From the IMG/VR virus record IMGVR_UViG_3300042892_002922, positions 128,001 to 192,000 of that record: DNA of 64,000 nucleotides, one strand, 5' to 3'. The notes beneath the pieces were generated by a model. That model worked only from the letters and a program-made list of their open reading frames with translations, made no database searches and had not been told where the DNA came from. This document shows, one piece after another, positions 1 to 64,000 of this stretch. The position numbers and the translations under genes were made by a program. How positions within the stretch are numbered: the first letter of the stretch is position 1; each line of letters begins with the position of its first letter. Source of the DNA: a virus (Duplodnaviria > Caudoviricetes).

Positions 1-2
1 TA

Positions 3-3000
3 AATTACATATTCCCTAAAGATAATGATGATAGAGTTGTTAATAATATCTCAACATTATTTAACATATCAAATATGAAGGGATATAATGATAAAACAAT
101 TAGTAATTTATTGTATGAAGTATATGAAAGAGGTTTTTATTCAACATCATATGAGTCATTTTCAACAGACGCTATTGTAGAATTAAGAGATAAGGAGTAT
201 GAAACAATTGAGGGAGCGTTAAATAACGATCCTGATTTAAAAGCAATGTTAAGAGGTCCGATATATAAAGAATATCTTTTATCCGGAACCGCTGGGTATG
301 AAAAATATTTAACAAGTTATTCTCCATTTGAAAGACACCCTTATTACAAAGACAAGATAGCAACTGTTGATTATTTAAAAGAGATAATTGAAAGAGATTT
401 TAAAATTGAAGAATATGATAAAATTAGAAAAGTTGATTATACAGATGGTTCATATGACGCTTTAAAAAATAGTATAAAAAAATACGAGGTTCAAGAATAT
501 CGATTTGAAGAATATCCGTTTGGTTCAACAACATATAAGAATTACTTAGGTAGAGCACTAAATGGTGACGATTTTAAGTTTAATGATATATTGTCAATAA
601 ATTCAAATGATTCATTTATTAGTTCACCTATTGAACCTAAAATGTGGATTAATGACACGTATAAAGATAATTTATTTATAAATAAAATTGAATTAAGTGG
701 AACTACTAGAAACATATTAAATACACCATATTTCCACAACCAAATATATTCTGACTTTTTTAAAGGTGGTAACGTAGGAAGATACTCTGGTTCAGCATAT
801 CTTTTATTAAACTCATTACCATTTAAGGATTTAGATGATATTATAGAGTATAATGGTAATAGTAAAATATTAATGTCTAACCTTTTTAGAGAGGTTGGCG
901 CATCGCATTTTATACCATACCATTTAATTTTAAAATGGGGGTCAATCTACCATAGATATAAAAAATATTTAACTGAAGGTGTTGATATAATTTCTGGTGT
1001 TACAAATTCAATTACATCTAGTAAATTTTTTGATAACACGTCAGGTACCACGTTTAATTATGGTGGTGATACAACATATGTTAGTGGATCAACAATTTAT
1101 ACAACTGGAACAACAAGTTCTTTCCCAGTAGAAACTGTTGGTTTTTACCCATTATATCAAGACATCTTTCATCAAGTGGTTAACGGATATGTTTATTTTT
1201 CACCAGGCACTACCACTGGAAATGAGAAAGCAGGGGATTTAGTTTTGAATAGTTCCGAAATGAAAACAAACTTTGCATCTGCTTATAGTTCTGGAGCTGT
1301 TAGAAAATTAACATCATTACCATATCAAAGTAATGGTATCACATTATCATTTATGGTGGACAATTCAATACTTTCATCAAGTAATGCAAACTATACTGTG
1401 TTACCTTCTTTTGGTGGAAATCAACTTAAGGATTTAGAAACTGATTACAAACAAATTGAACAAGATTCATTTAAATTAATTTGGGACCCAGAAAACGAAG
1501 ATTATCCAAATTATAGTGGGTTGACAATGCCAACATATGGTGAGAAATTTAAAACAATTACAACTAATGAATATTCGTTAAAAGGAAATAAAAGAAAGGT
1601 AATTGATTTGATGGCAACATTTAGCCCAAAAATGTTAGATGACTTTGAAGCCATGTTTTTAGAGTTCTCAACATTAAAATTAAACACAGACGGTAAAACA
1701 ACAACAACTAGTTACAAGCACAGTAATTTTCAAGAATTATTAAGGGAAATTGTTACATTAAAAAAAGCAAATGTAACAGCAACTGATTTTAATTCGATAA
1801 TAAAAGAACAAATAGTTGTATTAAAAAATATAACTGACGACATTTTAAAGAATGAAAACCTAGTTAAGTTAACAATTGGGAATGCAAAACAAATTGATAA
1901 TTACACATTATACGGTGCTGCTGGGTTAGTCAAAACATATTCAGATAATGATTTTGATGTTTCACAGGTTACTTCAGATAATTTAAATTTAATTAAATTA
2001 TATGTTGGTGAAGATATTGACGGGCATTATTTAGATTATTTCGCCACAACCAATGTTGAATTAAATGAGGAAAACATCTATTCACATAGATTACTAGCTA
2101 GAATATATGCGGGGTATTTAGCTAAGAACTTAGTGGATAACCCATCATATAACCCTACTGTAACAACCTTTAGAGCATATCTAAATGAGAATATAGTAAT
2201 CCCACAAGAAAAAAGATTTGATACATATTTTAATGGATTGATGTTGAAGGTTGGAAAATTACCAATCGACACAACGACTCCAGTAACGGTTTATAGAGGT
2301 TTTAATACCGACAAGACAACTAAATTAGAAACCTACAATTTCTTTAAATCGTTTAATGATAAATGGGTTTCTGGTAATTCATTAGGACAAAGAAATCTTT
2401 TGGAAGAATTTTTATTCTTAGATAGAGCTAATAAGGATATTGGCAACGAACTATACATGAGTTTGGATAGATTAAAACCATTGGCAGACCCAAGAAATGC
2501 AAATAAAAGTTTATTGGGTATGATTTCAATTTTAATTCAAGGTAATAATATTGACTTTAGACCATTACCGGCCTACGTTAATTTTTATGGTACAAACTTT
2601 TCTGACAAGAAAAGAATTACCCCATCCAAAAATCTTGCTAGAAATTTATTTGGAACATTTTTAGAAGTTGACTATCAAGAATCATCTCCTAAAATGATTT
2701 TACAATATATAGGACCATCATCAAAACACTTATCAATGGGTGAGGTTAGTCCAAAAAACAAATTTAAGAATGACGGTGCCGATATTCGTAATGTTAATAA
2801 AAATCCATTATTAGTTTCACAACAACTGTTTATGGATACAGATTTTAGTAAGTCAAATAGGGTTGTGGGTTTTGAGGTTAATTTTGGGGATCAAGCACAA
2901 AGTATGTTTAAAAACGTTTCGTTAAGTCAAGATTCTAAAACACCAACATCAGAAACATTCTTGGCGTATGAAAATTTAGGTAGGTCACAATCTGGTTCTA

Positions 3001-3923
3001 ACACATATCAAGTAGATGTTAATTTATTTGATTTGTATAGAACATATTCATACACATGTGAGGTTTCTTCTATGGGTAACGCTATGATACAACCAACAAT
3101 GTATTTTTATTTAAATAATATACCTATGTTTGAAGGTACATATTTTATCACCGAAGTTTCTCACAGTATTAAAGCGAATCAAATTGACACAACTTTTAAA
3201 GGCGCTAGAATACCCAACGATAATTTACCAAACATAAAGGATAGTTTTGTTGCGGCATATAGACCATTATTTGACAAAATATTAAAGGCCGCGTTTAAGA
3301 AAAAACAAGAAGCAAATGCTGTTACAACCACAACCAAGAGTGCAACGATAAACGGTAAAACTGTTGAATACGACTTAGGACCACTTAATGTTAATGGGGA
3401 AGTTGTGTTAAGTGAATCCGGATTCCTTTCAGGTATCCCATACAACGGTCAGAACGGTGAAAAATATATCCAATATGTTGAACACACAATTAACGGTGTT
3501 AAAGACAAGTGGCTACGTGCTAGAGTGGTTCAAATGGGTGGGCCGAACTACACATTACCTAACAACACAGAAATGACCGTTACAACAAAAGCTCAAAACA
3601 ACAATATTTTAACATTTGGCGACATTAATGAAAATATTGATTATTACTTCTCAACTAGATTCGATTTTTCAAACAAGTCAGCATCTGAGATATCAAATAT
3701 CAATATGATATTCTATAACCCATTTTTGGCTAAGAATACCACTGATACAGGTGTTCCAAATCCATTAAAAGTTCTACCTTCAATAAACTTTACAACTGGT
3801 CTGTTTTCTGGCGCGGTACATAATGGTTTACCAGATACAACTTATGGTATAGCAATGTCACCCCAATTAATGAGGAAGTTAAAAGTGCAAGACGGTTACG
3901 TTATTTATTTTAAGCCCGAATAG
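3..3923 (+). CDS. 5'-truncated very large virion protein with a C-terminal baseplate hub (gp27/VgrG-like) region
   Basis: The frame is open from base 3 to the ATG at 75 (NYIFPKDNDDRVV...), so the gene starts before the window. The segment YSYTCEVSSMGNAMIQPTMYFYLNNIPMFEGTYFITEVSHSI resembles the C-terminus of hub/late-control-D proteins. Confidence 0.6.
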   Translation, partial: NYIFPKDNDDRVVNNISTLFNISNMKGYNDKTISNLLYEVYERGFYSTSYESFSTDAIVELRDKEYETIEGALNNDPDLKAMLRGPIYKEYLLSGTAGYEKYLTSYSPFERHPYYKDKIATVDYLKEIIERDFKIEEYDKIRKVDYTDGSYDALKNSIKKYEVQEYRFEEYPFGSTTYKNYLGRALNGDDFKFNDILSINSNDSFISSPIEPKMWINDTYKDNLFINKIELSGTTRNILNTPYFHNQIYSDFFKGGNVGRYSGSAYLLLNSLPFKDLDDIIEYNGNSKILMSNLFREVGASHFIPYHLILKWGSIYHRYKKYLTEGVDIISGVTNSITSSKFFDNTSGTTFNYGGDTTYVSGSTIYTTGTTSSFPVETVGFYPLYQDIFHQVVNGYVYFSPGTTTGNEKAGDLVLNSSEMKTNFASAYSSGAVRKLTSLPYQSNGITLSFMVDNSILSSSNANYTVLPSFGGNQLKDLETDYKQIEQDSFKLIWDPENEDYPNYSGLTMPTYGEKFKTITTNEYSLKGNKRKVIDLMATFSPKMLDDFEAMFLEFSTLKLNTDGKTTTTSYKHSNFQELLREIVTLKKANVTATDFNSIIKEQIVVLKNITDDILKNENLVKLTIGNAKQIDNYTLYGAAGLVKTYSDNDFDVSQVTSDNLNLIKLYVGEDIDGHYLDYFATTNVELNEENIYSHRLLARIYAGYLAKNLVDNPSYNPTVTTFRAYLNENIVIPQEKRFDTYFNGLMLKVGKLPIDTTTPVTVYRGFNTDKTTKLETYNFFKSFNDKWVSGNSLGQRNLLEEFLFLDRANKDIGNELYMSLDRLKPLADPRNANKSLLGMISILIQGNNIDFRPLPAYVNFYGTNFSDKKRITPSKNLARNLFGTFLEVDYQESSPKMILQYIGPSSKHLSMGEVSPKNKFKNDGADIRNVNKNPLLVSQQLFMDTDFSKSNRVVGFEVNFGDQAQSMFKNVSLSQDSKTPTSETFLAYENLGRSQSGSNTYQVDVNLFDLYRTYSYTCEVSSMGNAMIQPTMYFYLNNIPMFEGTYFITEVSHSIKANQIDTTFKGARIPNDNLPNIKDSFVAAYRPLFDKILKAAFKKKQEANAVTTTTKSATINGKTVEYDLGPLNVNGEVVLSESGFLSGIPYNGQNGEKYIQYVEHTINGVKDKWLRARVVQMGGPNYTLPNNTEMTVTTKAQNNNILTFGDINENIDYYFSTRFDFSNKSASEISNINMIFYNPFLAKNTTDTGVPNPLKVLPSINFTTGLFSGAVHNGLPDTTYGIAMSPQLMRKLKVQDGYVIYFKPE

Positions 3924-3944
3924 TGAAAATTAAGATTTTTTAGA

Positions 3945-3951
3945 TATTTAT
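3945..3951 (+). promoter_or_regulatory. TATTTAT putative late promoter (representative copy of about 16 in the window)
   Basis: The same 7-mer recurs shortly upstream of the start codons of structural genes (see findings). Confidence 0.6.
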
Positions 3952-3962
3952 AAAATAAAGTT

Positions 3963-4163
3963 ATGGAAAATAATAGAAACAGTTCAATAGATCAGTTCTT
4001 AAATCCAAAAATGGTTAAAACCCAATCTGAGGATGGAAAAGAACAAGAGGTTTGTGACTTACAAACCGGGGAGTGTTATACAATTAAGTCAAAAGACGGT
4101 ATTGTTGAAAGAATAAATAAAAAATATATTACCGAAGACGGTAGACAATTATTACAAGATTAA
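3963..4163 (+). CDS. Small hypothetical phage protein
   Basis: 66 aa ORF after TATTTAT, containing a C-x5-C motif (VCDLQTGECY). Confidence 0.7.
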   Translation: MENNRNSSIDQFLNPKMVKTQSEDGKEQEVCDLQTGECYTIKSKDGIVERINKKYITEDGRQLLQD

Positions 4164-4167
4164 AATC

Positions 4168-4794
4168 ATGCTAGAAAAAAAACTCCTTGAAGAATTAAAC
4201 AGATTTAAAAGTATTAATAGAAATGCTTCAAATTTGAATGAACAGGAATTACCAGCGCCTCCACCACCAGCCGATCCTGCGGCGTCACTAACTCCAGCAC
4301 CAGAAGACGCTCCAGCAGCGGATTTAGGGGCACTTCCAGAAAATCCGGCGTTAGATGCTCCAGCAGCAGGCGGTGATACTGAAGAAGTCGATGTTACCGA
4401 ATTGGTTAACATGACAAAAAATATAAAAAATGACTTAGAATCGTCAAAAGGTGAAAATACCGCCGTTTTACAAAAAATGGATGACGCGTTCAGTAAGTTA
4501 GCTGATTTGGAAACAAAATTAGCGCAGATGGATCAGGTTTTATTAAAAATAGACGAATTAGGTTCTAAAATTGAATCAATGAAACCAACAACTCCACAAG
4601 AGAAATTGGAAATGCGTTCATTGGACTCATATCCTTTTAACCAAAAACCTAATGATTTTTTCTCAATGAAGCAAGCTGAAATGCAAGCATCAGGTAAAAA
4701 CGAATACGTTTTAACTAAAAATGACATTGAAAATTACTCTAAGGATGAAATAGCAAAAACATTCAACCCATTACAAGATGATACTCAATACTAG
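4168..4794 (+). CDS. Acidic Pro/Ala-rich coiled-coil protein, probable head scaffold or internal protein
   Basis: N-terminal LLEE/LNEQE motifs, a PAPPPPADPAA linker and a heptad region. Confidence 0.55.
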   Translation: MLEKKLLEELNRFKSINRNASNLNEQELPAPPPPADPAASLTPAPEDAPAADLGALPENPALDAPAAGGDTEEVDVTELVNMTKNIKNDLESSKGENTAVLQKMDDAFSKLADLETKLAQMDQVLLKIDELGSKIESMKPTTPQEKLEMRSLDSYPFNQKPNDFFSMKQAEMQASGKNEYVLTKNDIENYSKDEIAKTFNPLQDDTQY

Positions 4795-5152
4795 TGTTCA
4801 AAAATTTTTAGAAATACAGGTCCAATTAAGAATATTACATTGGCAAACTAAAGGATATGCAAGACATATCGCATTTGGTAAAACATACTCAACATTAGAA
4901 GGTTTTATCGACACGTATGTTGAAACGGCTATGGGTAAACAAGGTAGATTTGTTTTGGAAGAGCAAGACAAGAATATTAGAATTGACAATTTAACGGATG
5001 TTAAAATTGTTGAATTTTTACAAAATATTAAAGGTTTTTTAATTTCATTAAGTAATGAATTAGAACCAACTAAAGATAGTGATTTGTTAAATATTAGAGA
5101 CGAAATGTTGGCAACAATAAACAAATTAGCTTACAAATTAACATTAGAATAA
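4778..5152 (+). CDS. Ferritin/Dps-like four-helix protein (DUF5856-like)
   Basis: LHWQT..YARH.AFG..Y..L...ID.YVE pattern typical of phage Dps-like proteins. Confidence 0.65.
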   Translation: MILNTSVQKFLEIQVQLRILHWQTKGYARHIAFGKTYSTLEGFIDTYVETAMGKQGRFVLEEQDKNIRIDNLTDVKIVEFLQNIKGFLISLSNELEPTKDSDLLNIRDEMLATINKLAYKLTLE

Positions 5153-5164
5153 AATATATAGAAA

Positions 5165-5407
5165 ATGATATCAGGTTCATTAGCAACAACAAACACAGAT
5201 TCGACAAGAAGTTCATTATCATATGTGAATAATGTGATAACCGGCGCAACGTCTCAAGGACAGTACAATGCTTTTATTGACGAAAGAAGTATGGATGATA
5301 ATATGGCAAATGTGTTAAAAAACACTTATGGGTATAATGTCACTAAAAGAACGGATTCTATGGGTACTTTTGCGAACTACTTAATTAATTGGGGGGAACC
5401 TACCTAA
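5165..5407 (+). CDS. Hypothetical protein, probably virion-associated
   Basis: 80 aa ORF at the end of an operon, just before a terminator. Confidence 0.6.
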   Translation: MISGSLATTNTDSTRSSLSYVNNVITGATSQGQYNAFIDERSMDDNMANVLKNTYGYNVTKRTDSMGTFANYLINWGEPT

Positions 5408-5456
5408 GGTTCTAACACGCTATTTAGCTAAAAAAACGATTTTTATTAAAATAATT

Positions 5457-5485
5457 AACCTGGATTTTTTAATTCGGGTTTTTTT
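5457..5485 (+). terminator. Rho-independent terminator
   Basis: AACCTGGATT/AATTCGGGTT stem with G-U pairs, followed by a T tract. Confidence 0.65.
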
Positions 5486-5532
5486 ATTTATATTAGCTCA
5501 TAACAAAATTTATTCATTTAAAACGTAACATT

Positions 5533-6372
5533 ATGTCAGCATTAGATGCAATTCTCAACCAGTATGAGAAAAACAAACAACCAGCGGGAGCAGCCCAAAG
5601 AGTTAGTTCAGAAGAGAGATTGAAAAAGTATTTCGCACCCATCTTAACAAAAGGTGTGTCTTCTGGAGAAAAAAGAATCAGAATCATCCCAATGAAGGAT
5701 GGTACATCACCATTTAAAGAGGTATGGTTCCACGAAATCCAAGTGGATGGTAAGTGGGTTAAATTATATGACCCAGGAAAAAATGAAGGTAAGCGTTCAC
5801 CTTTAACCGAGGTAAACGAAGCACTTCGTAGCACAGGTAATGAAGCCGATAGAGAATTGGCTAAAAATTACAATCCTAAACGTTTTTATATCGTTAAAGT
5901 TATCGACAGAGATAATGAGCAAGACGGTGTTAAATTCTGGAGATTTAAGCACAACTCAAAAGGTGATGGTCCTCTAGATAAAATTGTGCCAATCATGCGC
6001 AATAAGGGCGATATTACAGACCCTAAAAATGGTCGTGACTTAGTTATTTCATTAACATTAACTAAGAAGCCAAGTGGCGGAGAATACACAACCATTTCAT
6101 CAATTTTCCCAGATGATGCTAGTCCAATCAGTACAAACGAAGGACAAGCAACAGAATGGTTAATGGATGATTTAACATGGGCAGACGCGTACTCTAAAAA
6201 GCCAGAAGAATATCTAGAAGGTGTTGCTAAGGGTTATACCCCAAAATGGAACACTGAAGAGAAGAAATGGGTTTATGGTGACGACGGACAAGTTGACTTG
6301 GGAGCGACTGAGACACAGAAATTAGTTGATCCACAAGACACTGATGAGGTAGACGAAGATTTACCGTTCTAA
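5533..6372 (+). CDS. Single-stranded DNA-binding protein, T4 gp32-like
   Basis: RIRIIP...PFKEVWFH...KRFYIVKVIDR...GVKFWRF...DITDPKNGRDL core, acidic tail ending DEDLPF, and position next to recA. Confidence 0.85.
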   Translation: MSALDAILNQYEKNKQPAGAAQRVSSEERLKKYFAPILTKGVSSGEKRIRIIPMKDGTSPFKEVWFHEIQVDGKWVKLYDPGKNEGKRSPLTEVNEALRSTGNEADRELAKNYNPKRFYIVKVIDRDNEQDGVKFWRFKHNSKGDGPLDKIVPIMRNKGDITDPKNGRDLVISLTLTKKPSGGEYTTISSIFPDDASPISTNEGQATEWLMDDLTWADAYSKKPEEYLEGVAKGYTPKWNTEEKKWVYGDDGQVDLGATETQKLVDPQDTDEVDEDLPF

Positions 6373-6382
6373 TTAAGATGTT

Positions 6383-6432
6383 GAGGGCCCTTGTCAAATT
6401 TTAATCTAAGGGAGACAAGGGTCCCTCTTTTT
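6383..6432 (+). terminator. GC-rich hairpin between ssb and recA (terminator or regulatory element)
   Basis: GAGGGCCCTTGTC pairs with GACAAGGGTCCCTC (13 bp, 1 bulge), with an 18 nt loop, followed by TTTTT. Confidence 0.6.
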
Positions 6433-6445
6433 AAAAAAAAATATT

Positions 6446-7456
6446 ATGGCAATTAAGAAAAACGATTTTTCAGCAATAAAGAAAAAATTCTCAAAAGAGG
6501 CGTCATTTAAGCCAGATAGATTCTTTGATCTTGGTGACGCATTCTCAGACGCAGTAGGTATACCTGGACCAGCTATGGGGCATTTAAACATGCTTCTAGG
6601 GCATTCTGATACTGGTAAGACAACAGCATTGGTAAAAACGGCGGTAGATGCACAAAAGAAAGGTATATTACCAGTGTTTATCATTACAGAACAAAAATGG
6701 GATTTTCCACACGCAAAACTTATGGGTTTTGAAGTTGAAGAAAGCATTGACAAGGAAACTGGAGATAAGACATTTGATGGATTTTTCTTATTTAACAATC
6801 ACTTTGAATACATTGAACAAATTACTGATTATATTGGTGAATTATTAGATGCACAAGATAAAGGTGAATTGGATTACGATTTATGTTTCCTTTGGGATTC
6901 GGTAGGGTCAGTTCCATGTAAGATGACTTTTGATGGTAAAGGTGGTGCACAACATAACGCCAGAGTATTATCAGATAAAATTGGTCAAGGAATTAATCAA
7001 AGAATTTCAGGTTCAAGAAGAAGTGATAAGAAATTTACAAACACACTAATTATAGTAAACCAACCTTGGGTAGAGTTACCAGATAATCCATTTGGTCAAC
7101 CTAAAATTAAAGCTAAAGGTGGCGAAGCCATCTGGTTAAACTCAACATTAGTTTTCCGTTTTGGTAATGAAAAAAATGCCGGCACAACTAAGATTGCTAT
7201 CACTAAAGATGGTAGAAAAGTTAAAATGGCTGTAAGAACTAAAATCTCAATTATGAAAAACCACGTAAATGGTTTAGGATATGAGGATGGTAAGATTATT
7301 GTTACAGCACATGGTTTTATGCCGGGTAAGTCAGAACCAGAAGAGAAGAAAAGTATTGAAGAATACAAAAAAGATTATGGTAACTATATTAGTGAAAGAT
7401 TAGAAGTTAGTATTGACGAAATTTCTAAACTAAAAGTTGTCACAGAAGAGGAATAG
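6446..7456 (+). CDS. recA: RecA/UvsX-like recombinase
   Basis: Walker A GHSDTGKT, Walker B FLWDSVG, IIVNQ motif and GGEAI motif. Confidence 0.85.
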   Translation: MAIKKNDFSAIKKKFSKEASFKPDRFFDLGDAFSDAVGIPGPAMGHLNMLLGHSDTGKTTALVKTAVDAQKKGILPVFIITEQKWDFPHAKLMGFEVEESIDKETGDKTFDGFFLFNNHFEYIEQITDYIGELLDAQDKGELDYDLCFLWDSVGSVPCKMTFDGKGGAQHNARVLSDKIGQGINQRISGSRRSDKKFTNTLIIVNQPWVELPDNPFGQPKIKAKGGEAIWLNSTLVFRFGNEKNAGTTKIAITKDGRKVKMAVRTKISIMKNHVNGLGYEDGKIIVTAHGFMPGKSEPEEKKSIEEYKKDYGNYISERLEVSIDEISKLKVVTEEE

Positions 7457-7484
7457 TTTTTTAACATTATAATTTAAATTTTAA

Positions 7485-8498
7485 ATGTCTGTACTGCTTG
7501 TTGATGGTGACAATTTACTTACGATTGGTTTTTTTGGTGTCAAAAATTACTTCTATAAGGGAAAACATATTGGAGGAATTTATCATTTTCTCAATACTCT
7601 TAGAAAATCATTTGAGACATACCACCTAGACAAGATATGCGTTTTTTGGGATGGTGCCGACAGTGCCGCCACTCGGAAAAAAATTTACCACTTATACAAA
7701 GACACAAGAAGAAGTAACAGATGGACGGATGAAGCACAAAGTTCATACGGTTATCAAAGAGTTCGAATTAAACAATATCTAGAAGAGTTATACGTACGCC
7801 AAGGCGAATATCAAAATTGCGAATCAGATGATTGTATTGCCTATTATTCACAAAATTCACCCAAAGAGAAAAAAATCATCTATTCATCAGATAGGGATTT
7901 AGCACAATTAGTTTCAGTTGATACTGATTTATATAATCCAGCACATGGCAAAATATATAAACCAGGGGATAATATTGAATACGACCATGAAACAATCTTA
8001 ATTGAAAATGTTAAAATTGTAAAAATGCTGTGCGGAGACCCATCTGATAACATATTTGGTATTAGAAACTTAGGACTGAAAAGGATGATTGGGTTATTTC
8101 CTGAAATGCAAACAAAAATTTTAACACTTAACGAGGTTAGAACTAAAGCAGAAGAAATATGGCAAGTGGATAAACACAACAAAACCTTACAGAATTTACT
8201 TACTGGTGTTAGCAAATTAGGGGTACTAGGTGAAGAATTTTTCGAAACAAATGAAAAAATAGTTGATTTAACGGAACCAATATTAACTGATGATGCGAAA
8301 ACGCAAATACTTGACTTAATAAATGAAACATTGGATTCCGAAGGGCGATCATATAAAAATACTATGAAAATGATGATGGATGACGGGATGTTCACCGTAT
8401 TACCCAAACAAGAAGACGCCTGGATAAAATTTCTAAACCCCTTTCTGAGGTTAACCAGAAAAGAAAAAAATAAAAAAATAATAAAATTTAAAATTTAA
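7485..8498 (+). CDS. 5'-3' exonuclease / T4 RNase H-like flap nuclease
   Basis: LLVDGDNL, FWDG, YKDTR, ESDD, SSDRDLAQL and GDPSDNIFGI motifs. Confidence 0.92.
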   Translation: MSVLLVDGDNLLTIGFFGVKNYFYKGKHIGGIYHFLNTLRKSFETYHLDKICVFWDGADSAATRKKIYHLYKDTRRSNRWTDEAQSSYGYQRVRIKQYLEELYVRQGEYQNCESDDCIAYYSQNSPKEKKIIYSSDRDLAQLVSVDTDLYNPAHGKIYKPGDNIEYDHETILIENVKIVKMLCGDPSDNIFGIRNLGLKRMIGLFPEMQTKILTLNEVRTKAEEIWQVDKHNKTLQNLLTGVSKLGVLGEEFFETNEKIVDLTEPILTDDAKTQILDLINETLDSEGRSYKNTMKMMMDDGMFTVLPKQEDAWIKFLNPFLRLTRKEKNKKIIKFKI

Positions 8499-8501
8499 AA
8501 C

Positions 8502-8945
8502 ATGAACATCCAAGAACAAAACAAATTTGAATTCCTTTTGACGTTGGACAATAACATCATCTGCCAAAGATTTTTTAATGTCCACGACTATAACCCAGTT
8601 AGTAGACGGTCTATGGACCTGCACTATTATATACAAGATATTTGTGTAGAAATTAGTGAGGATTTAAAAATAAAAAGTTCCAATTATTTGGTTGAAAATC
8701 AAAATTATATCCTGAATTCGACATACGTGGAAGACCCAAAAGAAACCGAAGAACAATACTTTTTGTTACAAGTGAAACAAGGTAACGATGTATTTATTGA
8801 AAGGATTTTCCTTGCGAGTGTGTTCCATCCAAAAGTGAGATACTCGGTTGACATTAGACCAAATTTGAGAAGAATTTTATCTGATTTAACTGACATAATG
8901 TCAAGAGAAGACCTAGAAACGGTATATCTACAGTATGAACTGTAA
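8502..8945 (+). CDS. Hypothetical protein in the replication operon
   Basis: 147 aa ORF tightly packed between the exonuclease and the helicase. Confidence 0.75.
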   Translation: MNIQEQNKFEFLLTLDNNIICQRFFNVHDYNPVSRRSMDLHYYIQDICVEISEDLKIKSSNYLVENQNYILNSTYVEDPKETEEQYFLLQVKQGNDVFIERIFLASVFHPKVRYSVDIRPNLRRILSDLTDIMSREDLETVYLQYEL

Positions 8946-8981
8946 GATATAGTTATTTAATTTAATTTAAAAAAAAAGATT

Positions 8982-10367
8982 ATGTCGAAAGAAATGAATT
9001 TTGGTTATTTGGGTCCTAGATTCCAACAATCATTATTAAAAACAATTATTGAAGATAAAAAATTCGGTGATTCAATTGTTGAAGTTATCGAAAGCAACTA
9101 CTTTGATGGTGTGTATTTTAGAGTGATTATGGAACATATTAAAGAGTTGTATATAACCTTAAATTCAATACCAGCTTATGAAACTATTAAAAATAAAATT
9201 TTAATTGAAACAAAAGAAGGTTCATCGTCTTCTAAAGTTATTATTGACACATTAAGTGATATTCAAACTATAGAAATTAACGATGCATTGCACATTCAAG
9301 GCAGTGCCCTTAATTTCTGTAAACAACAAGTGTTAAAGAAAGCATTAAAAGAAGTTGAGGCGATAACTAATGACGGTGAATTTGAAGCATACAAAAGAAT
9401 TGAAAATATTATTCAAAAAGCACTACAGGTTGGTGTGATTGATCATGATATGACAGATATTTTTGACGATGTCATGTCGGCATTACAAAAAGATTGTAGA
9501 ACCGCTATACCAACAGGTGTTGTGGGCGTTGATAACTTATTAAAGGGTGGTCTAGGTAGAGGTGAGTTAGGTGTGGTATTAGCACCAACAGGTACTGGTA
9601 AAACAACGTTACTAACCAAGTTTGCGAACGCAGCGTTTAATAATGATTTTAATGTTGTTCAAATATTTTTTGAGGATAACGTCAATAATATTAAAAGAAA
9701 GCATTTTACAATTTGGTCTGGGATTGCGCCAGACGACCAAACAGAAGTTCCTGAAGAGGTTGAAAAAAGAGTTAATGAAGCCAAAGAAAGGTCTAAAGGT
9801 CAAATTAGGTTATTAAAATTACCTAGTGATTCTGTAACCGTTAGTGAAATTAAATCTAAATTAAGAAAGATGATTGCCGATGGTTTTAAAATAGATTTAT
9901 TAACACTGGACTATGTTGATTGTATTTCACCAGAAAGAAGTGCATTTGGTGAAGAATGGAAAGGTGAAGGTGCTATTATGAGACAATTGGAATCGATGAC
10001 TTCTGAGTTTGATATTGCAATCTGGACTGCAACACAAGGTAATAGAGAATCAATTAAAAGCGAAGTAGTTACAACGGACCAAATGGGTGGTTCTATTAAG
10101 AAAGCACAAATTGGTCACGTAGTTTTATCTATTGGTAAAACATTACAACAAAAAGAATTAAATTTGGCAACTCTTACATTGTTAAAATCTAGAGTTGGTA
10201 GAGATGGTGTTATATTTGATAACTGCCACTTTAACAATGAGTATTTAACGATTGATACTGATTCACAAAGCACTATGCTTGGTTTTGAACAAGACAAAGA
10301 AGAAAAAAACAAGCAAAGAATTAGAAAACTATTAGACGAGAAAACAAAAACTCGCGTAACTAACTAA
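8982..10367 (+). CDS. dnaB: Replicative DNA helicase (DnaB/gp41 family)
   Basis: IPTG...D..L.GG, Walker A APTGTGKT, LDYVD and WTATQGNR motifs. Confidence 0.92.
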   Translation: MSKEMNFGYLGPRFQQSLLKTIIEDKKFGDSIVEVIESNYFDGVYFRVIMEHIKELYITLNSIPAYETIKNKILIETKEGSSSSKVIIDTLSDIQTIEINDALHIQGSALNFCKQQVLKKALKEVEAITNDGEFEAYKRIENIIQKALQVGVIDHDMTDIFDDVMSALQKDCRTAIPTGVVGVDNLLKGGLGRGELGVVLAPTGTGKTTLLTKFANAAFNNDFNVVQIFFEDNVNNIKRKHFTIWSGIAPDDQTEVPEEVEKRVNEAKERSKGQIRLLKLPSDSVTVSEIKSKLRKMIADGFKIDLLTLDYVDCISPERSAFGEEWKGEGAIMRQLESMTSEFDIAIWTATQGNRESIKSEVVTTDQMGGSIKKAQIGHVVLSIGKTLQQKELNLATLTLLKSRVGRDGVIFDNCHFNNEYLTIDTDSQSTMLGFEQDKEEKNKQRIRKLLDEKTKTRVTN

Positions 10368-10381
10368 AAAAACAATAAATT

Positions 10382-11356
10382 ATGGTAGAGAAAATTTTGG
10401 TTGAAAACCCAAACCGATTTGTTTTGTTCCCAATAGAACATGAGGATATTTGGAAATTGTACAAACAACAAGAAGCGTGTATTTGGACAGCAGAAGAGAT
10501 TGATTTAGGTCAAGATATTACTGACTGGGAGCATAAACTTAATAATGATGAACAACATTTTATTAAGAATGTGTTGGCATTTTTTGCGGCATCGGATGGT
10601 ATTGTTAATGAGAATTTAGCAATGAACTTCGTAAATGAGGTTCAATATACTGAAGCAAAATTTTTCTACGGATTTCAAATAATGATGGAAAATATCCATA
10701 GTGAAACATATTCATTATTGATTGACACATACATTAAAGATAGAGAAGAACAAATGCATCTTTTCCGTGCAGTAGATACAATCCCAGCAATTAAAAAGAA
10801 AGCTGATTGGGCTATTAAATGGATTAATTCTGAATCTTTTGTTGAAAGATTAGTTGCGTTTGCGGCTGTTGAAGGTATCTTTTTTTCGGGTTCATTTTGT
10901 TCTATCTTTTGGTTAAAAAAGAGAGGTCTAATGCCTGGATTAACATTCTCCAATGAATTAATTTCTAGAGACGAAGGTATGCATTGTGATTTTGCTTGTC
11001 ATTTATACAACAGTCATATTGAGAAAAAAATACCTGAAAAGAAACTTAAAGAAATCATTGTTAGCGCATTAGAAATTGAGAAGGAATTTATATTAGAGGC
11101 GTTACCTGTTAGATTAATCGGTATGAACTCAGATTTAATGTCTCAGTATCTTGAATTTGTCACAGACAGGTTATTAGTTGCTTTAGGTTGTTCTAAAGTA
11201 TACAACGTAGCGAATCCATTTGACTTCATGGAGAATATCGCTATTCAAGGTAAAACCAATTTCTTTGAAAAAAGAGTTGCTGAGTACCAAAAAGCAGGAG
11301 TACATAATAAAGCTGAAGAAGAACTTGACAGCGCATTTTCTGACATGGATTTTTAA
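10382..11356 (+). CDS. nrdB: Class Ia ribonucleotide reductase small subunit
   Basis: [31 protein letters not shown] and SRDEGMH di-iron motifs. Confidence 0.97.
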
Positions 11357-11367
11357 AATAATAAAAA

Positions 11368-13779
11368 ATGAAGGTAAAAAAAAGAAACGGTGAATTAGAA
11401 GAAATGAGATATGACAAAATTACTAAAAGAATTAGTGCCCTTTGTCATGACTTAAATTTGGAATATATTGACCCAACATACATCACTCTTAAAGTAACGC
11501 AAGGGATATATGATGGAATTAGTACATTAGAGTTAGATAAACTAGCGGCTGAAACCGCCGCATCAATGACAACAACTCATCCAGATTACGCAAAATTAGC
11601 TGGTAGAATTGCTGTTTCAAATTTACATAAATCAACACCAAATAAATTTTCACAATGTATTAAACAATTATATTCTTTCAATGAACCTAAAACTGGAAAA
11701 GAATCATCATTGATTTCAAAAAATCTATATGATTTTGTTTTGGAAAACAAAGAAGTAATTGACTCAGCGATTGATATCGAAAGGGATTTAGATTTTGATT
11801 TTTTTGGGATTAAAACTTTAGAAAGATCATACCTATTAAAGATTGGCGAAAAAATAGTTGAAAGACCACAGTATCTTTATATGCGAGTTGCTATGGGTAT
11901 TTGTAATGGTGATTTAGAAATGGGCTTAAGGATCTATGATGATTTGTCTACTCATTTATATACACACGCAACACCAACATTGTTTAATGCCGGAACACCA
12001 AAGGCACAAATGTCATCATGTTTCTTATTAGCGAATAAAGATGACAGTATCGAGGGGTTGTTTTCAACAATTAAAGACGTTGCACACATATCTAAATGGG
12101 CCGGTGGTATTGGATTACACGTTCACAATGTTAGAGCAAAGGGTGCGTATATAAAGGGTACAGGCGGTGAATCTGATGGCTTAATCCCTATGATGAAGAC
12201 ATACAATGAAATTGCTCGTTGGATTAATCAAGGTGGTAAACGTAAAGGTTCATTTGCAATTTATTTAGAACCTTGGCATTCAGACGTTTTTGAATTTATT
12301 GAATTAAGAAAAAATACTGGTAAAGAAGAGATGCGTGCTAGAGATTTATTTTTAGCAATGTGGACTCCAGATTTATTCATGAAGCGAGTTGAGGAAGATG
12401 GTGATTGGTCACTATTCACACCAGACGAAGCTCCAGGTTTATCTGATACATATGATACACCAGAAGAAAAGAACTTTACAAAATTATATGAACAATACGA
12501 ACAAGAAGGTAGAGCGCGTAAAGTTGTAAAGGCAAGAAAATTGATGGATAAGATTTTAGAAGCGCAAATGGAAACAGGTACACCTTACATGTTGTACAAA
12601 GACCCTGCAAATTATAAATCAAACCAAAAGAATTTAGGTACAATCAAGTCATCTAACTTATGTACTGAAATTATCGAATATTCATCTGCCGATGAACAAG
12701 CGGTTTGTAATTTAGCGTCAATCGCTTTACCAAAATATATTATTAATGGTGAGTTCAATCATGAATTATTATATGAAACTACTAAGCAAATTGTTAGGAA
12801 CTTAAACAATGTGATTGATTTAAATTATTACCCGACAGAAGAAACTAAACGTTCTAACTTTAGACACAGACCAGTAGGTTTAGGTATTCAAGGTTTAGCA
12901 GATATTTTCTGTTTGTTAGGTATTGCATTTGAAAGTGAATTGGCGGATAAAATCCAAGTGGAAATTTTTGAAACAATTTATTTTGCTGCACTAACATCTT
13001 CAATGGAGATAGCACAAAAAGAAGGTGCTTATGAAACATTTGAAGGATCACCTTTATCTCAAGGTATTTTACAATATCAAATGTGGGGTAAAACTGATAA
13101 GGACACTTCAGGTAGATGGGACTGGAAATCACTAAGAAAAGAAATCATCAAATTTGGTGTTAGAAACTCGTTATTAGTTGCACCTATGCCAACGGCATCT
13201 ACAGCACAAATTTTGGGTAACAATGAAGCGTTTGAACCATTCACAACAAATCTTTACTTGAGAAGAACTTTAAGTGGAGAATTTGTTGTAATTAACAAAC
13301 ATTTAGTAAAAGATTTATTAAAGATTGGTATGTGGAACGATACCATCAAAAATAAATTAATTATGGAAAATGGTTCTGTTCAAAATATCCCAGAAATTCC
13401 TACAGAATTAAAAGAGATATATAAAACCGTTTGGGAAATGTCACAAAAAAGAATTATCCAAATGGCTGCAAATCGCGCTGTTTATATTGACCAATCACAA
13501 TCTATGAATTTATTTATGGACAATGTGACAAAACCAAAATTATTGGCGGCACACATTTATGGTTGGAAAATGGGTTTAAAAACCGGAATGTATTATTTAA
13601 GAACTCGTTCAGCGGTAGATGCTATAAAAAGTTTAGGGGTGGATATTTCAGCCACAACACCAAAACCAGAACCAGTGCAAGCACAAACGACGAATTCAAT
13701 ACATTTTGAACAAAACGATGCAACCTTGACAGCAAAACCAGACGATTCACCATTTGAATGTGTTGGTTGTGGTTCATAA
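11368..13779 (+). CDS. nrdA: Class Ia ribonucleotide reductase large subunit with ATP-cone
   Basis: N-terminal VKKRNG ATP-cone, ATPTLFNAG, SSCFL, SNLCTEI, APMPTAST and a C-terminal CVGCGS. Confidence 0.97.
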   Translation: MKVKKRNGELEEMRYDKITKRISALCHDLNLEYIDPTYITLKVTQGIYDGISTLELDKLAAETAASMTTTHPDYAKLAGRIAVSNLHKSTPNKFSQCIKQLYSFNEPKTGKESSLISKNLYDFVLENKEVIDSAIDIERDLDFDFFGIKTLERSYLLKIGEKIVERPQYLYMRVAMGICNGDLEMGLRIYDDLSTHLYTHATPTLFNAGTPKAQMSSCFLLANKDDSIEGLFSTIKDVAHISKWAGGIGLHVHNVRAKGAYIKGTGGESDGLIPMMKTYNEIARWINQGGKRKGSFAIYLEPWHSDVFEFIELRKNTGKEEMRARDLFLAMWTPDLFMKRVEEDGDWSLFTPDEAPGLSDTYDTPEEKNFTKLYEQYEQEGRARKVVKARKLMDKILEAQMETGTPYMLYKDPANYKSNQKNLGTIKSSNLCTEIIEYSSADEQAVCNLASIALPKYIINGEFNHELLYETTKQIVRNLNNVIDLNYYPTEETKRSNFRHRPVGLGIQGLADIFCLLGIAFESELADKIQVEIFETIYFAALTSSMEIAQKEGAYETFEGSPLSQGILQYQMWGKTDKDTSGRWDWKSLRKEIIKFGVRNSLLVAPMPTASTAQILGNNEAFEPFTTNLYLRRTLSGEFVVINKHLVKDLLKIGMWNDTIKNKLIMENGSVQNIPEIPTELKEIYKTVWEMSQKRIIQMAANRAVYIDQSQSMNLFMDNVTKPKLLAAHIYGWKMGLKTGMYYLRTRSAVDAIKSLGVDISATTPKPEPVQAQTTNSIHFEQNDATLTAKPDDSPFECVGCGS

Positions 13780-13810
13780 TATAATGGGTGGCACCTAAAA
13801 AGTCACAATT

Positions 13811-13849
13811 ATCGCGACATTTTTTAATAAAGTGTCGCGATTTTTTATT
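13811..13849 (+). terminator. Rho-independent terminator after nrdA
   Basis: ATCGCGACA...TGTCGCGAT inverted repeat followed by TTTTT. Confidence 0.75.
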
Positions 13850-13883
13850 TATTACCATTTCGGTATTCTTTATATTTATTGGT

Positions 13884-14336
13884 ATGGCAACATCCTATGG
13901 TATAGATTTCCCATTTAGGGATAGTATGGTCGGTGACTTTGTTAGAATGACAAAAACCCCCGAGCAAGAGATTAGAGCGAATCTAATACACCTTATATTA
14001 ACAAAGAGGGGTACTAGATATTTTTTACCTGATTTTGGTACTAGAATTTATGAATATATTTTTGACCAAAATGATGTTATCACCTTTAACCATATTGAAG
14101 ACGAAATAAGAGAATCGGTAAAAAAATACATTCCAAATTTAGATATAAATTCAATAAAGGTTGTTAACGCTGAAAATGATCCAGATGAACAGGTTAGTGT
14201 TAGTGAAGATGAAGATAGTCGATTATTTAGAACATCTGATTCATCAAACAAACCTTATACAGCAAAAGTAAGAATTGATTATACAGTAAATAATGGGGCA
14301 TTTGGTTCAAGTGATTTTATAATTATTAACATATAA
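13884..14336 (+). CDS. Baseplate wedge protein, gp25-like
   Basis: GIDFPF, IRANLIHLILTKRGTRYFLPDFGTRI and IRESVKKYIP motifs. Start moved to ATG 13884, just after TATTTAT; the track start at 13788 runs through the terminator. Confidence 0.85.
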   Translation: MATSYGIDFPFRDSMVGDFVRMTKTPEQEIRANLIHLILTKRGTRYFLPDFGTRIYEYIFDQNDVITFNHIEDEIRESVKKYIPNLDINSIKVVNAENDPDEQVSVSEDEDSRLFRTSDSSNKPYTAKVRIDYTVNNGAFGSSDFIIINI

Positions 14337-14337
14337 G

Positions 14338-16167
14338 ATGAGTAAAAAAATATCGTACACGAATAGAGATTTCGCGGGAATTAGAGAAGAGTTAGTTAAT
14401 TTAACAAAAGATTACTATCCCGAATTAATTAAAAATACAAATGACGCATCAATATTTTCGGTGTCATTGGATTTAAATGCCGCTGTTGCGGATAACTTAC
14501 ATTACCATATAGATAGGGTTTGGCAAGAAACTATGCTGGACTTTGCTCAACAAAAACAATCATTATTTCATATAGCAAAAACATACGGAATTAGGGTTCC
14601 AGGTCAAAGACCGGCCGTTTCATTATGTGATTTTAGTATTAATGTACCAGTTAGAGGTGATAAGGATGATGAAAGATACGAAGGTATCTTAAGAGCTGGC
14701 GCTCAAGTGTCTGGGGGTGGTCAAATATTTGAAACAATTTCTGATATTGATTTTTCTAACCCATTTAATGACAGAGGAGAACCAAACAGATTAAAAATAC
14801 CAAATTCTGATGCCAATAATAAATTGATTTCATATACGATTACAAAAAGAGAAGCTGTTGTTAATGGTGTTACTAAAATTTTTAGAAGAGCAATCACGCA
14901 AAGAGACCAAAAACCATTCTTAAAACTCTATTTACCTGAAAAAAATGTTCTAGGAGTTACTTCAATTATACATAAAGAAGGAACGTCTTTCGGTGCTAAT
15001 CCAAATGCTTCTGAATTTATTAGTTCAACAAATAAATGGTATGAGGTTAAAACACTAATACAAGATAAAGTATTCATTAAAGACCCTACAAGCACTTCTG
15101 ACAAAAAGAATTTTGTTGCAGGTACAAATGTTAAGGTTTCAAATAAATTTATTACAGAATATACACCAGAAGGTTATTTCTCATTAACATTTGGTTCAGG
15201 TAATGTTGATCCATTAGATAATTTGGACAACTATATTACAAGTAATTTAAAGGTTAACCTAGGAACATATCTAAATAATATGTCAATGGGTACAATTCCT
15301 AAAGCAAACACAACCTTATTTGTAAAATATAGGATTGGTGGTGGTAAGGAAAGTAATCTAGGGGTTGGTGTTTTAACAACGGTAGAAAATGTTGATTTTG
15401 TGATGACGGGTCCTTTAAGTTCTATAAATAACCAAGTATCTCAATCATTACAAGTTACAAACGTAACACCGGCTGTGGGTGGGGCGGATCAACCAACTGT
15501 TGAGGAATTAAGAAATATGGTTGCATATAATTTCGCAGCACAAAACAGAGCAGTTACGCTTAATGACTATAAATCATTGATTGAAAATATGCCATCAACA
15601 TTCGGGGCTCCGGCCAAAGTTAATGTAATGGAAGAAAACAACAGAGTGAGAATTAAGTTATTATCATATGATGAGAATGGTAACTTAAGTGATACAGTTT
15701 CTAACACCCTAAAAAACAATATTTTAAATTACTTGTCGGAATATAGAATGATTAACGACTATTTGGATATTGTTAGTGGTGAGGTTATTGATATGGGTTT
15801 AGAAATCGATTTGGTGGTTGATAAAAACCAAAACCAAGCAGATTTATTAAGAGAAGCGATTACTAAAATAACAGCTTATTTCTCAATCGACAAACGTAAG
15901 ATGGGAGACCCATTATTTGTGGGTGATTTGCAAAAAGAAATCAATGATATTTCTGGTATTGTCAACGTGGTCAGTATTAGAGTTTTTAATAAAATTGGTG
16001 GAGAATATTCAACAGCACAGGTTGCTCAAGAGTCAAATCCTATAACAAAAGAAATTGTACAATCTGATTCAACCATATATATGAAAGCAAATCAGATATT
16101 TCAAATCAGATTTCCAAATAAAGATATTAAAATAAGAGTTAAAACCTTAGGTTCCACTACATACTAA
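14338..16167 (+). CDS. Baseplate wedge protein, gp6/baseplate-J-like
   Basis: YTNRDFAGIREEL, LTFGSG, YRIGGG..SN, GGAD..T.EELR and AQNRAVTLNDY motifs. Confidence 0.88.
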   Translation: MSKKISYTNRDFAGIREELVNLTKDYYPELIKNTNDASIFSVSLDLNAAVADNLHYHIDRVWQETMLDFAQQKQSLFHIAKTYGIRVPGQRPAVSLCDFSINVPVRGDKDDERYEGILRAGAQVSGGGQIFETISDIDFSNPFNDRGEPNRLKIPNSDANNKLISYTITKREAVVNGVTKIFRRAITQRDQKPFLKLYLPEKNVLGVTSIIHKEGTSFGANPNASEFISSTNKWYEVKTLIQDKVFIKDPTSTSDKKNFVAGTNVKVSNKFITEYTPEGYFSLTFGSGNVDPLDNLDNYITSNLKVNLGTYLNNMSMGTIPKANTTLFVKYRIGGGKESNLGVGVLTTVENVDFVMTGPLSSINNQVSQSLQVTNVTPAVGGADQPTVEELRNMVAYNFAAQNRAVTLNDYKSLIENMPSTFGAPAKVNVMEENNRVRIKLLSYDENGNLSDTVSNTLKNNILNYLSEYRMINDYLDIVSGEVIDMGLEIDLVVDKNQNQADLLREAITKITAYFSIDKRKMGDPLFVGDLQKEINDISGIVNVVSIRVFNKIGGEYSTAQVAQESNPITKEIVQSDSTIYMKANQIFQIRFPNKDIKIRVKTLGSTTY

Positions 16168-16224
16168 TAGTTTTTTTACTTATATTCTACATTAGAAAAT
16201 CAGTAGGTTTCTATTTATATTAGT

Positions 16225-19200
16225 ATGGTTCAAAAACATAGAATTTTAACAAATGTTGGGAAGGATAAATTGGTTACTGTTGAATTACAACAGAAATTCG
16301 ATTTATTAGAGATACTTTCATTAAAATTTACTCAACAAGACACTTACGCATCATTGTGCGCCGACTATGGCGTTGTTTGTGGTAGAATATCAGTAAACAA
16401 CGGATTTGGTGTTCCTAATGCTAGAGTATCCATATTTGTTCCATTAGCCCAAGAAGACGAAGATGACCCAGTGGTATCAGCTTTATACCCATTTAAATCA
16501 GCACAAGATAAAAATGAGAACGGATATCGCTATAATCTACTTCCAGCAAGAAAACAACACGGCGGTCATGAACCAACAGGAACATTTCCAGACCAGACAG
16601 ATATTTTAACAAGAGAAGAAGTTCTAGAGGTATATGAGAAATATTACAAATATACTGTTAAAACAAATACTTCAGGCGATTTTATGATTTGGGGGGTACC
16701 CCTAGGTGAACAAACAATACATGTGGATGTTGATTTATCTGACATTGGTTGCTTCTCATTACGCCCAGATGATTTTTTAAGGAATGGTTATGGGGTTGAC
16801 CAATTTAAGTCAACATATCAGTTTAAACCAAGCGTAGATTTAGATTCACTACCACAAGTCGTTTCTTTTGATAGAACCGTTGAAGTTCACCCTTTCTGGG
16901 GAAATGTCGAACTATGCACTTTAGGAATTACTAGAAGCGACTTTGATTTGTCTAGTCAAGGGGTTAAAATACAACCAAAAGCATTTGTTATTGGTGGTTT
17001 ATTTACTGACAAGGATAGTAATGCAATTAATAAGAATTGCCAACCAAGAAGACAAATGGGTAGAAAGTGTGATTTGGTAACAGTTAATTCCACTATCGAA
17101 TCAATTAGATTTACAACACAGAGAGATTCAAGTAATCGACCAATATTAGAACTTATTGAAACAAAAGAAGATATTGACGAAAGTGGTTCATTCGTAATGC
17201 CAATTGAAATGAATATGGACTATGTCTATACAAATGAATTTGGTGAAAACGAGTTTACAAATGACCCAAACAAAGGTATTCCAACGTCAGCCATTTATAG
17301 AATGCGAATGTCTGTTAAGAACGAAACATTGGGTAGGGTTAGAACAACCGCAAGTTATCTTTTACCAAACATTAAAGAGTATAGTAACGACCAAATGAAA
17401 TCGTATGCGTGGTCAACCGAATATTCGGATTACCCCGCATCTGCTATGGGCGACATATTAAACAATGTCGACGGGTTTAATTACCCACAAGATTATTTCT
17501 ATAGATTTTCATATAATAAAGTTTATACTGTTTCATCTTTTCAAAGTTCATATTTTAGAAACGTACCATTCTCAACTGATAATTTCTTAGCAATTAAAGA
17601 AATTGTTCCAAGTGAAGAAGAAGATTGTACAAGTTCAGCAAATACATTCCCAGTTAACTTTGGTACTAAAAATGTAACTTTCACATTATTAATTGCTGAG
17701 GTTCTATTATTTTTAGAACATTTAATAAATCTATTAACATTGACGTTTACAAATTCTTTAGTGCGTTTATTATTTACAATTGGGGATGGTGCAGATTTTA
17801 GACCTATTAGACAATTAGCCAAAAGTATTAAAAAGGCAGCATTTAGAGCACAAGAAAATGGTCAAAGACGTTTATATCTAATAAACTATCCAGAATGTGA
17901 GGAATGTAACGGTGATGACACTTATGGCTCTGTTGTAAGCGGTACTGGAACTAGTAGTGATTATTGTTCAGTTGGTAGTGTAACAATAACTGGAGATTAT
18001 TTAGAAAATAGTAGAACGTTAAATGTGACATCATTAACATTTGCACCATCGTCAACAGGTAATTGTTCTGGCGAAGATTTAGATGCCTTAGGCGCCGCAT
18101 TAATTTCTGGCGGTACAGGTATTCTTTATTTTATAAATAATCAGTCAAATTATCTATTATCTAGTGTGACTTATGGAAACCAAAATTTAACCAATCAATT
18201 TTCGGGAACACCTGTTTTAGATATTAGCGGTAATACTATTAGTTATAGCAATATAACATTTGAAGATATAGAAGCATCATTAGGTGAACCAATATCATAC
18301 ACATTAACAATTAGAAGCGCAACAGAAAAAGAAGGTACAGACACATCAACATTAGTTCAATTAGAATCTGGTTGTGAATTATATGATACACCATATGATG
18401 AAAGTATTGTTAGCTGGTATTATCCAACAACCGGTTACACTAATTACAGTCAATCGGGTGTAATATCACCAGCAAGTTATAATGCTGGTACAACATCAGT
18501 TGTTGCAACAAACATTACCAATACCGGATATGGTGCAACAACAGATGCTTATACTTCAACACTTTCAGGTACAGACGATATTATTTTTTATCCTAGTTCA
18601 GGTGTTCCATTAGTTACATCTTTTGGTGGTGATTCCTATGAAAAATTTACCCGTAGTGGTATGTCTGAATTTGAAAATGGTGTTTTCACCATTGTCCCTG
18701 GATCCCAATCAACAAAAAGGGTTTGGGAGATACTGAGAGAATATCGAAGAAGAAAACGTGTTGGTAAACTTTTTTGTGGTGGTATCGTAAATTATTCATT
18801 TGTTGATAACTGGTTATCTGGTTCGTTATATTTCTTTGCATTTAAAGCTAAGAATAAAACATCAACAGATGCTGATTATTGTAAAGATATTATAAAATGG
18901 GCGCCAGATCAAAATATATTTTATTACAGATCATGCCCGTATAATCCTAGTACAAGTGCTTGGGGGGCAGGCGCTAGTTTATTTTTTACCAAAAAAAGAA
19001 TTAATCGCCCAACAACATTTGTTGATTTAGGTCCTAGAGATGAATTCATTAAAGAAATTTGCACTGACCCAAATTTAGACCCAAACTGTTCTGTTAGTAG
19101 ACAGATTGGTCCAACATCATATAAAAATTTTGGTGAACTGTTAGGGTTGGCAATTAACTATAGAATGGATGTTAGTAACAATGAACATGATATTAATAAT

Positions 19201-20100
19201 TTTTTTGATAATGAAGGATTTAAAGTAAACGGTATTAATAAGGTGTTGGATGGTGATATTATGCAATTAATATCCATTAATAATGAAGTTGGTATTGAAC
19301 CATTTGATTTACAAAGCCCAAAATATCTTGGGTATTCATATCAAGTATTAGATCCAGATGTATACCCTAGTGTGTTTAAAAACGGAACAAATGTGTATGG
19401 ACCATTACCAGTAACTTTTGAATTTGCTGAAGATGGCGAAAGACAAAGAGCTTGTTTAAATGAACCAACACATATTGCAAATGATGGTTTAACACTTGTG
19501 CAGGGTAGATTGACAGAATCGGCTCAACCAGTACCATTTTATTTATGGGAAAAAGGCGGAACCGGATTTGGACCACATAATGAAACAACGTTAGATAATC
19601 AACGATGGGATTATGGAAATGTTCAAGTACAACCTTTACAAGGAATGACTTATGGCTATAATTTAACATCGGCGGCGGATGATTCTTCTGACAAATATCT
19701 GTTATTACCAATGACATATACATTCTCTGGTTTAACTATTGGTGGTATTGATGTAACAACAACAGTTGAATTTGATGTGGTATCGTCATCTGATGGTCAC
19801 GCATCATATGATGGTGAGTATCCAGGATTTACTTATCTATATTATACTAGTGGTACTCAAATAGAACCAACAGCAGGAACACTATACACTAGATATGGTA
19901 CCGCTGGAACTTGGAATCAAGTTACTTGGGATGCTTCTATGGATTTTATAATTAGAAAAACACAAGATTATTATAGTAGTTCAAAACAGATTTTATCAAC
20001 ACCATTTTTATTTTATTTCGGTTTAAGACCAGGCAAAACCGGCTTGGATAAGTTTATTGAAAGATTTGGTCCGAAAGGAGCATTCCCATCAGCAGAATAA
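16225..20100 (+). CDS. Large baseplate/tail structural protein with an N-terminal carboxypeptidase-regulatory-like beta-sandwich
   Basis: GVVCGRISVNNGFGVPNARVSIF motif, baseplate context, preceded by TATTTAT. Confidence 0.6.
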   Translation: MVQKHRILTNVGKDKLVTVELQQKFDLLEILSLKFTQQDTYASLCADYGVVCGRISVNNGFGVPNARVSIFVPLAQEDEDDPVVSALYPFKSAQDKNENGYRYNLLPARKQHGGHEPTGTFPDQTDILTREEVLEVYEKYYKYTVKTNTSGDFMIWGVPLGEQTIHVDVDLSDIGCFSLRPDDFLRNGYGVDQFKSTYQFKPSVDLDSLPQVVSFDRTVEVHPFWGNVELCTLGITRSDFDLSSQGVKIQPKAFVIGGLFTDKDSNAINKNCQPRRQMGRKCDLVTVNSTIESIRFTTQRDSSNRPILELIETKEDIDESGSFVMPIEMNMDYVYTNEFGENEFTNDPNKGIPTSAIYRMRMSVKNETLGRVRTTASYLLPNIKEYSNDQMKSYAWSTEYSDYPASAMGDILNNVDGFNYPQDYFYRFSYNKVYTVSSFQSSYFRNVPFSTDNFLAIKEIVPSEEEDCTSSANTFPVNFGTKNVTFTLLIAEVLLFLEHLINLLTLTFTNSLVRLLFTIGDGADFRPIRQLAKSIKKAAFRAQENGQRRLYLINYPECEECNGDDTYGSVVSGTGTSSDYCSVGSVTITGDYLENSRTLNVTSLTFAPSSTGNCSGEDLDALGAALISGGTGILYFINNQSNYLLSSVTYGNQNLTNQFSGTPVLDISGNTISYSNITFEDIEASLGEPISYTLTIRSATEKEGTDTSTLVQLESGCELYDTPYDESIVSWYYPTTGYTNYSQSGVISPASYNAGTTSVVATNITNTGYGATTDAYTSTLSGTDDIIFYPSSGVPLVTSFGGDSYEKFTRSGMSEFENGVFTIVPGSQSTKRVWEILREYRRRKRVGKLFCGGIVNYSFVDNWLSGSLYFFAFKAKNKTSTDADYCKDIIKWAPDQNIFYYRSCPYNPSTSAWGAGASLFFTKKRINRPTTFVDLGPRDEFIKEICTDPNLDPNCSVSRQIGPTSYKNFGELLGLAINYRMDVSNNEHDINNFFDNEGFKVNGINKVLDGDIMQLISINNEVGIEPFDLQSPKYLGYSYQVLDPDVYPSVFKNGTNVYGPLPVTFEFAEDGERQRACLNEPTHIANDGLTLVQGRLTESAQPVPFYLWEKGGTGFGPHNETTLDNQRWDYGNVQVQPLQGMTYGYNLTSAADDSSDKYLLLPMTYTFSGLTIGGIDVTTTVEFDVVSSSDGHASYDGEYPGFTYLYYTSGTQIEPTAGTLYTRYGTAGTWNQVTWDASMDFIIRKTQDYYSSSKQILSTPFLFYFGLRPGKTGLDKFIERFGPKGAFPSAE

Positions 20101-21845
20101 TGGAAAAGAGACAAATTATATTACCAGAAAAGGAATACGCTAAAGCGCCAGAAAAAGATTTGGTGACTAAAATTGGTTTGAATACATCTGAAGAATTGTT
20201 AAGAGAAGGTGACAAAACAATATTATTGGATGTTCAAGAATTATTTGGTGAGGAGAGAAACGAAAGTCCTAAGTATAAAATATATGGTAAATTAAAAATG
20301 ATTTTTAGAAATCTATATTCTGGAACAACAGGATATGCAAAATTACAAAAGTCGTTATATCTAAATGGTGACGGAGCAACTGGTGCACAAAATGAAGGTT
20401 ACTTACCATATGATGAATTTGCTTTTTTAAGACGTGATTTATTGCGTGAAGTCATAACAGAGCCAGATGTAAATGCTGGAACTATGGGCACGTATAGTGG
20501 TTATGGCGTTAGCGTTACAGGAAACAATAACCATGCGTCAATATCAACTATGGACGCACCATACCATAACTGGAATTTATATCTTAGTTATGTTTATGGT
20601 TCTGACCCCGAATACCCTATTGCGTATACATTAACCGGCGGGGTAAAAACACCAAGTGGAAATAAAGCTAAACACGGAATACCGGCAAGAGTAACCGATA
20701 AAGGAAGTTATTATAAGTTAACAACACCAGTTCCTCACGGAATTGAACAAAAAGAATTTGTGGTTATTAATGGTACAGCACATTCAATTAAAAGTATTGG
20801 TGACGAGGTTTATGAATCTGAAAAGTATGTTATTAATGTTGATAAAACAGAATTAAGTGGAACTACCATTAGTGGTGTGATTATGATTAAAAGATGTTTA
20901 AGTGATAACGACGTAACAGGAACAACTTGTTCGTATTATGTACATAAACATAAAACACTTACAGATAATTCAGCTTATATAATGGATAAGGCAGGATTTG
21001 AAACGCCAATATTTGAGGATGAAAAAAAATTATTATTTGAAAATAGCGCGCAAGAAAACGATGTGTTAGTTGAGAAAAATAGAATGGAGTCAGTGATATT
21101 TGATTTTAGGGAACCATTTATTTTAACTGGTATTACTAACAATTTAGATTTTACACCAAGCGAAGTTTACTTGTCTGTTGTTTTTAAAAATGGCTCTGGA
21201 TATTTTGAATACCCACCAAAAGTGGGATATAAGTTTCACTTACATAATTCATGGGTTGATGAACACTTCAGCGGATCAACATCTAATGAAACCGGAATGT
21301 CTGGTCAAACATTTACAAGAACTCAAGGATCAGACACTTATACATTTAGTAGTGGAACAACATTACCAAAAGGCACTGTATTAATTGGTGCTTTTGTGGA
21401 ATATGACCCAGTTAATTTAAAAGAAAGAATTATTAGTGAATCTTTACATAAAATCACTAACCCAGTTTCAATATTCGACTTTAATCAAGATGATTCTGTT
21501 TATTATGTGGGTAATAGCGCACAAAATAAAATGGGGTTATATTATCAACCACATTATAGAATTAAATTAAGACAACTTTCGCCATATATTGAAACTTCAA
21601 ATACGGATAATATATATGATTTACCAGATAACGTACAATATTTTCCAAAAGAAGGTATTTGGAAATGGAGAGACGTTTATGACCACGGATATATCGATGA
21701 CGAAGGTAACGGAACAAATTTTCCATTTGTTAATGGTCAACATTATGTTATGCAAGATATTAATTTCTATATGAGAAATGAGAAGGAATATTTAAATAAA
21801 ACAAATGGCATTAGAGCGTTTGGTAAAAAGAAAACTATCTGTTAA
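20100..21845 (+). CDS. Virion structural protein (baseplate region)
   Basis: Translationally coupled (TAATG overlap), Ser/Gly/Thr-rich, in the structural operon. Confidence 0.6.
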   Translation: MEKRQIILPEKEYAKAPEKDLVTKIGLNTSEELLREGDKTILLDVQELFGEERNESPKYKIYGKLKMIFRNLYSGTTGYAKLQKSLYLNGDGATGAQNEGYLPYDEFAFLRRDLLREVITEPDVNAGTMGTYSGYGVSVTGNNNHASISTMDAPYHNWNLYLSYVYGSDPEYPIAYTLTGGVKTPSGNKAKHGIPARVTDKGSYYKLTTPVPHGIEQKEFVVINGTAHSIKSIGDEVYESEKYVINVDKTELSGTTISGVIMIKRCLSDNDVTGTTCSYYVHKHKTLTDNSAYIMDKAGFETPIFEDEKKLLFENSAQENDVLVEKNRMESVIFDFREPFILTGITNNLDFTPSEVYLSVVFKNGSGYFEYPPKVGYKFHLHNSWVDEHFSGSTSNETGMSGQTFTRTQGSDTYTFSSGTTLPKGTVLIGAFVEYDPVNLKERIISESLHKITNPVSIFDFNQDDSVYYVGNSAQNKMGLYYQPHYRIKLRQLSPYIETSNTDNIYDLPDNVQYFPKEGIWKWRDVYDHGYIDDEGNGTNFPFVNGQHYVMQDINFYMRNEKEYLNKTNGIRAFGKKKTIC

Positions 21846-22603
21846 TGAAAATTTTAAAAACAACTGATGATTTTTATTTAAACATTCCACAATCCGTTGA
21901 TTTCAAAACTAATGCTGGTTGGGAAGAAAACTTTGCTAGTTATGAAAAAGAAACGATGAAAAAAATTATCAATCAAGTTGATAACTACGAAACGACCAGA
22001 TACATACATGAACCATATTTAAATTCAGGAATCAATCAAAGCGATATTTGGTTTTACTTTTATTTTTTAGACGCTAATAATGGGTATTCAAATGGTTTAG
22101 ATTATAATCTAGTTGGTATATCTCCAGAAGAGAATGCTATGTTATTAGCACATACTGTTAAGAGTTTCTTCAGAATAGAATTTTATAGCACACCAAAAAA
22201 GGAAACACAAAAATTAATATTTGCCAAAACATTATCATTACCATTAGGTCAAAAAGTATTCTATACCTCTTTAGGTGACTATATCCATGTTCCAGTTTTT
22301 ACTGGTAACAATTACAGGAATAGTGAAAACATGTACTTCTTTTGGTTCCAAGATAATTCCGTTTATTCTGGTGACACTTTTTACATTTCAGCTAGATTTT
22401 TTAATGCTGAGGATGGTTCAATTTTAAGTTTTTCCAATAAAAATATTATTGGATCAGAATTAAATCAAGATGATGACTTGTATTATGAAGTGCAAACAGA
22501 TATGACAAATCATTCATATGTTATTTATGAGTATGATGGTTCAACTGGATCTAGAAAGGGTTTAAGAACAACACCAATAAATTTTTATGAAATACCAGAA
22601 TAA
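21845..22603 (+). CDS. Virion structural protein (baseplate region)
   Basis: TAATG overlap, aromatic beta-rich composition, operon context. Confidence 0.6.
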   Translation: MKILKTTDDFYLNIPQSVDFKTNAGWEENFASYEKETMKKIINQVDNYETTRYIHEPYLNSGINQSDIWFYFYFLDANNGYSNGLDYNLVGISPEENAMLLAHTVKSFFRIEFYSTPKKETQKLIFAKTLSLPLGQKVFYTSLGDYIHVPVFTGNNYRNSENMYFFWFQDNSVYSGDTFYISARFFNAEDGSILSFSNKNIIGSELNQDDDLYYEVQTDMTNHSYVIYEYDGSTGSRKGLRTTPINFYEIPE

Positions 22604-23518
22604 ATGAATAAAAATCAATTTCAAATATTACAAAATACCGGAAAAACATTCAATGTGCCAATATTTTTAGAGGCAGATTTGGACGAGATGGGGGTAATGG
22701 TGGAATTTGATGGCGAATTAGAACAAATTGAACAGCTATGCAATTTTACTTATTCTGGAAATGGTAATGCAATTACAGTTTATAATACCGGAAGCACAAA
22801 TAGGTTAAAAAAACTTGTTGAAGCCGAATTTACAGTTGATTGGGGTGACGGTGCATTGTTAACCGGATTTACATTACTATCAAATACATCACACACATAT
22901 ACTAGTAGCGGTGAAAAAACAATAACAATAACAATGGATAGCCCCTGGGGTGTTCAAGAGGTTGAAAAAACAATACAGGTACCTTTGGTTAGCGGGTATA
23001 CCGGCACAAATGCATTAGGAACACTAACGTTTGATGTACCATATACAAGCATTACTGGAGTTACACAAGATTATTTGAACGATTATGATTATGCTACCGG
23101 ACATACGGGTACCACCACTTTCTTAGGTGTTGGAACTAGTAGAGTAGACGAATTAAAATTATATGGTTCAGGAAATTCATACAGTGGAATTACAACCGGA
23201 ACAACAACAGTTGAAGGTGAAACATACGCATATACAGGATACACATTAGATGGATTACAATATAAAGATTTATCTGATGGTTCTACATATATTTCTGGGA
23301 ACACGGCGTCATTTCAAATAGAATCAACAATAAACGCAATGTTAACCAGAAATGAACATTTTTTAGGGTTTATTGATGATCCTGTGATATATTCTGACAT
23401 TTTTGTTGAAAGAGGAAAGCAGGGTGTTTGCGAATATAACTTAAGATTAGGTGAAGTTGACAGTTTAGGTGAGTTAGAAGTGTATGGAAATGGATTTTTT
23501 ACAGTAAGAAAACAATAA
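22604..23518 (+). CDS. Virion protein with a PKD-like domain
   Basis: FTVDWGDG...SHTYTSSGEKTITIT is a PKD signature. Confidence 0.65.
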   Translation: MNKNQFQILQNTGKTFNVPIFLEADLDEMGVMVEFDGELEQIEQLCNFTYSGNGNAITVYNTGSTNRLKKLVEAEFTVDWGDGALLTGFTLLSNTSHTYTSSGEKTITITMDSPWGVQEVEKTIQVPLVSGYTGTNALGTLTFDVPYTSITGVTQDYLNDYDYATGHTGTTTFLGVGTSRVDELKLYGSGNSYSGITTGTTTVEGETYAYTGYTLDGLQYKDLSDGSTYISGNTASFQIESTINAMLTRNEHFLGFIDDPVIYSDIFVERGKQGVCEYNLRLGEVDSLGELEVYGNGFFTVRKQ

Positions 23519-23542
23519 AAATTATATTTATTATTAAAACAC

Positions 23543-24448
23543 ATGGCAGTAGGATCATACGGAATAGTTAGACCAGCAGACGCATCACCAGAAGATGTTG
23601 AAATCATCTACCATTATGCGGCGACAAGGTCGACAGATTCCACCCCAATCTTGAAAAAATTATCTGCAACAGATATTTTAACTCCAGTATATCATAATGA
23701 TAGTACAGGTGCTTCAAATGGTGTTGAAGTTTTAGGTGGTATGTACAATCTAAAATTAGAATCATCAGATTTCACAGATATTGGAATATATACATTACAT
23801 ATTAGACCTAAACAAATTAGAACATTAATAGCTGATTGTGGGGTTTTAGCGTCATTACCATCAGTTAGAGGTATTATTGTAGATTTAGGTAATATTGAAA
23901 CAGAGGATAGAAACAAGTTCACACCTCAAGGTCTAATTGGTCACAGAATTGAATATCTAGATGCTAATCACAAAAAAGTTCCTAATTTTTACCGAATAGT
24001 GACTTCTTCATTTTATTGTGAGCCAATCACATCTAATTTAACAAACTCGTCACAAAAAGCGATTCGTTATAGATACATTGATTCTGCTAGTAATTTAATG
24101 TTTTTGACGGTGACACCATCATCGTCTCCAGCAAACAGACCGAATACAATACCTTTTATTGGTCAGCCAAACCAAGAAATAATCATTACAAATACATACT
24201 TTAACCCAACAACAATTGAGGTTGAAATGGTTGAACATGATGCATCGACATTAGCACTTGCTCTTTATGGTAATCAAACTAAAGCAATTAATAGTGGTAT
24301 ATACAGCATATACAATAAAGAAAATAATATATACAAACAATTTAATCTTTACGAAGTTAAAGACGAATTTAATGAAACATTATATGAAGTTCGTGAAGAG
24401 AGAACAACTATTGATGAATCTTTAAACTTTGATGATATTACAGAATAA
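23543..24448 (+). CDS. Virion structural protein (baseplate region)
   Basis: 301 aa ORF after TATTTAT, coupled to the next gene. Confidence 0.6.
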
Positions 24449-27400
24449 TGGCAAAATATAAGGTACCAAGTCAAGCAACGAGCGGAAATCAAACATTTTC
24501 CGACAGTATTATCGGTAGTCAAATTACCGATGGAACTAGTCAATTGACCAATACCAATTTTGCTTTAGATAAAATCATACCAGAAAAAGATTCAAAATCG
24601 TTTAAAACTGCGCCGTTTTCGGATTTTTTAACATTAGAAGATTTAAAAATTGAAACAGAATCACCAACAACTGTTACACAGTCAACAGGTGAAAAAAGAC
24701 CAATCAAATTTAATGATTCTAAAGCAGATGCCGGAAAATCATTATATGGTTCATTAAGAGAAAGATTTAGAGTTTCAACAGCTAGGATTATTAATAATTT
24801 CCCAGCAGCACTTTTAGCAGATAGTACATCACCTGTTGGTGTTAACAAAAACACCGCTGAAAATATTGTTTACAATATAATTACAAATAGAACTACGTTT
24901 ACATTACAAACATCATTAATGTATAACCCATTAGATGTTGTTTTGGTTGAACCGACAGTTGTTGTTACTGGAGAAACGACAAATAGTATAAGAAATTTAT
25001 ATTCAGCATATAAAAAATATGCCGTTGATGTTAACAACACAACTTATACTGTAACAAAATATACGGAGCCAGATGTTAATAATGTTGTTGGGTTCGAAGT
25101 TATTGGTAAGCCATTTACTGGTTCAACATATACAAGTTCATATTTAATTCGCCCAAATAATGGCGTTGTCGAAGAGTTTTATATAGGGTTAGACGATTTA
25201 GAACAAACAATTTTAAATAGAGAAACACTACCAATATATAAGACAACGTTTCAAATACCTAGAGATACTTCCGGCGGAACAAAAACCGAAATTATTCCAG
25301 TTGAAGTTAATTGGCCAGTATCTAAAGACGGTTGGAATATTAGAATTGTTGGTTTAGAATACCAAAACTATATTGACACTGTTAACTCAATTGCGATTGA
25401 GGTAGATGAGTACAAATCTGATTTAATAATTAGATTTCTATCATCACCACAATTATTTGAATTTGATACAGATGACCAAAAAACCAATAAAATTTTCCAA
25501 TTATATGGTCAAAATTTTGATAAGGTTAAAAAATATATTGACAACATTGCATACATGCGTAATGTTAGTTATGATACCATCAATAACATACCAGATGTAT
25601 TCTTAAAAAACTTAGCAAACACGTTAGGTTTTAATACAATTAATATGTTTGATGAGAAAACATTACAAGATCAAATATATAACGCTTCAATTCAAACATA
25701 CGACGGGGTTTCAATAGGTAAAAACTTAGTTGAAGCAGAACTTGAATTTTATAGAAGAATTGTTGTTAACCTAGCACATATCTATAAATCTAAAGGTACT
25801 AGAAGTAGTTTAGATTTCTTTTTAAGGTTTATAGGTGCACCACCACAAATGGTAAAAATTGATGAGTTCGTTTATAACGTTGAATCAAGTTTACCTAGTT
25901 CAACAATTGAGCAAGATATCTTTGATGTTATGCAAGGCAACAAAGTCAATAAAACGTTAACCTTTAACACTACTGGTTACACATATGACATTGTTGAAGA
26001 AACGGCATCAACATCATTTAGTTCTAGAACCGATTTCCCTGTTGATGAAAATACTGGGTTACCAATATCACCAACAACAAATGATGAGAACGTGTTCTTC
26101 CAAATGGGTTCTGGTTGGTATGAGGAAACATTAGACCATAGATCATATGATGTTTTAGATGAAGCTAATTCAATTACAACAGGTAGAACTAAAACATTAA
26201 AAACCAAATCTAGAGAATTCACATATGGTGAGGACTTCTACAATTATTATAGAACATTACCAGGATTAGATTACGGTTATGAATTAAGAAGTAGTATTGA
26301 TAATGTTAAAGGACAAATAGTCGACGATTTAGATGCAACTAATTTAATATTAAATAGAAAAAATATAAACGTTTTCGTATCATCTTCAAAAGCAATTGAT
26401 TATGATATTTGGAGAAAATCACAAAACTTAACATTATCTTTTGGCACACTAGATGTTCAAACCGAGATTAGTTTTGCTGAGTATCTTGATAACGTATTAA
26501 AAAATCATATTAGAAATTCTCATGTAATAAAATACAAAAAGAATTACATCGCATTAGAAGAAATCTATCGTGAATACATTTCACATTCTGGTTTTACATC
26601 ATACGATTTTGTTAGTGTTTATGAATTTGTTGACAAGATGGGTCCTTATTGGCCTAACATCTTAAATCAAATTATTCCAGCAACAACTTTATGGTTAGGT
26701 GGTAACTTAACAGAGAATAATGTTTTCGGTAGACCAAAATATCAATACGTTAAACCATGTACCCCAACAGAGTTTGTTGATAATTTATATCCTGAATTTG
26801 AAACAGCTATTGAAGAGGATTTAGAAACTTTAATCGGTACTGAATCAAATTTAAGAGGTTTATTAAAACTTACGGGGGTAACATACCATTTAATTGTTGA
26901 CGTTGACGGAGTAGAATATACTGGAGACACTAAAGTTAATTTAACCGGTACCACACTATTTGATCAATTCACACCAAAAACTGGTTGCACTTCATTTGTG
27001 TCTGGAACATCTTATGCTCCACTTATTTGTGACTTTAAAGAATGGATTGGTTTAGATATTTCGACCATAAAAGTTTCTTGGAAAAATGCTTTATCAGATT
27101 TAATTGACCAGATTAATACAACACACACAAGAGATAGTGCAGGATGTATAACTGATTATATACCATATAGTGCAATTACATCAGGAGCAACATGTAATGT
27201 TGATTTACCAATATTATCTCATGAGTTTTTTGTTGACACTGACGGTATTGAAAAAGTTAAATTCTTTTCACAAAAAAACGCTGATGGTGTTTGTACAAAA
27301 CAAATTGATTTCTTCTTCTCTTCAGAATTTTTATATGAAGAGCCACCATGCATGCAAGTTTATGTTTCAACACCTTGCGACATATATGAAGAAGGTACCG

Positions 27401-30400
27401 AAGATTGTCGACTTAAAAGTGATGTTTACATTACAATTAGCGGAGCCACTAGAAATCAAGACGATGTAACTTCTTGGCCGGTTAACATATTTTATGATTG
27501 CGGAGAAAATGCCGAGAATTTCAACGAGAATATTAGTGGTTTAGAAATTCAACAAATTATTGGTGAGCCATGTATGTTTATCATACCAGACGTTTACGAA
27601 GATGGGGATATTGATGGTAATCCAATTGAATTATTATTTACAGACGCAGCAAACTGCGAACAAAAAATAAAAATTGAAGGTCTACAACTTAAAGTAGAGC
27701 ACGATCCATATCCACTAGGATATGGTAGATCACATACACAATTCTTTGAGTTAATTGGTACAAAAGACGCTTTAGTTTTATCAACAATGTCAGGTGTTAC
27801 TTTTTGTGACAACTACACTGGTTACACAATACAACCAAAAGTTCAATATCGCGAAACATTTAATTATGGTATTAAGCACGGGTCAATTGTGTTATCAGGT
27901 GCAACTGGTTTGATAAATGTTTCAGATAAATCAGCAGTTGACGCTGCGATTACCGCTGGTACCTTGATTAAAACTGAAATAGAAAATATAAGACCCGGTG
28001 ATTATATATTATCCGCAGATTTTAATCCATGCCCATTTGCCACAACAGATTTTAGAAACGTGGCAACAAATGGATACTCATTTAGTTTTACATATAAACT
28101 AATTCAAATAACAAATAAAGATTGTTTGGGTTCAGTTAAGAAGCATTTAATTAACAACCAATTTGAAGTTTTACCAACAACAGAATTAAGAATTTTGCGT
28201 GATGGTAATTTCACAAGTGCGTTTCCAGAAGATTTATTATTAAAAGAAACACCACCAGAAGAACCTTGTTGTGATGTTAATGCATCATATTATGACGGAT
28301 ACGCTGGGGATATGTTATTAGATCAGCTTGGTTTCCCAATTGAAGTTGAAACTGTTGAATTAGATTATTGCTCAAGAAGTATATTCTATCACTTGAACTG
28401 GAACGGTACAGGTGATGTGGTTCTTTTTAATGGTGACAATAACAAACAAATCTTATTATCATTCACACAAAATAAATTTGTTTCATTAAACTTTGATTTA
28501 GAACAATTATATGTAAATGGTTCTAACACAAACTATTTCCCTAGAGAAATGGGTATTGAGGATTGTGATAACACACCAGTTGTTGAATGTGGTGAAGTGT
28601 ATGTTGCACAAACAAGAACACCTACACCTACACCTACATTAACACCTACGGTAACACCAACAAAGACGCCAACAAGTACACCAACAAGTACGCCTACTCA
28701 AACTTTAACTAGCACACCAACTAGTACACCAACTAATACACCTACACTAGGTGTTACAAATACACCAACACAAACTGTAACTAGTACACCAACTAATACG
28801 CCTACGTTAACGTTAACGTCTACACCTACTTTAACACCAACTTTAACACCAACAAATACACCAACGTTAACCTTAACCGCTACACAAACACCTACGGCAA
28901 CAATTGAGTGTGATTTTAGTATTCAATATGTTGTAAATACTCCAACACCAACACCTACATCAACACAAACATTAACACCAACTAATACGCCTACGTTAAC
29001 GTTAACGTCTACACCAACCAATACCCCAACATTAACACCAACAGCGACTGTTGATTGTGATTTCGCAATTCAATACGTTGTTAATACACCAACGCCTACA
29101 CCAACTCAAACTTTAACTCAAACTCCGACGTTAACAGAAACGCCTACGAATACCCCAACATTAACGTTGACTAGTACACCTACAGAGACACCAACTCAAA
29201 CACCTACGTTAACACCTACGGCAACAATTGAGTGTGACTTTAGTATTCAATATGTTGTAAATACTCCAACACCAACACCTACACAAACCTTAACAACAAC
29301 ACCTACACAAACCCCAACTAATACTCCAACGGCAACCGTTGATTGTAATTTTGATTTTGATGTAATTGTTAACACACCAACACCTACACCGACTAGCACC
29401 CCAACTAATACTCCAACGTTAACACCAACTGAAACACCAACTAGCACTCCGACCAATACTCCGACTTTAACACCAACAGAGACACCTACATTAACACCGA
29501 CAGAGACGCCTACATTAACACCGACAGAGACGCCTACATTAACACCGACAGAGACACCTACATTAACACCAACACCGACTGTTGATTGTGATTTCGCAAT
29601 TCAATACGTTGTTAATACACCAACGCCTACACCTACACCAACTTTAACTGAAACTCCAACAAATACACCTACGTTAACCCCAACGGCTACTGTAGATTGT
29701 GCTTTTGATTTCGATGTAATTGTTAACACACCAACACCTACACCAACTAGCACCCCAACTAATACACCAACGTTAACTCCAACAGAGACACCGACTGAAA
29801 CGCCAACTAACACACCAACAGAGACACCAACAGAGACACCAACAGAGACACCTACTAATACGCCAACGTTAACACCTACACCGACTGTTGATTGTGACTT
29901 TAGTATACAATATATTGTTAATGACCCAACACCTACACCTACACCAACATTAACAGAAACACCGACTAATACACCTACAGAGACGCCAACATCAACACCT
30001 ACTGAAACACCTACATTAACCCCAACTAATACACCTACAGTAACTGTTGATTGTACTTTTGATTTTAATGTAATTGTTAATACCCCAACACCGACTCCAA
30101 CATCTACACCAACTAATACACCAACGTTAACTCCAACAGAGACACCGACTGAAACACCAACTAGTACTCCTACGTTAACGCCAACAGAGACACCTACTGA
30201 AACACCAACTAACACTCCGACACTAACGCCTACGCCAACAATTGATTGTGATTTCGCGATTCAATATATTGTTAACGACCCAACACCTACGCCTACATCA
30301 ACTCAAACGTTAACACCAACATTAACTGCAACACCAACTAATACACCTACATTAACATTAACGTCTACCCCAACGCCTACATTAGATTGTACATTTGAGG

Positions 30401-31152
30401 CATCATTCACTGAAATGATTGATGAAACACCAGGTGAAGGTGCACCGTGTTCTTCAGGTATGGATGTGGTATTCTTAGTTGATTATACAGGAAGTATGGG
30501 TAGCGCTATTAATGGAGTTAAATCATCAATTGCATCAATTGCAAGTACAATTCAAACAGAATCTAATAATAATTACAGATTAGGATTGGTTATTTTTGAT
30601 GAATATGGTGCGAGCAGTAATCCAAACTACAATAATGATTCAGGTTATTCATCATTACCTAGTGGTCAAAAATATATTAATATAAATTCCGTAGCAAATA
30701 GAAAACAAGTAATTACTGCAATGGAAAAAATGAGTACAAATAATATTTCGTCATTTACTACTCAATTAAATAAAATAAACAATGGAACATTTAGTATTGG
30801 TTCTGGGGGAGGTTCTCCCGAACCTAGTGATATGGGTGTTGATTTAGTTGCAACAAGTGATAAATCGGGGTATGAATATTTTGCCGGCACATTTAGAAGT
30901 AATGTATCTAAATTAATAATTTTAATTACAGACGCTCAACCAGGTGGTGACGATGACGCTTACAGTGCTACCGATGTTACATATGTTAATAGTTTAATAA
31001 CACCATTGTATAATCAAAATATTAAAGTGTTATTAATGACAACGGCACCTAATAACGTATTATATGACTTGGCAACTGGTACAAATGGTGCAACATATAG
31101 TGGATTTAGTGGGGCAAACATAATAACAGCAATACAAAACATATGTCCTTAA
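24448..31152 (+). CDS. Giant baseplate-anchored adhesin: wedge (P2 gpI/gp7-like) region, Thr/Pro-repeat stalk and C-terminal vWA domain
   Basis: [20 protein letters not shown] wedge motif, about 590 aa of TPT repeats, and [12 protein letters not shown] plus [10 protein letters not shown] vWA/MIDAS motifs. Confidence 0.75.
28615..30390 (+). repeat. Coding low-complexity (ACN-CCN) Thr/Pro repeat tract with 10 interspersed Cys modules
   Basis: Direct reading: TPT repeats separated by [IV][DE]C[DN]F[SA]IQY[VI]VN or VDCxFDFxVIVN modules. Confidence 0.95.
29476..29571 (+). repeat. Near-perfect 24 bp tandem repeat x4 (TETPTLTP)
   Basis: ACAGAGACRCCTACATTAACACCR repeated four times. Confidence 0.9.
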
Positions 31153-31165
31153 TATAGAATAAAAA

Positions 31166-33088
31166 ATGGCAAAAAAATATCACATATTAATAACAGGAGG
31201 CACTTCACAAGGACCGTATACGGTATATTATGATAGTGTAAATGTTTCTAATATTGCAACTTTATTTTCAAATAGTAATCCTGCTACGAATTTATCATAT
31301 AGTGATTTAACGACTAGTCCAGGAGTTTTAGTGTCGATGCCAGATTCTATTACAACAATAATTTTATATAACGATAGTTGTAATTCGGACATTACTTATA
31401 TTTTACCTACACCAATCCCAACACAAACACCAACTAATACACCTACAGAGACCCCAACAGCAACACCTACACCAACATTAACAGAAACACCGACAGCGAC
31501 ACCTACACCTACATTAACAGAAACACCGACAAACACACCTACGTTAACACCTACAGCAACAATTGATTGTGACTTTAGCATTCAATACGTTGTTAATACT
31601 GCAACACCAACACCTACACCTACACCTACATTAACACCTACGAATACGCCTACATTAACGTTGACAAGCACACCTACAGAGACGCCAACATCAACACCTA
31701 CTGAAACACCTACGTTAACCCCGACTGAAACACCTACGAATACGCCTACATTAACGTTGACAAGCACACCTACTAATACCCCAACTATTGATTGTAATTT
31801 TGCAATTCAATACGTTGTTAATACTGCAACACCAACACCAACTCCGACACCAACGTTAACACCTACGAATACACCTACATTAACGTTGACAAGTACACCT
31901 ACGGAAACACCAACAAACACACCTACAAACACACCTACATTAACCGCAACTAATACACCAACATTAACACCTACGCTAACACCTACGTTAACACCTACGG
32001 AAACACCAACAAACACACCAACATTAACTTTAACTAGTACACCTACTAATACACCAACTATTGACTGTAATTTCGCAATTCAATATGTTGTTAACACACC
32101 TACACCAACTCCGACACAAACTTTAACAGCTACACCAACATTAACACCTACTAATACTAATACACCTACTCAAACTTTAACTAGTACACCTACATTAACT
32201 GCAACTAATACACCAACATTAACATCAACTAATACACCTACGTTAACGTTGACAAACACGCCTACATTAACATCAACACCTACTAACACACCAACACAAA
32301 CTTTAACTAGTACACCTACTAATACACCAACTATTGACTGTAATTTCGCAATTCAATATGTTGTTAACACACCTACACCAACTCCGACACCAACATTAAC
32401 TGCAACAAGTACACCTACATTAACCGCAACTAATACACCAACATTAACTGCAACAAGTACACCTACATTAACTGCAACTAATACACCTACGTTAACATCA
32501 ACGCCTACTAACACACCAACACAAACATCAACAAACACACCTACATTAACCGCAACAAACACGCCTACACAAACATCAACAAGTACACCTACATTAACAG
32601 CGACAAACACACCTACGTTAACATCAACACCTACTAATACGCCAACGTTAACCTTAACGTCAACGCCAACACCTACACCAACAACAACAGCTTATCTAGG
32701 TTATTACAACTGTGGATACGGTTGTGAATATTACTCAACACCACCAGTTGGATGTATTGAGTGTAATCCAAACGCAACAGATGTTGTAATTAGTGCTTGT
32801 GTAATGGCTGGTGGTAATAATAGTACAACGGTACAAGTAAATTCCGATGTTTCGGTGAACACAAATGTTACCGTTGATGTGAGAATAATTGGTGATTTAG
32901 GTACTGATACCGCGCATACTATAACAATACTTAATGGTTATTTTTGTGCTAGTACTGTAAATGGACCAGCTTTACAAAATTATGAAATCATAACCGATGC
33001 TTGGATTATGGACGTAAACCCAGCATCAAACGGTTCACAAAACTACATAATTGGATTAGTTGCATTAAATAGTTGTTTTGGATGCTAA
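31166..33088 (+). CDS. Thr/Pro-repeat virion appendage protein with a Cys-rich C-terminal domain
   Basis: About 430 aa of TPT repeats with 4 IDC[DN]F[SA]IQYVVN modules, and a C-terminus containing YYNCGYGC and CIEC. Confidence 0.75.
31405..32690 (+). repeat. Coding Thr/Pro repeat tract
   Basis: Direct reading of the sequence. Confidence 0.95.
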
Positions 33089-33134
33089 ACCTTTAGAATA
33101 ATTTGAAATAATAGTATATTTATAGTAGACAAAT

Positions 33135-34229
33135 ATGGCATACGTAACAATAACATTAGCGGCTGGATCTTCCACAAATAGTGGGCCTTTTGATATAATT
33201 GGCACACCTGGGAACGCTTTATTATTTTCTACTCAATCGTATAACGACCTATCAACCGGTCAAGTATATGATATTGATATGGGGATATATACTGGTATTA
33301 CTTTAACTAGTTCGGGTACTTGTAATAATAGTGTTGGACCATATACATTTGATAGTGGACCTGTTTGCTTGTGTGATGAGGGATATACGGTGACAAATGA
33401 TGGTTTAGGTTGTTATAAAGTAACAATAACAAGTGCAACGTCAGTAGACACAAAACAACCAGGAACTGGCGCCGCTAACGGTGCTTATGGCGATTTTGGT
33501 GTTTTGATATACAATGTTAGTGATTTCAATTTAAATGGTAGTTCAACTAGTGGTAATTACGCATATAACGGTAGCTATTTTGGAACTAACGCTAGTATGA
33601 CAGTTAGTGAATTATTCTGGGCTAATAGAATGAATTATAACGGAGTTTGGGTTAGTGGAAACCCAAATTATGTTGGCACACTTAGTTTTTGTACAACAAT
33701 AAATGTTGCAACAACCAAGGTTTATTATATAGGCATTGCTGGTGATAATGAGATTATGATTAAAGTTAATGGAACAACAATAGTAGACCAACCAGCAGGT
33801 GGAACGACAGTTGGCGGATCTACAACTGCGTCAAACAACTTTAAATATTGGCACGTTTATCCATATGTGTTAAACGCTGGGCCAAATATTGTTGAATTAT
33901 CAAACTATAATGCTGGTTCTGTTGGAGATTACGCAGCGGAAATATATGACAACACATTGGCACAATTAACTGGTGCAACTTCAGCAAGTAGTTTAAATAT
34001 AATATTCTCAACTGGTGATTATTTACCAGCTAGGGCGATATCTGGTGTAACAACAGCTGCTTCGGCGGGCTCCGTTCAATTTATTGAAAACGTAGGCGCT
34101 GGTTCAAAATACGGACAAGGTTTCTGTACTAATTATAGTTGCGCAAGTGGATATGTTTTAGATACATCTGATCCAGAAACGCCAACTTGTAAATTAATAG
34201 AATACGCAGTGTGTATTAATTTAACATAA
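33135..34229 (+). CDS. Putative adhesin with EGF-like Cys motifs flanking a PA14-like lectin domain
   Basis: CLCDEGYTVTNDGLGC, YYIGIAGDNEIMIKVNG...LNAGPNIVEL and CTNYSCASGYVLD...PTC motifs. Has its own TATTTAT. Confidence 0.55.
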   Translation: MAYVTITLAAGSSTNSGPFDIIGTPGNALLFSTQSYNDLSTGQVYDIDMGIYTGITLTSSGTCNNSVGPYTFDSGPVCLCDEGYTVTNDGLGCYKVTITSATSVDTKQPGTGAANGAYGDFGVLIYNVSDFNLNGSSTSGNYAYNGSYFGTNASMTVSELFWANRMNYNGVWVSGNPNYVGTLSFCTTINVATTKVYYIGIAGDNEIMIKVNGTTIVDQPAGGTTVGGSTTASNNFKYWHVYPYVLNAGPNIVELSNYNAGSVGDYAAEIYDNTLAQLTGATSASSLNIIFSTGDYLPARAISGVTTAASAGSVQFIENVGAGSKYGQGFCTNYSCASGYVLDTSDPETPTCKLIEYAVCINLT

Positions 34230-34260
34230 AATATAAAATATAAAATATAAAATATAAAAC

Positions 34261-34779
34261 ATGGACATAACAATTAGTTTTTCAACAACACCATCATTAT
34301 CTGTGGGACCTTTTACGGTTACCGTTAGAGATAGTGGTAATACCGCAACACAAACATTTTTAAATGTTACTAGAGCAACAATATTAAGTGGATATTTGAT
34401 TCAAAATATAACTTCTTTAGACGAATCTATTAGAGTAGAAAGTTCTGGAACTTGTAGCACATTAGATACAGTGGACATTAGTTCGGTAACTGGTGGTGGC
34501 GGTGGCGGCGGTGGCGGCGAACACACATCAAATAGCGTATTCTATTATGGTACATCAGATATAAATGCTTGTAACACAGGAACCGCATTACCTGTAACAG
34601 TATTCTACGACGGTCTTTTAAGTTCATTAATGTCAGGAGATTATCTATATGAAGACCAAACTGGTACACCATTAACTTCGGGTTACTATTTCAACGATGG
34701 TTTAACATTTGGATTATTTAATGTTGCGGCAGGAGGCATGATTTCAACAATAAGTGATTGTAGCGGTAGTGCCCCATAA
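34261..34779 (+). CDS. Small virion appendage protein with a poly-Gly hinge
   Basis: N-terminal module shared with its neighbours (VGPFTV...SSGTC) and a 9-Gly linker. Confidence 0.6.
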   Translation: MDITISFSTTPSLSVGPFTVTVRDSGNTATQTFLNVTRATILSGYLIQNITSLDESIRVESSGTCSTLDTVDISSVTGGGGGGGGGEHTSNSVFYYGTSDINACNTGTALPVTVFYDGLLSSLMSGDYLYEDQTGTPLTSGYYFNDGLTFGLFNVAAGGMISTISDCSGSAP

Positions 34780-34800
34780 TCTTTTGACTTATAACTGATT

Positions 34801-34828
34801 AAAACCCCTTTATTTTAAGGGGTTTTTT
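34801..34828 (+). terminator. Rho-independent terminator
   Basis: AAAACCCCTT...AAGGGGTTTT stem followed by a T tract. Confidence 0.8.
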
Positions 34829-34861
34829 ATTTAAATTATATGTAAAGGTATTTATACTATT

Positions 34862-36004
34862 ATGGGTGTTTCAATAAGATTAATTAATATTAGTGGGTCA
34901 ACATCGTATAGCGTGGCGTATTCAACCTCGCCATACGGTTCATTTACAACAGCTCTTACAGGTACGACATCCACAGCAACAATTAGTGGTGCCCCATTTG
35001 AATTCGACACGCAATATTATATTAAACTGACAGATTTGGTTACAAATAGATATATTATTGAAAATATATATATTCACGATAGTAAAGCATACCCATTATA
35101 TGATACAATTGATTTTGATTTAAGTGCTTCATGTGTTCCACCACCATTAACACCAACAGCAACACCTACTTTAACATTAACACAAACACCTACACAAACA
35201 TTAACTGCTAGTATTGGGTTAACACCAACAGCGACACCTACTTTAACATTAACGCAAACACCTACGGCTAGTTTGGCTGAACCATTGCCAGGTTGTGGTG
35301 ATACATTGACAGGAACTTATATTCCAACAGGTTTTACGATTCAAACACAAGCATTAGATTTATCTGAAGCTACTGATGAATCAATAATAAGTGTTGGGTA
35401 CGTTGCGTATGATAGACCAAATAGATTTAATATTTACGGAAATGGGATGTTAATTGAGGATAGCGGATGGGTAGGTGCGGATAACACATATTTTGGACCA
35501 TGGGGAACTGCGGGAAGTTTAACAGATCCAGATGGTACCGGTTCGTTCACATTTACATATCAAAGTGGAATGTCTTATGAATTACGTGTTGACGTTGGTC
35601 CGGCGAATCCACTTGCCGATCCGGCTTATCCTTCTGATGGATGGTCGGTTACATTTACTTGTTTAGGATCACCAACACCAACTCCGACACCGACACTGAC
35701 AGCATCACTTGGTCAATGTTACACATATCGTGTTGCACAAGCTGCGCCTGTTAGCACAACAGAATATGGTATAAGATACAGATATCCTGGATCACTTTCA
35801 ACTGACAATCGCCTCGAAACTTTGTATCAAGGGATAGCAACAATTGAGGGTGTTGATTATTTCACATATTCAATATGTAGTTCGGAGGAACCAACGTGGC
35901 TTGCGATGACAACCCCTAGTTCGGGAACTGGTACGACAGTTCCAAATGGTGTTTATAGATTCGGGCCATTAGGAGGATGTAGTGGTAATCCAGAATGTAT
36001 ATAA
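34862..36004 (+). CDS. Virion appendage protein with short TPT linkers
   Basis: Has its own TATTTAT. Beta-rich domains separated by TPTATPT linkers; YDRPNRFNIY motif. Confidence 0.6.
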   Translation: MGVSIRLINISGSTSYSVAYSTSPYGSFTTALTGTTSTATISGAPFEFDTQYYIKLTDLVTNRYIIENIYIHDSKAYPLYDTIDFDLSASCVPPPLTPTATPTLTLTQTPTQTLTASIGLTPTATPTLTLTQTPTASLAEPLPGCGDTLTGTYIPTGFTIQTQALDLSEATDESIISVGYVAYDRPNRFNIYGNGMLIEDSGWVGADNTYFGPWGTAGSLTDPDGTGSFTFTYQSGMSYELRVDVGPANPLADPAYPSDGWSVTFTCLGSPTPTPTPTLTASLGQCYTYRVAQAAPVSTTEYGIRYRYPGSLSTDNRLETLYQGIATIEGVDYFTYSICSSEEPTWLAMTTPSSGTGTTVPNGVYRFGPLGGCSGNPECI

Positions 36005-36016
36005 TATTTATTAATA

Positions 36017-36307
36017 ATGGCAACATATAATATAACAATATCGAATATAAGCGGAAGCACAACACCGTGTAGTGTTTATAACATTTATACCGGAACTACT
36101 TGGGAAACAATACCAACAACACCGCTTTTTTCTGATGTTGCCATACCATTAAATGGAAAAACATTTCAAATAATATATTCTGGCGCATCAAAATATGTTT
36201 GTGTTTTTGTTGAACATTGCGATGACCATATAACACCAGTACCAAATGCAACGCCTAAAAAACAGGGGGGATATCAAATAAGATTAGTGGAATTAATTCC
36301 ATGTTAA
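36017..36307 (+). CDS. Small virion protein
   Basis: 96 aa ORF after TATTTAT. Confidence 0.65.
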   Translation: MATYNITISNISGSTTPCSVYNIYTGTTWETIPTTPLFSDVAIPLNGKTFQIIYSGASKYVCVFVEHCDDHITPVPNATPKKQGGYQIRLVELIPC

Positions 36308-36317
36308 AGATAAATAA

Positions 36318-37823
36318 ATGGCTAAAGGAGTAACAATAAATTTTACAATAGATTCGGATCATTCACAATCAAATTTTCCTCAATATGTTTATACTGGGTT
36401 AACTGCTGATAATGTGACTGGAACTACAATATGTAATGGGATAACCGCTAGCAGTTGTGCTTTAACAGGTTTAAGCGACACTTTAACACAAGTTTATGTA
36501 AAGATTAATTGCAATGGTTGTGACGACCAAATATTTTTGGTTTCATTAGTAGACCCAACACCAACAGCTACACCAACACCAACTTTAACAGCGACAGCTA
36601 CAAATACACCAACAAGTACACCTACTCAAACACCTACAAACACAACAACCGAAGGTGCGACCCCAACGGCCACGCCAACATTAACGCTAACAGCTACACC
36701 GACAAATACAACATCATCGGTTATAGACCCAACTCAAACAAGTACACCAACTCAAACACCGACAAATACTCAAACAAGCACACCAAGTGCAACATATGTT
36801 TACTATAAACTAAGACCTTGTGAGTATCAAGGATTTACTGGATATTTGGATGGCGATTATGATGTTTGGTCATATTCATTAGTTTCTGGAACATTTAGTA
36901 GTGGTGACAGAGTTGAAGGTAGTGCGAGTTACTATTATGTTGTTATGGGTTCTCAAATGGCAACTACTGACCCAACAGGTGGCGGTACGAAATATACCGT
37001 ATATGCTGTTGAGGGTGAAACAGGTTGTCCGGCACCACCACCATCAGCAACATTAAGAACGGCATATTTAACAGCGGCGTGGGCACATGATGGTTCAGTG
37101 GGTTATATACAACAATTAGCAGATACATGTGGATTATACCCATACCAAGCATCGTCATTGGGGTATACAGGTTTAACACAAGGTGGATCAACATCTTTCT
37201 ATGTTAATGAGGCGTCAATTGTACCAGGAACAATATACACATTATATGATTCAAATATAAGTGGTGGTGGTAATGTTGTAAATGGTGGTGACAAGTACTA
37301 CTCAATATTAATATATGGTAGTGGAAGTACATTCAACTATGTTGTTCGTATAAGTAGTTCGGGAGAATTAAGTGAATGGAATTATTGTACCACACCAACA
37401 CAAACACCAACTCCAACACCAACATTAACAGCAACACCGACATTAACACCTAGTGCGGCCGGGGCACCGGGGTCAGCATGTATTCAAATAACAGAATATT
37501 CTTCACAAGGTACCACTGAATGTTTATCTAATACTGTACCATATTTCTATACCGTTATTACAGCATTATTAACTGATGGTAATGGTAATGCAATGAATGC
37601 TGTTGGTGATGTATATGCCTATGTTAATGTTACGGTAGATGTCCTTTACCAGCAGGAAAATACATATGAATATCCAATTGAAATAAGTAGTGGAACAAGT
37701 TCGGGCACGCTTACCATTGATACATCAGTACCTGTAGATAATGGACAAGGTAATTGTGAAAATGAAACAAGAGTAATAAATTCTTATAGTGCACAAGTCG
37801 GATATAGTATATGCGCACCTTAA
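36318..37823 (+). CDS. Virion appendage protein with TPT linkers and Cys-rich domains
   Basis: TPT tracts, YYKLRPC, CNGCDD and GNCENET motifs. Confidence 0.65.
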
Positions 37824-37854
37824 TGATAAAAATAAAAAAAGATATTTATAACAT

Positions 37855-39957
37855 ATGAGCTTTTTAAACAGTAATAATTCAGAATTTTTAACAGCAAGAA
37901 TTACCCAAAAAGGTAGAAAATCTATCGCTGAGGGTAATTTTGTAATAAGTTATTTCCAAATAGGTGATTCTGAATTTGATTACAACTTCACAGGATTCAC
38001 TGGGAATGGTGTAACACCACATCAAAAAGTGTTGGCGCCAATGGATAAAGATGCTCAAGTAAAGTATCCATATAAATTAACATCATCTGAAAGTTTAACA
38101 TACGGTAACCCAATAAAACAAAATACGTTAGATACAATTAAAAATGTTATGGGACCGGCAGGTTTCGTTTCAGATTACGTTGAATATGATTCAGTGGATT
38201 GTACTGGAACAACAATTGCATGTGAGATACAAGAAATATCGTTATCACAAGTTGATGGTACTAATTTATTAACAGTTTTAACTGGTGCAACATACAATGG
38301 TTGTGAATATGTCACAATTCTTTTTAACAGTAGAACCTGCGGTGAGATACCAACATTAACTGGTGAAACAAATAGTTTGGTTTATAAAATTACAGGTATA
38401 ACGGGTAATGAATTAGCGTTTGATAGAATTATGCCAAACTTCTCATCATTAAGTGGTTACGCACAAGTGATATGTCACAATTGTGATGTTGAGTTTGGGT
38501 CTGATACTACAGCAACAACTGTTTGTTCACCATCACCCGTAGATCCATCAGCAGCACATGATCCATGGAGAATGGAAATCGTTTGGACAGAAAAACCAGC
38601 AGGATTAAATGCATCAAATGAAAGTTTAACAGGATATACTGGGACACAATACGCATCAACAAAAGAATATTTAGGATATAATAGTATATCAGGTCAAACA
38701 TTTACAAATTTTACTGGAGGAACACTATCAACACCAACAACATTTGTTAATTCATTTGGTGAAGAAGTTAATGTTAAACCAGAAGACCAAAGAGTAATAG
38801 CAATATTACATTACTCAGAATTAGGAGATTCGGTTAACGACCCTGAAAGATTTTTTAAATACGATGATTACATCGCATCTGAAACTGAAGATGATATTTT
38901 AAGTTTCGAAGTGTACATTCCGTTTATGTTATATCATAGAAATACTGGTACCACTATTGGTGCAGTGTTTACTATGGATGAAACAAATTATTATGTAACA
39001 TCAAGTAAGAACGATAAACCAAATACTAATAATGTTGTATTCAGATATCTTTTAGATGAACAAGGTTATAAAGTTGGTAAAGTTTTCACAGGTAAAAAGA
39101 TAATAGTATTTGATGACCAAGAAATTATAGCAGCATTAGAATACAAATCAAATAGAAGATTCACACTACCTTCACCAAGAGTTAGTGCAGTTCCGGTGGA
39201 TTTACCATGTACTGTTGGGGATCAGCCAATGATAACAAGTGGTGAAACAGCATATATCACATATGAATTAGAACTAACAGGAAATACAGCATTAAGTGGG
39301 ATACATTGTAATTACTATAATAGTGTTACTGGTATATCTGTGAATGCATCAATTAAATTCAATACTGATGATTTCAAGTATATGAATAATAATGCCAATT
39401 TAGTTGGTAGCACCAGCGGATTTAGAGCAAATAAGTTTAAAGCATTAGTTCAAATAGTTTCAGGAAGTACACAACCAGAATCAGATTCTTGGACTGTAAT
39501 AGATTTAACAGACCAAATACCTAACCACACAGTTGGTAGTTTAATTGATCCTGATAATTTATGTGACTATCAGTTTGTTATCGGTCAAGATATGTTAGAT
39601 GGTGGTTCTTTATATTCAATCGGAACAAATACGTCAACAACAGATAATTTAATTGGTTATCAACCAACATTAACTAGCGGTGATGCTACACTTCCACAAT
39701 TTGGTGATAGTCAACCATTTCCAGGTAGTGTTAAGTTAACCAGAGCATCTGATTTAGAGGTTATGACGTTTATGATTAACCTACCGTCATCACAATTCAC
39801 ACAAACTCAGAATCCTACGTATATTTCTGGTGCAACTAAAAGAATTACAGAGGTAGCATTACTAGACGCAAGTAAAAATGTATTGGCGATGTCAAAAACA
39901 GCTAAACCAGTTATAAGGTCTGGAGTACAAGTTTTTGCACTAAAAATTGATTTTTAA
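37855..39957 (+). CDS. Baseplate/tail structural protein
   Basis: N-terminal TARITQKGRKSIAEG..ISYFQIGDSE and C-terminal ITEVALLD...LAMSK.AKP resemble wedge and fibre-attachment proteins. Preceded by TATTTAT. Confidence 0.65.
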   Translation: MSFLNSNNSEFLTARITQKGRKSIAEGNFVISYFQIGDSEFDYNFTGFTGNGVTPHQKVLAPMDKDAQVKYPYKLTSSESLTYGNPIKQNTLDTIKNVMGPAGFVSDYVEYDSVDCTGTTIACEIQEISLSQVDGTNLLTVLTGATYNGCEYVTILFNSRTCGEIPTLTGETNSLVYKITGITGNELAFDRIMPNFSSLSGYAQVICHNCDVEFGSDTTATTVCSPSPVDPSAAHDPWRMEIVWTEKPAGLNASNESLTGYTGTQYASTKEYLGYNSISGQTFTNFTGGTLSTPTTFVNSFGEEVNVKPEDQRVIAILHYSELGDSVNDPERFFKYDDYIASETEDDILSFEVYIPFMLYHRNTGTTIGAVFTMDETNYYVTSSKNDKPNTNNVVFRYLLDEQGYKVGKVFTGKKIIVFDDQEIIAALEYKSNRRFTLPSPRVSAVPVDLPCTVGDQPMITSGETAYITYELELTGNTALSGIHCNYYNSVTGISVNASIKFNTDDFKYMNNNANLVGSTSGFRANKFKALVQIVSGSTQPESDSWTVIDLTDQIPNHTVGSLIDPDNLCDYQFVIGQDMLDGGSLYSIGTNTSTTDNLIGYQPTLTSGDATLPQFGDSQPFPGSVKLTRASDLEVMTFMINLPSSQFTQTQNPTYISGATKRITEVALLDASKNVLAMSKTAKPVIRSGVQVFALKIDF

Positions 39958-39994
39958 CCATTTACATTTTTAATATCTATAGTTATTCTTGTTT

Positions 39995-40591
39995 ATGGAA
40001 ACAAAATTCAAAAACAAATCTAAAATTTTAGGATTAGATATCTCAACCAAAACTATTGGTTGGGCACTATTCGATTTAGCCGGTAAGAAGTTGTTAGAGT
40101 TAACACATTTCTCACCAAAGGTTAAACCCCTACCAGAAGACAAATTAGAGGAATTAATGAAAAAAGCGGATGCTTTCAAGAAACAACTTGAGGGTTATCG
40201 TGATATGGGTATTGTTAAAGTTATCATTGAAGAACCATTATTAAATTCTAATAATATCTACACAGTAGGTACATTATTAAGATATAACACAATGATTTGC
40301 AAGATAGTATACGATATTTTGGGTATTGTTCCGACATTTATTTCCACATATAATGCAAGAAAATTTGCGTTCCCAGATTTAGTTGGTCCAAATGATAAAG
40401 GTAGAAATGTTCTATTTGGCGGTTATCCTAAAGATATTGATAAGAAACATGTGGTTTGGGAACACGTAAACGCTGTTTGCCCAGAAGTTACTTGGTTATA
40501 TGGTAAAACCGGTTCATTAAGAAAAGAAAACTATGATATGAGTGATGCTGCAACAGCGGTAATCGGCTATATTAACATGTTAAAAGAATAA
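39995..40591 (+). CDS. ruvC: RuvC-like Holliday junction resolvase
   Basis: ILGLDIST.TIGWA, VIIEEP and YDMSDA catalytic motifs; located next to the primase. Confidence 0.8.
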   Translation: METKFKNKSKILGLDISTKTIGWALFDLAGKKLLELTHFSPKVKPLPEDKLEELMKKADAFKKQLEGYRDMGIVKVIIEEPLLNSNNIYTVGTLLRYNTMICKIVYDILGIVPTFISTYNARKFAFPDLVGPNDKGRNVLFGGYPKDIDKKHVVWEHVNAVCPEVTWLYGKTGSLRKENYDMSDAATAVIGYINMLKE

Positions 40592-40636
40592 GGCAACTAG
40601 TATTTTGTTATTAATTATTAATAGCGTATATTAGTA
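40592..40636 (+). promoter_or_regulatory. Bacteroidota-type promoter (TTTG-N19-TATATTAG) with an upstream GGCAAC box
   Basis: TTTG at 40604-40607 and TATATTAG at 40627-40634; a near-identical architecture occurs at 43840-43884. Confidence 0.6.
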
Positions 40637-40639
40637 TAC

Positions 40640-40716
40640 AATACAGCAAATCGGGTGCACAGAAATGTACATCTGGTTGGTGTTCCCCTGGGGTGGTGTC
40701 CAGGGGATTTTTTTTT
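40640..40716 (+). ncRNA. Candidate stand-alone small RNA (~77 nt)
   Basis: GC-rich island with no ORF, lying between a promoter and an intrinsic terminator; 12 bp hairpin closed by a GAAA tetraloop. Confidence 0.55.
40684..40716 (+). terminator. Rho-independent terminator
   Basis: TCCCCTGG/CCAGGGGA perfect 8 bp stem followed by 9 T. Confidence 0.85.
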
Positions 40717-40743
40717 CTCACATATTTTACATATATTAGGCAT

Positions 40744-41682
40744 ATGCCGGAAACCGAAATCGACTATTCAGCTATTGTTGACCTTTTAGAGGACATATTG
40801 GGAGAACCACATATGCACAATGACTATAGGTGTCAAATATCTTTTGACTGCCCTGTCTGCTCGTATGAGTTAAAGGGGTTAGATGAAGGGGATGGTAAGG
40901 GTAATTTAGAAATTAACTATCGTTTTGGGGTTTATAAGTGCTGGGCGTGTAGTGAAACACACGATACTCACGGTGGGCTATATAAGTTAATCAAAAAATA
41001 TGGTCGACCTAAACATACAAAACGTTATGAGTTATTGAGACCAGATGATATTGGTGAATTAAGAAAAGTAACTAAGGTTGCGAGGTTACCAAACGAGTAC
41101 ATTCCATTAAAAGACGCTAGTATGGGTTTAAAATTAACTCATTACTATAAACAGGCGATGAATTATTTACGTAGTAGAAATATTACTGACGAAATGATTG
41201 AAAAATATCGAATAGGATTTGCATACACTGGTTTATACGCTAGTAGAATCATAATCCCATCATATGGGCATGATTTAATGTTAAACTATTTCATTGCCAG
41301 ATCATATGCCCCAAACACTAAATTAAAATATAAAAATCCAGATGTCAGAAAAGAGGATTTGATTTTTAATGAACATTTGCTTGATTGGACTAAACCAATC
41401 AACATTGTTGAGGGCGCATTTGACAGTATATTCGTACCAAACTCAATACCATTACTTGGTAAATTTGTTAGTGAGTTTGTTTTCAATAAGATATATGATA
41501 ACGCAACCGGGATTACGATATTATTAGATGGAGATGCGTGGGAAGATGCACAAAGAGTATATCATAAATTAAATGGCGGTAGATTATTTGGTAAAGTTTG
41601 GATAGTAAAACTAGATATTGATAAAGATATCGCTGACTTACAAGGAAAATTAGAAAATTATAAACCCTTTCAATTAAAGTAA
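40744..41682 (+). CDS. DNA primase (zinc finger plus Toprim)
   Basis: CPVC...YKCWAC zinc finger, RIIIP, YFIAR, IVEGAFD and LLDGDA motifs. Start moved to ATG 40744, just after TATATTAG. Confidence 0.88.
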   Translation: MPETEIDYSAIVDLLEDILGEPHMHNDYRCQISFDCPVCSYELKGLDEGDGKGNLEINYRFGVYKCWACSETHDTHGGLYKLIKKYGRPKHTKRYELLRPDDIGELRKVTKVARLPNEYIPLKDASMGLKLTHYYKQAMNYLRSRNITDEMIEKYRIGFAYTGLYASRIIIPSYGHDLMLNYFIARSYAPNTKLKYKNPDVRKEDLIFNEHLLDWTKPINIVEGAFDSIFVPNSIPLLGKFVSEFVFNKIYDNATGITILLDGDAWEDAQRVYHKLNGGRLFGKVWIVKLDIDKDIADLQGKLENYKPFQLK

Positions 41683-41683
41683 C

Positions 41684-42541
41684 ATGGATTTAAAAGAAAT
41701 CTCGTTAGAGATAAATGAATTATTGACTAAAAGAAGAAATGAATTAGAACTCACCTTTGTTGAGGACAAACACATTTATTATATGAAGGATCTTGATGGT
41801 ATTGTCAGAGATGACTTCCCATCTGTTTCTAGAGTAATTAAAAGATTTCACAAAGCATTTGACGCACCGGCCAAAGCATTAGAAATGTCTAAAGGTGACA
41901 GGACGAAACAACAACAATTATTGGGTGAATGGCGAGCGGCTGGGGACTACTCAACAAATATGGGTAGTCGTGTTCACTATGTTTTAGAGTCGGAGACAAT
42001 CCAACGTTATGGTGGTTATAAAGAGGTTAGAGAACCAATTTTCAATTGTGATGAAAGTCAAATTATTAAAGGCGACAACATGATTAAAGCTGGTAATTCA
42101 TTTTTAGATTTAATGGCTGAACGTGGAGCAGTTCTATTAGATACTGAAATTATTTTAGGTGATAATGAGCTGGGCTATACGGGACAACCAGATAAGGTTT
42201 GGTTAATGATGAATAAGGATAACACCAATTACGGAATCGTAATTACTGATTGGAAAACAAATCAACCAAAAAACTTCGAGGTTCATCATTATACTGGTAA
42301 ATTGTATCCACCATTTAATGATTATCATGATAATGCATTAGGTCATTATTTTTTACAACTACCTCTTTATGTTCGTTTATTGTTAAAAATGTTAAGTGGA
42401 ACAAAATATGCCGATTTAAAATTACTAGGTGGTGTAATTGTATTATTAAAAGACGACGGAACATATGTTGAATATAAGGTACCGCCTGTTATTAGTTCAA
42501 CAATTTTAAGAATGGATTTAAGCAAATACACAAGAAAATGA
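41684..42541 (+). CDS. PD-(D/E)XK exonuclease (Cas4/RecB-like phage family)
   Basis: PSVS, GSRVH, E...GQPDKV, ITDWKT and QLPLY motifs. Confidence 0.8.
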   Translation: MDLKEISLEINELLTKRRNELELTFVEDKHIYYMKDLDGIVRDDFPSVSRVIKRFHKAFDAPAKALEMSKGDRTKQQQLLGEWRAAGDYSTNMGSRVHYVLESETIQRYGGYKEVREPIFNCDESQIIKGDNMIKAGNSFLDLMAERGAVLLDTEIILGDNELGYTGQPDKVWLMMNKDNTNYGIVITDWKTNQPKNFEVHHYTGKLYPPFNDYHDNALGHYFLQLPLYVRLLLKMLSGTKYADLKLLGGVIVLLKDDGTYVEYKVPPVISSTILRMDLSKYTRK

Positions 42542-43356
42542 TAAAAAAAATAATTCATATCGCAGATTTACACATCCGTACATATCAAATGCACGAGTTG
42601 TATAAAACACAGTTTGATAAGTTAATTGAAGAAGTACGTGAACATGCTGCACAATGGACTTCAGAAGGTATTCGATGGGAAGAAATTCGCATTGTAATTG
42701 CTGGTGACATAGCACATCAAAAGATTAATATATCCAACGAACAATTACTATTAACTAGTTGGTTCTTAAATCAACTATCAAGTTATGGTATGGTTGTTAT
42801 CATCCCTGGAAATCACGACTTCTTAGAGAATAACCACGAGCGTTTAGACAGCATAACACCTATTATAGAATTGTTAAACAATAAAAATATTGTTTATTAT
42901 AGAGACATGGGTGTTTATAAAGATGATAATGTTAATTGGGTTGTGTATTCATTATACCAACATAATCAACGACCTGAATTTGAAAAAGAAGAAGGTAAAC
43001 TACACATCGGATTATTTCACGGACCAATTCAAGGATTATCAACTGATTTAGGTTTTGAGTTTGAAGATGCATATGACCAATTAAATTTTAGAGATTTAGA
43101 TTTATTACTATGTGGCGACATTCACAAAAGACAAACCTTCACATTACCTAGCGGTGGTAAAGGTGTAATGATTGGTTCTTTAATACAACAGAATTTCGGT
43201 GAGACAGTTAATCATCATGGTTATGGCGTCTATGATGTTAATACAAACACATATGAGTTTAAAAACTTACAAGTTGAACAACCGTTTTTACATTTTAAAA
43301 TCACAGACATAAATGATATCGAAGAGCAAAAAGAGCATCTCGTTAATCTTGGATGA
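42538..43356 (+). CDS. sbcD: SbcD/Mre11/gp47-like metallophosphoesterase nuclease (short form)
   Basis: HIADLH, AGDIAH, PGNHD, FHG and CGDIHKRQ motifs. Confidence 0.88.
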   Translation: MIKKIIHIADLHIRTYQMHELYKTQFDKLIEEVREHAAQWTSEGIRWEEIRIVIAGDIAHQKINISNEQLLLTSWFLNQLSSYGMVVIIPGNHDFLENNHERLDSITPIIELLNNKNIVYYRDMGVYKDDNVNWVVYSLYQHNQRPEFEKEEGKLHIGLFHGPIQGLSTDLGFEFEDAYDQLNFRDLDLLLCGDIHKRQTFTLPSGGKGVMIGSLIQQNFGETVNHHGYGVYDVNTNTYEFKNLQVEQPFLHFKITDINDIEEQKEHLVNLG

Positions 43357-43834
43357 TGATTTTATACAATACTGCAAACTCAACAATATAGAGGATCAAC
43401 AATCATTTGCTAAAAGAATATTTAATCAAGGTTTCTCAATCATCAAGTACGGTGAAACCCCTAATGGGGTACAGGGTAAAGAGAAAATTGTGGAGAAGGA
43501 AGTTATCAAAGAAGTAATTGTTGAAAAGATTGTAGAGGTGGTGAAATTAGTAGAAGTCATCAAAGAAATACCTGTTGAGAAAATTGTGGAAATTATAAAA
43601 GAAGTTCCAGTTAAAACGAAAGGGGAAACTCAAATTGTAACTAAAGAAGTTATTAAAGAGGTCTTTGTAGATAAAATAATCCCAGATGTTGAAAAGGATA
43701 AAACAATTCAAAAACTAACAGAGGAAAATCAAAAACTCACAAATGATTTAAATAAAATAACCACAGCGTTGAATAAGATGGGTAAAGCCAAGTACCTTAA
43801 AAACAGCGACTTAAATGACTTGTATGGCGAATAA
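43313..43834 (+). CDS. Hypothetical protein with EKIVE/KEVPV repeats and a coiled coil
   Basis: Direct reading of the repeats. Confidence 0.7.
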   Translation: MISKSKKSISLILDDDFIQYCKLNNIEDQQSFAKRIFNQGFSIIKYGETPNGVQGKEKIVEKEVIKEVIVEKIVEVVKLVEVIKEIPVEKIVEIIKEVPVKTKGETQIVTKEVIKEVFVDKIIPDVEKDKTIQKLTEENQKLTNDLNKITTALNKMGKAKYLKNSDLNDLYGE

Positions 43835-43839
43835 AATCG

Positions 43840-43884
43840 GGCAACGGTTATTTTTTATTATGTGGTAAATAAAGTATATTAGTA
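43840..43884 (+). promoter_or_regulatory. Promoter with GGCAAC box and GTATATTAGTA
   Basis: Same spacing as 40592-40636. Confidence 0.55.
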
Positions 43885-43891
43885 AAAACAT

Positions 43892-44209
43892 ATGAATATG
43901 ACATTATTATTTTTCTGGGCTTTTATGGCTTACGGTATGACAACAATAATTGTTTACGGATCAATATTCGATAAACCTAGGGAGTTCATTAAGAGACACT
44001 CAAAATTTTTTGGAGATCTTGTTGGTTGTATGCTTTGTACATCAACTTGGTGCGGATTTTTCTTATCATTAGTTTTGGGCGGGCTGTCAACTAAAATATT
44101 TGACATTAATTGGATTCCAGCAATATTTTTTGATGGTATGTATACGGCCGGCATCGTCTGGGCTATAAACGGAATAGTTGAATTTTTTGAAGAAAGTAGA
44201 ATAAAATAA
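43892..44209 (+). CDS. Small membrane protein, DUF1360-like
   Basis: Three hydrophobic segments and a DLVGCMLCTSTW CxxC motif. Confidence 0.65.
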   Translation: MNMTLLFFWAFMAYGMTTIIVYGSIFDKPREFIKRHSKFFGDLVGCMLCTSTWCGFFLSLVLGGLSTKIFDINWIPAIFFDGMYTAGIVWAINGIVEFFEESRIK

Positions 44210-44229
44210 TATAAATAAAATAACAAAAA

Positions 44230-45183
44230 ATGACATCAAGTGAATTTGAAGTAAAAAAAATTAAATGGTTGGAAACTGCTAAAACCAAAAAAGGTATTAT
44301 AGCACAGTTAGACCCTGACGGATTATATTCCGCGTTTATTATTAGTAGATTAACAGGATTAGATGTTGTTGGTGTATCGGATTTATATAACAACATTTAT
44401 GGTATCGATGAAAACGACAAGTTAAGTGATTATGTTTTTGTTGACGTTGAAATGTTCTTACCAGATGTATTATCTGTTGGTAATCATAATAACATTACAA
44501 GCCCTAAAGTTTACGAGGAAATTAAAGACAGATTGGTTAATTGTTTAAACCCTAACTATCAGTTTGGTGTAACCGTAAAAGAATATACTGGTAAGTACCC
44601 GTTTGGTACCGCACATTATCTAATTGAGTTATATTCAGAAGAATTAAATCTTCCTGAGTTATTTGAATCAAAAGAGTTATTACAACTTCTGTATATTTCA
44701 GATGCGGTATATAATACGGTAAACAAATACCCCACAAACTTTAAGAACTGGGCAGATAAATTATTTAAAAACGATTTATTCCAGGATAAGTTTTTAAAGG
44801 TGTTATTTAAAAAATTCAGTTTCTCAAAAGACACAGAACGCTTATTAAACGAAGCAAAAAAAATGTTTGGTGGTTATGAATTCTTTAATAAACGTTTAAA
44901 CAGTAAAAATATTGACGAAGAAACTCGTTTATCTTTGGTAAAAGAGAAATTAAATCACTTATCTTTACCATTCCAAAACTTAGGTATGGATTTTACTAAA
45001 ATAAACATGGATAAGAATATTAAACTTAATAGCCACAAATATGGTGGTTACAGTGGTAATGAATTACCAGAAGATATTACGCAAAACCCGGCATCATTAT
45101 ATGAAAATGTGATGACAATTAATTACACAGGACAAAATATCATTTCTTTAACCTATATTCCAAAGGAAACACAAAATGTATAA
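44230..45183 (+). CDS. DHH/RecJ-like phosphoesterase-fold protein (degenerate)
   Basis: LDPDGLYSA (motif I), FVDV (motif II), GNH in place of DHH, and a later NPN. Confidence 0.45.
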   Translation: MTSSEFEVKKIKWLETAKTKKGIIAQLDPDGLYSAFIISRLTGLDVVGVSDLYNNIYGIDENDKLSDYVFVDVEMFLPDVLSVGNHNNITSPKVYEEIKDRLVNCLNPNYQFGVTVKEYTGKYPFGTAHYLIELYSEELNLPELFESKELLQLLYISDAVYNTVNKYPTNFKNWADKLFKNDLFQDKFLKVLFKKFSFSKDTERLLNEAKKMFGGYEFFNKRLNSKNIDEETRLSLVKEKLNHLSLPFQNLGMDFTKINMDKNIKLNSHKYGGYSGNELPEDITQNPASLYENVMTINYTGQNIISLTYIPKETQNV

Positions 45184-47518
45184 TAACCCTTTTATTAAAG
45201 TTGAGTGGGAAGATACTCCAGAGAATCTTACCCAAGAAAGAATCAAACGTGTTAAATCGTATTTCCAAAACAAATACAATAGCACGAATGTTAAGATTGT
45301 TACAAAGACAATCAACAACTCATCCAATGCGAAGTTGAAATCGTTAGAGGCGTCTGATAATATATTGGACCCTCAATATCAAAAAAACTTGGTAAAGGAG
45401 TTCTTAACTGAGAACCAGTCAACAATTAAATGGGATTTTATAAATCGTTTAGATGACCGTGTTAATGGTGAAATTGATAAATTAAATCAGAACAAGGTTA
45501 GATATAATAAATGGTTTATTAAAAAGGTTGAATTCTCAAACTTCCTATCCTATGGTGAAGGGAACGTAATTGATTTTACGGATTTAGACGGCATCACAGT
45601 AATTGAATCAACACCTAAAAATTTTGGTGGTAAGTCAACCGCAACTGTTGATTTATTGATGTTTTTGTTCTTTAATTCAACAACCAAAACAAAAACTAAC
45701 GGAGAGATATTCAACAAGTTTTCCGATTCAGATGAAGTTAAGGTAAAAGGTGAGGTTACAATTGATGGTGATGATTATCTTATCAGTAGAACTATTACTC
45801 GCAAAAAAAGTAAGTCAGGTGAATACACGGTTAAAAATGATTTGGAGTTCTTTAAGAAATCACCAGAAGGCGAATTGATTAATTTATCTGGTGAACAAAG
45901 AAGAGAGACAGAGATATTAATTACATCCGCTATTGGAACTGAAGAAGATTTCTTATCTACAATTTTAACAACTGGTTATAACTTAGAAGAACTTATTGAA
46001 AGTAAACCAACTGCTAGAGGACAAATCATCACTAAATTTCTTGGGTTAGAATCCTTAAAACAAAAAGAGGATATTGCTAAAGAAATGTATAGCGAATGGA
46101 GTAAGAAGTTGGTTTCAAATACAAATAACAAAACAGATTTAGATGATCAGATTAAAACGTTTGAAGATTCAATTGGGAATTCTAACACACAAATTACTGA
46201 TTTAGGGGTTTCTTTAGATGGGTTTAAAGATACATTAAAAAATCTAGAAGATAGACGAGATTTAATATTGGGTCAAAAAAATAACGACATTGATGATGAC
46301 CTTATAAGAACTAACCCAACCTTGTTGCAAAGAGAGATTGAGGATCTTAAGCGTCTTCAAACATCTAGCAAAACTCAAGGCAATGATGTAAGTGTTGTAG
46401 AACCATCGCAGTATTATTTGGATGAAGAACACGATAAACTAAAAGACAAAGTTAATTCAATTGTTGTTGATGGTAAGCTCGTGAGTGAAACTATTACACG
46501 TAATGAAAATTTAGTTAATCAATTAGAGAAAGGTAGTGTATGTCCAACATGTCATAGAGCGTTAGATGAGGTTGACCACACTAGTGAGATTGAAAAAATT
46601 AAAAAGGAAATTGAGGGTTTAAAGGATAAACAAACAGAACTAAAATCTCAATACACCGAAGCAAACGACGCTGAAAAGTTATATGCTGCGATTAAAAAAG
46701 AATATGACGAATACGAAAGAAACAAACTTCGTAAAAGTAGATTCGAATTAGAGGTTGAACAAAAACAAGTTGAAATTGATTCTAAACAATCAAAGTTAGA
46801 CCGTTATGATAGTAACAAATCTAAATTGGAAAACAACCAAAAGATTGAGGCAGAAATCATCACTTTAAGAACTAAGATTGAAACAGCAAATGCTGATATC
46901 CAACAAACCTTAAATAATATTGAAAGACATAAAAATAATATTACCAATCTTAAAGAAAAGATTGAAAACAATATTAAGTTGATTGAAAAAATTAAGGGCG
47001 AGGAAGAATACTTACAAGTGTTTAAAACATACTTAATGGTATTTGGTAAGAATGGTATTTCAAAAGTCATATTAAAAAATATGATACCACTTCTAAATCA
47101 AGAGTTGTCTCGATTACTATTAGATAGTTCATACTTCACACTAGAGTTGAACATTAACGATAAGAACGAAGTTGAATTTATCATGATTGATAATGAAACC
47201 AGAGTAGTTAAACCACTTAACTCCGGATCTGGTTATGAAAGAACAATATCGTCACTAGCGTTAAGAAGTGTATTAACTAAAGTATCCTCGTTACCTAAAC
47301 CAAACATAGTGGTAATGGATGAGGTATTTGGTAAGATAGCTGATGAAAATTTAGAAATGGTTGGTGAGTTCTTTAAAAAGATTAAGAATTATTTCGAACA
47401 TATATTTGTTATCTCACACAACCCATTAATTAGAAACTGGTCGGATAATATTATTATGGTGAAGAAAGATGATAATATATCATCAATCGACTACATAACA
47501 CCTAAAATTAATTACTAA
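45176..47518 (+). CDS. sbcC: SbcC/Rad50/gp46-like ATPase with an N-terminal extension
   Basis: KKVEFSNFLSYG, Walker A GGKST, CPTC zinc hook, SGSGYE signature, VVMDE Walker B and ISH H-loop. Confidence 0.9.
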   Translation: MYNNPFIKVEWEDTPENLTQERIKRVKSYFQNKYNSTNVKIVTKTINNSSNAKLKSLEASDNILDPQYQKNLVKEFLTENQSTIKWDFINRLDDRVNGEIDKLNQNKVRYNKWFIKKVEFSNFLSYGEGNVIDFTDLDGITVIESTPKNFGGKSTATVDLLMFLFFNSTTKTKTNGEIFNKFSDSDEVKVKGEVTIDGDDYLISRTITRKKSKSGEYTVKNDLEFFKKSPEGELINLSGEQRRETEILITSAIGTEEDFLSTILTTGYNLEELIESKPTARGQIITKFLGLESLKQKEDIAKEMYSEWSKKLVSNTNNKTDLDDQIKTFEDSIGNSNTQITDLGVSLDGFKDTLKNLEDRRDLILGQKNNDIDDDLIRTNPTLLQREIEDLKRLQTSSKTQGNDVSVVEPSQYYLDEEHDKLKDKVNSIVVDGKLVSETITRNENLVNQLEKGSVCPTCHRALDEVDHTSEIEKIKKEIEGLKDKQTELKSQYTEANDAEKLYAAIKKEYDEYERNKLRKSRFELEVEQKQVEIDSKQSKLDRYDSNKSKLENNQKIEAEIITLRTKIETANADIQQTLNNIERHKNNITNLKEKIENNIKLIEKIKGEEEYLQVFKTYLMVFGKNGISKVILKNMIPLLNQELSRLLLDSSYFTLELNINDKNEVEFIMIDNETRVVKPLNSGSGYERTISSLALRSVLTKVSSLPKPNIVVMDEVFGKIADENLEMVGEFFKKIKNYFEHIFVISHNPLIRNWSDNIIMVKKDDNISSIDYITPKINY

Positions 47519-48330
47519 TCGTTTAAGTAACGATAAACGGTTAATAAACCTCTTTCAAAAATCTCCATCGTGATTTCACAATCTACTACAGCATTGTGAG
47601 CACCTTGGAGTTTTTTCTTTAATTGATTTATCTCATCATCAAACCCAGTGGCTAAAGATTTTAACGCATTTGATTTAGCACCACCTTCTTTGCCTGGGAA
47701 CTTATCTAGTTTAGCTTGATAATCAGGGTTATCTTTTGATATTGTGTTTAATATTGGGAAGAAGAAGTTTTTAAAGAAATTGATACTATCTATCATCTCA
47801 TCGGTGCTATCTTTAAAAATCTCGTGGAATTGAATCCATTTTAAATCAAATGGTGCGTTGTGTGCAATTAAAGTAACGTTTTCATGTTCTTTTAAAAACT
47901 CATCAAACTTTTCTAATGCGTTTCTTTCTTCTTCATATGATTCGCTATTTGCTAAATCATAGTGATTAAATTTTAGAATGCCCTTTTTAGTGTTAAATAA
48001 CCATCTTTTATATTCGTCACTTTCTTCATCTTCTGGAGCGTCTGGCTCGGTAGTCATCTGTTGAAGAGTTTCGTCATTTAATTTAATACCAATATTAAAT
48101 CTACCTAATTCAAAAAATCTTAATGTCTCACCATTTATTTGAGTCGCAATTGCTGCGATTTGTGTTAATTGGTTAGCAGGTCTACCTGCTGGGTTACGAT
48201 CTAAACCGGTGGTTTCGGTATCAAAAAAGACAAAAGTGTGGTTAACTCTTTTTAAAAACCAATCTAAAAGTTTTTCACTAGGTAACCCACCAACCTCAAT
48301 TTCACGTATAATTTTGGACATTTTAATCAT
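47515..48330 (-). CDS. DEDDh 3'-5' exonuclease (DnaQ-like)
   Basis: FFDTETTGL, AHNAPFD and AHNAVVD motifs. Start refined to 48330 (or 48321), downstream of a minus-strand TATTTAT at 48335-48341. Confidence 0.85.
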   Translation of the reverse strand: MIKMSKIIREIEVGGLPSEKLLDWFLKRVNHTFVFFDTETTGLDRNPAGRPANQLTQIAAIATQINGETLRFFELGRFNIGIKLNDETLQQMTTEPDAPEDEESDEYKRWLFNTKKGILKFNHYDLANSESYEEERNALEKFDEFLKEHENVTLIAHNAPFDLKWIQFHEIFKDSTDEMIDSINFFKNFFFPILNTISKDNPDYQAKLDKFPGKEGGAKSNALKSLATGFDDEINQLKKKLQGAHNAVVDCEITMEIFERGLLTVYRYLND

Positions 48331-48410
48331 AACAATAAATATTAGAAAAACATTGTTTTTTATTACGGGGATTTTTAAGTATATTTGTTCCATACTAAAT
48401 TAAATCTACC

Positions 48411-49082
48411 ATGACACCCAAAGATTACAAAGATTTCGGTTTGTACGCAAAAGACCGCGGAATTAGTTCCTTAAACATGCATTATCATCAAAAAAATATT
48501 GAGGGTAGTTTAACTCCATACGTCTTAGAGGAAAGACAACTGAACGTTACACAAATGGATGTGTTTTCACGTTTAATGATGGAAAGAATTATTTGGGTGG
48601 CCGGTGAGGTTAATGATAATATGTCGGTTATAACTCAAGCACAGTTAATGTTCTTGGACAGTTTAGATACTAATGACATAACTATGCATATCGATACCCC
48701 AGGCGGAAGCGTTAAATCTGGTTTATCAATGGTTGATGTTATGGATTACATTAAGTCCGATATTAGGACGATTAATACTGGAATGGCTGCATCTATGGGT
48801 TCAATCCTTTTAGGGGCAGGAACGAAGGGAAAACGCGGTTCATTGAGATTCTCAAGAACAATGTTACACCAATCATCTGGAGGTTTTAGAGGTAACATTC
48901 AAGATGCTAAGATTGATATGGTTGAGTGGGATAAATTAAATAACACATTATTTGACCTATTGGGTGGTTATTGTGGTAAAACAGGTGAACAAGTTAAACA
49001 AGATGCGTCTAGGGATCTCTGGTTGAGTTCTGAAGATGCTTTAGCATACGGTATTATTGACGAAGTTGTCAAAAGAAAATAG
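48411..49082 (+). CDS. clpP: ATP-dependent Clp protease proteolytic subunit
   Basis: DVFSRLMMERII, IDTPGGSV, GMAASMG (Ser), MLHQ (His) and RDLW (Asp) motifs. Confidence 0.95.
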   Translation: MTPKDYKDFGLYAKDRGISSLNMHYHQKNIEGSLTPYVLEERQLNVTQMDVFSRLMMERIIWVAGEVNDNMSVITQAQLMFLDSLDTNDITMHIDTPGGSVKSGLSMVDVMDYIKSDIRTINTGMAASMGSILLGAGTKGKRGSLRFSRTMLHQSSGGFRGNIQDAKIDMVEWDKLNNTLFDLLGGYCGKTGEQVKQDASRDLWLSSEDALAYGIIDEVVKRK

Positions 49083-49113
49083 GGTTAATTTATTCAACAT
49101 TTTGGTTTCAACA

Positions 49114-49143
49114 AAAAGGGAAGTTTTTAACTTCCCTTTTTTT
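49114..49143 (+). terminator. Rho-independent terminator (symmetrical)
   Basis: AAAAGGGAAGTT-TTT-AACTTCCCTTTT. Confidence 0.85.
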
Positions 49144-49166
49144 ATTTATTCCCTTATATTTATTTC

Positions 49167-49260
49167 TAGACCTTGTGGTTGAAGTCGAAGTGTCCCAGAG
49201 GCATTTGAGTTGGAATTGATACCAACGAATTCGGGTTCAAATACAAAAAAATATAAGGAA
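49167..49260 (+). ncRNA. Structured 5' leader whose first 14 nt pair with the 3' UTR of the same transcript
   Basis: TAGACCTTGTGGTT (49167-49180) is complementary to AATCACAAGGTCTA (50107-50120). Internal hairpin GTTGG-N8-CCAAC and an ATTTGAG/TTCAAAT stem. Confidence 0.55.
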
Positions 49261-50100
49261 ATGAACAGAAGAATTTCAGTTAACACAACTGGTCTTGCTG
49301 TACCACAATCTTTCATTACTAAAGGTAAACAAAGATTAAAACAGCACATTGACACCGTATATCTTAATAACGGTGATGAGTTCGAAATCGAACTTTTTAA
49401 TCCAACACACAATAAAGTTTTAGCAAAAATTGAGATGAATGGTAATGCCGTTGGTAATGGTATTATAATTCGTCCAGGTGAACGCGTTTTCCTCGAAAGA
49501 TATCTTGATGAGGCAAAGAAGTTTTTATTTGAAACATATGTTGTAAATGGTGATAATTTAGAAGTACAAGAAGCAATTGCTGATAATGGTGATGTGGTTA
49601 TTAAGTTCTATAACGAAACGCCTCCACCGACATATTATAGCGGTAATTCAGGCACGTTAACGATATCTAACCCAGGTTGGATAAACAACACGGGGACACC
49701 ATTTACCTACACTACACATAATACTTTAGGTATGAATACATTTAATCCTACTAGTATTACAACAACGGGAACAAATGCGGTTTATACTTCCAATTCATCT
49801 TTAACAAGTGGAACGTTTAGTACCTCAAATACATTCTTAAACAACCCCGATAAGGTTAAAAAATCTAAAAGACAGGTTGAAACAGGTAGAGTTGAAAAGG
49901 GTTCCAATTCTAATCAATCCTTTACATACGATAGTACATCTTTCAATAGTTGGGCGTCTAACACAAATTGGTGGAAAATAAAACCCAAATCAACTCAATT
50001 GGTAACAATGGATGATTTGGCTACATATTGCACTGAATGTGGCAGTAGAAGGAAAAAAGACACATATAAGTTCTGCCCACAATGTGGCACAAAATACTAA
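49261..50100 (+). CDS. Hypothetical protein with an N-terminal beta domain and a C-terminal zinc ribbon
   Basis: CTECG...CPQCG zinc ribbon. Start moved to ATG 49261, which follows AAGGAA; the track start at 49210 lies inside the structured leader. Confidence 0.75.
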   Translation: MNRRISVNTTGLAVPQSFITKGKQRLKQHIDTVYLNNGDEFEIELFNPTHNKVLAKIEMNGNAVGNGIIIRPGERVFLERYLDEAKKFLFETYVVNGDNLEVQEAIADNGDVVIKFYNETPPPTYYSGNSGTLTISNPGWINNTGTPFTYTTHNTLGMNTFNPTSITTTGTNAVYTSNSSLTSGTFSTSNTFLNNPDKVKKSKRQVETGRVEKGSNSNQSFTYDSTSFNSWASNTNWWKIKPKSTQLVTMDDLATYCTECGSRRKKDTYKFCPQCGTKY

Positions 50101-50125
50101 TAAACTAATCACAAGGTCTAACTCT

Positions 50126-50148
50126 GAGGTCGCTTTTGCGACCTCTTT
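50126..50148 (+). terminator. GC-rich hairpin / terminator
   Basis: GAGGTCGC-TTTT-GCGACCTC perfect stem with a short T tract. Confidence 0.7.
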
Positions 50149-50171
50149 GTATTTATAATAAAACAGATAAT

Positions 50172-50507
50172 ATGAAGATTGATAAAACAAACATCCTATT
50201 AGTTTTGATTGCTTGTTTGGCTGGCTATACCATATTTCAAAATCAAGGTATAAAAACTGACGTTGCGGGTTATAACGCTAAAATTGAATCCTTACAAAAG
50301 GAAATTGATTCGGTTTATATTGCAAACAAAGAAATAGACAATCAAATCGAAAAAGTTGATAATCACATTGTTAATGTTGATAAAGATATCGACAACGTGA
50401 CAAAAAACATAACTATTATTAAAAACAACACAGATGAAAAAGTTAATTCTATTACTACTATTGGTAATGTTGAGCTTGAGCAGTTATTCGCAAACAGATA
50501 CAACTAA
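50172..50507 (+). CDS. Membrane-anchored coiled-coil protein (i-spanin-like)
   Basis: N-terminal TM helix and long heptads. Start moved to ATG 50172, after TATTTAT. Confidence 0.5.
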   Translation: MKIDKTNILLVLIACLAGYTIFQNQGIKTDVAGYNAKIESLQKEIDSVYIANKEIDNQIEKVDNHIVNVDKDIDNVTKNITIIKNNTDEKVNSITTIGNVELEQLFANRYN

Positions 50508-50859
50508 AGTTATTGTATTAGATACTACTAAAGTTACTATAACAACAAAAGTTGCTAGATTAGTATTTCAAGATTTGCTTCGTTACGACGGTGCTAAGTT
50601 AGAAATTATTGAGTTAAATAAAGTAATAACACTAAAAGACGAACAAATTGGTTTGTTTAAACAAAAAGACACTTTAAAAGACCAAAAAATAACAAACTTA
50701 GAAGTTATTATTTCTAAGAAAGATGAACAGTTTGGTTTAGAAAGACAAAAATCTGAAAGTTTATTAAAAGAACTTAAAGGGCAAAGAACCAAAACATTTT
50801 TATATAAAGTTGGAACTTATGTCGGGATAATTGCTACTAGTATATTATTGATTAAGTAA
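50434..50859 (+). CDS. Signal-peptide coiled-coil protein with a C-terminal hydrophobic helix (spanin-partner-like)
   Basis: MKKLILLLLLVMLSLSSYS-Q signal peptide; overlaps the previous gene by 74 nt. Confidence 0.5.
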   Translation: MKKLILLLLLVMLSLSSYSQTDTTKVIVLDTTKVTITTKVARLVFQDLLRYDGAKLEIIELNKVITLKDEQIGLFKQKDTLKDQKITNLEVIISKKDEQFGLERQKSESLLKELKGQRTKTFLYKVGTYVGIIATSILLIK

Positions 50860-50860
50860 T

Positions 50861-51502
50861 ATGAAAAAACATTTAACAGCCAAGAATTTTATTATTGTTA
50901 TTTTAATAATTTTATTATTCTTGGCTTTTTACAATCCAGGCGGGCATTTACCAAATAGAACAATCACAAGGGTTGATTCAATAGGTTATGCCGTACACGA
51001 TACAATATCAGTGGATAGTTTAATTGAGGTAGAAATTGAAATTGAGGTTCCAGTTGAGGTAGAGGTTGAAAAAAGAGTAGAGGTACAGGTATTAACACCA
51101 GTTGACACAACAGAAATTTTAAAGATTTATTTTGCGAAAATCCAACATAAAGATGTGCTAACATTACCTAACAATGTTGGGACTATTACGATTATGGATA
51201 CAATATCTAAAAATAGTATTGTTAACAGAAAGTTTATTAGCGACATTAAACAAATGATTATTAAAGACACAGTTTACACAAAAGAACCTAAGAAAGGTCA
51301 AATGTACTTTGGATTTAATGGTAGTTTAAGTAAACCTGATGTAGTTTCACATCTTGGCACTGGTATAATGTATAAAACAAAAGAAGATAAGATATATCAT
51401 CTAGGTATTGGTGTGGCAAACAGAATCTTAGACGGGACGACCGGAAAATTTACCCCATATGTTGACGGCGGTGTTTATTTTAAGATAAAAACAAGAAGGT
51501 AA
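50861..51502 (+). CDS. Membrane-anchored protein with C-terminal amphipathic beta strands
   Basis: N-terminal TM helix; ends GGVYFKIKTRR. Confidence 0.55.
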   Translation: MKKHLTAKNFIIVILIILLFLAFYNPGGHLPNRTITRVDSIGYAVHDTISVDSLIEVEIEIEVPVEVEVEKRVEVQVLTPVDTTEILKIYFAKIQHKDVLTLPNNVGTITIMDTISKNSIVNRKFISDIKQMIIKDTVYTKEPKKGQMYFGFNGSLSKPDVVSHLGTGIMYKTKEDKIYHLGIGVANRILDGTTGKFTPYVDGGVYFKIKTRR

Positions 51503-51506
51503 TTAA

Positions 51507-51986
51507 TTACTCAATAAAATTCCAAGGGTGTAAGGTAACTCCCACCACAAATAGATGTTCGTCCAATAATAGGGTGACTCTTTCAATACCTAAATGAACA
51601 TCCCTACTACCTTCACTATCAACTATATATTCACTCCAATCTAATTGAAGAATGTGTTCAAATGTATCTTCGCCATCATCGGTTAATGGTTCAACTTCAA
51701 TTTCCACTTCAATATCCCTAGGACCGCGCACATTGGTTATTTCAATAGAATCAATCCCCCAACCCCTTAAAGTCATATATAGGTCATAGACAATATTCAT
51801 TTTACCAATTGGGTTAACATTATAAATTCTTTGCCCATCATATTGGCGCGGATGTTCAATTTCAACCTCAACATCGGTTCTGAAATCAAGTAAATCCTTA
51901 CCTATACTTTCATTGATAAGTCCTTTAGATAGGTTTTCAGCTAAGTTTTGAACCTGTTTTCTTTTTAATTTTATTGTTTTTGGCAT
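51507..51986 (-). CDS. Acidic hypothetical protein, probable internal head protein
   Basis: Start refined to MPKTIKL (51986), after a minus-strand TATTTAT at 52008-52014; contains a GLINES motif. Confidence 0.55.
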   Translation of the reverse strand: MPKTIKLKRKQVQNLAENLSKGLINESIGKDLLDFRTDVEVEIEHPRQYDGQRIYNVNPIGKMNIVYDLYMTLRGWGIDSIEITNVRGPRDIEVEIEVEPLTDDGEDTFEHILQLDWSEYIVDSEGSRDVHLGIERVTLLLDEHLFVVGVTLHPWNFIE

Positions 51987-52029
51987 AAAATTATATACTA
52001 ATTTATAATAAATAGTTATATTATGTAAG

Positions 52030-52467
52030 ATGGTAACATACATATTGTTTATTTATGCAAATTTTGAGGATCACGAGGACGTCGAGTTCTTTTGTACCGA
52101 ACATTTCTCTCAAATATCTGAAAGAGGAGTTAAATACGTCATTGAAAAGGACGGTAATTGTATTATAATATTCGAATCGGATAAAGATAAGGATAAATTA
52201 GATTCTGATTTAGAGGATCTATTGGATATTGAGCAAATAAACTTCTATTTTCTATTTGAACGGGCGTCAGTGGTATCCGTATTTTTACCTGAAACCATCA
52301 AAGATTTCATATTTAAACCCCTAGAAAACGAGAATGTTAAACTTAAAATAACGGCTAATCGTAATCAAAAACACGACCTAGATGACATCTTAGAAAAGAT
52401 TGAAAATGGGGGGATTGATAGCTTGACACTAGAAGAAAAAAAATTTCTGGATGATTTTGGAAAATAA
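52030..52467 (+). CDS. Hypothetical protein with a C-terminal DUF6576-like helical motif
   Basis: LDDILEKIENGGIDSLTLEEKKFL. Confidence 0.6.
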   Translation: MVTYILFIYANFEDHEDVEFFCTEHFSQISERGVKYVIEKDGNCIIIFESDKDKDKLDSDLEDLLDIEQINFYFLFERASVVSVFLPETIKDFIFKPLENENVKLKITANRNQKHDLDDILEKIENGGIDSLTLEEKKFLDDFGK

Positions 52468-52508
52468 GTGGAAAAATCGTACTATTGCTATACAAAACCC
52501 AAAAACGA

Positions 52509-53315
52509 ATGAAAAATACCAGCCCAATGGTTAAAACCGAAGAACTAAAATATTACATCAAGGATTTAAAAAGAATCCCAGTAATAGAAGCGCAAAGAGA
52601 ATTTGAAATTTTCATGGCGTTTAAAAACAAAGAGACAACCAAAGAACAAAAAAACGCTTTAGTTGAAGAATTGATTTTAGGTAATTTAAGATTTGTTATT
52701 TCCGTTGCTAAGATGTATCAAAATCAAGGAATGGATTTATTGGATTTAATTTCAGAAGGTAATATTGGTTTAATGAAAGCCATTGATCGCTTTGACGTTA
52801 CTTCTGGTTTTAAATTTATATCATATGCTGTGTGGTGGGTGAAACAATCTATAATGCAGTCGTTAACGGAAAATTCAAGAACAATAAGAATACCGTCAAA
52901 CGTTTTGCAAGATATTCAAAAGCAAAAGAAAATAAAAAATGAAGAGGATAGTTACCTTATTGAATACAATGATAATGTTTTAATCGGTATTCCAACAACA
53001 GTTGATTTATATAAAGAAATAAATGAAGATGGTGACACATTAATAGAAGTTATTGCTAATCCTAATTCAATTGACCCTATGGAATCTATGAATAATCTTG
53101 ATGAGATTAAGAAAAAGATGAAGTATATGTTAGCAATCCTAGATGACAGAGAGAAAACCATTATTGAGGGTTATTTTGGTTTGTGTGGTACCGAAAGAAA
53201 CCTAGATGACCTAGGTGAAGAATTTGGTTGCACCAAAGAACGTATTAGACAATTAAAAGATAAAGCAATTAAGAAATTGCGAAACGAGAGTTTTGGACTC
53301 CTAAACTATTTATAA
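52509..53315 (+). CDS. Sigma-70 family RNA polymerase sigma factor (RpoD/RpoS-like)
   Basis: GNLRFVISVAKMY, DLISEGNIGLMKAIDRFD, FKFISYAVWWVKQSI and region 4 TKERIRQLKDKAIKKLR. Confidence 0.93.
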   Translation: MKNTSPMVKTEELKYYIKDLKRIPVIEAQREFEIFMAFKNKETTKEQKNALVEELILGNLRFVISVAKMYQNQGMDLLDLISEGNIGLMKAIDRFDVTSGFKFISYAVWWVKQSIMQSLTENSRTIRIPSNVLQDIQKQKKIKNEEDSYLIEYNDNVLIGIPTTVDLYKEINEDGDTLIEVIANPNSIDPMESMNNLDEIKKKMKYMLAILDDREKTIIEGYFGLCGTERNLDDLGEEFGCTKERIRQLKDKAIKKLRNESFGLLNYL

Positions 53316-53332
53316 AAGTAAAAATTAAAGAC

Positions 53333-53626
53333 ATGAAAAAGTTAATTGATTTAATTAAAACGTATAAACTACAAATACTAGTAGTTTTAACACTTTTTTT
53401 CTTCTTTCGCTCTTGTAGTAATTCAAGTAAAGTGACTAAGTTAGAAAAAAATGAAAAGAAAAATATTGCGACAATAGATAGTATCAATATTGCACATAAA
53501 AATGACAAAATCGCAATTCATAGTTTTTACGATAATTGGATTACACAAAAAGATAGAGGACCGCAGTTAATGGAATTACATTTTATCGTTAAAGAAAATC
53601 TAAAAAAAGAACAAGAATCTAAATGA
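53333..53626 (+). CDS. Possible lipoprotein or membrane protein (lysis cluster)
   Basis: Basic N-region, hydrophobic core and FRSC lipobox-like site; preceded by TATTTAT. Confidence 0.5.
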   Translation: MKKLIDLIKTYKLQILVVLTLFFFFRSCSNSSKVTKLEKNEKKNIATIDSINIAHKNDKIAIHSFYDNWITQKDRGPQLMELHFIVKENLKKEQESK

Positions 53627-55167
53627 AACATTGGCTTAGTACACATTATAAAACATTAATTGTTGCTGCGTTTTTGATACCAATCATAACTGTGGCAATA
53701 GTTTCAATATCTCACGTTACCCAATGGTACGGGATATCAAATCCCATTAGTTGGGCAATATATCTTTCAATAGGTATTGAGATTGCAGCATTATCGGCAT
53801 TAGCCGCCATCTCAGCAAACATGGGCAAGAAGGTGTATTTCCCATTTGCAATTGTTACCCTAGTTCAATTTATTGGTAATGTATTTTTTGCATATTCATA
53901 CATTGATATTGATTCAAAATCTTTCCAGGATTGGGTGGGTTTAGTTTCCCCGTTATTAGAATTAACTGGGGTTGAATCAACTGACTTTGTTGGTCATAAA
54001 AGATTTTTAGCGTTTTTTGCTGGGGGCATGTTACCAATAATATCTTTATCTTTCTTACATATGTTGGTTAAGTTCACAGAAGAAGATAGAGTTATTCAAT
54101 CTAAAGAAGAAACTAAACCAGTTGAACCTACACAAACAATCGAACAGTTAAAAGATTTTGTCGATGAAACAACAAGATTACATTTATCTGAAAATGATTT
54201 AAAGATACTTGAAGAGGCATTATTAAATTCACCACCACCAAACGAGGCGTTATTGAAGGCGGCTGAAGAACACAAAAGAAGAGGTGAGTTATTAAAGGAA
54301 ATAATGAAGAACGACCAAGAGTTGGGCTTATATGATGAAGAACCTTATGCTGGTGCAAGTATGTTCCCTAAAGAAGTGGAGTATACGGATGAATATAGTA
54401 AACCATTATATGAAAATCCAATACCAACACCTGTTGAACCACAAGTTGATTTAGAATTGGTTGAAGAAGAACCAGAAGAAGATATTTCTGATTGGGATGT
54501 AACACTAATGGATGGGTTAGAAGATGAAGAACCATTTTTTACTGAAAAAGAAACGGAGAATATTTTCCAAGAAGAACCAACAGAGGAAGAAATCCATGTA
54601 AATTTTTCCATTATAGAACCTGAAACTGAGAATATTTTCCAAGATAATACCACAGAAACGTTGGTTCCTGAAGAAGTGATTTCTAATTTATTAAATGAAC
54701 TTATTGAAGATGTCGATAATCAGGAATTAAGAACAGAAGAACAAGTTCCTGAATTATTTGTAATGCCAGAAGAGGTTGAAACTTTTAAAATAGATATTCG
54801 AGCAATTAACGAAATATTAAATGACGTTAATGAGGTTATTGATACAGAAGAAGATGATTTAAAAAAAAAAGATGAACTAGAAATAACATCATCAATTGAA
54901 ATTGTTGAAACACCTACGCCAACCCCAACGCCTACTGAAACACAATTAAATCGAGATACCGATTCATTATATTGGGAATCCGGTGAAAACCCAATCCCAT
55001 TAGTTGATGATGAATCACCAACACAAGTAACTTACGAAGACAACACAAACGAATCACCAATTGAAGAATCGGAACAATTTAATCCTTTTGGTTCTATTTT
55101 TCCAAGAGGTGGAAGTAAAATAATACCTAGAAATGTTAGAAATACGAAACGTAGAGGTTTTAGATAA
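53623..55167 (+). CDS. Multi-TM membrane protein with a long acidic disordered tail
   Basis: About 4 TM helices in the first ~150 aa, a Glu-rich tail and a short TPT tract. Confidence 0.7.
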   Translation: MKHWLSTHYKTLIVAAFLIPIITVAIVSISHVTQWYGISNPISWAIYLSIGIEIAALSALAAISANMGKKVYFPFAIVTLVQFIGNVFFAYSYIDIDSKSFQDWVGLVSPLLELTGVESTDFVGHKRFLAFFAGGMLPIISLSFLHMLVKFTEEDRVIQSKEETKPVEPTQTIEQLKDFVDETTRLHLSENDLKILEEALLNSPPPNEALLKAAEEHKRRGELLKEIMKNDQELGLYDEEPYAGASMFPKEVEYTDEYSKPLYENPIPTPVEPQVDLELVEEEPEEDISDWDVTLMDGLEDEEPFFTEKETENIFQEEPTEEEIHVNFSIIEPETENIFQDNTTETLVPEEVISNLLNELIEDVDNQELRTEEQVPELFVMPEEVETFKIDIRAINEILNDVNEVIDTEEDDLKKKDELEITSSIEIVETPTPTPTPTETQLNRDTDSLYWESGENPIPLVDDESPTQVTYEDNTNESPIEESEQFNPFGSIFPRGGSKIIPRNVRNTKRRGFR

Positions 55168-55759
55168 GACACTTTTGAATATCAAAAAAAGAAAATCTAA
55201 AAAAACACAAATATTATTACATGATACTCATAGACGGTTAGATGAGTACATTATGATGTTAAAACATAGAAAGGATGGGAAATATGAAGATATTCCCCAT
55301 TTTTGTATTGATAAACTAGGTAATATCTATAAAATATTTGAACCAGAATATTCATCAAACACATTTAAGACACCTAAAATAGATAATGGGCAAATTAAAA
55401 TTGCCATTGAAAATCTAGGTTGGTTAAATAAACATAGTGTAACTGGTATACTTTTTAATTGGATTAATAGCCCATATAGAGCCGACCCCTACATTAAGAA
55501 TTGGCGCAATTATAGTTTTTGGGATAGGTACACCGAACCTCAAATGAATTCCTTGGCGGAGTTATGTATGGTACTCTGTGTCGAGTACGATATTAACTAT
55601 CACTGCGTACCATCATCTGGTTATATTGAAAATTGTGAAAAGTTCCGCGGAATATTAAGTAAATCCAATTTCTCGAATATTTATACTGATATAAACCCTT
55701 CATTTAATTTTAATATATTCGAAGAACATGTCAAACAAGCAGAACTGGGGATACGATGA
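55133..55759 (+). CDS. N-acetylmuramoyl-L-alanine amidase (Amidase_2), probable endolysin
   Basis: QILLHDT, HFCIDKLGNIY, IAIENLG, YTEPQMNSL and TDINP motifs. Confidence 0.7.
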   Translation: MLEIRNVEVLDKTLLNIKKRKSKKTQILLHDTHRRLDEYIMMLKHRKDGKYEDIPHFCIDKLGNIYKIFEPEYSSNTFKTPKIDNGQIKIAIENLGWLNKHSVTGILFNWINSPYRADPYIKNWRNYSFWDRYTEPQMNSLAELCMVLCVEYDINYHCVPSSGYIENCEKFRGILSKSNFSNIYTDINPSFNFNIFEEHVKQAELGIR

Positions 55760-56240
55760 TACAAAAAAGATGTTAAACAAACTTAGAACGTTAAACGAAT
55801 CTAAGTCAAACACATCGTCAATCCTTAAAGAAGATATCCAACAAACTGAACCAACACCAGATAATGGGGTTGATTACACAGTAATAAACGACGTTGAGGT
55901 GAAAATTCACTCATCCGATGAAAAAGATTTAATTATTTCAGACGAAGAGAAACAAGCAATTTCACAATTAATTGATAATTTCCGTCAGCAAGTAGCTGAA
56001 TTAGCAGAATTTGAAGAGGGATTTAACATCACCACAGATGAGGTTAGATTAGACGGTACAATACCAGACAACGACATTAGTTTTGTTTTTGTTATTGGAT
56101 CTGAGAGTGGTGTCTATGTTAATTGCGACATGACTAAGTTAGATTCGGAAGTTATTCAAGTAATGGATAAACTTGAAAAATTCTATCACACATTTAGTGA
56201 TTCCGCTAATGATTTCATTTTAAATAGAAAAAACAATTAA
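55728..56240 (+). CDS. Acidic hypothetical protein, probable head protein
   Basis: TLNES and ILKED motifs near the N-terminus. Confidence 0.6.
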   Translation: MSNKQNWGYDDTKKMLNKLRTLNESKSNTSSILKEDIQQTEPTPDNGVDYTVINDVEVKIHSSDEKDLIISDEEKQAISQLIDNFRQQVAELAEFEEGFNITTDEVRLDGTIPDNDISFVFVIGSESGVYVNCDMTKLDSEVIQVMDKLEKFYHTFSDSANDFILNRKNN

Positions 56241-56241
56241 A

Positions 56242-56481
56242 ATGGCATTAAGTAACGACGATAAGAAGGAAATTGAAAAAATAGCCAAAAAGGAAATCAA
56301 GGATTTCTTAGACACAACTAAGGCACACGAAATTGTAATTAAAATCATTCAGAAAGAACTAGGTTCAAAAAAAATTGATGATAAGATAGTTGAGTTGTCA
56401 ACTAAAGTTGTTGTTGAGTTATTCAAAACCTTATGGCAAAGAAAAGGTTTCTGGGAATCAGCACTTAAAAGCGTTAAATAA
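56242..56481 (+). CDS. Small helical hypothetical protein
   Basis: 79 aa ORF coupled to its neighbours. Confidence 0.7.
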   Translation: MALSNDDKKEIEKIAKKEIKDFLDTTKAHEIVIKIIQKELGSKKIDDKIVELSTKVVVELFKTLWQRKGFWESALKSVK

Positions 56482-57371
56482 TGCAGTATACTAAGCCAAA
56501 TTTAAACCGCGAATGGAATGAAGCACGTAGATACTCATTTTTAAAAAAAATGGGAAAGAAGGTGTGGGTTGAGTTTGCTAGTAAAAATTTTCAGATTTTA
56601 AATTATGAATCAATTAAAGACCAATTAGGTAATGTTGATTTAGATTATGAAAATTTAGATAAAGATAAGAAAATACGCTTTGAAAGGGACTTTAAGAAAG
56701 GTGTTATTGAAATACCGATAGCTGTTAAAATATACGAGGATTATTACGATTTAGTAGGTGGTAACACAAGGTTAGCCGGTTTGATTAAAAACAACATAAA
56801 CCCAAAACTATGGGTAATAGATGCGGCGGATAAGATAGATGTTGAAGATCCAATAGAAGAAAGTAAAAATATTATGAAAAAAGAGAATAAAGAATCAACC
56901 GACGCTTCGTCATCTGGAGCATTTTCAGCCCCACTAGGCGCTAAAAACAAAGGTCTTGGTAAAGTTATAAAGAAACCAATTTCTGGGCTTAAAAACAGCA
57001 AGAAATACAATGTTGAGCAAGATATGGACGAAGCTACTGACGCTTCATCATCCGGGGCTTATGATGTACCATTCGGTGCTGGCGGTAAATCACCATTAAA
57101 GATTGGTGGACCAAGTAGTATTAAAAACAGTAGAGCGGTTAAAGATAAAAATTTTCCTAAGTGGGGTGGTCCTGGAGGTGTTTATGTTGCGGTAAAGGAA
57201 AAATGTAAAAAGTTTCCTTATTGTAACCAAGGGGATATTAATTCACTAGAGTTTATTTCAGAAGTAGAGGGTTTAAAGGAAGCAATTAACGAAGTTGCAA
57301 AAAAACACGGGTTTTCACCTAAAGAAGTTGAAAAATTAGTATTAAATGAAATAAAACAGATATTTATTTAG
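56481..57371 (+). CDS. Fusion of a ParB/Srx-like N-terminal domain and a probable head-protein C-terminus
   Basis: IPIAV...YDLVGGNTRL motif, two TDASSSGA[FY]xxP repeats and CKKFPYC. Confidence 0.55.
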   Translation: MQYTKPNLNREWNEARRYSFLKKMGKKVWVEFASKNFQILNYESIKDQLGNVDLDYENLDKDKKIRFERDFKKGVIEIPIAVKIYEDYYDLVGGNTRLAGLIKNNINPKLWVIDAADKIDVEDPIEESKNIMKKENKESTDASSSGAFSAPLGAKNKGLGKVIKKPISGLKNSKKYNVEQDMDEATDASSSGAYDVPFGAGGKSPLKIGGPSSIKNSRAVKDKNFPKWGGPGGVYVAVKEKCKKFPYCNQGDINSLEFISEVEGLKEAINEVAKKHGFSPKEVEKLVLNEIKQIFI

Positions 57372-57372
57372 T

Positions 57373-58698
57373 ATGAAAGTTAACGAATTAAAACAGCTAA
57401 TAGAAAATACCCTTGCTAAAGAGGTTAAAAAAGCAATATTAGAAAGTGCTGACGAAGTATATATAATAAAAAATAAAGAAGGTGAACCTATTGAAATGTG
57501 TGCAACTCAAGAAGAAGCAGACGAAAAATTAGATAGCTACCAAAAATCAGGTAAAGAATTCATCATCGAAAAAGAACCAAAACCATCCATTGACGAATTA
57601 GACGAAATGGGTGAAAATTTAGAAAACATGGAAACAGAAAAACAACCAATGGAAGGAAATGAGTTCACAGGAGCTCTTAAAGCAGCTAAAGATGCTGGTG
57701 AAGAATCATTCACAGTAGATGGTAAAGAATATGATGTTGAAGAATGCTGGTCCAAACAAATGGAAGAAGATGAGTGTATGGAATGTGGTTCAAATATGAA
57801 AGAAGGCGATGACTCTGAACACAGCAAAAAATTTGATATGGCAATAGATACTTCAAAATATAAGTTTTTAAAGAACATAAATGCTAAAACTTCAAAAGAT
57901 AAAACACCTGAAGAACATAATGAATCAATGGGCGACTCTGAAGACAAATATTCATTCAATAAATTAAAATTTGAACCAAAATCAGAAGAAGGTGAAGTAT
58001 CAGAAGATGATGCTCAAATGTGCTCTGAGTGCGGTTCTCAAATGTACGAAGGTGTGTGCAATGAGTGTGGTGGTGCAATGAATGAAAGCAAGAAAAGAAA
58101 GGTTAAATTAACTGAAAGTGAATTAGTTGACTTCATTAATAAAATAGTAAAAGAATCTGTTCCAGGTTTAAGAATAGCTACTGATATGAAAAGTAAAAGT
58201 GGTAAAATTAATACTGATGCAAACAAAGAAACTGGAGATAAAATCAAAAAGTCATTAAATTTTGAGAATAATAATAATCCAGATTTCCCTAATCAAATAG
58301 GTAAAGAAAAAGAAAAAGCAGCTAGAACAAATTCAGAAGATGAAGATGAATATGTTCAAGATTGGAGAGGTGGATCTATGTTAGATTTAAAATATGATAG
58401 TGAGCCATCAGATCAATTTAAAGATAGATTAAAGAAAGCATTAGAAGGTGACAAAACAACTGGAAACGCACAAGATGGTGACGTTGCTAATGTAATCAAA
58501 AGTGATTTAGGTAAAAAAATAGCGAAAGCGGTAGAAAGAAAAAAAGAAAACGTTAAAAAGATGCCATTGTACAAAAAAGATATTCAACCATCGAAAGAAA
58601 CATCGTCGGTTAATGAATCTTTAAAAACCAAATCAGTTCTTAATGAGGAAATCAAAAGAATGAAGGATATGGTTCAGTACAATAAAAAAACTCAATAA
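57373..58698 (+). CDS. Acidic probable prohead core or internal protein
   Basis: ILES, LTES, VNES and VLNEEIKRMK motifs, CxEC motifs, preceded by TATTTAT. Confidence 0.55.
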   Translation: MKVNELKQLIENTLAKEVKKAILESADEVYIIKNKEGEPIEMCATQEEADEKLDSYQKSGKEFIIEKEPKPSIDELDEMGENLENMETEKQPMEGNEFTGALKAAKDAGEESFTVDGKEYDVEECWSKQMEEDECMECGSNMKEGDDSEHSKKFDMAIDTSKYKFLKNINAKTSKDKTPEEHNESMGDSEDKYSFNKLKFEPKSEEGEVSEDDAQMCSECGSQMYEGVCNECGGAMNESKKRKVKLTESELVDFINKIVKESVPGLRIATDMKSKSGKINTDANKETGDKIKKSLNFENNNNPDFPNQIGKEKEKAARTNSEDEDEYVQDWRGGSMLDLKYDSEPSDQFKDRLKKALEGDKTTGNAQDGDVANVIKSDLGKKIAKAVERKKENVKKMPLYKKDIQPSKETSSVNESLKTKSVLNEEIKRMKDMVQYNKKTQ

Positions 58699-58746
58699 TA
58701 ACCTTTTAAATTTTCCTTTTATCCGCATATTTTAATATATTTGGGT

Positions 58747-59202
58747 ATGAGAAAACAGGAAGGGTATTTAGAATTTATCTCCTCGGAAAACTACAAAAAT
58801 CAAGTGGAGGTTTGGTATCGCGCTTATAATATTATACGCGAAAAGGTTGAATTGTTTCACGATTTAATCACAACTTTACACACTATTATCGAAGAAACCT
58901 ACTTGGGTCCTGATGTTCTAAATGAAGACAAGGATCAAAAGGGGCATTTCGATTGGTGCTGGAGAAAAACCCTGTCTAATTTCGAGAAAGAGAACATTCA
59001 TTTTAAAGAAAGTGGTGCCCACTATGACTATTTTTGGGCTTTTTTCCACGAAGCATTCTATATAAATGAGGTTGAAGGTAAGAACAATCGAATCAAAGAT
59101 TATTTTTATAAGTTATTCACATTCAATTACAAAAAAACCAGATCTGAGTTAGATATCCTAACTGAAATATACAAGGTATTCGAGTCAAATATCAAAAAGT
59201 AA
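58747..59202 (+). CDS. Hypothetical protein
   Basis: ATG lies 4 nt after TATATTTG (58736-58743). Confidence 0.7.
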   Translation: MRKQEGYLEFISSENYKNQVEVWYRAYNIIREKVELFHDLITTLHTIIEETYLGPDVLNEDKDQKGHFDWCWRKTLSNFEKENIHFKESGAHYDYFWAFFHEAFYINEVEGKNNRIKDYFYKLFTFNYKKTRSELDILTEIYKVFESNIKK

Positions 59203-59268
59203 AAAAAAACCTCGATATTGACTTGTTAAACCGGGTTTTTTTATGTACATTAGTTCAAAATAATTACT

Positions 59269-59448
59269 ATGGAAACTTTAAAGAAAATCAAAGAGCTTGT
59301 CGAAAAGATGTCTGTTGATACCCAAAAAGTGTTTGAAAAGGGAAATAGAAGTGCATCTATTAGGGCAAGAAAACATGCACAAGAAATTAAAGCGCTATTA
59401 GGTGTATACAGAAAAGATGTTCTAGAAGAAATTAAAAAACATGATTAA
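59269..59448 (+). CDS. Histone H1-like (Hc1-type) small DNA-binding protein, missed by the ORF track
   Basis: 59 aa: METLKKIKELVEKMSVDTQKVFEKGNRSASIRARKHAQEIKALLGVYRKDVLEEIKKHD. The KGN..A..RARK motif matches the Bacteroidota Hc1-like family. Confidence 0.75.
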   Translation: METLKKIKELVEKMSVDTQKVFEKGNRSASIRARKHAQEIKALLGVYRKDVLEEIKKHD

Positions 59449-59620
59449 ACAAATCGAAACATTTTTATTGGTACTCAGTTTAGTGTACCTATTAAGGTTT
59501 GCTATTGAGTTTCTTCTTAAATTAAGAGATGAAAATCCTAAACCCATAGAGATTGCTAAAGTGAATCAAGTGTTCATTTATTTAGCAATTTCATATGTGA
59601 TAACATTTATTATTGTATAA
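59441..59620 (+). CDS. Small two-TM membrane protein, missed by the ORF track
   Basis: 59 aa: MIKQIETFLLVLSLVYLLRFAIEFLLKLRDENPKPIEIAKVNQVFIYLAISYVITFIIV. Confidence 0.7.
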   Translation: MIKQIETFLLVLSLVYLLRFAIEFLLKLRDENPKPIEIAKVNQVFIYLAISYVITFIIV

Positions 59621-59621
59621 C

Positions 59622-60095
59622 GTGTACGAACTAATATCAGATTTACGACCATATTTCTTTTCATTGCGAGAGATTGAAAAGAATGTCAGCTTAGACCTAA
59701 GAATACCAACAAACTGGAGGATAGAACATATCCAAGAAGTTGTGTCGCAATATAAATCAATGGGGTATAAAGTTCAAGACAAGAACGACAAATACCAATT
59801 AGTTTCATTAATTGCATTAGCAACACAAGAGGGGTATAATACTGCAAGGTCATGTGCCATAGAAATAATTAAATACAATCTTGAATTAGAAGAAAAGGAA
59901 ATATTATTTAAGGATAAGCAAAGGCAATTGCAAGAAGAATATCAAAACAAGATTAGAGAATTACAGGATCAATTTAAAAGCGAACCATTAGATAAATTAA
60001 AAGGAATTAATATTCAAAAAGAAGATGGAGAAACGGATAAAACAGGGGCTGGACTGGTTGAATCGGGAGATGGGGAAGGACCAGACGGAGATTGA
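59622..60095 (+). CDS. Hypothetical coiled-coil protein
   Basis: Probable GTG start at 59622, immediately after the previous stop (track start 59613). Confidence 0.65.
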   Translation: MYELISDLRPYFFSLREIEKNVSLDLRIPTNWRIEHIQEVVSQYKSMGYKVQDKNDKYQLVSLIALATQEGYNTARSCAIEIIKYNLELEEKEILFKDKQRQLQEEYQNKIRELQDQFKSEPLDKLKGINIQKEDGETDKTGAGLVESGDGEGPDGD

Positions 60096-60228
60096 TTTGC
60101 ATAAGCAAAAAGTAATAGAAGAAATAAAAAAAATAGATAAATCAAAATTCTTTCAACCTAAACCAAAGAAAAAGATATCTATATTAGATAAGATATTAAT
60201 GATTTTCGGATATGGAAAAAAAGGGTGA
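60025..60228 (+). CDS. Hypothetical protein
   Basis: 67 aa ORF overlapping both neighbours. Confidence 0.6.
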   Translation: MEKRIKQGLDWLNREMGKDQTEIDLHKQKVIEEIKKIDKSKFFQPKPKKKISILDKILMIFGYGKKG

Positions 60229-60445
60229 CTTATTTAATCAATTAGCGATAATATCTGATTTAGTTGAAAGGTGTAACTTGGTTAGTGTTTCAAGTACAAT
60301 TGTTTTTGAATTAAACAGAGCAGAGTTTGAAAAAGTTTATACTTTAGTTACTCGTAAAACTAAAATGAGCGGCGGTATGCCAAAAGACACTTTTAATATT
60401 CAAATAGGCGAGGTTAACATATTATTTAATATGAATAATGCCTAA
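60212..60445 (+). CDS. Hypothetical protein
   Basis: 77 aa ORF. Confidence 0.6.
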   Translation: MEKKGDLFNQLAIISDLVERCNLVSVSSTIVFELNRAEFEKVYTLVTRKTKMSGGMPKDTFNIQIGEVNILFNMNNA

Positions 60446-61073
60446 ACAATTCATGCCTACTAAAACCCTTCGTGATTAAAAAATCATAGAGTAGTTTTCT
60501 TTGATAGGTTGTGATATCTTTAATGAAAAGAAAGTTCCTTCTTTTCTTCTTATGTAAATCATTTTTTACTAATTCAAATAATCTATCAGTATCATGTAGA
60601 TTTTTGTTGCCAAACACTTTGACATCATTTTCTATTTGAACGAATATTTTATTGTTCAATGTGAATATCTGACAAATCTCCTCAATCCTATTAAGTTTGA
60701 ACATCATTTCGTGATAACGGATGTGTTTTTTTTGTTCAAAATCATAGATACGTTCTTCTTCCCACCAAGGTATTATTTCTTTAACCCTAAACTTAGGATC
60801 ATCCAAGGACACCTCGATATTTCTACCTAGTTCGTCTTTTTTATATGCTTTATCAGTAGTTGACCATCTATTGATGGGGTAAACTAGGAACAATTCAAAA
60901 TTTAACTTAGTACGCTTTCTACCTCTAATTTCAGCACAGTATGTTGGTTTTCTTTGCGTTTTATACTCTGACCAGTAGTCCATAATAGTGCTACGTTTTG
61001 CACACTTATGTAGAACTTTCTTCTTTACACCATTTAGATATAAGATTATGAAATACTTAAAATTCTGCTTCAT
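60426..61073 (-). CDS. Hypothetical basic protein
   Basis: Start refined to MKQNFKY (61073), coupled by an ATGA overlap to the upstream small ORF. Confidence 0.7.
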   Translation of the reverse strand: MKQNFKYFIILYLNGVKKKVLHKCAKRSTIMDYWSEYKTQRKPTYCAEIRGRKRTKLNFELFLVYPINRWSTTDKAYKKDELGRNIEVSLDDPKFRVKEIIPWWEEERIYDFEQKKHIRYHEMMFKLNRIEEICQIFTLNNKIFVQIENDVKVFGNKNLHDTDRLFELVKNDLHKKKRRNFLFIKDITTYQRKLLYDFLITKGFSRHELFRHYSY

Positions 61074-61219
61074 ATGAATTTGGTAATTAAAGAATAAATC
61101 CCATAAACAGCAAATGCTGACCAGATAACGAGGAACCAAATAGCTGATTTTGTGGTATATTCGCTAACCTCATCAAACTGTCTTTTTAATTCTTTCTTTT
61201 TACAACTTGTACATGACAT
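61070..61219 (-). CDS. 49 aa CxxC and TM microprotein, missed by the ORF track
   Basis: MSCTSCKKKELKRQFDEVSEYTTKSAIWFLVIWSAFAVYGIYSLITKFI; its stop overlaps the next start. Confidence 0.65.
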   Translation of the reverse strand: MSCTSCKKKELKRQFDEVSEYTTKSAIWFLVIWSAFAVYGIYSLITKFI

Positions 61220-61319
61220 AAGGTAATATAGTGGTTTATTATATATATTTCAACCCAATATTTCTTTTTTTGTTTTTTTTGTAATATATTTAATAATCTA
61301 ATTAAAAATATTTATTAGA

Positions 61320-61844
61320 ATGGAAAACAAATGGTATGTGTTAAAAGTAACACCAGGAAAAGAAAGACAAATGAATGAAAATTTTAATACGTTAATCGCA
61401 TTAGATAGAATGGGTTACGTAAATAGATTCATATGCCCAATGGAAAAGGAGTTTGTTGTATTAAGAAAAAAGAAGGTTTTAAGGGATAAAATATTGTATA
61501 GCGGATATCTTTATTTTGAAACACCAAGAGAATTAAACGATAATGAATTAAAAGAAATCTCAAGCCATCCTTTTGTTATGTCTATGTTAGGGGATAAGAA
61601 ACCTAGATTGATGGGTAGACACGATATTGGTAAAATTATTAAAGATGAGATGTTAAATGAACATAAGTATGTAAAATCAATTACCTTTGTAGCAGGTGAG
61701 GATGTTGTATTAACAGACGGACCATTTGCTTCATTCAACGGTACCATTATAGAAATTAAAGGTGACAAAGTGGAATTGCAAGTTAAAATTTTTGGTCGCT
61801 TAACACCTGTAACAATAGACATTCAAAATATTAAAAAGATATGA
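61320..61844 (+). CDS. nusG: NusG-family transcription elongation factor
   Basis: NGN domain KWYVLKVTPGKE...YSGYLYFE and KOW domain GEDVVLTDGPFASFNGTI...VKIFGRLTPV. Confidence 0.92.
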   Translation: MENKWYVLKVTPGKERQMNENFNTLIALDRMGYVNRFICPMEKEFVVLRKKKVLRDKILYSGYLYFETPRELNDNELKEISSHPFVMSMLGDKKPRLMGRHDIGKIIKDEMLNEHKYVKSITFVAGEDVVLTDGPFASFNGTIIEIKGDKVELQVKIFGRLTPVTIDIQNIKKI

Positions 61845-62134
61845 GTAACCCAGAAGTTTTAATATACGTAGAACGCATTAAACATTTCCTTAAAATAAAT
61901 GAAGATGCTAGAAACTATTTCATTGTTAATGGTAATGAAGATAAATTTTTCACCCAACTATCAAACATTTCAGAAAAAAACTTTAAAAAGAACGGAGAAC
62001 CAGAATTGACAAAAGAGCAAATGGAATCCTTGCGTTTAAATGTTGTGTTAGAAACCGTTGAAGAAAGACCAAAGTATAGACAAGAAGGTATCTATTTTAT
62101 TTTTAACGATTATCCACCAACTTCATTGAATTAG
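61841..62134 (+). CDS. Hypothetical protein
   Basis: 97 aa ORF overlapping the nusG stop. Confidence 0.65.
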   Translation: MSNPEVLIYVERIKHFLKINEDARNYFIVNGNEDKFFTQLSNISEKNFKKNGEPELTKEQMESLRLNVVLETVEERPKYRQEGIYFIFNDYPPTSLN

Positions 62135-62170
62135 GTTTCACTTTTCACTTTTTTTCCGTATCTTTAATTT

Positions 62171-63235
62171 ATGAGAAAATTTCCAGTAGAACTAAAAATG
62201 TACGATACAACGTATGGTACGGATATCCCATCAGAACAATTATTTTTACTTTATTTTGATTCTGTGGTCTCAAAAGAGACGGGTAAAGAATATTATAACC
62301 CATTTGTTTTTACGCACTTTACGGAGAATGGTTTTGAAATTGAATGTCGTAATGTTAGAAATCGTAGACATGACACCTATAATGATAATCTTTTAGTACA
62401 CAAGGAAAAAGAGATTATGATTAAGATTTCTAGCTGTTCAGAAAAAGATCCTGACTTATACCAAATAGAGTTTTTCTACAACATTAAAAAGGGTAAAAGG
62501 GATGAGCAATTCTCTTTTTTAGATTTGAAAAAATACGAAAAGAAAAAAATTAAAGCAAACATTTCGTTGGTTAAAAGTGAGATGGGACATTTAGAAACGC
62601 AAGATTATGATTTACCAATACCAGATATTGATTTGGGATTAAACTACGGTAAAGATTTCTTAAAGGTTCACGATGTTATTATTGAAAAGCTAAATAAACC
62701 AAGAGGGAAGGGTATTATTTTATTACATGGTGAACCAGGTACTGGTAAAACATCTTATCTAAAATACATTACTAAGTTAATAACCGAAAAGGATATTTTA
62801 TTTATTCCGCCATCATTAGCTGAAGCGTTGTCTGAACCATCAATCATACCATTCTTAATGGAACATCGTGACAGTATTTTAGTAATTGAAGATGCTGAAC
62901 GCGTAATCTCAGATAGAGAGGGTAATGGTTCTCCGGCCGGTGTGTCTAATGTTTTAAACATAACAGACGGTATTTTGGGTGATTGTTTGAACATTCAAAT
63001 AATTGCAACGTTTAACATGAAAAGAGAACGTATTGACCAAGCATTACTAAGAAAAGGTAGATTAATTGCTGAACATAAATTTGAGAAACTAGCAATTGAG
63101 GATACAAACAATTTATTAAAGCATCTAAAAAAAGATATTGTTTCAGAAGAAGCAATGACACTTGCGGATATATATAATATAGACATCGAACTTATCAAAT
63201 CAACAAATAAAAATACAAGTAAAATAGGATTTTAA
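62171..63235 (+). CDS. AAA+ ATPase
   Basis: Walker A LLHGEPGTGKT, Walker B LVIEDAE, IATFN and DQALLRKGRL motifs. Confidence 0.9.
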   Translation: MRKFPVELKMYDTTYGTDIPSEQLFLLYFDSVVSKETGKEYYNPFVFTHFTENGFEIECRNVRNRRHDTYNDNLLVHKEKEIMIKISSCSEKDPDLYQIEFFYNIKKGKRDEQFSFLDLKKYEKKKIKANISLVKSEMGHLETQDYDLPIPDIDLGLNYGKDFLKVHDVIIEKLNKPRGKGIILLHGEPGTGKTSYLKYITKLITEKDILFIPPSLAEALSEPSIIPFLMEHRDSILVIEDAERVISDREGNGSPAGVSNVLNITDGILGDCLNIQIIATFNMKRERIDQALLRKGRLIAEHKFEKLAIEDTNNLLKHLKKDIVSEEAMTLADIYNIDIELIKSTNKNTSKIGF

Positions 63236-63541
63236 ATGAAATTAATAACAGCAGAACAATTAAAAACAAAATTAAATAACGGCGAAAAATTACTAGTGGA
63301 CTTTTACGCTGAATGGTGTGGGCCCTGCAAGTCGTTAATGCCTAGATTAGAAATATTAGAACAAGAATTTTCACATATTCAATTTGTTAAAATAGATGTT
63401 GACCAAAATCAATCGTATATGGCGGAGAGCGGTATTAGGTCTGTCCCAACAGTTAAGATTTATGATGGTGAAACGTTAATCAATCAATCTGCTGGGGCAA
63501 ATCCAGATAAGTTTTATATAGAACATTTGGAAAAACTTTAA
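63236..63541 (+). CDS. trxA: Thioredoxin
   Basis: VDFYAEWCGPCK and IRSVPT motifs. Confidence 0.93.
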   Translation: MKLITAEQLKTKLNNGEKLLVDFYAEWCGPCKSLMPRLEILEQEFSHIQFVKIDVDQNQSYMAESGIRSVPTVKIYDGETLINQSAGANPDKFYIEHLEKL

Positions 63542-63543
63542 TT

Positions 63544-63816
63544 ATGTATACAGTTAATATTTTTACATTAAATGGGTGTAGTCACTGCGTTGAATTAAAA
63601 AAAATGTTAAAGGAAAACAATATCACATTTAACGAACTTGAAATTTCACAACATAAATCAACTTTTGATGAGATTGTTAAATTAACTGGTAAAAACTCAT
63701 TACCAACAACATATTTACAAAATCCTGAAACAGGTGCCGGACCAATTTTTGTTCCTGGGAGAGATTATCAGAGCAAAGAAGAACTACTAGAAAAGATACT
63801 AAAATACATTAATTAA
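63544..63816 (+). CDS. Glutaredoxin / NrdH-like redoxin
   Basis: IFTLNGCSHC and SLPT motifs. Confidence 0.85.
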   Translation: MYTVNIFTLNGCSHCVELKKMLKENNITFNELEISQHKSTFDEIVKLTGKNSLPTTYLQNPETGAGPIFVPGRDYQSKEELLEKILKYIN

Positions 63817-63829
63817 GATTATTTTAATA

Positions 63830-63855
63830 AAGGGGATGAAAAATCCCCTTTTTTT
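63830..63855 (+). terminator. Rho-independent terminator
   Basis: AAGGGGAT-GAAAA-ATCCCCTT followed by a T tract. Confidence 0.85.
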
Positions 63856-63904
63856 ATGTCAAGAAACATAATAAAAGTATTTATGTTAAAGTACCTAGAC
63901 ATAA

Positions 63905-64000
63905 ATGGCTTTACAACAGATAAATTGGTTACAAATTGATACAGCAAACGTCCCATCGGGGTCGATTGTTGATTTGGGGGCTATCTCCGGAGCATTGCAT
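63905..64000 (+). CDS. 3'-truncated probable virion protein
   Basis: MALQQINWLQIDTANVPSGSIVDLGAISGALH is open to the window edge; TATTTAT at 63878. Confidence 0.6.
   Translation, partial: MALQQINWLQIDTANVPSGSIVDLGAISGALH

Follow-up and report, generated by a model that had tools for sequence, protein, structure and literature searches.

A Thr/Pro stalk punctuated by one-cysteine modules

The window analysed here is a 64,000-nucleotide stretch of a viral sequence record, and the parts of the two proteins mapped below lie on its plus strand. The gene at 24448-31152 translates to a protein of 2234 aa, made of a 1380-aa conserved core, a 600-aa Thr/Pro stalk and a vWA tip. The core (aa 1-1382; 24448..28593) was delimited by homologues, alignment and gene order. 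Its conservation is highest in the N-terminal ~800 aa, and the alignment showed that its C-terminal half is Cys-rich. Metagenomes contained more than 150 core homologues with 40-100% identity, many of which correspond to the core alone (~1373-1416 aa). Sequence searches of Pfam, PHROG and the PDB returned no match for this region, which is presumed to be the baseplate-attached part of the protein.

The stalk (aa 1383-1983; 28594..30396), recognised by its composition, contains modules 1 to 9 and the start of module 10. It follows a strict T-x alternation with 246 Thr, 118 Pro and 39 Leu; Thr or Pro make up 364 of the 601 residues, and windows with more than 60% T+P cover aa 1383-1983. The protein therefore has a Thr/Pro-dominated low-complexity tract between folded parts, as expected of a mucin-like or linker region. 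Nine modules interrupt this tract in the order A-A-A-B-A-B-A-B-A, the exact number and order depending on the window's assembly because short-read contigs from four lake metagenomes break inside the stalk; unique stalk pieces were found again, exact, in four runs, possibly including the source sample. Type A modules read [IV][DE]CDF[SA]IQY[VI]VN and correspond to modules 1 (28897..28938), 2 (29044..29085), 3 (29221..29262), 5 (29575..29616), 7 (29881..29922) and 9 (30235..30276). Type B modules read VDC[NAT]FDF[DN]VIVN and correspond to modules 4 (29332..29373), 6 (29686..29727) and 8 (30040..30081). The linkers of this protein measure 37-81 residues from Cys to Cys. A tenth, junction module starts at aa 1979 (30376..30417); in relatives it also stands before other tip domains and other vWA cassettes, and AlphaFold2 placed it outside the vWA fold (pLDDT about 40).

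The next gene (31166-33088) encodes a 640-aa protein with four type A modules (31556..31597, 31781..31822, 32054..32095 and 32327..32368), giving a total of 14 modules, ten in the first protein and four in the second.

The stalk is tipped by a vWA domain

The tip (30448..31152) was assigned to the integrin beta I-like type of vWA domain by Pfam, AlphaFold2 and Foldseek. When aa 1985-2234 were scanned alone, the Pfam VWA family (PF00092) was matched with an E-value of 6.1e-6 and 27.0 bits (cut-off 23.8); in a scan of the full-length protein the match scored 17.2 bits, below the cut-off. The same family was matched by 40 of 41 relatives. The tip contains a D-x-T-x-S variant of the MIDAS (DYTGS), which aligns with the DLSYS motif of integrin beta-1, together with the conserved Thr and Asp. 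Across the 41 relatives, D28 is invariant and T30, S32, T106 and D178 are at least 90% conserved (numbering from aa 1985). A near-invariant Cys is found at each end of the domain. The AlphaFold2 model shows strands alternating with helices (pLDDT 90-98), and its best Foldseek matches are integrin beta I-like domains (probability 1.00, E 5e-7). The profile, the MIDAS residues and the alpha/beta Rossmann-like fold all identify the tip as a true vWA domain.

An earlier note on this DNA had described the series of nine modules, a tenth junction module followed by a vWA domain with a MIDAS variant, and four further type A modules in the next gene. Translation of 24448-31152 and 31166-33088 confirmed the modules and their order, and the Pfam match above cut-off, the conserved metal-site residues and the integrin-like predicted fold bear out the nature of the tip.

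The gene of the 2234-aa protein lies in a conserved baseplate gene cluster

The window encodes a gp6-like wedge protein at 14338-16167 (PHROG 6, E 2.7e-18), a related locus (L005) has a gp25 family gene upstream, and the gene order is identical in five related loci (L001-L005). The gene for the 2234-aa protein thus sits in a conserved baseplate gene cluster, which supports the suggestion of the earlier note that the protein may be anchored at the baseplate.

The 640-aa protein starts with a domain of ~82 aa (31166..31411; hhalign, MAFFT), followed by a Thr/Pro stalk that contains the four type A modules (31412..32704) and a Cys-rich C-terminal domain of ~127 aa (32705..33088) without a family match. 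This last domain hit no Pfam family, the sole PHROG match of the protein lay on its Thr/Pro region, and a search among the core homologues found no relative of it beyond one 28-aa match. The N-terminal domain shares homology with the initial ~75 aa of the 33135 and 34261 products, since a profile of the 31166 class matched a profile including both of these N-termini with an hhalign probability of 95.9% (E 5.4e-9). The N-termini of 34862, 36017 and 36318 are loosely similar, as judged from a loose MAFFT alignment only. A similar ~75-aa beta domain starts six consecutive genes (31166-37823), and the sequence comparison suggests that the 640-aa protein is mounted via an N-terminal adaptor domain common to five downstream genes. 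Adaptor-type genes are equally numerous in L002 and L005, whose core protein has neither stalk nor modules.

The distal parts of these proteins appear to be exchangeable. The body of the 33135 product, which gave weak EGF-like matches, is 50% identical to the tip of P0009, the closest distinct relative of the window protein (58% core identity). Across the lineage, sequence matches indicate that stalks carry swappable adhesion domains, including vWA, EGF-like, cadherin/SprB and discoidin modules. Module-free Thr/Pro tracts separate globular domains as plain spacers in relatives. It is possible, and we propose it tentatively, that in this large freshwater phage the 2234-aa protein represents a conserved protein of the baseplate cluster whose variable arm bears an adhesin.

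The module is conserved, under selection and graded in spacing

Relatives with cores only 40-58% identical share the element C-[DE]-F-[DE]-h-D-h-[DN]-h. Alignment of 270 distinct module copies gave the consensus TPT-P-[ND]-C-[DE]-F-[DE]-[VI]-D-[VI]-[DN]-[VI], in which positions 0, +2, +4, +6 and +8 are hydrophobic. Hydrophobic Pro-free islands between Thr/Pro tracts contained exactly one Cys in 285 out of 285 cases, and the C-x-[FYVIL] pattern was present in 279 of them. In many relatives, the outer face of the module is made of Asp at four positions. The pN/pS ratio among the window's own copies was 0.19-0.23; across the 10 type A copies pS was 0.53 and pN 0.10, synonymous sites being half saturated. 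The DNA units are only 60-83% identical to one another, indicating that the repeats did not arise by recent duplication. Both proteins share the modules, which are genuine elements under selection and exceed what chance would produce.

Cys-to-Cys spacing rises from base to tip in all 38 relatives (38/38). The smallest spacing is 17 and common minima are 21-23, which is about the shortest possible strand-plus-return coil. The number of modules ranges from 0 to 18 across relatives, and near-identical relatives carry 6, 8, 10 or 12. The element was detected only in the core-stalk gene and its immediate successor, plus, in a single locus, the gene two places downstream. In eight related loci (L001, L003, L006, L010-L013 and L016), the successor of the core gene bears one module (aa ~137-153). 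Within one phage, module types agree between the core gene and the downstream module-bearing gene. All carriers belong to one phage lineage, represented by contigs of 200-350 kb from freshwater samples, which probably infects Flavobacteriia. We found no publication describing the element. The age and lineage-wide spread of the module, its graded spacing and the mounting of the 640-aa protein by a shared N-terminal adaptor are points that the earlier note did not contain.

Single-chain models stack the module strands

The only positive structural evidence on the stalk comes from AlphaFold2 models of single chains. Predicted without alignment, the 11-module stalk of P0009 formed one compact all-beta body (pTM 0.77) in which the module strands reached a pLDDT of 85-91. 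The structures most similar to this model were beta-solenoids, headed by curli CsgA (8c50; Z 14.9, with a high rmsd of 9.6 Å) and including beta-helical adhesins, a Ca-dependent antifreeze protein and tailspikes; an ESM Atlas search gave a TM of 0.60. The prediction for the window's own stalk was weak: modules 1-4 were modelled as strands with linker partner strands (pLDDT 64-74), and modules 5-10 had no modelled structure (pLDDT below 50). AlphaFold2 without alignment tends to render any periodic beta-prone sequence as a solenoid. The modules have Asn/Asp at either end of the strand and Phe or aliphatic residues at positions that would stack, a pattern typical of parallel beta-helices.

The earlier note had proposed that the strands zip separate chains of a floppy filament. 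This is not what the models suggest, as single chains stack the strands within one chain instead. The other part of that proposal, in which disulfides would staple the chains and the two proteins would pair with each other, is compatible with the invariant Cys and with the single-module next genes of relatives.

Our favoured, though tentative, model is that the module strands stack as rungs in a cross-beta spine that both proteins may share. The Thr/Pro region would then be more than a simple tether of mucin type. Each module would be an amphipathic beta-strand of ten residues with Cys, Phe and aliphatic residues on one face and Asp, Asn, Ser and Gln on the other. These strands would stack parallel and in register as rungs of a beta-solenoid or cross-beta spine, the Thr/Pro tracts serving as return arcs and the long ones as protruding loops. 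By the logic of curli subunits, the stack could be extended by rungs of a neighbouring protein, supplied in the window by the 640-aa protein with its four type A modules and in relatives by the single-module gene product. With Asp/Asn on either side, the invariant Cys residues would line up as a ladder close to one turn, and disulfides or a metal may staple this ladder after the virion has left the cell. The vWA tip would be held by the spine, and the tip may bind a host surface ligand via its putative metal site. The anatomy of the proteins, the conservation and selection of the module, its restriction to one lineage, its graded spacing and the vWA identity of the tip are observations. Stacking of modules within one chain is a prediction of the models; stacking between proteins, the chemistry of the Cys and a function in adsorption are our inference. 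Single-module proteins count in favour of cross-chain stacking because one strand cannot fold alone.

Several features argue against stacking. With linkers as long as those of the window protein, stacking would turn most of the stalk into loops and hold the tip near the baseplate, which is odd for a reach-extending tether. The piled-up Asp outer faces would repel strongly unless bridged by cations, and a single Cys in every module is explained at least as well by a symmetric disulfide between chains.

A bolder extension of the stacked spine, which we consider quite unlikely, is that an amyloid-like self-templating zipper serves as a construction principle of the virion, with chains that are co-stacked, triggered, locked and extensible. 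Rungs of the 2234-aa protein and of the 640-aa protein would stack together in a single cross-beta spine, which would fold only outside the cell, with Ca2+ or oxidation as the trigger and the Cys ladder as the lock. The graded loops would make an extensible tether that releases its stored Thr/Pro length one rung at a time as load is applied. If true, this could matter for phages gripping gliding Flavobacteriia.

Alternative roles of the module

The main rival, close to the idea of the earlier note and in our view rather unlikely, is that the modules are inter-chain clasps. A homo-oligomer (for example a trimer, as in most phage fibres) would then run its Thr/Pro chains in parallel as a long flexible fibre, with equivalent strands pairing in register at the modules and the single Cys fastening the chains at each node, through a disulfide between them or a metal that they share. 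The rising spacing, seen in every relative compared, and the alternating types would enforce register and make the fibre stiffer at its base than at its tip. The single Cys of each of the 285 islands fits this arrangement, as does the existence of single-module proteins, whose strand must pair in trans. An isolated node tolerates acidic outer faces, and reach seems to be the basic role of Thr/Pro tracts, given that module-free tracts act as spacers in relatives. Other parts also look disulfide-dependent (the terminal Cys of the vWA domain and the weak EGF-like matches of the 33135 product), and repeated metal nodes along a trimeric fibre exist in the T4 long tail fibre tip. The positive structural evidence, however, is confined to single-chain models, and the P0009 model satisfies its strands internally in a single chain (pTM 0.77). 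A node of two or three ten-residue strands would be marginally stable, a threefold axis would prevent all three Cys from pairing, and clasps would allow spacings below 17, yet none was seen.

The modules could also be docking strands that bind the N-terminal adaptor of the downstream gene products by beta-strand addition, making the stalk the trunk of an adhesin tree. Six consecutive genes starting with a similar beta domain, two classes of which are linked by hhalign, would suit such a tree, and branched fibre complexes built via N-terminal adaptor domains are known, for example in CBA120 and phiKp24 (10.1101/2022.03.15.484430). We regard docking as very unlikely: the stalk-less, module-less loci L002 and L005 have the same number of adaptor genes, implying that the adaptor has another docking site, and the number of modules (0-18) does not track that of adaptor genes. 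Even less probable is a role of the Cys as a chemical handle, for a thioether or thioester to Thr or Gln, modification by an enzyme or capture of a host ligand. The Cys is absolutely conserved while neighbouring positions vary, its surroundings are extremely Thr-rich and type A has a Gln at Cys +5 residues; most modules of relatives nevertheless lack this Gln, no modifying enzyme was found beside the genes, and the conserved hydrophobic alternation indicates a strand rather than a reactive loop. It is barely credible that the modules have no role at the protein level and represent remnants of repeat expansion, recombination anchors or low-complexity assembly artefacts. Differences in module number among near-identical relatives and the contig breaks in the stalk would be explained in this way, and the gradient could come from units born near the base and older linkers growing by slippage. 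Against this stand a pN/pS of about 0.2 with half-saturated synonymous sites, a motif kept at 40% core identity, diverged DNA copies, and stalk pieces that recur exactly in four runs (which may include the source sample). Selection, deep conservation of the motif and the divergence of the DNA copies have already largely refuted this explanation.

Comparison with known systems

A phage fibre is usually a trimer folded along its whole length, and Pro/Thr tracts are usually regarded as spacers without features of their own. An abundant lineage of freshwater jumbo phages puts a strictly conserved one-Cys strand into such spacers. Deciding between a stack, a clasp and partner binding could reveal how a virion appendage of adjustable length can be built in a new manner. 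It would also give a sequence signature by which host-recognition genes of uncultured Bacteroidota phages can be recognised, and it might supply a small, portable linker-organising element for protein engineering.

The Pro/Thr linkers of cellulases and scaffoldins and the PTS tracts of mucins resemble the phage stalk in composition and use as spacers, but lack the conserved Cys/Phe strands embedded in it. T4 gp37 tip and gp12 are metal-stapled trimeric fibres, and triple beta-helix or beta-spiral shafts are also known. Metal-stapled phage fibres share with the stalk repeated short strand units, a conserved ligand residue per node and the presumed role of holding a receptor-binding tip out from the baseplate; in T4-type fibres His-bound ions lie in a continuous folded shaft, whereas the nodes described here are 10-70 Thr/Pro residues apart. 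The tip shares with integrin beta I-like/vWA domains (PF00092) the D-x-T-x-S...T...D site and the predicted alpha/beta fold, and like von Willebrand factor A domains it carries a Cys at each end, but it is only about 17% identical to integrins and is carried by a phage fibre. Candida Als adhesins contain amyloid-forming short sequences in a Thr-rich stalk, proposed to zip molecules together. The likeness lies in short beta-aggregation-prone strands inside the Thr-rich stalk of an adhesin; Als proteins differ in having one such site per molecule, without Cys, and in being eukaryotic cell-wall proteins.

Serial fibre genes with a common N-terminal mounting domain and exchangeable tips are found in CBA120 tailspikes and the hyperbranched fibres of phiKp24 (10.1101/2022.03.15.484430), as in the window, but no relationship was detected between their adaptors and the one described here, and Thr/Pro-Cys-strand stalks are absent there. 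Curli is a functional amyloid with solenoid repeats that stack inside each subunit and from one subunit to the next, and it tolerates inserted loops (Sleutel et al. 2023, PMC10192328). Parallel stacking within a subunit is common to curli CsgA/CsgB (8c50) and the predicted P0009 stalk; Asn/Gln and hydrophobic ladders and cross-subunit stacking are features of curli (PMC10192328). The module consensus is unrelated to the curlin motif (PMC10192328) and there is no sequence relationship to curli; a Pfam scan of both proteins for families including Curlin_rpt gave VWA families only. The phage repeat would consist of one long strand with a Thr/Pro return, where curli has strand-arc-strand. The phage element belongs to a predicted virion protein made in the cytoplasm, whereas curli is a secreted fibre subunit, and unlike curli the phage stalk combines an invariant Cys with graded loop length.

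Layout and conservation of the one-Cys modules

Phage genes found in the window (GC content ~32%) encode a ribonucleotide reductase, a DnaB-type helicase, a primase, an exonuclease and a gp6-like baseplate wedge protein (14338-16167). A large fibre ORF (24448-31152) encodes a protein of 2234 aa made of a core, a Thr/Pro region (residues 1383-1983) interrupted by nine 14-residue modules and, beyond a divergent tenth module, a C-terminal domain of 250 aa. The nine modules follow the order A-A-A-B-A-B-A-B-A, type A being [IV][DE]CDF[SA]IQY[VI]VN and type B VDC[NAT]FDF[DN]VIVN, and four type A modules are found in the 640-aa product of the next ORF (31166-33088). Translation showed that this layout, which the earlier note had read as modules, order, tenth module and four type A copies in the next gene, was correct in every detail. 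GC skew was strongly negative over 28-33 kb because of the ACN and CCN codons. The 204-aa ORF opposite the Thr/Pro repeats on the minus strand (29601-30215) is most likely no gene but a shadow of the low-complexity coding sequence.

The modules are a conserved, selected element. Their DNA copies within the window are 60-83% identical, and the ten type A copies have a pS of 0.53 and a pN of 0.10. Comparable modules, 1 to 16 in each protein, were found in ~50 of the 120 core homologues, and IMG/VR loci contained as many as 18. The consensus over 270 distinct copies, TPT-P-[ND]-C-[DE]-F-[DE]-[VI]-D-[VI]-[DN]-[VI]-TPTPT, reads as an amphipathic strand: Cys, Phe and aliphatic residues share one face, and the opposite one is mostly Asp. 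A search for hydrophobic Pro-free islands between Thr/Pro tracts, made without presupposing a Cys, returned 285 islands, all 285 of which contained exactly one.

Module counts in close relatives of the window were 6, 8, 10 and 12, as assembled. Intrachain Cys pairing, which would call for even numbers, was rejected: duplication of a two-module unit explains this series, and distant relatives have both odd and even counts. Contigs from four lake metagenomes broke up at the Thr/Pro repeats of the stalk and none spanned the region, so the variation in module number among near-identical relatives rests on the assemblies as given. A conserved tail of ~35 aa was observed at the extreme C-termini of several core homologues (P0009, P0012, P0035, P0049-P0058). 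It consists of a last Cys strand (CD[IM]x[IY][ED]I..) followed by G-[IL]-I-T-E-[ND]-G-x-x-F-I-x-D-E...E, is absent from the window's proteins and might serve in docking or help folding.

Cys-to-Cys spacing increased from the N- to the C-terminus in 38 of 38 homologues with at least 5 modules (median Spearman rho 0.8), these homologues being related and hence not 38 independent trials. The median rose from 26 residues at gap 1 to about 45-49 by gaps 8-11, and the smallest spacing in any homologue was 17. The strict T-x alternation of the linker makes most spacings odd. The weakest trend was that of the window's 2234-aa protein (rho 0.34); its spacings (49, 59, 37, 81, 37, 65, 53 and 65) are dominated by a duplicated A-37-B-65 unit. 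The gradient might also have arisen neutrally, with new units being added proximally while older linkers lengthen.

The core and its gene neighbourhood

The core (first 1380 aa) belongs to a family of >150 metagenomic members sharing 40-100% identity. In many of them the core stands alone (~1373-1416 aa); others have variable C-terminal extensions with BspA-type LRR, discoidin, cadherin, SprB or Fib_succ domains. No relative of the core was found in Pfam, PHROG or PDB (the latter searched with the core profile), megablast and tblastn found no match to the region or the core among INPHARED phages, and an ESM Atlas feature search with the core gave no usable match. Residues ~770-1380 (within 24448-28593) are unusually rich in Cys, several of which are invariant or nearly so across homologues. 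Taken with the Cys of the EGF-like and vWA regions, they suggest virion proteins that may depend on disulfides or metals.

Gene order was fixed in five related loci: a gp25-like gene, a gp6-like gene (610 aa), five genes, the core gene and a variable accessory set. From this conserved order we infer that the core is attached to the baseplate. Contigs of the related loci are 200-350 kb long. Beyond the accessory set, three loci (L002, L004 and L005) have a gene for ~700-725 aa, after which resolvase-sized and primase genes come in L002 and L005; the stretches of L001 and L003 stop short of this position. After its variable fibre genes, the window encodes a 700-aa protein without a family match (37855-39957). 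Proteins of 704-725 aa encoded downstream of the core gene correspond to it in L002, L004 and L005; in L002 and L005 their N-termini resemble that of the window's 700-aa protein, which may be another structural component. In the baseplate cluster, the 304-aa product of 22604-23518 gave a sub-threshold PKD match (E 7e-5, 23.2 bits, cut-off 27).

The vWA tip as a mobile cassette

The vWA domain that the earlier note had placed at the stalk tip was confirmed. In a full-length Pfam scan of the 2234-aa protein the VWA match fell under the threshold; scanned alone, residues 1985-2234 passed it (E 6.1e-6, 27.0 bits, cut-off 23.8), and Pfam also matched VWA in 40 of 41 relatives. The metal site (D-x-T-x-S, a Thr and an Asp) is conserved among relatives, and so is one Cys at either end of the domain. 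The AlphaFold2 model of the tip had a pLDDT of 90-98, and its best Foldseek matches were integrin beta I-like domains (E 5e-7). A PDB sequence search with the tip alone found no match, and a search with the tip profile returned integrin matches only, which were weak (E 0.025). Its relatives number 572 among 1.84 billion representative proteins, and the tip is an ordinary member of its family. It is a mobile cassette, since tips 71-73% identical were found on relatives with cores just 46-47% identical, and also C-terminal to many different N-terminal adaptor domains. A contig of the tip (30429-31127) in lake metagenome run X3 had 17 differences in 699 bases and ~7x the depth of the flanking phage contigs, which points to either a strain of higher abundance or a related phage whose tip is a variant.

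Adaptor-type genes and exchange of tips

The 640-aa protein has an N-terminal adaptor domain of ~82 aa. Homology links this domain to the start of both the 33135 and the 34261 products (hhalign probability 95.9%, E 5.4e-9), and an N-terminal segment of ~75 aa in those of 34862, 36017 and 36318 is loosely similar to it. Of the five loci examined, four (L001, L002, L003 and L005) have adaptor-type genes after the core gene, and in L004 the adaptor domain was at the start of neither of two downstream genes inspected. In L002 and L005 the core has no stalk and no modules, yet adaptor-type genes are present, so the adaptor is independent of the modules. For the same reason, the idea that modules are docking sites for the adaptor domain was largely rejected. 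In eight related loci, the gene directly after the core encodes an adaptor, a short Thr/Pro spacer and a single module (residues ~137-153). Within one phage, the core gene and the downstream module-bearing gene carry the same module types.

The 33135-34229 product combines an adaptor with an EGF-like Cys pattern (weak Pfam cEGF/FXa_inhibition matches, E 0.006-0.04) and a body 50% identical (E 6e-92) to the tip of P0009, the closest distinct relative (58% core identity), where this tip is C-terminal to a module-bearing stalk. These sequences indicate that tips move between core-fused and adaptor-fused mounts. The neighbouring 172-aa adaptor-type protein (34261-34779) has a run of nine Gly directly after the adaptor domain, where its neighbours carry Thr/Pro, and a weak PHROG match to a virion structural protein (E 3.2e-5).

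Distribution of the module

The module does occur in other phages. When IMG/VR was scanned with a DNA pattern, the consensus turned up exclusively in core homologues or in the gene immediately downstream. Among 185,579 species genomes, its sole match was a 248-kb contig binned with a Flavobacteriaceae MAG, which carries the same cassette. The core sequence was present at >=99% of sampled words in lake and freshwater metagenomes from at least 15 studies. Similar large aquatic Bacteroidota phages are the subject of the "moraphage" paper, where fibres are not discussed (PMC12619734).

Possible packing of the modules

The P0009 stalk (346 aa, 11 modules at spacings of 27-37) was modelled with AlphaFold2 as a single chain without an alignment. 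The model was compact and all-beta, with a pTM of 0.77, a mean pLDDT of 70.7 and module strands up to pLDDT 85-91. By exhaustive structural comparison it fell among beta-solenoids, with matches to curli CsgA of Pontibacter (Z 14.9, rmsd 9.6 over 269 aligned residues), autotransporter and streptococcal adhesins, tailspikes and a Ca-dependent antifreeze protein, and an Atlas search agreed with this likeness (TM 0.60). Foldseek gave no match to the stalk model at E <= 0.001, the solenoid similarity coming from the exhaustive aligner. In the model of the window's stalk and tip, modules 1-4 and short linker strands had a pLDDT of 64-74, and modules 5-10 were below 50.

The modules would, on one reading, be rungs stacked parallel and in register, within one chain and perhaps, following the curli precedent (PMC10192328), between proteins too. 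The predicted single-chain models are compatible with this arrangement, as are the Asn/Asp-Cys-Phe-aliphatic pattern, a minimum spacing close to that of the shortest coil a strand plus return could form, and the single-module proteins, which must pair in trans. Structure predictions made without an alignment are biased to solenoids for any periodic sequence. Ambiguities of such predictions have been noted (PMC10192328). Stacking would also leave the window's long linkers as loops, Asp faces, if stacked, need bridging cations, and an inter-chain disulfide or metal node fits the one invariant Cys per module equally well. Alternatively, the modules could pair between chains as clasps, in which case the graded spacing and alternating module types would make sense as a register code and a stiffness gradient. 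A complex prediction with three copies of one A-37-B unit (alignment A1) scored 0.01 and gave no answer either way. Because the solenoid bias, the long linkers, the stacked Asp and the single invariant Cys weigh as caveats, we regard stacked rungs as possible, at somewhat under an even chance, and inter-chain clasps as somewhat less likely.

Comparison with known systems

Literature searches covering fibres with Pro/Thr linkers, phage fibres with vWA domains and jumbo phages of Bacteroidota turned up no description of a module-bearing stalk. A stalk of conserved one-Cys strands in a Pro/Thr linker, with graded spacing and confined to one phage lineage, is therefore apparently undescribed; phage host-recognition arms that carry exchangeable tips and are mounted in a baseplate cluster are already known as a kind.

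Follow-up and report, generated by a model that had tools for sequence, protein, structure and literature searches.

The 152-nt gap between a RuvC-like resolvase gene and a DnaG-type DNA primase gene in a 64,000-nt stretch of a Caudoviricetes genome (the window, by which the whole stretch analysed is meant) raises the question of whether a small RNA gene of its own lies there and, if so, how such an RNA might act. The window is approximately 32% G+C and has almost all of its genes on the + strand; RuvC, the primase, every gene from 75 to 47518 and the RNA described here are all on this strand. Downstream of the primase follow genes for an exonuclease and then for SbcD- and SbcC-like proteins. 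The gap contains promoter boxes, two hairpins and a second -7 box. The features are listed below; as P1 and P2 denote both promoters and helices, these are named in full throughout.

39989–40591, + strand: RuvC-like resolvase gene (PHROG 159, E 6e-6), the usual upstream neighbour of the RNA
40592–40597, + strand: GGCAAC box, upstream element of promoter P1, exactly 29 nt before the -7 box and at this fixed spacing in about 33 of 37 variants
40604–40607, + strand: TTTG, -33 element of promoter P1, 19 nt before the -7 box
40627–40634, + strand: -7 box TATATTAG of promoter P1, of the TAnnTTTG type at 7 of 8 positions
40640–40716, + strand: predicted small RNA of about 77 nt (covariance model R1, 75.9 bits, E 2e-13), its start placed from the -7 box
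40643–40683, + strand: helix P1 (hairpin 1) as folded, with a conserved G-U-rich lower stem, a covarying upper stem and a GAAA loop at 40662–40665
40684–40707, + strand: helix P2, the stem of an intrinsic terminator as called by a scan tool, with the invariant loop GUGGUG at 40693–40698
40708–40716, + strand: T9 tract that forms the tail of the terminator and coincides in part with the -33 region of promoter P2
40732–40739, + strand: -7 box TATATTAG of promoter P2 (that of the primase), separated by 4 nt from the ATG at 40744 and conserved in the family
40744–41682, + strand: DnaG-type DNA primase gene (PHROG 47, E 1e-34), the invariable downstream neighbour of the RNA

Promoters, hairpins and predicted transcript

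A preliminary description of this DNA had proposed a TTTG-N19 promoter, a GAAA-capped hairpin and a terminator ending in T9, and all three are present where it placed them. Promoter P1 was marked as a promoter-like site by the scan tool, which also marked the hairpin with T9 as a terminator. The arrangement TTTG-N19-TATATTAG fits the sigma-A promoter type of Bacteroidota, whose consensus is TAnnTTTG at -7 and TTTG at -33 (PMC7366714), and is a predicted promoter of this kind. Across the family the -7 box of promoter P1 reads TATATT in 35 of 37 variants and TATACT in the other two, with diverging flanks in an alignment anchored on the box, and TTT(G/C/T) is kept 19–21 nt upstream of it. The conserved layout is GGCAAC-N29-TATATT(T/A). 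GGCAAC is non-coding in the window, encodes Gly-Asn-stop in L459-type loci and belongs to the terminal MATNV-stop of an inserted 68-aa ORF in L375; since it is kept whatever the reading frame, it represents a DNA signal rather than a coding constraint.

The composite motif GGCAAC-N29-TATATT was found twice in the window against an expectation of 0.02, and in the 200–250 kb contigs of relatives it occurs essentially only at this RNA. The possibility that it defines a wider class of promoters was rejected, as each contig has the motif essentially at this promoter alone. TATATT(A/T) is by itself enriched in intergenic DNA, and because this enrichment is seen on both strands it is partly compositional. 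The second copy in the window, GGCAAC-N29-TATATTAG at 43840–43882, precedes a 105-aa ORF (43892–44209) that showed only weak matches, to phrog_781 and, below its cut-off, to DUF1360. To judge from this shared motif the ORF may be co-regulated with the small RNA. Protein family searches with the 105-aa ORF and with the inserted 68-aa ORF returned nothing informative.

The primase has a promoter of its own, P2, as the preliminary description had also stated for 40732–40739. Its -7 box lies 15 nt past the end of the T run in most members and mostly 4–6 nt before the primase ATG in the family. The same geometry, TTGA-N19-TAnnTTT-N4-6-ATG, is found in relatives without the RNA, where it directly follows the RuvC stop codon or a simple terminator. 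With transcription starting about 6 nt past each box, the RNA would begin at the conserved GGACGGG and the primase mRNA at or beside its ATG, which would make this mRNA leaderless or nearly so. TAnnTTT-type -7 boxes only 4–9 nt before an ATG were observed at many genes of the phage and its relatives, in the window at 40732–40746, 62156–62173, 37839–37857 and 43875–43894 and likewise upstream of the primase in L021–L080; taken at face value, this spacing implies leaderless or near-leaderless mRNAs. In Bacteroides leaderless mRNAs are reported to be rare, with about 3.7% of 5' UTRs being under 10 nt (PMC7366714).

The RNA is stably folded on prediction. An 81-nt RNA had a folding energy of -32.3 kcal/mol (z = -4.3), and none of 200 shuffled sequences was equally stable. 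The core of hairpin 1, ATCGGGTGCACA/GAAA/TGTACATCTGGT, spans 40650–40677. The hairpin comprises 12–16 bp under its GAAA cap; the 12 bp given in the preliminary description fell short, as the helix in the fold extends over 40643–40683 with small internal loops. The terminator and its T9 were likewise correctly recognized, with a stem that has 9 bp instead of the 8 reported. Six of these nine pairs are G-C, and stem and T9 together have the form of an intrinsic (Rho-independent) terminator. A 5' extension specific to the window (40634–40652) is 79% complementary over 19 nt to a site within RuvC (40294–40312), which is probably a chance match helped by the palindrome GTATAC.

Conservation and covariation of the two hairpins

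A search of viral contigs based on the primase returned 80 loci. All relatives with a primase at least 63% identical (L002–L017) carry the RNA unit, those at 60–62% identity (L018–L020 and L078) have a different or partial hairpin, and no RNA unit is present at 57% identity or below. Members were gathered using covariance model R1 together with a specific DNA pattern; a first, looser pattern gave chance matches only and was discarded. The viral contigs contained 53 strong matches that represent 30 distinct sequences, and a scan of metagenomes gave at least 27 further matches, including at least about nine new variants. Viral and metagenome contigs together supply at least 37 variants of the unit that are distinct in sequence.

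Across the syntenic resolvase–primase gaps the hairpin of the preliminary description is conserved with compensatory changes, in the 30 distinct relatives as well as in the metagenome variants. Standard pairs made up 96.8% of the pair cells in the 30 distinct sequences, compared with 71% upon shuffling and 34–56% when partners were slid by 1–3 columns. Both sides had changed in 14 of the 19 pairs, and the covariation score was 0.78 versus 0.26. Double changes were found in 6 of the 10 pairs of helix P1 (95.7% of cells paired) and in 8 of the 9 pairs of helix P2 (98.1%). Some lineages have an entirely different terminator stem, with CCCCAGAG/CUCUGGGG exchanged for GGGAGUCAG/CUGGCUCCC in one example, and the loop stays fixed. 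A minimum-energy fold with two hairpins was common to all 35 variants folded (35/35), with a median z of -5.3. Reverse complements were less stable, at -11 to -28 versus -26 to -36 kcal/mol for the + strand, on account of the many G-U pairs. The strand specificity of the fold favours an RNA, and the two-hairpin structure is real and specific to the + strand.

Three segments are near-invariant, namely GGACGGGA, UUUGGUUGG and the terminator loop GUGGUG(U). The extreme 5' end of the RNA is formed by the fixed segment GG(A)CGGGA. UUUGGUUGG, fixed on the 3' side of hairpin 1, makes G-U pairs with the 5' segment around a conserved G-G or G-A mismatch, and the terminator loop (R)GUGGUGU is fixed together with its closing G-C pair. 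Approximately 25 nucleotides are thereby held constant, and both stems are free to drift. Hairpin 1 also varies in its apical loop, for which many members have a GNRA tetraloop and others a U/A-rich loop. A linker of 2–5 nt joins helices P1 and P2, the terminator has 9–12 pairs and U7–9 in all members, and the RNA measures 68–77 nt in relatives when counted from the conserved 5' box. The idea of a G-quadruplex was rejected, as several members do not have four GG tracts.

All members are syntenic, and the end of the RNA lies 27–45 nt from the primase ATG in every one. RuvC is usually directly upstream; several lineages carry 240–880 nt inserted between RuvC and the RNA, and insertions between the RNA and the primase were never seen in any member. 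Four contigs of 199–251 kb have one copy each, and five relatives without the unit have no copy elsewhere. As these contigs are rated 60–75% complete by CheckV, the genome is estimated at about 330 kb, and the phage is a jumbo phage whose host probably belongs to the Bacteroidota. Among 185,579 bacterial and archaeal species, represented by one genome each, no member was found; a pattern scan that required the T tract gave 105 matches, the best at 33 bits. A DNA-level search of GenBank phages gave no match to this locus, the primases closest to that of the window in GenBank phages are only about 33% identical, and the closest one from a cultured phage is that of Flavobacterium phage immuto.

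Candidate roles of the RNA

A little over half of our confidence lies with a stand-alone, trans-acting small RNA that is a single-copy gene of jumbo phages, a reading in which transcription, the RNA ends and action in trans are predictions. The preliminary description had likewise seen a stand-alone small RNA and not simply a primase 5' UTR, and the conserved promoter P1, the covarying helices, the strong terminator and the separate promoter P2 all agree with this; as candidate roles it had named a regulator, a protein decoy and an antitoxin mimic. Transcription would start about 6 nt after the conserved GGCAAC-N29-TATATT(T/A) of promoter P1 and end at the strong intrinsic terminator, releasing an RNA of about 70–77 nt. 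This RNA would form a long, imperfectly paired helix whose conserved, G-U-rich base holds a purine-purine mismatch and whose covarying top is often closed by a GNRA loop, followed after the 2–5 nt linker by the GC-rich terminator hairpin that would display the invariant GUGGUG(U) loop. The primase would be transcribed separately from promoter P2, whose -33 region overlaps the T tract.

With about 25 nucleotides fixed, drifting stems and no conserved complementary target, recognition in trans by a specific partner is indicated. The partner is most likely a protein, and roughly half of the confidence placed in the stand-alone RNA goes to this version, in which a phage or host protein would read the loop and the G-U helix and the RNA would serve as a cofactor, decoy or sponge rather than as a classical antisense RNA. 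A freely covarying stem combined with a fixed loop and a second fixed motif is a signature of protein recognition. The CsrB/RsmZ-type sponges and the boxB-type hairpins of phages resemble this RNA in having a covarying stem, a fixed loop and a second fixed motif nearby, and differ from it in that the motif here is GUGGUG rather than GGA or GNRA-like and the hairpin is present in a single copy. RNA anti-CRISPRs, which are solitary repeat-like RNAs of phages, also have a single structured hairpin RNA encoded between a promoter and a terminator within a phage genome. The stem sequence here, however, differs widely among close relatives, which is not expected of a repeat mimic. It is equally conceivable that the conserved loop seeds a kissing interaction with a host RNA, and the invariable distance to the primase could point to a role in cis.

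A role in cis would make the element a leader of the primase operon, with promoter P1 also feeding the primase and the loop and G-U helix binding a protein or a small ligand that tunes termination at T9, either as a protein-dependent attenuator or as a riboswitch with its aptamer inside the terminator. The constant proximity to the primase despite DNA inserted on the RuvC side is consistent with such a leader, as is the riboswitch-like conservation of about 25 fixed nucleotides; moreover, the A/U-rich, unstructured 27 nt past the terminator would permit translation of a read-through mRNA in Bacteroidota. We nevertheless regard the attenuator as unlikely. Inspection of 30 and of 22 aligned variants revealed no conserved antiterminator pairing, and no competitor covaries with the 5' strand of helix P2, which is rich in either C or G depending on the member. 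The terminator is also very strong, and no riboswitch or leader family of Rfam was matched. Promoter P2, conserved in front of the primase, is of the type that relatives without the RNA have there as well. The HMP-PP (thiS) riboswitch is similar in having conserved nucleotides inside an intrinsic terminator hairpin with a small helix before it. It differs from the present case, in which Rfam gave no match, alternative pairing is lacking and the terminator is followed by a separate promoter.

The Rfam searches covered the window at gathering score and 40450–40900 at E <= 10 with Rfam 15, and gave no match in either; five relatives behaved likewise. The best sub-threshold scores were 27 bits for STnc260 (gathering score 100), 23 for PyrR (54) and 36 for Spot 42 (80), and are due to the hairpin and U tail. 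A faint likeness to the c-di-GMP-I riboswitch that had been noted in the preliminary description was not borne out, as RF01051 gave no match in the window at gathering score, nor even at E <= 10 in 40450–40900. Its statement that the element is unannotated holds, since no family was returned. A search for tRNA- or tmRNA-type RNAs with ARAGORN gave no match, and no description of this RNA was found in literature searches. By its sequence the predicted RNA is a new family, absent from Rfam 15, within the known kind of phage small RNAs that have their own promoter and terminator.

The unit might otherwise be a replication origin or priming element, which we consider quite improbable. Transcription from promoter P1 would then open the DNA beside an A/T-rich stretch, and DNA synthesis would be started with help from the transcript or from the hairpin-bearing, G-rich + strand that is displaced; in a transcription-activated origin of this kind the structured, G-rich RNA would end at the A/T-rich unwinding stretch directly in front of the primase gene and the loop (GTGTC), either on the RNA or on the displaced strand, would recruit primase. 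The invariant loop sequence GTGGTGTC does contain GTGTC, a pentamer recognized by the T7 primase. Furthermore, the unit adjoins the primase gene, is single-copy and has a promoter motif that occurs essentially once per genome, its non-template strand is G-rich, and its tandem promoters followed by an A/T-rich stretch of 27–36 bp recall the primary origin of T7 and the R-loop origins of T4. On the other hand, the opposite strand folds weakly and many G-U (G-T) pairs are conserved, which indicates selection on RNA and not on DNA hairpins. The promoter and the U tract, both conserved, likewise lean towards RNA, though to judge from sequence the + strand might also act as DNA, in the manner of a single-strand priming signal of the G4 ori/ssi type. 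The intrinsic terminator would also release the transcript. Neither a turn in cumulative GC skew nor a switch in gene strand was found in the window at the position of the RNA, and no iterons or other repeats were found around the unit.

A classical base-pairing small RNA, with the G/U-rich loop and linker pairing to C/A-rich sites, is judged to be just as improbable as an origin. The candidate targets would be the start of the putatively leaderless primase mRNA, the Thr-Pro tracts of the giant fibre genes and host mRNAs. In relatives, the RNA pairs better with the first 33 nt of the primase mRNA than with the majority of other windows in the gene (median rank 0.15), and primase codons 2–6 frequently include ACACC; the position of these complementary sites is, however, not conserved, and they are absent from the window. 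Similarly, CACCAAC, the complement of GUUGGUG, occurs 79 times in the window, nearly always in Thr-Pro tracts at 28.6–37.4 kb. GUUGGUG is nevertheless an extension specific to the window, and the core conserved in the family, GGUUGG, has only four complements there, which is the level of chance. The Thr-Pro tracts contained 188 sites for the real linker, 223 for one of ten shuffled queries and 67 on the minus strand, and complements of the terminator loop were not enriched in them. The tracts were rejected as a target, the signal being specific to the window and largely compositional, as a shuffled query exceeded the real linker. Complementarity of the window RNA to all ORF starts was no higher than background, neither the loop complement (ACACCAC) nor a linker complement was conserved within 2.5 kb in the 30 members, and UUUGGUUGG is itself paired inside helix P1. 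As all neighbours are on the same strand, this is not a cis-antisense RNA.

Two known phage systems come close in layout. The OOP RNA of lambda, 77 nt long and antisense to cII, is also a short phage RNA of the replication region with a dedicated promoter, an intrinsic terminator and a size similar to that given by the predicted ends of this RNA. Unlike RNAs of the lambda OOP/P22 Sar type, the present RNA has neighbours on the same strand and no complementary target, and it has no relation to OOP in sequence or in Rfam. The P4 CI and P1/P7 C4 antisense RNAs (RF01695), which control the replication (alpha primase) operon, are likewise small and structured, and mobile elements encode them immediately in front of this operon. 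Those of P4 and P1 pair with nearby seqA/seqC-type sites, whereas here there is no conserved complement within 2.5 kb and no match to RF01695.

It is very improbable that the element is only an elaborate terminator or insulator closing the late unit from fibre to RuvC, with a non-functional upstream promoter and no separate RNA, for although the hairpin with T9 certainly stops transcription arriving from RuvC and terminator-then-promoter junctions are common in the window, the near-invariant -7 box, the conserved -33 element, the GGCAAC box, the covariation of hairpin 1 and the invariant loop would be left unexplained, other terminators of the window having ordinary loops.

Returning to the stand-alone RNA, the family shows a tight link to the replication module of jumbo phages not yet in culture. 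Very large phages of Bacteroidota are abundant in lakes and uncultured, and we know of nothing reported on RNA-level regulation in them. The RNA would offer a small, easily synthesized handle for finding its binding partner and for approaching the control or start of replication in these phages. An RNA with a host protein as its partner would be a new tool of phage takeover, and one that binds the primase or an initiator protein would mark an origin.

Related hairpins, neighbouring sequences and environmental occurrence

The 68-aa ORF lies between RuvC and the RNA promoter at L375:767-973, has equivalents in L204, L389 and L435 and belongs to no known family. In the L375-type lineage the final codons of this ORF share sequence with the conserved GGCAAC box.

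The resolvase–primase gap of another clade (L045, L046, L061 and L068–L074) holds two to three hairpins built on a repeated ATATCG(G/T)T. They lie about 40–130 nt upstream of the primase (locus ~2870–2960), the last one being followed by a T run, and may represent another regulatory or origin-like element at that position. Outside the family, terminator hairpins with an xGUGGUG(U/G) loop after UUGGU were seen in other large viral contigs (at L020:2917-2950, at two sites in L247 and in L264 and L210), and such hairpins also occur in two Bacteroidota MAGs (L300 and L318); hits of this sort are favoured by the search pattern. The Bacteroidota terminators with xGUGGUGU loops were not counted as members because the search pattern itself selects for them.

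The Thr-Pro repeat tracts of the giant fibre genes (28600–32700 and 35100–37400) are C/A-rich, with a GC skew down to -0.35. A long C-rich and G-poor Thr-Pro RNA of this kind would be an ideal loading substrate for Rho if translation stalls.

Contigs of 187–274 nt in two lake/freshwater metatranscriptomes from different studies match the primase and exonuclease genes at 99–100% identity. They map to 40830–41016, 41721–41994 and 42131–42365 of the window; none spans the small RNA, for which they are uninformative either way. The phage or a very close relative is present in those lake/freshwater sources, and it may be transcribed in those waters.

Follow-up and report, generated by a model that had tools for sequence, protein, structure and literature searches.

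In the window analyzed here, a stretch of 64,000 nucleotides from a Caudoviricetes virus (positions 128,001 to 192,000 of IMG/VR record IMGVR_UViG_3300042892_002922), a gene for a zinc-ribbon protein lies in a cassette whose putative mRNA carries complementary sequences at its two ends. The helix between these ends (P1) and the helices of a three-way junction in the leader are conserved among homologous loci and act in RNA. The sequence-only reading had proposed a monocistronic transcript closed by pairing between its 5′ end and its 3′ UTR and headed by a structured leader, and covariation across about 100 distinct loci bears this out. We consider it probable, from analysis of the sequences, that the arrangement is a conserved cis-acting mRNA architecture and not a DNA site, and that closure protects the message and sets its translation in the manner of the hbs and hok mRNAs; an effect on stability or translation, like any protein partner, is something we infer.

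Layout of the cassette

The upstream neighbor of the cassette is a ClpP-like gene (48411-49082; Pfam CLP_protease, E=2e-54) followed by an intrinsic terminator located by terminator scan (49113-49141, plus strand), which sets the left limit for the transcript start. The promoter-like box of the cassette, TATATTTAT (49155-49163, plus strand), contains TATTTAT at 49157-49163 and stands 3 nt 5′ of the first paired base, and in relatives a box reading TATAyTTAT or GATATATAAA precedes the 5′ arm by 2-5 nt. TATTTAT occurs again at 49143-49149, where it corresponds to the box heading the next gene in relatives without the cassette. We place the putative transcription start from the conserved box, which would make the 5′ arm of P1 (49167-49181, plus strand; core 49167-49179) the mRNA 5′ end. 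The RNA data comprised Logan contigs of relatives from freshwater metatranscriptomes; these contigs continue into the promoter region and are therefore uninformative on the transcript start. Nor was a back-splice or circular joint, as a circularized RNA would leave, present in four metatranscriptome runs, a weak test made on contigs only.

Downstream of the box the elements follow in close order on the plus strand, with the arms, leader length, stop codon and terminator hairpin placed as the sequence-only reading had described. The leader is 94 nt long in the window and consists, beyond the 5′ arm, of the three-way-junction domain (49180-49239) and an A-rich spacer (49240-49260) that is unpaired in the leader alignment and in the leader folds of the window's clade; a conserved Shine-Dalgarno-like UAAGGA lies within the spacer at 49254-49259. 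The 279-codon open reading frame (49261-50100, stop TAA at 50098-50100) encodes a β-sandwich, a disordered insert and a zinc ribbon. The 3′ arm of P1 (50106-50120) begins 5 nt past the stop codon, and a further 5 nt separate it from the hairpin (50126-50145) of an intrinsic terminator (50126-50149), in which a stem of 8 bp closes a loop of 4 nt and is followed by a T-rich tail. When filled sites are compared with empty ones, the cassette extends from promoter to terminator over roughly 49150-50149; close relatives do not carry it in this slot.

Pairing of the transcript ends

The two arms form 15 pairs in the window, 13 of them Watson-Crick and two G.U (G49178.U50109 and G49181.U50106), with positions 49180-49181 able to pair either in P1 or in the adjoining leader helix A, and the minimum free energy fold of the full 984-nt transcript includes the 15-bp end helix. 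Taken by itself this complementarity carries no weight: on the plus strand of the window, at spacings of 300-1500 nt, ten P1-like pairs occur against a mean of 10.0 in 30 shuffles. The significance of P1 therefore comes from comparison with relatives only. In that comparison the complementarity proved real, as in 97 of 99 distinct homologous loci the transcript 5′ end pairs with a box 2-30 nt past the stop codon. The median distance is 8 nt from the stop to the start of the 3′ arm (interquartile range 6-9) and 5 nt from the arm to the terminator stem; a hairpin with a T-run follows the arm in at least 51 of the 97 loci by a crude test, and in nearly all by eye.

The pairing is maintained while the sequence changes. 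Among 67 distinct loci of the close set, offsets −1 to +5 of P1 are essentially invariant, with at most one exception per position, and the flanking offsets covary: G-C in 26 loci and A-U in 32 at −2, A-U in 46 and U-A in 11 at −3, G-C in 41 and U-A in 21 at +6, and G.U in 44 and A-U in 13 at +7. The 99 distinct loci contain at least 11 unrelated arm sequences, some of which form 22-24 bp, and P1 is limited to 11-13 bp in several clades. Their mean duplex energy is −21.7 kcal/mol with the locus's own 3′ flank, compared with −10.1 kcal/mol for the reversed flank and −14.6 kcal/mol for the flank of another locus, and energies of −12 kcal/mol or below are reached with the own flank in 97/99 loci versus 22% of reversed flanks. 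Across the loci, 118 of 1421 pairs are G.U or U.G and there is a single A.C mismatch; pairing therefore takes place in RNA, as had been argued from the two wobble pairs of the window. The most distant homologues (Lak phages, LR756504 and LR756508) retain the protein and show no clear P1, which is therefore dispensable in some lineages.

A three-way-junction leader

RNAalifold consensus folding, pair counts and a covariance model define a compact junction in the leader. Helix A pairs 49180-49183 and 49185-49189 with 49230-49234 and 49236-49239 (UGAA.UCGAA with UUCGG.UUCA, leaving G49184 and G49235 unpaired), and it encloses hairpins P2a (49190-49194/49200-49204) and P2b (49209-49213/49222-49226), with joining segments UUGA (49205-49208) and GAA (49227-49229). 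The 5′ strand of P1 passes into that of helix A without a gap. Of the two leader stems first proposed, GTTGG-N8-CCAAC is supported, whereas ATTTGAG/TTCAAAT shows mismatches and no compensatory change; its TTCA pairs instead, with covariation, with TGAA at 49180-49183, and this nested UGAA/UUCA pairing also disposes of a by-eye pseudoknot of ATTTGAG/TTCAAAT across the TCGAA/TTCGG helix. A suggested CAGAG/CTCTG pseudoknot fared no better, since at least 5 bp form in 33% of loci against 29 ± 4% with permuted partners. A hammerhead-like core (UGAUGAG in one clade) was considered and rejected, as it is not kept across clades and GAAA is absent after the stem.

The consensus is strongly supported. 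In the leader alignment 98% of cells are paired, against 32-49% in slid controls; its covariation score was reached by none of 500 shuffles, and in the broad alignment both partners have changed in 18 of 19 leader pairs. The leader exceeds the protein in conservation and has near-invariant junction bases and variable hairpin loops. A covariance model of the leader (R1) scores 104 bits at the window locus, its one strong match in the window, and a single copy is likewise present in the nearest record. Exactly one copy lies directly 5′ of the gene in 84 of 85 loci, and the model also scores 85.9 bits in a MAG locus outside its training set and matches 40 of 81 distant loci and two huge-phage genomes. 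Rfam 15 gave zero matches at gathering over the whole window, in a one-piece scan beyond whose reach a motif split by the 840-nt open reading frame lies, and at E-values up to 10 gave sub-threshold, terminator-driven matches only; a tRNA and tmRNA search of the window returned none. The leader is a new three-way-junction RNA, specific to this gene and present once per genome.

The encoded protein

The 279-residue protein comprises a β-sandwich (residues ~15-120 with additional strands at 205-242), a disordered insert rich in Thr, Ser and Asn, and a C-terminal CxxC...CxxC zinc ribbon, which scores 21.7 bits against Pfam Zn_Ribbon_1 (PF13240; cut-off 25). All 69 sequences compared keep its four cysteines (C257, C260, C272 and C275), and a number of polar residues are likewise invariant. 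Structural models were taken from an alignment-based AlphaFold prediction (pLDDT 83.5), the single-sequence model being unusable (pLDDT 34). In fold searches the β-sandwich matched nothing beyond generic Ig/MSP-like folds, with Z scores of 6.6 or less, and uncharacterized viral proteins, and no function therefore follows for the protein; matches in the Atlas are to "hypothetical protein" clusters only. No RNA-binding fold was recognized, and neither Pfam nor PHROG identified a transposase or recombinase domain. The gene is widespread in huge phages of Bacteroidota, with about 1,500 clusters at 50% identity, and the protein also occurs in Lak and other huge phages. Homologues number roughly 2,400. 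Among bacterial genomes it was found in two MAG contigs only, both of which are probably phage.

A probable closed message and its alternatives

In the reading that we favor, transcription would begin at the cassette's own promoter box and end at its own terminator, and the first ~13-15 nt of the RNA would pair with the box a few nucleotides past the stop codon, making the whole coding region a loop. The triphosphate 5′ end would then be held in a duplex adjoining the terminator hairpin. The 5′ strand of P1 would lead directly into the 60-nt three-way junction, which would be followed by the unstructured A-rich spacer and the UAAGGA ribosome-binding site. Ends closed in this way could guard the message against both 5′-end-dependent and 3′ exonucleolytic attack, and the pairing may fix the fold of the leader such that translation begins from a defined and accessible site. 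End protection alone would leave a three-way junction with invariant bases unaccounted for, and closure as a general explanation must accommodate the several clades with a P1 of only 11-13 bp and the most distant homologues, in which no clear P1 is seen. The invariant junction nucleotides most likely serve for the docking of a protein, which may be the zinc-ribbon product of the gene itself.

That last point leads to the alternative that survives best, though we hold it to be unlikely as the principal explanation: an autogenous translational operator, in which the zinc-ribbon protein binds the junction of its own mRNA, P1 or both and represses or activates translation. Autogenous translational control is familiar from phage T4 gp32, RegA and ribosomal-protein leaders, and zinc ribbons frequently bind nucleic acids. 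A leader more conserved than the protein, near-invariant junction bases, the strict association of one element per genome with this gene, and the four invariant cysteines and invariant polar residues would all suit such an operator. Against it, the β-sandwich resembles only the generic folds and uncharacterized viral proteins noted above and no RNA-binding fold, and the zinc ribbon is retained in Lak phages, where P1 is not seen. Autogenous control and end protection could coexist.

We give a rather small chance to a three-state device that checks the completeness of the transcript. The 5′ arm would be parked locally while the RNA grows, in a large clade against the ribosome-binding region, and then captured by the box past the stop codon once this has been made, and capture would open the ribosome-binding site, build the junction as a platform for a protein (perhaps the zinc-ribbon product itself) and seal both ends. 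If this were true, translation and survival would be reserved for complete messages, which decay from the 3′ end would later silence.

Slighter still is the probability of a co-transcriptional switch that would license complete transcripts only, through local pairing of the 5′ arm, in a large clade with the AAUAAGG ribosome-binding region, and later capture by the 3′ arm to free the ribosome-binding site; 3′ decay would re-mask the site, a hok-like logic of opposite sign. When the leader is folded by itself, the 5′ arm pairs with the Shine-Dalgarno region over 7 bp in ~27 of 67 distinct leaders, and in most of the others, including that of the window, with UACAA just past helix A. The 3′ arm sequence ACAAGG mimics the Shine-Dalgarno region AUAAGG in close clades, and offset +6 with the base 5′ of the Shine-Dalgarno sequence forms G.U, U-A and G-C in the three main clades. 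The tac element of hok uses a similar metastable local pairing (PMC9841398). However, the sole basis of the switch is thermodynamic prediction, the predicted local partner leaves the Shine-Dalgarno sequence free in the window's own clade, the extra pair is broken in several small clades, and many distant clades have 5′ arms without a CCUU-like anti-Shine-Dalgarno core.

It is improbable that P1 stacked on helix A acts as an RNase III stalk of ~22-24 bp, cut to release a stable mRNA as in the RNase III-type processing of rRNA precursors and T7 early mRNAs. The contiguity of the two helices on the 5′ strand and the arms of 22-24 bp in some clades would allow it, but many clades have only 11-13 bp, and covariation keeps the pairing with no conserved internal-loop signature. 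A metabolite-sensing riboswitch with the three-way junction as aptamer is very improbable: the junction is compact, with conserved unpaired purines and covarying helices, but no Rfam family matches it even at E-values up to 10, the gene has no connection to metabolism, the aptamer lacks an obvious overlapping expression platform, and the hairpin loops are variable.

The cassette does behave as an insertion at the level of DNA. At least 13 related loci lack the gene and have ClpP and p111 separated by ~70 nt, the slot between ClpP and the next gene carries other cargo in relatives, and the gene has other neighborhoods in 29 of 36 loci. In two related contigs without the slot copy the gene was not found elsewhere, both being fragments (65% and 36% complete). 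A terminator stands on either side of the cassette, and the borders of the inserted DNA lie outside P1, 17 nt before the 5′ arm and 29 nt beyond the 3′ arm, so that the mobile DNA does not end at the arms. Such presence and absence between neighbors in close relatives, together with the varying surroundings of the gene, is what speaks for a DNA-level element, with P1 as transposon terminal inverted repeats or a recombination site. This is scarcely credible and already largely refuted, given borders that lie outside the arms and take in promoter and terminator, frequent G.U pairs with A.C almost absent, a 5′ arm that directly adjoins covarying RNA helices, and a single copy per genome with no transposase or recombinase domain. 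Other copies of ACCTTGTG and CACAAGGT in the window all fall within coding sequence, none of them beside a terminator.

Comparison with known systems

Self-contained promoter-gene-terminator units are known in lambdoid and T4-type phages as morons or PeSL-type cassettes, and like them the cassette is an autonomous unit present or absent between conserved genes: it has its own terminator and, as judged from the conserved box only, its own promoter, and it lies between genes that are adjacent in relatives. The definition of a moron, however, is one of DNA and transcription, of which a gene-specific covarying end pairing with a junction RNA is not part. To our knowledge few cases of 5′/3′ end pairing in bacterial-type mRNAs have been recognized (hok relatives, hbs and icaR), most of them in single species.

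In S. aureus icaR the 3′ box reportedly pairs with the Shine-Dalgarno region, blocks translation and invites RNase III. A 3′ UTR box that pairs with the 5′ UTR of the same mRNA is common to icaR and the cassette, but the icaR box targets the Shine-Dalgarno sequence, whereas that of the cassette targets the 5′ terminus ~75 nt 5′ of the ribosome-binding site. Pairing of the 5′ and 3′ UTRs of icaR is the subject of PMC3868564.

Closer parallels are provided by hbs (PMC5737220) and by the tac/fbi pairing of hok (PMC9841398), which share the layout, and the earlier statement that no named system has it was too strong. [quoted passage not shown] In the cassette, too, a box in the 5′ UTR has its complement in the 3′ UTR of the same transcript, close before the intrinsic terminator, and the two systems share a helix of ~14 bp with a ΔG of about −19 to −22 kcal/mol, a short monocistronic message, an extensively structured leader and a strong ribosome-binding site. 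They differ in that the 5′ partner of hbs lies inside the leader, past two hairpins, and that of the cassette at the extreme 5′ end; in that hbs, a host nucleoid-protein gene of a Firmicute, has no such three-way junction; and in their support, which is mutagenesis for hbs and covariation across ~100 phage loci for the cassette.

The hok mRNA of a type I toxin-antitoxin system is closed by tac/fbi end pairing (reviewed in PMC9841398). As in hok/sok systems, the 5′ terminus of the cassette transcript is paired with the 3′ end of the full-length mRNA, giving a closed molecule, which is stable in hok, and a transient local partner of the 5′ element is known for hok and predicted for the cassette. 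The hok product, by contrast, is a small membrane toxin, whose gene is overlapped by the mok frame and opposed by the antisense Sok RNA, whereas the reading frame here is 279 codons long and specifies a soluble β-sandwich with a zinc ribbon rather than a small hydrophobic toxin. The closed form of hok is translationally silent and activated by 3′ trimming, while that of the cassette is predicted to leave the ribosome-binding site unpaired.

We regard the cassette as a well-supported new case of a closed bacterial-type mRNA, with protection and defined translation as its presumed purpose. Bacteroidota mostly do without Shine-Dalgarno-led initiation, and the gene ranks among the more widespread genes without a known function in their huge phages; the RNA element offers an entry point to the function of its protein. 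The same principle of end pairing is here backed by natural covariation across ~100 distinct phage loci, between which the arm sequences have turned over completely, and is coupled to a new conserved junction RNA, and these loci constitute ready natural compensatory mutants with which the relation of mRNA closure to stability and translation can be probed.

Organization of the locus

The zinc-ribbon gene lies in an AT-rich region (GC ~32%) of a large phage genome, and the relatives of this region are IMG/VR contigs of 200-330 kb. On the + strand, a ClpP-like gene (48411-49082; Pfam CLP_protease, E=2e-54) is followed by its intrinsic terminator, identified by a terminator scan (49113-49141), and by two TATTTAT boxes, at 49143-49149 and at 49157-49163, the second being part of TATATTTAT (49155-49163). 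The 94-nt leader (49167-49260) then precedes the 279-aa ORF (49261-50100), 5 nt past the end of which stands the 3' arm (50106-50120) of the end-pairing helix, P1; a terminator hairpin (50126-50145) lies 5 nt beyond this arm, and the next gene follows with its own TATTTAT box (50150-50156) and an ATG at 50172. A DEDD-type exonuclease gene on the opposite strand (47515-48393; Pfam RNase_T, E=1.5e-9) sits between an SbcC-like gene and ClpP, a place it occupies in only one of 36 related loci.

The whole window holds 34 copies of TATTTAT, below the 50 expected, of which 26 are on the + strand, and many of the latter lie 4-15 nt 5' of a start codon (e.g. 33117, 34849, 36005, 37843, 50150, and 61309), a pattern consistent with a phage promoter yielding very short leaders. 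At 52485-53315 the window has a phage sigma-70-like gene (Pfam Sigma70_r2 and r4). Counting both ACCTTGTG and its complement, this 8-mer has seven copies in the window where 1.7 would be expected, a count reached by none of 100 shuffles; the five copies outside the cassette, the promoter-to-terminator unit, are all in coding sequence (10033, 36815, 37177, 37504, and 56765), three of them in the ORF at 36318-37823, and no terminator adjoins any of the five.

The ends of the message pair across relatives

The sequence-only reading had proposed that the transcript closes on itself through complementarity between 49167-49181 and 50106-50120. This complementarity is confirmed, with 15 possible pairs of which two are G.U, and the MFE fold of the complete 984-nt transcript includes exactly this 15-pair helix. 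When 14-nt inverted repeats with at most one G.U and a spacing of 300-1500 nt were counted in the window alone, 10 were found on the + strand against a mean of 10.0 in 30 shuffles; there is no excess over chance, and the case therefore depends on comparison with relatives.

We fetched ~200 loci from viral contigs, two from MAGs, and five from huge-phage genomes. In a first set of loci the leader is almost invariant even at 40-60% protein identity, and the box 3' of the stop codon is likewise conserved. Pairs were then counted in a close set of 67 distinct loci after anchoring on the CCUUGU/ACAAGG core. Between offsets -1 and +5 the pairs are all but invariant, no position having more than one exception, and the flanks of this stretch of P1 covary at -2 (G-C 26, A-U 32), -3 (A-U 46, U-A 11), -4 (G-C 22, A-U 11, U-A 10), +6 (G-C 41, U-A 21), and +7 (G.U 44, A-U 13). 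For an anchor-free test, the 32-nt window at the leader 5' end was folded with the 72 nt past the stop codon in 99 distinct loci, giving a mean duplex energy of -21.7 kcal/mol with the locus's own 3' flank, compared with -10.1 kcal/mol when that flank was reversed and -14.6 kcal/mol when it was taken from another locus. An energy of -12 kcal/mol or better was reached by 97 of the 99 loci with their own flank, as against 22% with reversed flanks. The 99 loci include at least 11 unrelated arm sequences, for example AGACCUUGUGGUU, GAAACCUUGUUG, AUAACCUUGUGAU, GUAUUGAAAGGUGCCUUUCGUAC (22-24 bp), AAAGUGGUGCC, ACAUAGAGCCUCGCUC, UUAGAGCCUGAC, GAAACACCCAUAACUUUG, UAUAGCGCCAAUAAC, and AAAGCACCUUAAC; the arm in LR756500, a 462-kb phage, is UCUCACUUUGUU.

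Pair types and spacings were counted with a narrower 26-nt 5' window folded with 57 nt of 3' flank. G.U or U.G makes up 118 of the 1,421 predicted P1 pairs, against a single A.C (a 1x1 mismatch), a hallmark of + strand RNA pairing that bears out the earlier suggestion of pairing in RNA, not a DNA site. The helix has a median length of 14 bp, with its 3' arm starting a median of 8 nt (IQR 6-9) after the stop codon, a position that would be just beyond the reach of a terminating ribosome, judging from ribosome footprints, and ending a median of 5 nt before the terminator stem. No convincing P1 was found in the Lak phages, LR756504, or LR756508 (33-38% protein identity). The Lak homologues in Lak-A1 (MK250016.1) and Lak-B5 (MK250024.1) retain the zinc ribbon, with no clear 5'-3' pairing seen, and have TAG codons within the reading frame, in keeping with the reported reassignment of TAG in Lak phages.

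The leader is a three-way junction

From 67 distinct leaders, RNAalifold derives a three-way junction made of helix A and two hairpins, P2a and P2b, with junction strands U(U/A)GA and (G/A)A(A/U). Helix A comprises nine pairs in two runs separated by one unpaired base per strand; it begins at the end of the core of the P1 5' strand, and its first two pairs compete with the last two, optional, pairs of P1 (49180-49181). In the helices retained for the leader, 98% of cells are paired, compared with 32-49% in slid controls, and the covariation score was reached by none of 500 shuffles. In a broader alignment, which is model-fitted and hence biased towards structure, both-sided changes occur at 18 of 19 leader pairs. 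The general proposal of 5'-3' pairing with a structured leader is thus upheld by comparative analysis, and two of its details lack support. The proposed stem ATTTGAG/TTCAAAT has no compensatory changes and seven broken cells, so that the pair counts do not bear out a pseudoknot with this stem that had been read by eye; it is the nested alternative UGAA/UUCA that covaries (G-C 60, A-U 7; and A-U 36, G.U 18, G-C 8, U-A 4). For the proposed CAGAG/CTCTG pseudoknot, true partners pair no more often than permuted ones.

A covariance model made from the 67-leader alignment has one strong match in the window (104 bits), one in the nearest related record, and exactly one, immediately 5' of the gene, in 84 of 85 loci. 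It scores 85.9 bits in a MAG locus outside the training set, finds correctly placed matches in 40 of 81 distant loci, and also matches LR756504 and LR756500. By these matches the leader is specific to a single gene family. Rfam 15 contains no family matching the leader, and an ARAGORN search found nothing. In two loci (L177 and L178), a tRNA-like sequence, GGAAGAUUGGCAGAGUGG...GGUUCGAAUCC..., is present ~90 nt upstream of the leader and ends a few nt 5' of the cassette's 5' arm.

When the leader is folded by itself, the 5' arm pairs locally, with UACAA right after helix A in several clades, the window's among them, and with the ribosome-binding region AAUAAGG, over 7 bp, in ~27 of the 67 distinct leaders. 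This predicted pairing is similar to that of hok tac, which is metastable; being a thermodynamic prediction that is not valid in every clade, local re-pairing would be a minority hypothesis beside end closure by P1.

Four metatranscriptome runs, from freshwater and rivers, yielded contigs with relatives of the leader and of the 5' part of the gene. These contigs may include DNA carry-over and reach into the promoter region, so that no transcript start can be read from them; no back-splice joint was seen in them.

The encoded protein

The 279-aa protein belongs to a family of 2,378 relatives in 90% clusters (1,516 clusters at 50% identity), nearly all viral or unnamed, with homologues in all Lak megaphages and several 460-735-kb phages. 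Pfam returned only Zn_Ribbon_1, below threshold, and a PHROGs search gave no match. An AlphaFold model from a 69-sequence alignment (pLDDT 83.5) consists of a beta-sandwich formed by residues ~15-120 together with strands 205-242, an insert that is disordered and rich in Thr/Ser/Asn, and, at the C terminus, a zinc ribbon whose four Cys are invariant. Fold searches match generic Ig/MSP-like sandwiches (Z <=6.6) and uncharacterised phage proteins, together with Foldseek matches (E 1e-9 to 1e-3, TM 0.3-0.7) to likewise uncharacterised proteins from giant viruses (Pithovirus, Marseillevirus, Mimiviridae), nudiviruses, nimaviruses (Wsv390), granuloviruses (P22.2), and iridoviruses (ICP-18). The combination of beta-sandwich and zinc ribbon may be an old viral fold.

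A portable cassette

The window's neighbouring genes are common to only 7 of 36 loci, and some other loci have 85% identical proteins. A search was run with the second gene downstream (50434-50859) as query. In at least 13 of the related loci it found, the slot, the space between ClpP and the following gene (p111), measures only ~70 nt; the latter gene is up to 96% identical to that of the window, and the zinc-ribbon gene is absent between them. When filled and empty sites are compared, the extra DNA runs from ~49150 to 50149, reaching past the arms to include the promoter box (left, outside the 5' arm) and the terminator (right, outside the 3' arm). At either edge stands a copy of terminator end plus TATTTAT, the two forming a direct repeat (49135-49149 and 50142-50156). 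With these borders, and with its own promoter box and terminator, the cassette behaves like a moron. A reading of the arms as transposon ends is argued against by the position of the inverted repeat, inside the cassette.

In many close relatives the slot contains a terminator and TATTTAT without a cassette, and the zinc-ribbon cassette fills it in the window and seven loci. One locus (L229) carries other cargo, a ~170-aa ORF with an NPPYG motif that looks like an adenine methyltransferase, and another (L212) has a different insert of ~870 nt. Judged by the loci compared (L205-L211, L213, L216-L218, L221, L223, L238, L229, and L212), the ClpP/p111 slot (49083-50171) is a cassette hot spot.

Function and comparison with known systems

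We consider the RNA structure very probably real, about as certain as comparative analysis allows. For its function, the most likely reading, held with a little better than even confidence, is that closure of the mRNA ends by P1 would protect the message and control its translation, probably with a protein bound at the leader junction.

The principle of 5'/3' pairing is common to the present element and the hbs, hok, and icaR mRNAs. In icaR, a 3' UTR box reportedly pairs with the message's own Shine-Dalgarno region. Pairing between the icaR 5' and 3' UTRs is the subject of one report (PMC3868564). In hok mRNAs, the very 5' end (tac) pairs with the 3' end (fbi) to give a closed, stable, silent mRNA (PMC9841398); the present element does not belong to the hok family, in which the encoded product is a small hydrophobic toxin, unlike the one here. 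Nearest in layout is hbs of B. subtilis, where a 14-nt leader interaction with a box directly 5' of the terminator (delta G -19 kcal/mol) limits RNase Y cleavage, as established by compensatory mutagenesis (PMC5737220). Unlike all three, the present element is a phage cassette that joins a 5'-terminal arm to a new junction RNA, leaves the ribosome-binding site free in its predicted closed form, and displays very broad natural covariation.
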